A stretch of DNA of 21,511 nt from Candidatus Zixiibacteriota bacterium (GTDB taxonomy: Bacteria > Zixibacteria > MSB-5A5 > CAIYYT01). Every line of letters begins with the position of its first letter. Position 1 is the stretch's first letter. The stretch covers positions 1 to 21,511 of the forward strand of contig JBECKX010000123.1 of assembly GCA_040235515.1 (NCBI GenBank), written 5' to 3'. The notes under the pieces are model-generated. The model did not search any database, had not been told where the DNA came from, and saw only the letters and a program-made list of their open reading frames with translations. A program made the translations under genes and the position numbers. Below are positions 1-21,511 of this stretch, piece after piece.

Positions 1-305
1 TCCACCGAATTCACTCCCGTGGAGTTTTCCGTGCTTTTTGTGCTCTCGATTTCCGGTGGGCGGTCGGGAGCGTTACCGAGTGGGATATGACGCGGATTGG
101 TGGTTCCGTGATGCACTTTCGGTTTATTGATGGCGCTGCGCAGTTCGGTATCGAAGTCGATACTCTTGCGCGCATAACCGGGCGAATTCACATTGGCAAT
201 GTTTGAGGCAATCAGTTTATGCCGCAGTGACGCCAGGTCGGCCATCTTGCTGTATGACGGAATCAGTCCGTTTTGAAACAGTGCTTTATGAAGCAGATTT
301 CCCAT
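1..305 (-). CDS. flgB: Flagellar basal-body rod protein FlgB (3' end runs off the window)
   Basis: Not in the ORF track. Manual translation from ATG at 305 gives MGNLLHKALFQNGLIPSYSKMADLASLRHKLIASNIANVNSPGYARKSIDF...TTNPRHI...GVNSV, containing the rod-protein motif (A)SNIANxxxPGY and the FlgB-type TxxRHI. A GGAG SD lies upstream. Confidence 0.93.
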   Translation of the reverse strand, partial: MGNLLHKALFQNGLIPSYSKMADLASLRHKLIASNIANVNSPGYARKSIDFDTELRSAINKPKVHHGTTNPRHIPLGNAPDRPPEIESTKSTENSTGVNSV

Positions 306-332
306 ATCGTATGCTTCTCCTGCCGGATGTTT

Positions 333-349
333 ATCAAGTGGCGTGCCAA
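333..349 (-). promoter_or_regulatory. Putative sigma54 (-24/-12) promoter for flgB
   Basis: Minus strand TTGGCACG-CCAC-TTGAT against consensus TGGCACG-N4-TTGCW: perfect -24 box and spacing, GA instead of GC at -12. It ends 28 nt before the flgB ATG. Confidence 0.65.
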
Positions 350-366
350 AGTTGGGAGAGCTGCGC

Positions 367-379
367 CAAGTTGTTGCTT
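367..379 (-). promoter_or_regulatory. Possible IHF-like binding site upstream of the sigma54 promoter
   Basis: Minus strand AAGCAA-CAAC-TTG against WATCAA-N4-TTR (one mismatch), at the usual position just upstream of a -24 box. Confidence 0.35.
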
Positions 380-422
380 TAGAAAAGCTTACGGTGTTGT
401 GAGTGTGTAGCCGCGAGGGAGC

Positions 423-1298
423 CTATTGCGGCTGAACGGAATTATCTTCCAGGCTGGAGCGTAAATCGTTCCCCCCGGTCGGCGGCGGAACTGGCAAAGA
501 GGACAGTTGAGCTTTCGGCTCATAGCGGCTGAGGTTATCGGTGAGCACCACGATATCTACCCGGCGGTTGCGGGCTCGATTCTCGGGCGTGTCGTTCGGC
601 ACCAGTGGACGTGAATCGCCGTAGCCGAGGGTGGAGATGCGGTCAGGGTTGATTCCCTTCTCATCGATCAGGTAGCGCACGACAGCCGCGGCACGAGCCG
701 ACGAGAGTTCCCAATTGGAGGGATATCTCGTATTCGCGATCGGGATGCTGTCGGTGTGTCCCTCGACCCGGATCTGATTCGGTATATCTTTGATTTCATC
801 GCCAATCTTCGCGAGTGCGGACCTGGCACCTTCGAGGAGTGCGGCATCTCCGGGACGGAAGAGCATCGACTCTAGCACCCGGATAACCAGACCTCGCTCC
901 TGCAGTTCGACTGAAATCGGTGGATTCGATTCAACTGCTTCCCCGGTTGAATCGGCGCCACTCATATTGGCCAGGTTGGTCCGGGGTCCGAGATTGACGC
1001 GGTTCTGGGCGATCCCTACTGTCGGACTATGGAGGCGGTCTGCAATGACTCGGAGGTGATTGATCTGCAACACGCCGTTTGAGAGGTCATCCTGGGACAG
1101 ACTGTCGACGACATCCTCAACGCGGCCGTGGAAAACCCCTTGAAGCTGTTCGGCCATTTTGCCGAAGCGACGCGAGTCGATCTTTGACATCGCGTACATG
1201 ATGACAAAGAACGCAAGCAAGAGCGTGATCAGATCGGCATAGGTGAGGAGCCAACGATTGGTGTCCTCCGGATCTTCCTTATCTCGCTGCCGACGCAT
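423..1298 (-). CDS. motB: Flagellar stator B subunit (MotB/MotD/PomB-like) with OmpA-like peptidoglycan-binding domain
   Basis: TM motif WLLTYADLITLLLAFF with the conserved Asp; C-terminal IRVEGHTD, SNWELSSARA, NRRVDI. GAGGA SD inside the end of motA; overlaps motA by 20 nt. Confidence 0.95.
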   Translation of the reverse strand: MRRQRDKEDPEDTNRWLLTYADLITLLLAFFVIMYAMSKIDSRRFGKMAEQLQGVFHGRVEDVVDSLSQDDLSNGVLQINHLRVIADRLHSPTVGIAQNRVNLGPRTNLANMSGADSTGEAVESNPPISVELQERGLVIRVLESMLFRPGDAALLEGARSALAKIGDEIKDIPNQIRVEGHTDSIPIANTRYPSNWELSSARAAAVVRYLIDEKGINPDRISTLGYGDSRPLVPNDTPENRARNRRVDIVVLTDNLSRYEPKAQLSSLPVPPPTGGNDLRSSLEDNSVQPQ

Positions 1299-2067
1299 AT
1301 TTGTCCTCGTAGCGCTCTTGCGGATTTATGTAGGAAAGCAACTTGGTGCGAACCACACGGGGGTTCTCCCCGGATTGGATTGCGACCACCCCCTCGAGGA
1401 TCAATTCGAGATTAGCCATCTCTTCGAGGTGACGGTGACGCAGCTTGTCAGAAACCGGCAGGAAAAAGAGATTCGCCGCGCAAACGCCCCAGAGTGTCGC
1501 GATGAACGCCGAGGCGATGCCTGCGGCCATGCGCGTCGTATCGGTTGTGTTCGCAAGTGTATGGATCAGGCCGAGCACGGTACCGATGATGCCCATAGTC
1601 GGTGCGAAGCCTCCCAGCTTCCGGAAGAACTCTATCCCACGACGATGACGTTCCTCGATGTACGAAATCTCGGTCTCGAGAATTGTGCGTAACTGGGTCA
1701 CTTCGGTACCATCGATCAGCAACTGAAGCGCCTTGCGAAAATAGGCGGTTTCGGTGCGATCGAGGTAGCCCTCAAGGCCAAGAATGCCCTCGCGACGGGC
1801 ACGCTCTGCGAGCATCACGATCCGGTCGATGGTCTCCCGGTAGTCAAGTTCCCGGCTGAAGAAGGCGATTCTGAGGTAGGTTGGAATCGCAAGCACCGTG
1901 GCGATAGAGGTTGTGACCATGCCTGCGCCGAGCGTCCCGCCCACGACGATCATCACCGCCGGCAGCTTGAAAACCGACGAGAGCGATCCCCCTTCCATGA
2001 GGTAAGCCACCAGGATCGCTCCGATCCCGAGGACCATTCCCACTATCGATGCAAGATCTGATCGCAC
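1279..2067 (-). CDS. motA: Flagellar stator A subunit (MotA/MotC/PomA-like, 262 aa)
   Basis: ARREGILGLE, GGFAPTMGIIGTVLGLI, AFIATLWG, ANLFFLP and GENPR motifs; GTG start with upstream AGGA. Confidence 0.95.
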   Translation of the reverse strand: MRSDLASIVGMVLGIGAILVAYLMEGGSLSSVFKLPAVMIVVGGTLGAGMVTTSIATVLAIPTYLRIAFFSRELDYRETIDRIVMLAERARREGILGLEGYLDRTETAYFRKALQLLIDGTEVTQLRTILETEISYIEERHRRGIEFFRKLGGFAPTMGIIGTVLGLIHTLANTTDTTRMAAGIASAFIATLWGVCAANLFFLPVSDKLRHRHLEEMANLELILEGVVAIQSGENPRVVRTKLLSYINPQERYEDKYASAAR

Positions 2068-2112
2068 AGTTCGCTAGTTCCTACCTGACCGCTCCGCGGC
2101 AGGTGCATAGGT

Positions 2113-2145
2113 TTACGCCATAGGTAGAGCCAGAGGCAGAGCCAT
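2113..2145 (-). CDS. Putative 10-aa leader peptide (uORF) MALPLALPMA in the motA 5' leader
   Basis: ATG GCT CTG CCT CTG GCT CTA CCT ATG GCG TAA, with GAGGT SD (2152-2156) 6 nt upstream, just downstream of the sigma28 promoter. Confidence 0.35.
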   Translation of the reverse strand: MALPLALPMA

Positions 2146-2171
2146 AGCGATACCTCGGCTATTCCTTGAAA

Positions 2172-2198
2172 GTATCGGCGAGGCGGGTAAATACTTGA
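2172..2198 (-). promoter_or_regulatory. Sigma28 (FliA) promoter for the leftward motAB pair
   Basis: Minus strand TCAA-N15-GCCGATAC against consensus TAAA-N15-GCCGATAA: exact 15-nt spacer, about 100 nt upstream of motA. Confidence 0.85.
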
Positions 2199-2339
2199 AA
2201 TGCAACTGGGTTCTCTGACTCGCGGAAATCGGTAGATGACCACTCCGCCACTACTTTGCCTGCACCCGAGACCAGAATCTGAATTGCAACGAATAGAACA
2301 TCCCTGGCTGACCGGCAACAGCCGCGATTCTAGTTTACT

Positions 2340-2378
2340 CCCCTCTCCCTCGGGAGGGAGAAGGGCTAGGGGTGAGGG
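2340..2378 (-). repeat. REP-like palindromic element (CCCTCACCCC...CCCTCTCCC...GGGAGAGGG type)
   Basis: Minus strand CCCTCACCCCTAGCCCTTCTCCCTCCCGAGGGAGAGGGG forms a GC-rich hairpin resembling a widespread extragenic palindrome family. Single copy in the window. Confidence 0.55.
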
Positions 2379-2598
2379 CGGATGAACTCTACTAGCTACT
2401 TGCTCGTTTCAATTTGGAAATGGAATGAGCTAGCCAGGGTACAGGGATGCTGAATAGTTCCCGACCCCAACCCGCAACATCATCCCCCACACCGTCTTTT
2501 GCCGAAAATCTCAGCGAATTCAATCGACTTTTTGCCGGAAATGACGACAAATGAAATGATACGAGGCAATCACCCTAAGGAAAGGACTCCACAGGCGC

Positions 2599-3456
2599 AT
2601 GTTTGCAATCATCGGTCTACTGATCGTCTTTGGAGGCGTGCTCGGCGGATTCGTCATGCACGGCGGTCCGATTCCGGTCTTGATACAGCCATCGGAATTC
2701 GTGATGATGGCGGGTGCATCGATCGGCTCTTTGCTGGCGATGACACCGCTCAAAACGATCAAAGCAATGATCCCGCAGTTCGGGCGGATATTCAGCGGTG
2801 GTACGTCGAAACAGCAATACACCGATCTGCTGGTAATGATGTATGAGATTTTCAATGTCGCGAGAAAAGATGGACTCGTGGGATTGGAAAGCCACATCGA
2901 AAAGCCATTTGAATCTACCATTCTGAAGAAGTACCCCGACTTTCTGAAAAACCATCACGCCGTGCATTTCTTCTCTGACACGATGCGTGTAATCATCACA
3001 GGCGCCATTTCGGCGATCGACCTCGAAGCGTTGATGGAGCTCGATCTGGAAACGCATCACGAGGAGGATGTCAAGCCGGCGGAAAATATCCAGACGATGG
3101 CGGACTCCCTGCCGGGCTTCGGTATCGTAGCAGCGGTGCTGGGTATCGTGGTTACGATGGGTGCGATTGATGGACCACCGGAGGAAATCGGCCATAAGGT
3201 AGCGGCGGCGCTGGTGGGAACGTTCCTCGGCATTCTGCTCTGCTACGGGTTGTTCCAGCCGCTGGCAAAGAACATCCAGGCGATCAATGAGGAAAGCTCC
3301 AAGTATTACGAGTGCCTCAAACAGGGCATGCTTGGATTCCAGAAAGGTTTCGCGGCATCGATCGCGGTTGAGTTCGCGCGGCGCGCAATCTACTCGGGAT
3401 CGCGCCCCGGCTTTGAAGAAGTTGAGCAGGCCTGCCGTCAGACCAGAAAGGCATAG
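2599..3456 (+). CDS. motA: Flagellar stator A subunit, enterobacterial MotA-type (285 aa)
   Basis: LIQPSEF, ARKDGLVGLESHIE, ADSLPGFGIVAAVLGIV, AAALVGTFLGILLCYG and AVEFARRAI closely follow E. coli-type MotA; AGGA SD. Confidence 0.96.
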   Translation: MFAIIGLLIVFGGVLGGFVMHGGPIPVLIQPSEFVMMAGASIGSLLAMTPLKTIKAMIPQFGRIFSGGTSKQQYTDLLVMMYEIFNVARKDGLVGLESHIEKPFESTILKKYPDFLKNHHAVHFFSDTMRVIITGAISAIDLEALMELDLETHHEEDVKPAENIQTMADSLPGFGIVAAVLGIVVTMGAIDGPPEEIGHKVAAALVGTFLGILLCYGLFQPLAKNIQAINEESSKYYECLKQGMLGFQKGFAASIAVEFARRAIYSGSRPGFEEVEQACRQTRKA

Positions 3457-3466
3457 TCGGTAACGC

Positions 3467-4396
3467 ATGAACGACGATAGCCTGCAAGAACAACAGCCAA
3501 TCATCATCAAGAAGAAGAAGGGTGGGCATGGCCATCACGGCGGCGCCTGGAAGGTGGCGTACGCCGATTTCGTGACGTCGATGATGGCGTTCTTCCTCGT
3601 GATGTGGTTGCTCTCGCAGGCGGATAATGTCAAGGAGAGCGTGGCTGGATACTTTCAGGACCCGCAGGGATTCAAGCAAGGCGGTAACATGACTGTGTTG
3701 CCGGGCAAGGGTAAATCGATCCTCGATCTCACGTCGCGCAATTCTCTGACCGAGGAACAACGTCGACGGATGCGCGAGAAGCAGGCGCGCAAGGAGTTGA
3801 TGGAAGCCGGCGCGGAGATCATGAAGAAACTACGCTCCAACCCCAGTTTCGATCGTCTCCGCAATCAGATCGAAGTACAGATGACGGCTGAGGGGCTGCG
3901 GATTCAGTTGCTCGAGTCAGCCGGAGAATCATTCTTCGAGCGTGGCTCATCGGAAATCAGGCCGACAGCGCAGAAGTTGCTGGCGATTGTGGCAGAGGAG
4001 GTGGGCAAACTTGACAACCCGGTGATTATCGAGGGCCACACCGACAGTTATCGCTACTCGAAGTCATCCGACTACTCCAACTGGGAATTGTCGGTTGATC
4101 GCTGCAATAGCGCGCGCAAGTGGTTGTCGACGCATGGGCTGAACGATGCGCAAATCGTCGAGATCAGGGGATACGCCGACAATGAACCGAAGATCAAGGC
4201 TGACCCCACCGATCCGCGCAATCGGCGAATAGCGATCATCGTTGCCAACCAGTATTCAGGTATGAACTACCTCGATAAGAATATTTTGATCCCGGAAGAG
4301 GAACTTGAAGAAGATGTCGTCGAGGATTCGACGGCGATTGGCGCAGCGGATATTCCGGCGGATAAGCTCCCTGAAGGGGTGGCGAGCGGGGGTTAA
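3467..4396 (+). CDS. motB: Flagellar stator B subunit, enterobacterial MotB-type
   Basis: IIIKKKKGGHGHHGGAWKVAYADFVTSMMAFFLVMWL is the E. coli MotB N-terminal signature; OmpA-like domain with IEGHTD, SNWELS, NRRI. Confidence 0.96.
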   Translation: MNDDSLQEQQPIIIKKKKGGHGHHGGAWKVAYADFVTSMMAFFLVMWLLSQADNVKESVAGYFQDPQGFKQGGNMTVLPGKGKSILDLTSRNSLTEEQRRRMREKQARKELMEAGAEIMKKLRSNPSFDRLRNQIEVQMTAEGLRIQLLESAGESFFERGSSEIRPTAQKLLAIVAEEVGKLDNPVIIEGHTDSYRYSKSSDYSNWELSVDRCNSARKWLSTHGLNDAQIVEIRGYADNEPKIKADPTDPRNRRIAIIVANQYSGMNYLDKNILIPEEELEEDVVEDSTAIGAADIPADKLPEGVASGG

Positions 4397-4424
4397 GCTT
4401 CCCGAGTGAAGTTCAAAGGATGAT

Positions 4425-4454
4425 AGGCACGTCCCACCGGACGTGCTTTTTTTT
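4425..4454 (+). terminator. Rho-independent terminator after the second motB
   Basis: GCACGTCC-CACC-GGACGTGC stem-loop followed by 8 T. Confidence 0.9.
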
Positions 4455-4499
4455 GTGGATCAGGACCACGGAGGAAAGTTCCCTGCCCCCTTCAAAAGC

Positions 4500-4572
4500 T
4501 ACCCCCGGCGTGAGTCGAACACGCGACCAAGAGTTTAGGAAACTCCTGCTCTATCCACTGAGCTACGGGGGC
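4500..4572 (-). tRNA. tRNA-Arg (anticodon CCU), CCA not encoded
   Basis: GCCCCCGTAGCTCAGTGGATAGAGCAGGAGTTTCCTAAACTCTTGGTCGCGTGTTCGACTCACGCCGGGGGTA folds as a cloverleaf; anticodon loop TT-CCT-AA; T-arm GTTCGAC. Confidence 0.96.
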
Positions 4573-4597
4573 AGTGAGATTTTTCTACAACAAGTCA

Positions 4598-4624
4598 CTG
4601 GCTTCCCGTCTGCGCGGGAATGAC
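4598..4624 (-). repeat. REP-like element (GTCATTCCCGCG...GGGAA type)
   Basis: Minus strand GTCATTCCCGCGCAGACGGGAAGCCAG has the TTCCC-N8-GGGAA palindrome like dRS3/REP-type repeats. Single degenerate copy here. Confidence 0.55.
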
Positions 4625-4687
4625 AGTGAGTTTCAACTCACCTGGGGGGCGGCAAGTACGCCCTCCCGTCCATGACTCGTTACTGCA

Positions 4688-5203
4688 TCAATCGTACGAG
4701 ATTAACGTCTTAACGTCGTAATCCTTCAGTTTCTTACGACCCTCGAGGTACCCTAATTCGATCAGGAATCCGATGCTGGCGACACTCGCGCCGAGCTTCT
4801 CCACCAATTTTGCGGCAGCGGCGGCGGTGCCACCGGTCGCCAGGAGGTCATCGATGATCACCACCCGATCGCGTTTGGTGAGGGCATCCTGATGGATCTC
4901 GAGGCTATCCCAACCATACTCCAGTTTATAACGTTGTCCAACTGTCTTGTAAGGCAGCTTTCCCTTCTTGCGAATCGGTATGATACCCACACCGAGCGAG
5001 AGCGCGATCGGTCCACCGAAGATGAAGCCGCGTGATTCGATCACGGCAACTTTGGTGATCTTCTTCTTGGCGAAATAGACGCAAAATTCGTCGATCGCTG
5101 TCTCGAACGCCCGGCTGTCCTTCAGCAAGGTCGTTATATCTCTGAAGATAATCCCTTTCTTGGGGAAGTCCGGGATGTCGCGTACTTTCTTCTTTAGATT
5201 CAT
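4688..5203 (-). CDS. apt: Adenine phosphoribosyltransferase
   Basis: IPDFPKKGIIFRDIT, ESRGF, RKKGKLP, YKLEYG and the PRPP-binding VIIDDLLATGGT. Alternative GTG start at 5206. Confidence 0.97.
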   Translation of the reverse strand: MNLKKKVRDIPDFPKKGIIFRDITTLLKDSRAFETAIDEFCVYFAKKKITKVAVIESRGFIFGGPIALSLGVGIIPIRKKGKLPYKTVGQRYKLEYGWDSLEIHQDALTKRDRVVIIDDLLATGGTAAAAAKLVEKLGASVASIGFLIELGYLEGRKKLKDYDVKTLISYD

Positions 5204-5263
5204 CACTCTATCTTTCCACTCCCTACTCTCTCATTCTTGCCCGCGCACGGCAAGTCAAGTTCG

Positions 5264-5545
5264 TCAATACTTGACGGCAAACTCCTGGTACTTATTCTCA
5301 AACGGCTTCCATTCAAGTTGAAACTCGGAGACTTGAGCATTGCGAGGTCCGGTTCGGACTGCCGTGAGGAACTCATGCACCGACTTCTTTTCGCCCTCCG
5401 CTTCGATTTCGACGGCGCCGGTTTCGAGGTTGCGAACATACCCATTCACCGGAAAGCGTTCTGCGGTGGAGGTTACGAAGTAGCGGAATCCAACTCCCTG
5501 GACCCTGCCTGTGATCAAAACCCTTGCGGTTGCCATCTCGCTCAA
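5264..5545 (-). CDS. acyP: Acylphosphatase
   Basis: ITGRVQGVGFRY signature, GYVRNL and GP motif; 93 aa; 4-nt overlap with the upstream gene. Confidence 0.95.
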   Translation of the reverse strand: MSEMATARVLITGRVQGVGFRYFVTSTAERFPVNGYVRNLETGAVEIEAEGEKKSVHEFLTAVRTGPRNAQVSEFQLEWKPFENKYQEFAVKY

Positions 5546-6006
5546 CTCGACACCTCCTCCAGAATTCGCTGAACTGCCTCAGCGGGCGTGCTGGCGACGA
5601 TCATTTCAGTGGAGACGTTCCATGACCCCAACGTGACGATCGGCTTGTTATACTTAAGAGCAAACGCGATCTCGGATAATGTCCCGAATGCGCCCGGCAG
5701 GGCTACGATGCCATCAGCCGTTCGCACGATAGCCAGGTTGCGGGCCTCGCCGAGCGAGGTCGCGATGGCATAGTCGACATGCGCATTAGCGGCGGCCTTC
5801 TCTCCACCGGGCAGAATGCCAATGGTTGTCCCGTTGGCTTCCTTGGCCCCCCGGCATGCAGCCGCCATGATTCCACCGAGTCCGCCGCAGACCAGGATTG
5901 CCCCTGCCCTGGCGATCTCCGCACCAACCTGCTGTGCCAGCAGAGCTTCAAGCTCGTCGCAGTCGCCGCGGCCGATCACAGCGATGTAGAGTTTCGGTGG
6001 CGTCAT
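5542..6006 (-). CDS. TIGR00725 / LOG-family Rossmann-fold protein (putative nucleotide phosphoribohydrolase)
   Basis: IAVIG, LVCGGLGGIMAAAC, TIGILP, GEARN and PGAFGTLSE (LOG PGGxGTxxE variant). Start at ATG 6006 or GTG 6009. Confidence 0.85.
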   Translation of the reverse strand: MTPPKLYIAVIGRGDCDELEALLAQQVGAEIARAGAILVCGGLGGIMAAACRGAKEANGTTIGILPGGEKAAANAHVDYAIATSLGEARNLAIVRTADGIVALPGAFGTLSEIAFALKYNKPIVTLGSWNVSTEMIVASTPAEAVQRILEEVSS

Positions 6007-6124
6007 CACTTGTTGCGCTTTCCCGGGAACGCCGAAAAGTTATCTGCTCCCAAGTGCGATATAGATACGAAATTGATGAGGTGCGGGCAAGTTATAGCTC
6101 GGTTAGCGATGCAGAGGCTCGGTT

Positions 6125-7306
6125 TCAGTCGAGACGGCAGATGAACGATTTGAGGTAAGTGCCCTCGGGAAAATAGGCTGAAATCGGGTGATCCCCCGGC
6201 TGCGGAATGAACCGCAGGATATGCAACCGCCGTTCGTTTTGTTGGGCCGAGCGACGCAACGTCACCACAAGGTCTTGCTCGGAGAAGTGCGCGGAACAAC
6301 TTGAAGAAACAAAAATCCCACCCGGCTTGACCAGGCGCATCGCCGCGCGATTCAGGAAGTGGTACGCCTTGCGGCCATGCTCGACATCCTTGTGTGACTT
6401 GATCAGGGCCGGAGGATCGAGGAGCACCATGTCGAACTGATCTTTCTCCCCCGCCGAAATCCAGTCGAAGATTTCCGCCGGGAGGTTGGTGATATTTGTC
6501 GCGGGCAAGTCGTTCAAGTGGACGTGCTCATCAACCAGCGCCAGCGACGGCTCGGATGAATCGACATTAAGAACATGTGCCGCCCCCCCTGCCAGCGCCG
6601 CCACAGCCACACTGCCGGTATTGGCGAAGAGGTTTAGTATGCGACGATCTCTGGCAACCGCGCGAACGCCGGACCGCAGGTCTCTCTGGTCGAGATAAAA
6701 TCCTGTCTTCTGTCCGCCCGTGACCTGGGCTACAAATTTGAGACCGTTCTCACTGAACAACTGTCGGTCAACGTCAGCGCCATGGATCTGCTCGCTAATG
6801 GGATCGAGTTCCTCTTCGGATCGCGAGGGTGTGTCGCTGCGGTTGATGATTGCATTAGCCTTGAATTCCGAAATCAGGACTTCAGCAACCAACGGCAACA
6901 GCTTATCAGAACCTGCAGTGGATGACTGCAACACGTAAGTATCAGCGTAACGATCGATGATCAAACCGGGAAACTGATCTGCCTCCCCGAAGAGGAGTCG
7001 ATAGCCGGTTGTAGTCTGATTTGGCAATCCCTGCAATTGGCGACGCTCAAACGCGGCTCGAATACAACTTGTTATCCAGTCTGCGTTTAACTCGACTTTC
7101 TTAAAGTCGAAAATTCGCACCGAAATCTGCGAGTGCGCCGAGTAGGTTCCGGTGGCGACAATGAGGCCGTCTTTGGTGGCGAGATGCACCGGGTCACCAT
7201 GCTTGAGCCCGGAGGGCTTATGCTCCACAGCGCGCGAGAACACCCATGGGTGTTGCAGAGTAATGCTCTGCTCCCGCTGCGGTTTCAGTTTTAGGATGGG
7301 ATACAT
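6125..7306 (-). CDS. RlmI-like class I SAM-dependent rRNA m5C methyltransferase (PUA + MTase)
   Basis: HPWVFS (PUA), GEADQFPGLIIDRY, GQKTGFYLDQR, LNLFANTG, DPP and SSCS catalytic Cys. Start taken at MYPILKLK (7306); the ORF extends to 7351. Confidence 0.88.
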   Translation of the reverse strand: MYPILKLKPQREQSITLQHPWVFSRAVEHKPSGLKHGDPVHLATKDGLIVATGTYSAHSQISVRIFDFKKVELNADWITSCIRAAFERRQLQGLPNQTTTGYRLLFGEADQFPGLIIDRYADTYVLQSSTAGSDKLLPLVAEVLISEFKANAIINRSDTPSRSEEELDPISEQIHGADVDRQLFSENGLKFVAQVTGGQKTGFYLDQRDLRSGVRAVARDRRILNLFANTGSVAVAALAGGAAHVLNVDSSEPSLALVDEHVHLNDLPATNITNLPAEIFDWISAGEKDQFDMVLLDPPALIKSHKDVEHGRKAYHFLNRAAMRLVKPGGIFVSSSCSAHFSEQDLVVTLRRSAQQNERRLHILRFIPQPGDHPISAYFPEGTYLKSFICRLD

Positions 7307-7379
7307 ATGGCAAGAGCGGTGCGCAACCGACCAATCCTTCGGTCGATCCATTGATCGACAAATCAGTGACCAATAAAAA

Positions 7380-7456
7380 TGGTCGGGGTGAGAGGATTTG
7401 AACCTCCGGCTCCTTAGTCCCGAACCAAGTGCTCTACCAGGCTGAGCTACACCCCG
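7380..7456 (-). tRNA. tRNA-Pro (anticodon CGG), CCA encoded
   Basis: CGGGGTGTAGCTCAGCCTGGTAGAGCACTTGGTTCGGGACTAAGGAGCCGGAGGTTCAAATCCTCTCACCCCGACCA; anticodon loop TT-CGG-GA. Confidence 0.97.
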
Positions 7457-7468
7457 ACAAGGATTGGT

Positions 7469-7496
7469 AGTTTACTTGGTATTTCGGAAAAGTCAA
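7469..7496 (-). promoter_or_regulatory. Sigma70-type promoter for tRNA-Pro
   Basis: TTGACT-N16-TAAACT ending 12 nt upstream of the tRNA; 16-nt spacers are common in stable-RNA promoters. Confidence 0.7.
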
Positions 7497-7560
7497 CGGG
7501 ATTTTTGAGGGGGGCGTCTGAAGCGCAGCCAGGCCACCTGTCGCACGTTTGGATCTGCCC

Positions 7561-8310
7561 TTACGGTTTCAGATTCCAGTCGGAGAGCTGTTCACGGAAA
7601 TCGTAATCGGTCATATCCATCTTGAGCGGCGTGATCGAAACATAGCCGGCGCGGGTGGCCGAGTAATCGGAGCCATCGTAATCACGCCACTCCGGCTCAC
7701 CGGCAATCCAGTAGTATTTCTTACCGCGCGGATCGATGTTCTCAACCAGGACGTCATGATAGACGCGCTTGCCGAGGCGGGTGATGCGGACTCCTTTATA
7801 GCCGGCTTTCGGGGGATTCGGCAGATTGACGTTCAGGCAGGTAAAATCGGGCAGCCCCCGTTCGAGGACTCTCTTTGCCAGCTTGCGACTGAAGCGAGCC
7901 ATGGCGGTGTAGTCTGTATTCTCGGTGTCGGTAGAGGAGATCGCGATCGACGGGATACCGAGGATTGCCCCCTCGAACGCAGCGGAGACGGTACCGGAGT
8001 AGGTTACGTCATCACCCATATTCGAGCCATGGTTGATTCCGGAGAGAATGATGTCGGGACGCACCCTGTCTTTGAGAATACCGGTGAGCGCAACCATAAC
8101 TGCGTCGGTAGGAGTGCCGTCGACGCTATAGTAGTTTTCGCCATGCTTGTTGAGCCGGAGCGGACGCTGCAGAGTCAGCGAATGGCCTGAACCTGATTGA
8201 TTGAATTGCGGTGCGACAATCAGGACGTCGGCGATTTTCCTGATCTCCCGCGAGAGGCGGATCAAGCCTTCGGCTTCGTAGCCATCATCATTGGTAAGAA
8301 GTGCCAGCAT
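7561..8310 (-). CDS. surE: 5'/3'-nucleotidase SurE
   Basis: LLTNDDG, QSGSGHSLT, GTPTD, SGINHGSNMG and YSGTVSAA motifs. Confidence 0.97.
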   Translation of the reverse strand: MLALLTNDDGYEAEGLIRLSREIRKIADVLIVAPQFNQSGSGHSLTLQRPLRLNKHGENYYSVDGTPTDAVMVALTGILKDRVRPDIILSGINHGSNMGDDVTYSGTVSAAFEGAILGIPSIAISSTDTENTDYTAMARFSRKLAKRVLERGLPDFTCLNVNLPNPPKAGYKGVRITRLGKRVYHDVLVENIDPRGKKYYWIAGEPEWRDYDGSDYSATRAGYVSITPLKMDMTDYDFREQLSDWNLKP

Positions 8311-8314
8311 AGGC

Positions 8315-8992
8315 TCACCAAAATAGTGATTTAGTGATCATTTTCAAGAAGCGAAACAAATCGGCTGCCGGATTGATGAAGCTGCGGCTATCGTTGTAGA
8401 TCGTTCGAACCGGTACACTCCTGATCGAATAGCCGGCCCGGGCGGCACGGATCAGCAGCTCCGGTTCAAGGTCATACTTGTCCGAGCTAAGATCAATTTC
8501 GCGTAGCAGCCTGGTCGGGATGAATCGGAAGCCGGATTGGCTGTCGCTGAGCCTGACCGTGCTGAAGATTGAGGCTACGAAAGATGAGAGAGAGTTGGAG
8601 ACTTTGCGTGGGAATGGCATCGTTGGATCGAGCGGGCGCGTTCCGACAGCCACGGTGCAAGAGGGGTTCTCTGACTTGAGGGCCGCGTCTATCAGTGAGG
8701 TTATCTCGCGTGGGTCGTGCTGGAGGTCGGCATCAAGGGTTACCAGGCCGACGAAGTCATCCTCCAGAACGCGGCCAAATCCTGTCTTGAGCGCAGCACC
8801 CTTCCCCCTGTTCCGGTTGTGGCGTATGACAATTGCTCCGGCTGCAGCAGCGATCGAAGCGGTATGGTCGCTGGAGCCGTCATCTACAACGATGATTGTC
8901 GCGCCGGGACAGGTTTCCCCTATCTCGCGGCAGAGCTGCGCGATTGTTTGAGCTGCATTGAATGCCGGGATAACGATTGCAATTCGTTCCAT
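8315..8992 (-). CDS. Family 2 glycosyltransferase, DPM1-like (polyprenol-phosphate sugar synthase-like)
   Basis: IVIPAFN, VVDDGSSD, NRGKGAAL, LDADLQHDP and DSQSGFR motifs. Confidence 0.9.
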   Translation of the reverse strand: MERIAIVIPAFNAAQTIAQLCREIGETCPGATIIVVDDGSSDHTASIAAAAGAIVIRHNRNRGKGAALKTGFGRVLEDDFVGLVTLDADLQHDPREITSLIDAALKSENPSCTVAVGTRPLDPTMPFPRKVSNSLSSFVASIFSTVRLSDSQSGFRFIPTRLLREIDLSSDKYDLEPELLIRAARAGYSIRSVPVRTIYNDSRSFINPAADLFRFLKMITKSLFW

Positions 8993-9079
8993 CGTTCGAC
9001 AAGTTAGCGCTGTAATATCTTAGAGCAACAATATTGGTGGTTAACACTGCATGGAAGACTTAAAGGACAGAAGAGTAAT

Positions 9080-9805
9080 ATGACGGCACAGGCGGTACTG
9101 TTTGACTTTTGGCAGACTCTATTTCTTGACTCAAAGGAACGTGATACTTTCGCGCGGCGCGTGGCATTGACTAAACAATTTTTGGCTGAGCGCGGCCATA
9201 ATGGTGAACTCGATATTGAGGGCGCCTTCGAGAGGGTCAAGCCGCGATTCTGGGAGGTTTACCATGGGGAACTGCGCACCCCCCTCGTTTCGGAGCGGCT
9301 GACCTGGGTACTTGAGGAGTTGGGCATCGCCATCACTGAGGCAGAGATAGAGGAACTCGCCTTTGAATTTGGGAGTATGGGGATCCTGCTGAATCCGTTG
9401 CCGACGCCAAACATCGGGGACACGTTGGCGGAATTGAGTACTCGCTTCAAGCTGGGCATCGTGTCCGACACCGGTTTCACTCCGGGCCGCGTATTACGTC
9501 AACATATGGAGAAACATGGCCTGCTACAGCACTTCACCGCGTTTTCCTTTTCCGATGAGACGGGTCGTGCGAAACCGCACCGCAGGCAATTCGAGAATGT
9601 CCTGGAGTTGCTGGAGGTCGAACCGCGAAATGCGATCCATTGCGGCGACCTGCCTGACCATGATATCAACGGAGCAAAAGCGCTGGGTATTACTTCCGTG
9701 CTTTACACCGGGTGTCACGAAGCCGAAGTTGGTGAGAACACGCCCGACTACCAGATTTCGGATTGGCGGGAGTTGCCCCCGATCGTCGATAAAGTTTTTG
9801 GTTGA
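9080..9805 (+). CDS. HAD-superfamily hydrolase (subfamily IA)
   Basis: Motif I AVLFDFWQTL, motif II IVSDT, KP, and motif IV HCGDLPDHDINGA. Confidence 0.9.
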   Translation: MTAQAVLFDFWQTLFLDSKERDTFARRVALTKQFLAERGHNGELDIEGAFERVKPRFWEVYHGELRTPLVSERLTWVLEELGIAITEAEIEELAFEFGSMGILLNPLPTPNIGDTLAELSTRFKLGIVSDTGFTPGRVLRQHMEKHGLLQHFTAFSFSDETGRAKPHRRQFENVLELLEVEPRNAIHCGDLPDHDINGAKALGITSVLYTGCHEAEVGENTPDYQISDWRELPPIVDKVFG

Positions 9806-9911
9806 AGCCTCCGACGACTCAACTAACCTTTAAGGGTGGACTGTTTCTACGGCTCGGTCACCGCAGACCAACGCTGCGAAACCGGTCATTGTCTGATCCG
9901 GAGGAGTTACC

Positions 9912-11312
9912 CTGGAATATCGATATCCCGACTTCGGTTTCGAGTGGCGGCACTACTTGAAGCGTCCGTGGCGCTTGCGCTGGCGAACCAGGTCAATTCA
10001 GTCACACTATGGGCGGGAATTCACCGATCATTATGAATTTCTAACTCGCTCGCTGCATTGGGATCGCGAGACGCTGGAACAATTCCAGTGGGAGAGAATC
10101 TCTCGGTTACTCAACCATGCTCACAGCACTACTCCCTACTATCGACGGGTATTTCAAGAATTGGGGATCGCACCGGATGAGATCAGGTCACTGGATGACT
10201 TCAAGCAACTCCCGATCGTCAGCCGCAATGACCTGGCAAACCACCTGGACGATTTTAAGTCCTCGGAGTTCAGGCTGCGTGGCGGATCGCCAGCGTCGAC
10301 CTCAGGGAGCACCGGAGCTGTCCTCCACTTCTATAGAAGTTGGGACACCGAGGCGATGCGACGCGCTGTGCAATGGCGCTTGTTCAATCAGATCGGCTAT
10401 CACTTCAAGGAACCGCGAGTCTCACTGAACAGACCGTTTGTCGGAACTGAAGAGGACCTGCTGTACAACTATGATCCGGTAGAGAACCTGGTGGCGTTCA
10501 ATGGCCGGTTCCTGCGCAGTGACAGTATCGCCGCAATTTACGACGTGATCAAGCGCTTCAAGCCGGTGATGTTCTACGGTCATCCTTCAGCTATCGCCAA
10601 TCTCGCGGCACAGATGAAGACGCTGGGACTACCGCCGCTGGATCTCCCGGTCTGCTATGTCTATTCGGAGGTGGTGAGTGAAGCGATGCGGCGAATCATC
10701 AAGGGGATGGTCAGTCCGAATCTGCATGACCATTACGGCAACCGCGAGAACACAGTGAGCGCATCGCAATATGATTGCGGCAACTATCATATCAATTCCG
10801 AGTTTGTTTTCATGGAGCTGGTGGCGTCGGAGCAGGAGTTCGCCGGCAGAAAGTGCTTCAAAGTGATCGGCACCAACCTCTTCAACTATGCGATGCCGAC
10901 GATTCGCTACGACTGCGGTGATCTGGCCGTCAGCATCGGTGAGTGTACGAAGTGCAACCTGGCGCACCCGGTGATCGAGTTCGTCGGGGGGCGGGAGAAG
11001 AATTTCCTGGTGGCGCGCGATGGATTGATTCATTGCCAGTACGATGATATCCTCCTTAAGCTGGGTATCTCTTGTGCGCTGGATGTGCAGGTAGAGCAGC
11101 GTGATCTCGATACGATTATTTTGCGTTATGTCCCGGCACCGACATTTGATGCTGAAAAGGACAAACCGATCCTGATCGAAGAATTGCGGAAGGCAACGGG
11201 CGAACGTTTCGCGGTTGAGTTGGAGGAGGTCGCTGAGATCAGACCGACTGAGGGTTTCAAGCGGAGTAAGGTGGTGTCACGTCTCGGCGAGGAGCTGTTG
11301 AAATCGAAATGA
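9912..11312 (+). CDS. CapK/phenylacetate-CoA ligase-like adenylate-forming enzyme, paralog 1
   Basis: P-loop STSGSTG, YGHPS, YGNRE, TNLFNYAMPTIRYDCGD and CxxC before GGR. Start placed at CTG 9912 behind GGAGGAG; the ORF track uses TTG 9957. Confidence 0.85.
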   Translation: MEYRYPDFGFEWRHYLKRPWRLRWRTRSIQSHYGREFTDHYEFLTRSLHWDRETLEQFQWERISRLLNHAHSTTPYYRRVFQELGIAPDEIRSLDDFKQLPIVSRNDLANHLDDFKSSEFRLRGGSPASTSGSTGAVLHFYRSWDTEAMRRAVQWRLFNQIGYHFKEPRVSLNRPFVGTEEDLLYNYDPVENLVAFNGRFLRSDSIAAIYDVIKRFKPVMFYGHPSAIANLAAQMKTLGLPPLDLPVCYVYSEVVSEAMRRIIKGMVSPNLHDHYGNRENTVSASQYDCGNYHINSEFVFMELVASEQEFAGRKCFKVIGTNLFNYAMPTIRYDCGDLAVSIGECTKCNLAHPVIEFVGGREKNFLVARDGLIHCQYDDILLKLGISCALDVQVEQRDLDTIILRYVPAPTFDAEKDKPILIEELRKATGERFAVELEEVAEIRPTEGFKRSKVVSRLGEELLKSK

Positions 11313-12691
11313 GTGATTTCGTCGAGTTGTTGAAGCGGTCGGTGCGGTGGCGCTATCACCTGATTCCCCTGCCCCTCGCGTATGGGGCTGAGTATCGGAA
11401 GTGGTTCGCCTTCCTTGAGCAGTCACAACGCTTTGACGAGGAGCGTCTGCAGGAGTATACCTGGCGGCGGCTGAAGGCTCTGATCGAATTTGCGTACAAT
11501 AACACCAGCTACTACAGGAAGAGTTTCGAGGATGTCGGTTGCGAGCCGGGGGATGTCAAAACGCTTGCCGACTACGCGCAGCTTCCGACTACGAATCGCC
11601 GCCTCGTTCGAGAGAATCTGGATGCGATGACCCCGATCAATTTCGCGGCTACGCAGCCGATCACCACGCTGACCTCGGGGACTACCGGCTACCCGCTCAA
11701 ACTTTATCGTAGCAGATCACAGGAGGAGTTGCGCAAGGCAATCGTCTGGCGGCACTATCACGATCTCGGCTACCGCTACAAAGAGCGTCGCGTCACCCTC
11801 GGTCGACCGCTCGACTTCCCTGACAAGCAGCAATATTTCTCGCATGACGTACTCGAGAATAACCTGCAGCTCAATTCTTTTCATTTGAATCCACGCGACT
11901 TCCGGATGCTTTATGACGCAGCACTGCGCTTCGCGCCGAAGATGCTGGTCGGGCACCCGGCTGCACTCTACACCTTCTGCTTGCAGACCGAGAAGCTGAG
12001 GCTCCGCCCGCTTAAGGTGGCGATCGTCTACAGCAACTCAGAGAAGCTCTACCCACACCACATCGCGAAGTTTGAAGAGCATTTTGGAGCGAAGGTGTAC
12101 GACTATTTCGGCAATCGCGAGAACTCGCTGGCTGTAACGCAGTTTTCGTGTGGCGGAATGCATATCAACCCCGAATTCGGACTGGTGGAGTTCGTGAAAG
12201 ATGGTCGGCAGTGTAAAATCGGTGAGGCAGGCTCGATCATCACAACGCCGCTCGAGAACTACTCGACTCCCCTGCTGCGGTATGATACCGGCGATGTCGG
12301 AAAGCCACTCGGGAGATGTTCCGAGTGCGGGAGAGCGCATCCGACGATGGAGATAATGGGTGGGCGTGGAAAAGATCTGCTCTTGACTCGCGAGGGATTT
12401 GTCAATTGCCACCTCGACACCTACCTGACTCGGCACAAGTTCAAGGGGGCAGATTACATCCAGGTGGTGCAGCAGCAAATTGATCGGGTTACGGTGAGGA
12501 TTTTCCCGAGTAGTGAGTTTCGTGGTACGGAGGATTCGGCACGACTCAAGCAGCTTGCGCACGACTGCCTGGGTGGTTTTTTCGAGGTCGAGGTAGAAAT
12601 TCTCAGCGAACCTCCCTTCACGGAAGCGGGAAAAATGCCTTATGTAGTAAGCGAATTGGCGCGCGATGAACAGGGACTCGAACGGTCATAA
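11309..12691 (+). CDS. CapK/phenylacetate-CoA ligase-like adenylate-forming enzyme, paralog 2
   Basis: TSGTTG, VGHPA, FGNRE, PLLRYDTGD, CSECGR and terminal AGK Lys; ATGA overlap with paralog 1. Confidence 0.88.
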   Translation: MSDFVELLKRSVRWRYHLIPLPLAYGAEYRKWFAFLEQSQRFDEERLQEYTWRRLKALIEFAYNNTSYYRKSFEDVGCEPGDVKTLADYAQLPTTNRRLVRENLDAMTPINFAATQPITTLTSGTTGYPLKLYRSRSQEELRKAIVWRHYHDLGYRYKERRVTLGRPLDFPDKQQYFSHDVLENNLQLNSFHLNPRDFRMLYDAALRFAPKMLVGHPAALYTFCLQTEKLRLRPLKVAIVYSNSEKLYPHHIAKFEEHFGAKVYDYFGNRENSLAVTQFSCGGMHINPEFGLVEFVKDGRQCKIGEAGSIITTPLENYSTPLLRYDTGDVGKPLGRCSECGRAHPTMEIMGGRGKDLLLTREGFVNCHLDTYLTRHKFKGADYIQVVQQQIDRVTVRIFPSSEFRGTEDSARLKQLAHDCLGGFFEVEVEILSEPPFTEAGKMPYVVSELARDEQGLERS

Positions 12692-12821
12692 AACGACGCG
12701 AGGACACCCCAAATTCACTGTCGCCTATGCGCTTGCTGCACAAGGCCTTACGTAGCGCACCTGAAGTGCTACAATAATCGCAGAATTAAGGTCTAAAGAT
12801 TGAACAGCAACCACTTTAGCC

Positions 12822-12849
12822 TTTACATGAAGGGGGAAACGATTATATT
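12822..12849 (+). promoter_or_regulatory. Possible sigma70 promoter for the cohesin-dockerin gene
   Basis: TTTACA-N16-TATATT about 60 nt upstream of the start. Confidence 0.4.
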
Positions 12850-12908
12850 TCTGGCGCAACTACTACGCAAGCGGGGATAGCCCGCAGACTACTTCATGGA
12901 GATCTAAA

Positions 12909-13802
12909 TTGTTTAAGAGATTGTCAATGAGCACAAGGATTACGGCAATCTGCGCCACCCTGCTTCTTGCAGTTTCGCTGTACCACGGTCCGATTGCGAG
13001 CGCAGCCCCACAGGCGCCATTTGAAATCAGCATCCAGGATGTGGCATCCGCCAAGCTGGGAAACAACGTTCAGATCGCTATCACTCAGGAATCGGGCACC
13101 GAGACATACGGGGAATTCAAGTTCGTGGTCGCATTCGATCCGGAGTACCTGGAGTTTCTGGGTGCGGAGACGGGCTATGTGACTGGATTCTGCCAGTGGG
13201 ATCGATTCGAGTACAATCTCCTCCTCTGCGACAGTTGCGACTGGCAGCTGGTGGAGATTTCAGGAGTAGCGGATGACCCGGGTATCGCCGGCGCGCCGAT
13301 CTGTTTCAGCGACTTCGGTGACATTGCGGTGCTGCAATTCAAGATCCTGCCCGACACGACTCATGCCGGTGATTATGCGATGGTCAATTTCTACTGGCAA
13401 GACTGCGAATCGAACACGACGAAATCGGTGGCGTCCGATACCACCTGGTATGGCAAATTCGCCTACGACTACTTCGGCAACGATATCACCGGCGATGATC
13501 CCAATTTCGGCGGCGTCCAGTCCGGTTGCATCGTCCCTGACGGCGATGTGCCGATTCGTGCGATCAACACGCATAATGGTGGTGTTCAGATCAGGGAGGA
13601 TTTCGGCGTCTACGGCGACATGAATGCGGACGGCAGATTTAACATCAGCGATATCAGTTACCTGATCAACTACATCTTCGCCGGTGGAAGCGCCCCGAAG
13701 GACTACCTGCACGGCGACTACGACGGCGACGGGATCACCTCAATTACAGATGCCGTGTTCCTGATGAACTACCTGTTCATGCTCCTGGGGCTGGGCGGTT
13801 AA
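12909..13802 (+). CDS. Secreted protein: signal peptide + cohesin-like beta-sandwich + C-terminal dockerin-like duplicated Ca-binding repeat
   Basis: Signal peptide ending ASA-AP. Cohesin-like strands VQIAI, FKFVVAFDPEYLEF, IAVLQFKI. Dockerin repeats GDMNADGRFNISDISYLINYIF and GDYDGDGITSITDAVFLMNYLF. GGAG SD before TTG; alternative ATG at 12927. Confidence 0.8.
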   Translation: MFKRLSMSTRITAICATLLLAVSLYHGPIASAAPQAPFEISIQDVASAKLGNNVQIAITQESGTETYGEFKFVVAFDPEYLEFLGAETGYVTGFCQWDRFEYNLLLCDSCDWQLVEISGVADDPGIAGAPICFSDFGDIAVLQFKILPDTTHAGDYAMVNFYWQDCESNTTKSVASDTTWYGKFAYDYFGNDITGDDPNFGGVQSGCIVPDGDVPIRAINTHNGGVQIREDFGVYGDMNADGRFNISDISYLINYIFAGGSAPKDYLHGDYDGDGITSITDAVFLMNYLFMLLGLGG

Positions 13803-13908
13803 CGCCGCAACAGTTCCACTCAGCCATAACTATCGATCCGGTTTAAGCAGTATAAGGGGATACAGGCAAGTTGCGTCTCATTCTGACGCCAGCTCAGGCG
13901 AGAATCGA

Positions 13909-14913
13909 TCAGTCGGTTACTTCGTCTTCCTCGACCTGTTTGAGCGACAGGTGTTCTTTCTTCAGGTAGTAGAGCCCGGCGGCTGTAATGGTCAGGTACT
14001 GGGTTGCCCACATGACGATACTGCAAGCGCCGGCGATATCTGCATGAACATCGTAAAGGCTTAAGCTGAGCACTGTCAGGTATTGGTATGGGCCGATGAA
14101 CCCGGGGGCGTTCGGAATCATGATTCCCACAGACACAACAGCGAGGACCACGAAGGAGGCGTCGATCGGCAGCCGCAGGCCGAATGCCAGGAATATCAGG
14201 TAGTTGGAGAGCGCCATCACGATCCAGAGCAGAGCCGATTGCGCCGTGATCTTGAGTACCGCGCGAAAGTCGGAAAGCACCTCGAGCCCGGAAGCGAACT
14301 TCACGAGTATCTCATTTCCCACTTCCTGGATTTTCTCCGGAAAGATGTGGAGCACTTTGTTGAGGGCGCGCAGCGTGGCATCGGTCTTCACTTTCAGTAG
14401 CGTCAGCACGAAGACCGCGAAGAGTGTCAGCGCCAGAAAGATCCAGCCGGCGGTCTTGAGGTGTCGCAGGTCACTGGCTGCGGAACTCGGGAATTCCTTG
14501 AAGAGAAGGATGACCACGAAGAGCACCAACAAGGTGATCAGGTCGAATACACGCTCGACGAAGGTAGTCGCCATGGCGGCGGAACGCGAGATATCCTCAA
14601 TCTTGCCGAGGGAAAGCGGTCGCGCAAACTCACCGAGGCGTGCGGGCAGGATATTCGAGGCCATGAAGCCGATCATGGTGGCGGCATAGAGACCGTAGAA
14701 ACTACATTTCTTGATCGGGCGCACCATCACGCCCCAGCGCCAGGCTCTGAGAATCATGGCGATAAAAATCGACGCGACATTGGGAATCAACCACCAGTAG
14801 TTCGCCTTCTTGATCGCACCGATCACTTCGCTCCACTCGATTTTATCGACGAAGAGATAGAGGAAGAGCAACGCGACAATCATTCCGAAGATGACCAGCA
14901 GTTTCTTACCCAT
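13909..14913 (-). CDS. UPF0104 / lysylphosphatidylglycerol-synthase TM (flippase-like) membrane protein
   Basis: Multi-TM; LRAWRW, NILPARLGEFAR, ERVFD and IPNAPGFIG motifs. Start MGKKLL at 14913 with GAGG SD; overlaps the GT4 stop. Confidence 0.88.
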   Translation of the reverse strand: MGKKLLVIFGMIVALLFLYLFVDKIEWSEVIGAIKKANYWWLIPNVASIFIAMILRAWRWGVMVRPIKKCSFYGLYAATMIGFMASNILPARLGEFARPLSLGKIEDISRSAAMATTFVERVFDLITLLVLFVVILLFKEFPSSAASDLRHLKTAGWIFLALTLFAVFVLTLLKVKTDATLRALNKVLHIFPEKIQEVGNEILVKFASGLEVLSDFRAVLKITAQSALLWIVMALSNYLIFLAFGLRLPIDASFVVLAVVSVGIMIPNAPGFIGPYQYLTVLSLSLYDVHADIAGACSIVMWATQYLTITAAGLYYLKKEHLSLKQVEEDEVTD

Positions 14914-16030
14914 GCTGCCTCCACTCCTCGACGGCCCGCTGCATCGATTCAAAAGACCCCCTGGCACAGGAATCCCAGGTGAAACGCTCGGCCCACTTGA
15001 GCGCACCGGCGCAGAGGTCGCGGAACAGTTGCTGATCGGTCAGCACGCGGACTATGGCATCGGCGAGCTGGTCAATCTGTCCGAATTCGTAGAGCAAGCC
15101 GGAATGGCCGGGATTCACCGAATCACGCAAGCCGGGTGAGTTGGCTGCGACGACGGGTGTCCCGCAGGCGTTGGCTTCGATATTGGTGATCCCCCACCCT
15201 TCCTTGGGTGATGGATAGATCGAGACGTGCGAGCGACGCAGGTACTCCATCTTGGTGTCGGAGTCAACGAACCCGGGGAATTCGACCGCATCCTCGATCC
15301 CGAGCGAGCGTGCCTGCTGCTTGAGCGACTCGAGATAGTCGCCGTCGCCGAGGAGCGACAAACGGGCGTTGGGCACGCGCTCGCGCACGCGCGGCAGCGC
15401 GGAGAGGATGTGGTGGACGGCCTTGTATTTTTTCATTCGGCCAAGATAGAGAATCGTGGGTTGTTCGAACCTGTTGTTTAGATCACCCGGTGTGAAGCTC
15501 GCGTGGTCGATACCGCATTCGGCGACATCGATCATCTGTGGCTTGATGCCACGGGAGATGAGGTCAGTCCGGGTCGACTGGCTGATGGCGAGGAACCGGG
15601 CGCTACTGTAGACATGGGGGATCGGTTGTTCTGCGAGGTAGACGTAGCTTGCTGCGATCGCGTTGACCTCCTGGTAGATCGTCTTGCCGAACAGATGCGG
15701 AATAACGGCCAGGAACGGGTAGTTGAAAAACATCGGCAGATACGACGGAATCTTGTTGATATCTTCCACGATCAGGTCATAGGGCTTCTCTTCGAGCAGG
15801 TGTTTGACAAAGAATGGGGAGCGGAAGTTGAAGGTTTGTCGTCCGCCGCAACGTCTGACTTCGAAACCGTCGATGACTTCCCGATCAAGGGCGCCCGGAT
15901 AGGATGAACACGCGAGGGTGACTTCGTGGCCCCAACTGACGACACGCTTTAGAATCTCTTCAAGGTGAACCTCCGCTCCGCCCGCCAGCGGATTAGTCAA
16001 GTCCTGCCAATTGACCGCAAGGATCCTCAA
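14906..16030 (-). CDS. Family 4 glycosyltransferase (GT-B)
   Basis: NWQDLTNPLAGGAEVH, YLGRMKKYK and EGWGITNIEANACGTPVV (EX7E) motifs. Confidence 0.93.
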   Translation of the reverse strand: MRILAVNWQDLTNPLAGGAEVHLEEILKRVVSWGHEVTLACSSYPGALDREVIDGFEVRRCGGRQTFNFRSPFFVKHLLEEKPYDLIVEDINKIPSYLPMFFNYPFLAVIPHLFGKTIYQEVNAIAASYVYLAEQPIPHVYSSARFLAISQSTRTDLISRGIKPQMIDVAECGIDHASFTPGDLNNRFEQPTILYLGRMKKYKAVHHILSALPRVRERVPNARLSLLGDGDYLESLKQQARSLGIEDAVEFPGFVDSDTKMEYLRRSHVSIYPSPKEGWGITNIEANACGTPVVAANSPGLRDSVNPGHSGLLYEFGQIDQLADAIVRVLTDQQLFRDLCAGALKWAERFTWDSCARGSFESMQRAVEEWRQHG

Positions 16031-16063
16031 AATGATCTGCCTCGCCCTGTGCTTTCTCGGACG

Positions 16064-18625
16064 TTAGTTCGTGTCTCCGGGCAGGTCCATCTGTCGGACT
16101 TTCACACTGCCGGAAGTTGTATCGAGACCGCGGAGATTCTTCAGTTCCCCAAATGCGGCGATTGCGTCGGTGTCTTCAGGGTTGTTTTCTATCCAGTTGC
16201 CGAGGACCGTTTCGATGGAGTCGAAGGCGCTATCCTGATAGAGGTAGCTGAGCAGCTGCCGGAATGCGTCCTCATAATTCGGGTCTTTATCGAGCTGCTT
16301 CTGAAGCACGCGATAGGAGTCATCCTTATGCCCCTTGCGGCGCAAATCGGATGCGAGGGTCAGCCAGAGTCGGCCCTTGTCGATTTCGACCGGTGCAGCC
16401 TCAAGCACTTCCTCGGCGAGGTGTAACGAGTCCATATCGGCGTAAATCTGCATCAGGAGCGCGTAGTTGCGCCACTCTGACGGTACGACTTCAATCGATT
16501 TCTTTGCCAGCTCGATGGCCCGTTCGTCATCCCCCTGGCGGTGCAGCACGTCGGCCGTGTATATGAACCCTGCCGCGTAGTTCTGCGTTAATCGTGCCGC
16601 GTTTTCGTCCTTGTAAACCGCATCATCCGCAACACCACGGTAACGGAATTCGTTCATGTAGAAGTTGTAGGTAGCATCCACGTCGATCAGCTCATTGCCG
16701 CGGTCCTTCTTCAGGCGCATCATCATTCCGGACATTTCAAGGTGGTCCTCGATTGAACTACCCCGGTAACGGCGATTGTCCTCCGAGACGGTCACAGCGA
16801 ACTCGATCGGAACTTTCCAGGCGTTGGTTTCTATGATGTTGTCGATCATCATATCCTGGATGCGAATGATACTGCCGTCAGGCAAGCGCTGGTGACGCAA
16901 CGCCTCAATCTGGGCGTCGCTCAGGCTGATCGGAACCCCCATCTCATTCTTCAACTGCTTGATATACCAATCGGTATTGAGGAGCGAGAGGTTGGCGATA
17001 CGCACGTCGGTACGAACGCCGTAAACCTCCTGCAGGCACCAAACCGGAAATGTATCATTATCGCCATTCGTGAAGACTACGGCATTCGAGTCGGCGGACA
17101 CGAGCAGGTTATAGGCATAGTCCCACGGAATGTAGTTGTTCGACCGATCCGCCTTGTAATAGTTTGCTTTCAGCGCGAACACTGGCAAGACCAGGAACAC
17201 CAGCAGCCCATACACCATGGTTCGTCGCCCTCCCCCGTTCTGCAGGAACTTGTAGACCATATCCCAGAGCGCCATCACGCCGAGACCGATCGCGAGGCCG
17301 AAAAGGATGAAGCCGGGTTGGAAGAAGTAGTCTCGATCTCGCACTTCCAGGTGACAATCATCGTTTGGTATCAGCCCCTGCATCGTCCCATCAGCGAAGT
17401 TCATGTATAGCACGAGTCCCACCGTTGCAGCCAGGACCATCAGGAAGAATGGCACCCCCTTCTTCCATTTGCGCCAGCTCGATTCCACCATCCCGAGCAA
17501 TCCGAGAGGAAACAGCGTAAGAATAAAGATCGTCCCGCTGATGCCGTACTGCTCCTCGAAGAAGCTCCAGAACCCCATGCGCGGGTGGCGACCGAATTGG
17601 TTGGCGAGCTGTCCCCGCCGGGTGAACATACGCTCAACCATCGAGGTCTGGCCATATTGCCGGCGCTCGAGGAAGTCGTCGAATTTGTCCAGACTGGTCG
17701 GGGCGTTTTCGTTGATCGCCGGGCGTTCCGCTGCCCGAATCGGGATATAGAGCTGCGCCGTAAAGGCGGTGGCGGATGCAATCATCATAAAGAATGGCAC
17801 GATCAGGTTGGCACGCTTGTTCGACACCAGGTAGGCGACCACGAGAATCGCAGTCCAGACGGCGCCAATCCAGATGAATTTCCAGAGGGACATTACCGGC
17901 ACCAGGAGCACCGCACAGGAGATCCAGAAGAATGGATTTTTGCGCAGACCCTCATCCAGCAGGAGCATCATCAACATGATCATCGGCATGACGAGGTAGA
18001 CTGTCAGGTGGATCGCAGTTGAGAGCACACCGAGGAAGAAGATCAGGATCAGGTATTTTTGAGCCTGTCGAGTTCCACGGCATTCGGCCCACCGTAGCGA
18101 GAGCCAGATGAGCAACGTAATCAGCAGCATCGAGAGACCGTAGACCTCTGCCTCTACGGCAGAGCTCCAGTTTGTGAGGGAGAATGCCATGAGCAGCGAA
18201 CCGATCACGCCGGCGGCATACATCCCGACACGTCGCGGCAGATCGGCATCGCCGTCGAACCAATCACGGATCAGGCGAACGACGATGAAATAGCCGAACA
18301 TCGATGCGAAAGAAGTGCTGAGTGCCGAGAGCAGATTCACCCGAAAACCGATATCCTCGGCAACCGGGAGGAGACTGAAGAGCCTGCCGATCACTACGAA
18401 CAGGGGCGTCCCGGGAGGATGGGGAACACCCAGGATGTAGGAACACGCTACGAACTCACCGCAGTCCCAGAACGAGAAGGTTCTCTGCACGGTCATCAGG
18501 TAGATGATCGAGGTAAAGAGAAGCACCCCGAGCCCGATCCAGAGGTTGACCCTGTCGTATGGTTGATCGATCTGAACTAAGTTGTTTTCTTTCTCTTTAC
18601 CGAACAAGCGATCCTCCTCGGACAT
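16064..18625 (-). CDS. DUF2723 / TMEM260-like polytopic GT-C glycosyltransferase with C-terminal TPR-like helices
   Basis: SFWDCGEF, GVPHPPGTPLF, AVEAEVY, REVR-type EVRDRDYFF, FTNGDNDTFP and NLSLLNTDWY; many TM segments; helical repeat tail (AIELAKKSIEVVP, QKQLDKDPNY). Confidence 0.88.
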   Translation of the reverse strand: MSEEDRLFGKEKENNLVQIDQPYDRVNLWIGLGVLLFTSIIYLMTVQRTFSFWDCGEFVACSYILGVPHPPGTPLFVVIGRLFSLLPVAEDIGFRVNLLSALSTSFASMFGYFIVVRLIRDWFDGDADLPRRVGMYAAGVIGSLLMAFSLTNWSSAVEAEVYGLSMLLITLLIWLSLRWAECRGTRQAQKYLILIFFLGVLSTAIHLTVYLVMPMIMLMMLLLDEGLRKNPFFWISCAVLLVPVMSLWKFIWIGAVWTAILVVAYLVSNKRANLIVPFFMMIASATAFTAQLYIPIRAAERPAINENAPTSLDKFDDFLERRQYGQTSMVERMFTRRGQLANQFGRHPRMGFWSFFEEQYGISGTIFILTLFPLGLLGMVESSWRKWKKGVPFFLMVLAATVGLVLYMNFADGTMQGLIPNDDCHLEVRDRDYFFQPGFILFGLAIGLGVMALWDMVYKFLQNGGGRRTMVYGLLVFLVLPVFALKANYYKADRSNNYIPWDYAYNLLVSADSNAVVFTNGDNDTFPVWCLQEVYGVRTDVRIANLSLLNTDWYIKQLKNEMGVPISLSDAQIEALRHQRLPDGSIIRIQDMMIDNIIETNAWKVPIEFAVTVSEDNRRYRGSSIEDHLEMSGMMMRLKKDRGNELIDVDATYNFYMNEFRYRGVADDAVYKDENAARLTQNYAAGFIYTADVLHRQGDDERAIELAKKSIEVVPSEWRNYALLMQIYADMDSLHLAEEVLEAAPVEIDKGRLWLTLASDLRRKGHKDDSYRVLQKQLDKDPNYEDAFRQLLSYLYQDSAFDSIETVLGNWIENNPEDTDAIAAFGELKNLRGLDTTSGSVKVRQMDLPGDTN

Positions 18626-18732
18626 CCGATATCTAATGTCTTCTTTGGAGATATACCAACATCCGCCCCGCTGCGATTAAACTTTGTGAACCTTCTGGGG
18701 CGAATCGATTTACCAGAAATAAGTTGGCGCGG

Positions 18733-18761
18733 AATATAAGAGTTAGCGGGAAGATTTCCAA
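18733..18761 (-). promoter_or_regulatory. Sigma70-type promoter for the DUF2723-GT4-flippase operon
   Basis: Minus strand TTGGAA-N17-TATATT about 110 nt upstream of the ATG at 18625. Confidence 0.55.
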
Positions 18762-18877
18762 ACCAAAATCGGGTACAGCGAAACCTCGAGCCGGATCAGC
18801 CGACCAAGGCCAACCTGCCCTCTTGATTATGATAGCTCGTGTGCGCAGCGAACTGTCGTTTGGTGTCGCTACGGAGC

Positions 18878-19294
18878 CTAGTTCTCCGCCTTCTGCAACT
18901 TCTTGTTGCAGGCGTCGAGTACGCCATTGACGAAACCGGATGATTCCTCGGCGGAGTACTTCTTGGCTAACTCGACCGCTTCATTGATCGCCACTTTCGA
19001 CGGCACATCGGGAAAGTAGAGCAATTCACAAATCCCGAGACGGAGGATATTCTTATCCACGACGGCAAGCCGCTCGATGTTCCAGTTGAGGGCATGCGCT
19101 CCAATGCGTTTGTCCAGCTCTTCGAGATGAGTGACGGTGCTGCGCAATAGCGTTTCCGAGAAGCGGGCGGCGTCCGGATTGAGATCTGATTCGGCGATGA
19201 GCGAAGTGCAGATCGAGTCGATCGACTCCCCTGTTGATTCGTACGCATAGAGGCACTTGAGTGCCAACTCGCGTGCTTTGGATCTTTGTCCCAT
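18878..19294 (-). CDS. nusB: Transcription antitermination factor NusB
   Basis: RSKARELA, WNIERL, DKNILR, VAINEAVELAKKY and FVNGVLD; follows ribH as usual. Confidence 0.97.
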   Translation of the reverse strand: MGQRSKARELALKCLYAYESTGESIDSICTSLIAESDLNPDAARFSETLLRSTVTHLEELDKRIGAHALNWNIERLAVVDKNILRLGICELLYFPDVPSKVAINEAVELAKKYSAEESSGFVNGVLDACNKKLQKAEN

Positions 19295-19300
19295 TCCTGC

Positions 19301-19768
19301 CTAGCTTATCTTGCTGTAAAGGTTGATCATTTCTATGGCTGCGAGAGCGGCATCCCAGCCCTTGTTACCCGATTTCGTGCCCGCTCTTTCAATCCCCTGC
19401 TCCAGGGTGTCGACGGTTATCACACCATAGATAACCGGCATCCCCGATTTGAGCGCGGTGGAAGCGATTCCCTTGGTGACTTCAGCCGAGATATACTCGA
19501 AGTGAGGTGTATCCCCGCGAACGACTGCGCCGAGGCAGATGATAGCGTCATACTCCGATTTTTCAGCGAGCTTTGCCGCCACATAAGGCAGCTCGAACGA
19601 TCCCGGTACCCAGTATTCGTCGATCTGTTCGCGATCGGCGCCATGACGAATCAGGCAGTCGTAGGCGCCCTCCAGCAGGCGCTCGGTTAACAATGAATTG
19701 AATCGCGAGATACAAACTGCGAACTTCTTATTGCCGGCTTCAAGCGAGCCGTTAAAGATCTTACCCAT
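19301..19768 (-). CDS. ribH: 6,7-dimethyl-8-ribityllumazine synthase
   Basis: [26 protein letters not shown] and [11 protein letters not shown] motifs. Confidence 0.98.
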
Positions 19769-19812
19769 AATTTATGCAGTCCCTGTTTTGAATATCATCT
19801 ATTTAGAGTCCA

Positions 19813-21075
19813 CTAGCGCAAAGTCCCGAGCAGATGCCCCAGTTTATCGCGCTTCGTCTCGAGATACTTCACGTTATACTTGGTTGGCGGAACCTTCGAT
19901 GAAACTCTTTCCGTGACCTTGAGCCCATAGCCTTCCAACCCGATGATCTTGCGCGGATTATTGGTCAGCAACCGAATCGAGGAGAGCCCAAGATCCACCA
20001 GTATCTGGGCACCGATCCCATAGTCGCGCAGATCGGCTTTGAAGCCGAGATCATGATTAGCCTCAACGGTATCACGCCCCTGATCCTGCAGGGCATAGGC
20101 GCGAATCTTGTTCGCCAGGCCGATCCCCCTGCCCTCCTGGCGCATGTAAAGCAGGACTCCGCATCCCTCCTCCTCGATCATCTCCATCGCGGCATGCAGT
20201 TGATCACCGCAATCGCAGCGACTGGAACCGAGGACGTCACCGGTCAGGCACTGCGAGTGCACACGTACCAGGACATTTTCGGCGTTGGCAACGTCACCTT
20301 TCACCAGTGCGAGATGGTGATGCTCGTCGATTTCCGACCGGTAGAGGTGAAGCCTGAAGTCACCGTAGGCAGTCGGAAAATCAACGTCGGTGATCTTCTC
20401 GATCAGCTTTTCCCGCATCTGGCGATAAGCGATCAAGTCTTTAATCGTGATGAGCTTCAGTCCGAACTTATCGGCGATCCGGCGCAACTCGGGTGCGCGC
20501 GCCATCGAACCATCCTCTGACATTATCTCACACAACACTCCGCCCGGTTTAAGGCCGGCGAGGCGGGCAAGATCAACAGCGGCTTCGCTGTGCCCGGCGC
20601 GCGAGAGAACTCCACCCGGCAATGCCTCGATCGGGAAGATATGTCCCGGGCGGGCAAAATCGGTCGGCTTGGAGTTGTCGTCCATTACCTGTCTGATCGT
20701 CTCGTAGCGATCCGCCGCGGAGATTCCGGTGGTGGTTCCCACCACGGCGTCGATACTCACGGTGAAGCGAGTGCCGAGTTTCGCCGAGTTGTTGGCAGCC
20801 ATCGGTGAAAGGTCGAGACGATCGAGAATCGGACGGGCAAGTGAAAGACATATCAGTCCCCTGCCCTCCCTGGCGAGAAAATTGATTGCCTCGGGTGTGA
20901 CTTTGTCGGCAGCGAGGATGAAGTCCCCTTCATTCTCGCGATCTTCATCATCCACCACCACGACAATCTTGCCCGCCGCAATATCGACCAGGGCATCTTC
21001 GACACTGTCAAAGAAATCATCCTTCGCTGTGCCGTTGCCGTTATTCGAATTTCGATTGAGGTTGAAATCATTCAT
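19813..21075 (-). CDS. ribBA: Bifunctional DHBP synthase / GTP cyclohydrolase II
   Basis: [17 protein letters not shown] and RAGHSEA (RibB); [16 protein letters not shown] and QEGRGIGL (RibA, all three Zn Cys present). Confidence 0.98.
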
Positions 21076-21100
21076 GTGGAGAGACTCCTGAAATCGTTGG

Positions 21101-21511
21101 TTAGAAACCCAACTCCTGTAACTTCTTTAACGTAATGCTCCCGCGGTCGGAAGCGCCTTGACCGGACTGGAGAGCCAGATTCCTGGCGATATATTTTCCG
21201 ATGAGATCGAACTCCAGATTGACCTTATCTCCCCGCCGGGTTGCGCCGAGGGTCGTTGCTCTGTAGGTGTGCGGAATGACGCTGACGGTAAAGCTATCCC
21301 CCTTGAGATCGAAAGCTGTCAGGCTGATTCCATCCACCGCGATCGAGCCTTTCTCGACGAGGTAGATACCGAATTCGGGGGGGTAGCTGAAGCGGAAGAG
21401 CCAGCTTCCCTTTGCCTCGTTGACATCGAGGCAGTTCCCGACTGCATCGACATGCCCTTGCAGGAAGTGCCCGCCCATGCGATCACTCGGACGCAATGAG
21501 AGTTCGAGGTT
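21101..21511 (-). CDS. ribE: Riboflavin synthase (alpha chain), 5' end outside the window
   Basis: Frame is open to the window edge: [44 protein letters not shown]. Confidence 0.96.

Follow-up and report, generated by a model that had tools for sequence, protein, structure and literature searches.

The window analysed here, a 21,511-nucleotide contig of a Candidatus Zixiibacteriota bacterium, contains a three-gene operon encoding a TMEM260-like GT-C glycosyltransferase, a GT4 glycosyltransferase and a PF03706 membrane protein. Our best explanation, to which we give a probability of roughly 0.45, is that the GT4 enzyme builds or extends a lipid-linked donor, the PF03706 protein flips it, and the GT-C enzyme uses it to glycosylate exported proteins at a D-(S/T)-hydrophobic sequon. 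The TMEM260-like family is a candidate for the missing first enzyme of Bacteroidota O-glycosylation. The unit comprises the following features.

13909..14913, minus strand: UPF0104/PF03706 membrane protein (MprF flippase domain, PplT), 334 aa, ATG at 14913; PF03706 E 3.5e-48
14906..16030, minus strand: GT4 glycosyltransferase of a retaining-type family, GT-B fold, 374 aa, TTG start; PF00534 and PF13439
16064..18625, minus strand: TMEM260-like (DUF2723) GT-C, 853 aa from ATG; PF11028 E 8e-51
17060..17062, minus strand: codon of D522 (NGDNDTFP), equivalent by alignments to human D441, the catalytic base according to the TMEM260 paper; invariant in 113/113
18464..18466, minus strand: codon of D54 (WDCGEF), equivalent by alignment to human D52, donor-binding according to the TMEM260 paper; invariant in 113/113
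18733..18761, minus strand: sigma70-type promoter between nusB and the GT-C gene, TTGGAA-17 nt-TATATT; 9/12 consensus match

The three genes are co-directional, in the order GT-C, GT4 and PF03706 protein, and the ORF coordinates agree with the 33-nt gap and 8-nt overlap given in the preliminary description. The region contains 11 promoter-like sites, compared with 5.0 ± 2.2 in shuffles. The −10 element TATATT is unchanged in 17/17 same-family loci and TTGG of the −35 element is kept in 16/17, so that the operon's proposed own promoter, which matches only 9 of 12 consensus positions, is nonetheless conserved. The true start of the GT-C gene is more likely TTG 18607, giving 847 aa, than the ATG, because an in-frame stop follows the equivalent ATG in a same-genus relative, and because relatives use the GGAGG and TTG start, the position that the gene caller also picks. 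Residue numbers below follow the 853-aa frame.

The linkage of the three genes is conserved, as had been anticipated. The GT4 and flippase genes are adjacent in 60/60 genomes, with the flippase gene directly after the GT4 gene, and the GT-C gene lies upstream in 54 of the 60; the whole trio is present in 30/30 loci among those returned. The GT4 clade is single-copy, with one match per genome in 121/121 at E ≤ 1e-60. A point against our best explanation is that the GT-C gene is separated from the GT4-flippase pair in 4/60 genomes. An apparent GT4-flippase fusion in a same-genus genome was discarded, as it spans a 100-N assembly gap. Upstream, the trio is commonly preceded by a run of genes that we take, from reading the sequences, to be rib-nusB, and in some families it heads a longer glycosylation cluster, at odds with the idea of a self-contained compact pathway. 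The sugar genes near the trio vary, including Gmd, other epimerases and three GT2 types. Specifically, a Gmd-like gene (GDP-mannose 4,6-dehydratase) lies inside the operon in five loci read, and a ManC-like gene follows in four.

The GT-C protein belongs to the TMEM260 family. It passes PF11028 at 172.8 bits (cut-off 24.2), which is the family to be used in place of the PF10852 proposed earlier, and it is matched by human TMEM260 (PDB 9RQL) with E 1.5e-19 from a single sequence and 6e-33 from a profile, human TMEM260 being its sole solved sequence relative outside TPR proteins. The protein is composed of a membrane domain, a periplasmic Rossmann-like domain and a TPR tail (PF13428, residues 752–791), and the WDCGEF, HPPG, EAEVY and GDND motifs described initially are all present, together with that tail. 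The structural model has a pLDDT of 89.8 and aligns with STT3, ALG12, ArnT, AglB, PglB and PMT at Z 20–24, in agreement with the predicted GT-C fold; TMEM260 itself is absent among the rows of the fold search. The match of this GT-C, Rossmann-like and TPR layout to TMEM260, a protein O-mannosyltransferase, favours our best explanation.

Human residues D52, H67 and D441 align with D54, H69 and D522, which are invariant in 113/113 homologues. According to the 2026 structure paper on TMEM260, D52 binds the donor and D441 is the catalytic base (bioRxiv 2026.03.17.711096). The Asp of WDCGE, proposed earlier to be the catalytic one, thus does align with a functional human Asp, D52, but the published base corresponds to D522 in GDND. 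In the HMMER alignments the regions of human R264/Y267 and R355 are not covered or fall out of register, which we count against our best explanation; judged from spacing alone, R321-x-x-Y324 and R429/R431, which are invariant, could plausibly correspond to them. After 10 partial rows had been dropped from 76, a FastTree tree was built from the other 66 over 519 columns; its re-rooted support values were not relied on.

Compared with human TMEM260 (CAZy GT117; PDB 9RQL/9RQM/9RQN), the Zixibacterial protein keeps the PF11028 GT-C core, the Rossmann-like domain, the TPR tail and the equivalents of D52, H67 and D441. It differs in having WDCGE where the human protein has GDSGE, in being about 150 aa longer, in being encoded with a GT4 enzyme and a flippase, and in serving a proteome that lacks the IPT sequon. 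Transfer of mannose from polyprenyl-P-Man to Ser/Thr is, for the Zixibacterial enzyme, a prediction by analogy.

The GT4 protein has a GT-B fold; its solved relatives are only generic GT4 enzymes with 14–26% identity, and a reading of its substrate from structure was given up for that reason. Since GT4 enzymes are retaining and the known polyprenyl-P-mannose synthases belong to GT2, the GT4 protein is unlikely to make a simple polyprenyl-P-mannose donor. In four Bacteroidota records searched we found no close relative of it, the best match (E 1.5e-19) covering only the C-terminal half. Both points count against our best explanation. The third protein scores 165 bits against PF03706 (cut-off 33.4) and 99.3 against TIGR00374 (43.2), and no solved sequence relative was found for it; from its sequence family it is predicted to be a lipid-linked sugar flippase, translocation having been shown for the PF03706 domain of MprF and predicted for stand-alone members.

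The predicted exported proteome of the source genome is enriched in the Bacteroidota-type sequon D-(S/T)-(A/L/V/I/M/T), which is new evidence on the acceptor. With exported proteins called by a heuristic, the motif occurs 1372 times in predicted exported proteins against 972 expected (1.41), and the ratio is 1.50 (962/642; bootstrap 1.35–1.66) when repeated and paralogous segments are masked, compared with 1.07 in cytoplasmic proteins. Control motifs (E-, N- and reversed) give 0.89–1.05, and in a scan of the first residue D is the strongest of 20 (1.41), the next reaching 1.22. Exported proteins of two other Zixibacteria families give 1.47 and 1.83, and a small set of 61 E. coli proteins gives 1.02. 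The Bacteroidota control of 290 predicted exported proteins is a weak positive control, the broad motif standing at 1.08 (0.93–1.23) and only D-S-[LIVT] being enriched, at 1.50 (1.25–1.77). A pooled set of other Zixibacteria loci (2.15 exported, 1.37 cytoplasmic) was set aside because it repeats orthologues. The N-glycosylation sequon N-x-S/T is not enriched (0.98–1.01), and three patterns of the human IPT sequon have 0 matches in the 2,920 predicted proteins of the genome, which speaks against IPT domains as special substrates. Protein as the acceptor, as first suggested, is thus indirectly supported by the sequon enrichment in predicted exported proteins.

Three genes near the operon but outside the unit bear on its context.

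8315..8992, minus strand: polyprenol-phosphate glycosyltransferase-like GT2 by surE; weak DPM synthase match, E 4e-11
12909..13802, plus strand: exported dockerin-domain protein; PF00404 at residues 235–289, two D-T-T sequons
18878..19294, minus strand: nusB, context only, end of the run that commonly precedes the trio

The GT2 gene had been considered as a possible donor synthase but was rejected in that role: the best Ppm1/DPM-synthase match of the genome, at 11236–11985 of contig C104 (E 2e-32), lies beside a YfhO-like GT-C gene, and the GT2 gene is found near the trio in its own family only (0/36 genomes of other families). The convergent protein, initially taken for a cohesin protein, carries a dockerin domain as its only such match, no cohesin family being detected at E ≤ 0.01. 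Its gene is linked to the trio in 8/11 same-family loci and 0/19 others, a family-restricted linkage that does not favour the suggested role as a special substrate. Two further findings also fail to favour this candidate: the sequon is present in 443/618 predicted exported proteins, and 98 proteins of the genome match the dockerin protein.

The operon enzyme has relatives both within its own genome and in Bacteroidota. Six motifs, FWDC[G/P]EF, HPPG, E.EVY, RxQY, RxRDY and TNGDNDTFPxW, also occur in Bacteroidota DUF2723 proteins (Parabacteroides, Prevotella and Hymenobacter, found by tblastn), which favours our best explanation. The source genome has six PF11028 genes, among them a copy on contig C205 that has the same motifs and falls in the same clade as the operon GT-C, and four other paralogs that lack the motif set; it also has 14 PMT_2 matches. 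Because of these paralogs and matches, genomics cannot assign the sequon to the operon GT-C, which counts against our best explanation. Among 14 control genomes PF11028 is matched in one, that of B. thetaiotaomicron. Bacteroidales DUF2723 genes adjoin polysaccharide deacetylase and queG genes rather than GT4 or flippase genes, a further point against our best explanation, and a search with the Parabacteroides protein gave close relatives only among the matches listed, none of them named Porphyromonas.

A second GT-C module is widespread in these genomes. A Ppm1-like gene is present in 59/61 genomes, and the YfhO family (PF09586) in 57/61 at E ≤ 0.001, with 37 over the cut-off. On contig C104 of the source genome, the Ppm1-like and YfhO-like genes stand beside a second PF03706 protein. 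YfhO resembles the operon GT-C in using a lipid-linked donor and in sometimes occupying the same gene run, and differs in belonging to a separate family, encoded on contig C104 and paired with the Ppm1-like gene and the second flippase. That the Ppm1-like synthase adjoins the YfhO-like GT-C, and not the operon GT-C, counts against our best explanation.

This arrangement raises an alternative that we consider unlikely: the YfhO-Ppm1-second flippase module would add the first mannose on D-S/T, and the TMEM260-like trio would act on these glycoproteins afterwards, either by attaching a sugar or by joining an oligosaccharide made by the GT4 enzyme to the core already on the protein. The Ppm1-like gene adjoins the YfhO-like gene in 49 of the 59 genomes, both modules occur in one gene run in two genomes (G111 and G053) and partly in two others (G040 and G103), and YfhO-family genes are found in 4/65 metagenome loci. 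The only plasmid-collection matches of the Zixibacterial YfhO-like protein are from Bacteroidota (24% identity), and oligosaccharyltransferases are the top fold matches of the operon GT-C. The characterised YfhO of B. subtilis, on the other hand, glycosylates lipoteichoic acid and not protein, whereas the shown activity of TMEM260 is Ser/Thr mannosylation, and the operon GT-C keeps the acceptor-activating Asp and the layout of the peptide-binding lobe. In print, YfhO is the Bacteroidota OTase according to the prediction of a 2026 preprint, and a model has been put forward that makes core and outer glycan in two steps and leaves the ligase unnamed, but P. gingivalis, a species with the O-glycosylation system, reportedly lacks YfhO.

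The acceptor might also be something other than protein: the GT4 enzyme and flippase would make and export a lipid-linked sugar or a glycolipid, while the GT-C would decorate lipid A, the LPS core or a surface polysaccharide, as in ArnT or the GtrA/GtrB/GT-C three-component systems. ArnT (Z 21.9) and AftB (Z 20.7) are structurally level with protein-modifying GT-C enzymes, 10/65 metagenome loci have a GT9 heptosyltransferase-like gene, in most cases immediately following the GT-C gene, PF03706 domains have links to lipid flipping and occur elsewhere as fusions with GT-B domains, and the GT4-flippase pair persists where the GT-C gene has moved (4/60). We regard this as improbable: the sequence homology is specific to TMEM260, periplasmic lobe and TPRs included, and a proteome-wide sequon signal needs a protein-directed enzyme. 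About as improbable, in our estimate, is that the operon GT-C is a protein O-glycosyltransferase for narrower clients or another sugar, while the C205 paralog or another GT-C serves D-S/T. The source genome and many related genomes do have a same-motif paralog, human TMEM260 is client-specific, and the neighbouring sugar genes vary; the complete genome G046, however, has four PF11028 genes with one full-length high-scoring match and still shows a sequon ratio of 1.83, and near-universal retention of the operon behind a conserved promoter fits a housekeeping role.

Under our best explanation, we infer a pathway that runs from a cytoplasmic step through flipping to periplasmic transfer and that connects the enzyme to the sequon. 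In the cytoplasm, the GT4 enzyme likely builds or extends a lipid-linked donor; the neighbouring Gmd and ManC-like genes suggest that this step may use a GDP-sugar, and polyprenyl-P-Man could be available through the Ppm1-like enzyme of the genome. The PF03706 protein is predicted to flip the donor. In the periplasm, the GT-C likely takes a sugar from a lipid phosphate, by prediction mannose or else a short glycan that starts with mannose, and moves it to Ser/Thr of exported proteins at the sequon, with D522 as the base, while the TPR/Rossmann lobe would grip the peptide in extended form, as that of human TMEM260 does.

In Bacteroidota, mannose is the first sugar of the core glycan, and neither the OTase nor the core flippase has been identified in print (PMC12871550); the core-glycan transferase has gone unidentified in print for more than 15 years, and a review advises seeking homologues of eukaryotic O-mannosylation enzymes. 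The Bacteroidota system (Man-initiated core; lfg locus) shares with Zixibacteria the sequon in predicted exported proteins and the DUF2723, YfhO-like and Ppm1-like genes. It differs in that Zixibacteria are another phylum, known here from genomes alone, and in that Bacteroidales DUF2723 genes lie outside a GT4/flippase operon and YfhO is the printed OTase candidate. Tentatively, the WDCGE/GDNDTFP clade may be the initiating transferase of an FCB-wide D-S/T system, with the operon GT4 as core-donor enzyme, the PF03706 protein as core flippase and YfhO/Ppm1 as a second GT-C step, a broader reading that we hold possible but doubtful. The DUF2723 WDCGE family is in any case a specific transferase candidate with mapped catalytic residues, its rival in print being YfhO. 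If our best explanation is true, Zixibacteria also have the D-S/T O-glycosylation system, there are functional relatives in bacteria of a human congenital-glycosylation enzyme, and an O-glycosyltransferase with a three-residue sequon would be usable for glycoengineering.

The combination of a cytoplasmic glycosyltransferase, a flippase and a GT-C enzyme is also seen in AglD/UPF0104 with PMT/STT3-like enzymes, in GtrA/GtrB/GT-C and in ArnC/ArnT modules, and archaeal UPF0104 genes adjoin genes for a PMT/STT3-like enzyme and an AglD-like glycosyltransferase (PMC5898192). The Zixibacterial operon differs from these modules in that its cytoplasmic partner is a GT4 rather than a GT2 enzyme and its GT-C is of the TMEM260 type with TPRs.

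The three genes, all on the minus strand of the window, form a real, conserved and undescribed module:

window:16064-18625 (−), GT-C protein of 853 aa
window:14906-16030 (−), GT4 glycosyltransferase
window:13909-14913 (−), PF03706 flippase-like protein

The preliminary description is correct on the three open reading frames, on their 33-nt gap and 8-nt overlap, and on the GT-C motifs WDCGEF, HPPG, EAEVY and GDND. The σ70-like promoter proposed there is a poor match taken alone, yet all 17 same-family loci show its footprint, and alignment of these promoter regions indicates TTG at 18607 as the GT-C start.

We analyzed linkage in 61 genomes (the source genome and 60 relatives, 16 families; kin are not independent). 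The GT4 gene is matched once each in 60 genomes, the remaining genome being 52% complete, and the flippase gene lies directly 3′ of it in all 60. The GT-C gene is upstream in 54 of the 60: 48 directly and six across a one-gene gap, occupied in five of the six by a gene read as Gmd-like. It is unlinked from the other two in four genomes (three of one genus, plus the complete genome G046), and a contig edge cuts off the linkage in two. Phylum-wide, GT4 is single-copy in 121/121 genomes, and the trio is present in 30/30 best-scoring loci. Among 65 pattern-selected metagenome loci, a GT4 of the same clade (>280 bits) adjoins GT-C in nine, and GT-C occurs with a more distant PF03706 protein in six and with a GT2 family in 28. 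The trio is intact in only four of these loci and near-universal in the Zixibacterial genomes examined, and is therefore mainly Zixibacterial. The GT-C clade is distributed more widely than the trio: the Atlas clusters closest to it occur most often in WOR-3, Eiseniibacteriota, Krumholzibacteriota, Fidelibacterota and Verrucomicrobiota. Homologues with a source name are nearly all labelled DUF2723 proteins of Zixibacteria. TMEM260-like genes are duplicated, in tandem or near-tandem, in metagenome loci L228, L251, L205 and L244.

In a profile search the GT-C protein matches PF11028, not PF10852 as previously named, and it also matches human TMEM260. Consistent with the earlier proposal, it has a predicted GT-C fold: the AlphaFold2 model, built on 113 homologues (pLDDT 89.8), compares with yeast STT3 at Z 23.8 (rmsd 4.5, 420 aligned), ALG12 at 22.0, ArnT at 21.9, and AglB and PglB at 21.5, tied scores that are uninformative on the acceptor. 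Residue mapping covered human D52, H67 and D441 and aligns them with D54 (WDCGEF), H69 (HPPG) and D522 (GDND), respectively. According to the accessible text of the TMEM260 structure preprint (10.64898/2026.03.17.711096), D441 is the catalytic base while D52 and H67 bind donor; D54, put forward as the catalytic Asp, thus has the expected human counterpart but a donor-binding one, the catalytic base corresponding to D522. That main text, as far as accessible, contains no word starting 'bacteri', and the available part of PMC10214176 mentions only 'distant homologs in bacteria'.

The source genome carries six PF11028 genes. Six motifs are common to the window GT-C, the paralog on contig C205, three Bacteroidota DUF2723 proteins and one Fibrobacter protein; the other four paralogs lack this set and sit apart on long branches in a tree of 66 of 76 rows. 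In this tree, one subclade of the motif clade unites Zixibacterial with Fibrobacter sequences, and a different one contains the Bacteroidota. Both Bacteroidales DUF2723 copies precede polysaccharide deacetylase and queG. Several Bacteroidota 'plasmid' records (L072, L073, L325, L326) carry housekeeping genes and resemble chromosome pieces. The C205 paralog (G000:C205:16914-19424) is 49% identical to the window GT-C over the N-terminal 570 aa and has no glycosylation neighbours. The divergent paralogs lie on C25, C78, C174 and C218; GT2, GT4 and methyltransferase-like genes come after the C174 copy.

On the donor side, the window's GT2 (8315-8992, −), suggested as donor synthase, drops out of the unit, having no linkage to the trio outside its own family. 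The best Ppm1 candidate of the source genome is C104:11236-11985 (E 2e-32 to the Pyrococcus-type DPM synthase entry 5MLZ; 43–50% to four of five plasmid matches, annotated polyprenol monophosphomannose synthase). The Ppm1-like gene is single-copy in 59/61 genomes and adjoins a YfhO-like GT-C in 49 of the 59, as in a second module:

G000:C104:9317-15432 (locus L305), PF03706 flippase-like, YfhO-like GT-C, Ppm1-like GT2, another GT2, WecA-like

In two related genomes (G111 and G053) the trio heads a single run through further GT2/GT4 genes to the YfhO/Ppm1 module. It therefore belongs to a larger system for envelope glycosylation that has two or more GT-C modules. GT4 has no informative relative among solved structures; its nearest plasmid-collection matches are from Halobellus and three actinobacteria (29–34%), which may group with mycobacterial Rv0225/MSMEG_0311. 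The mycobacterial protein is described as essential, its substrate not known, in the accessible part of 10.1101/2023.09.11.557293. A flippase role of PF03706 is shown for MprF and otherwise predicted, in the available portions of 10.1101/2022.03.11.483950 and PMC5898192.

From the 2,920 predicted genes of the source genome, a signal-peptide heuristic picked 618 exported and 1,304 cytoplasmic proteins, which we searched for the Bacteroidota sequon D[ST][ALVIMT]. Unmasked, the sequon is enriched 1.41-fold in exported and 1.05-fold in cytoplasmic proteins, with DSL ranking second among 4,693 tripeptides; with homologous segments masked, the values are 1.50 (1.35–1.66) and 1.07. Two other Zixibacterial families give 1.47 and 1.83 (400-kb samples), and E. 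coli gives 1.02 (0.75–1.28; 800 kb, 61 proteins). The Bacteroidota positive control is weaker than hoped (1.02, 0.87, 0.79, 1.38 and 1.17 in five samples; pooled 1.08 (0.93–1.23), 290 proteins). A narrower D-S-[LIVT], picked from Zixibacterial data and afterwards applied to the controls, gives 1.50 (1.25–1.77) in exported versus 0.98 in cytoplasmic Bacteroidota proteins, and 0.92 (0.44–1.43) in E. coli. The Zixibacterial signal is robust and its shape matches Bacteroidota. A structural bias in the folds that Zixibacteria export is a less likely source of it. Predicted exported proteins at G000:C24:9215-10240, C144:3114-5960 and C199:12823-14820 are highly sequon-dense, reaching 11 sites in 315 aa and 17 in 920 aa, making them good reporter substrates. 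The GT-C periplasmic tail (window:16064-16850) has four sequons of its own, and the last 260 residues of 113 homologues hold 376 sequons versus 105 reversed motifs (sequences not independent), hinting that GT-C may glycosylate itself.

The best reading, still tentative (probability about 0.45), is that the trio acts in protein O-glycosylation at the D-S/T sequon. In the accessible text of PMC12871550, mannose is the first sugar of the Bacteroidota core glycan, and the core flippase, ligase and first transferase (OTase) are undiscovered; the available parts of PMC10897501 and PMC12645811 name no OTase candidate. YfhO is the predicted OTase in preprint 10.64898/2026.07.27.740950, whose accessible text has no mention of TMEM260 and reports that P. 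gingivalis lacks YfhO; that the trio performs a later step, after YfhO, is conceivable but doubtful. The sequon test does not single out an enzyme. That the GT-C serves another client set is improbable. A GT9 heptosyltransferase-like gene accompanies GT-C in 10 of the 65 metagenome loci, all low-GC, mostly directly 3′ of it, and a lipid or LPS acceptor is accordingly worth naming, if improbable given the sequon signal. The GT9-bearing loci include L224, L229, L231, L233, L240, L242 and L245, a possible LPS link. In the literature on DUF2723, TMEM260, Zixibacteria glycosylation and the Bacteroidota OTase (subscription journals mostly excluded), we found neither the operon nor a bacterial TMEM260 activity. 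The module brings a long-standing question within reach of a test by two knock-downs.

Elsewhere, window:9957-12691 carries two tandem phenylacetate-CoA ligase/F390-synthetase-like genes, under every NCBIfam cut-off and found also in a same-genus genome. Judging from translations, window:423-4396 holds two putative motA/motB-like stator pairs in a divergent, back-to-back arrangement, and a neighbouring gene where the window begins is flgB-like.
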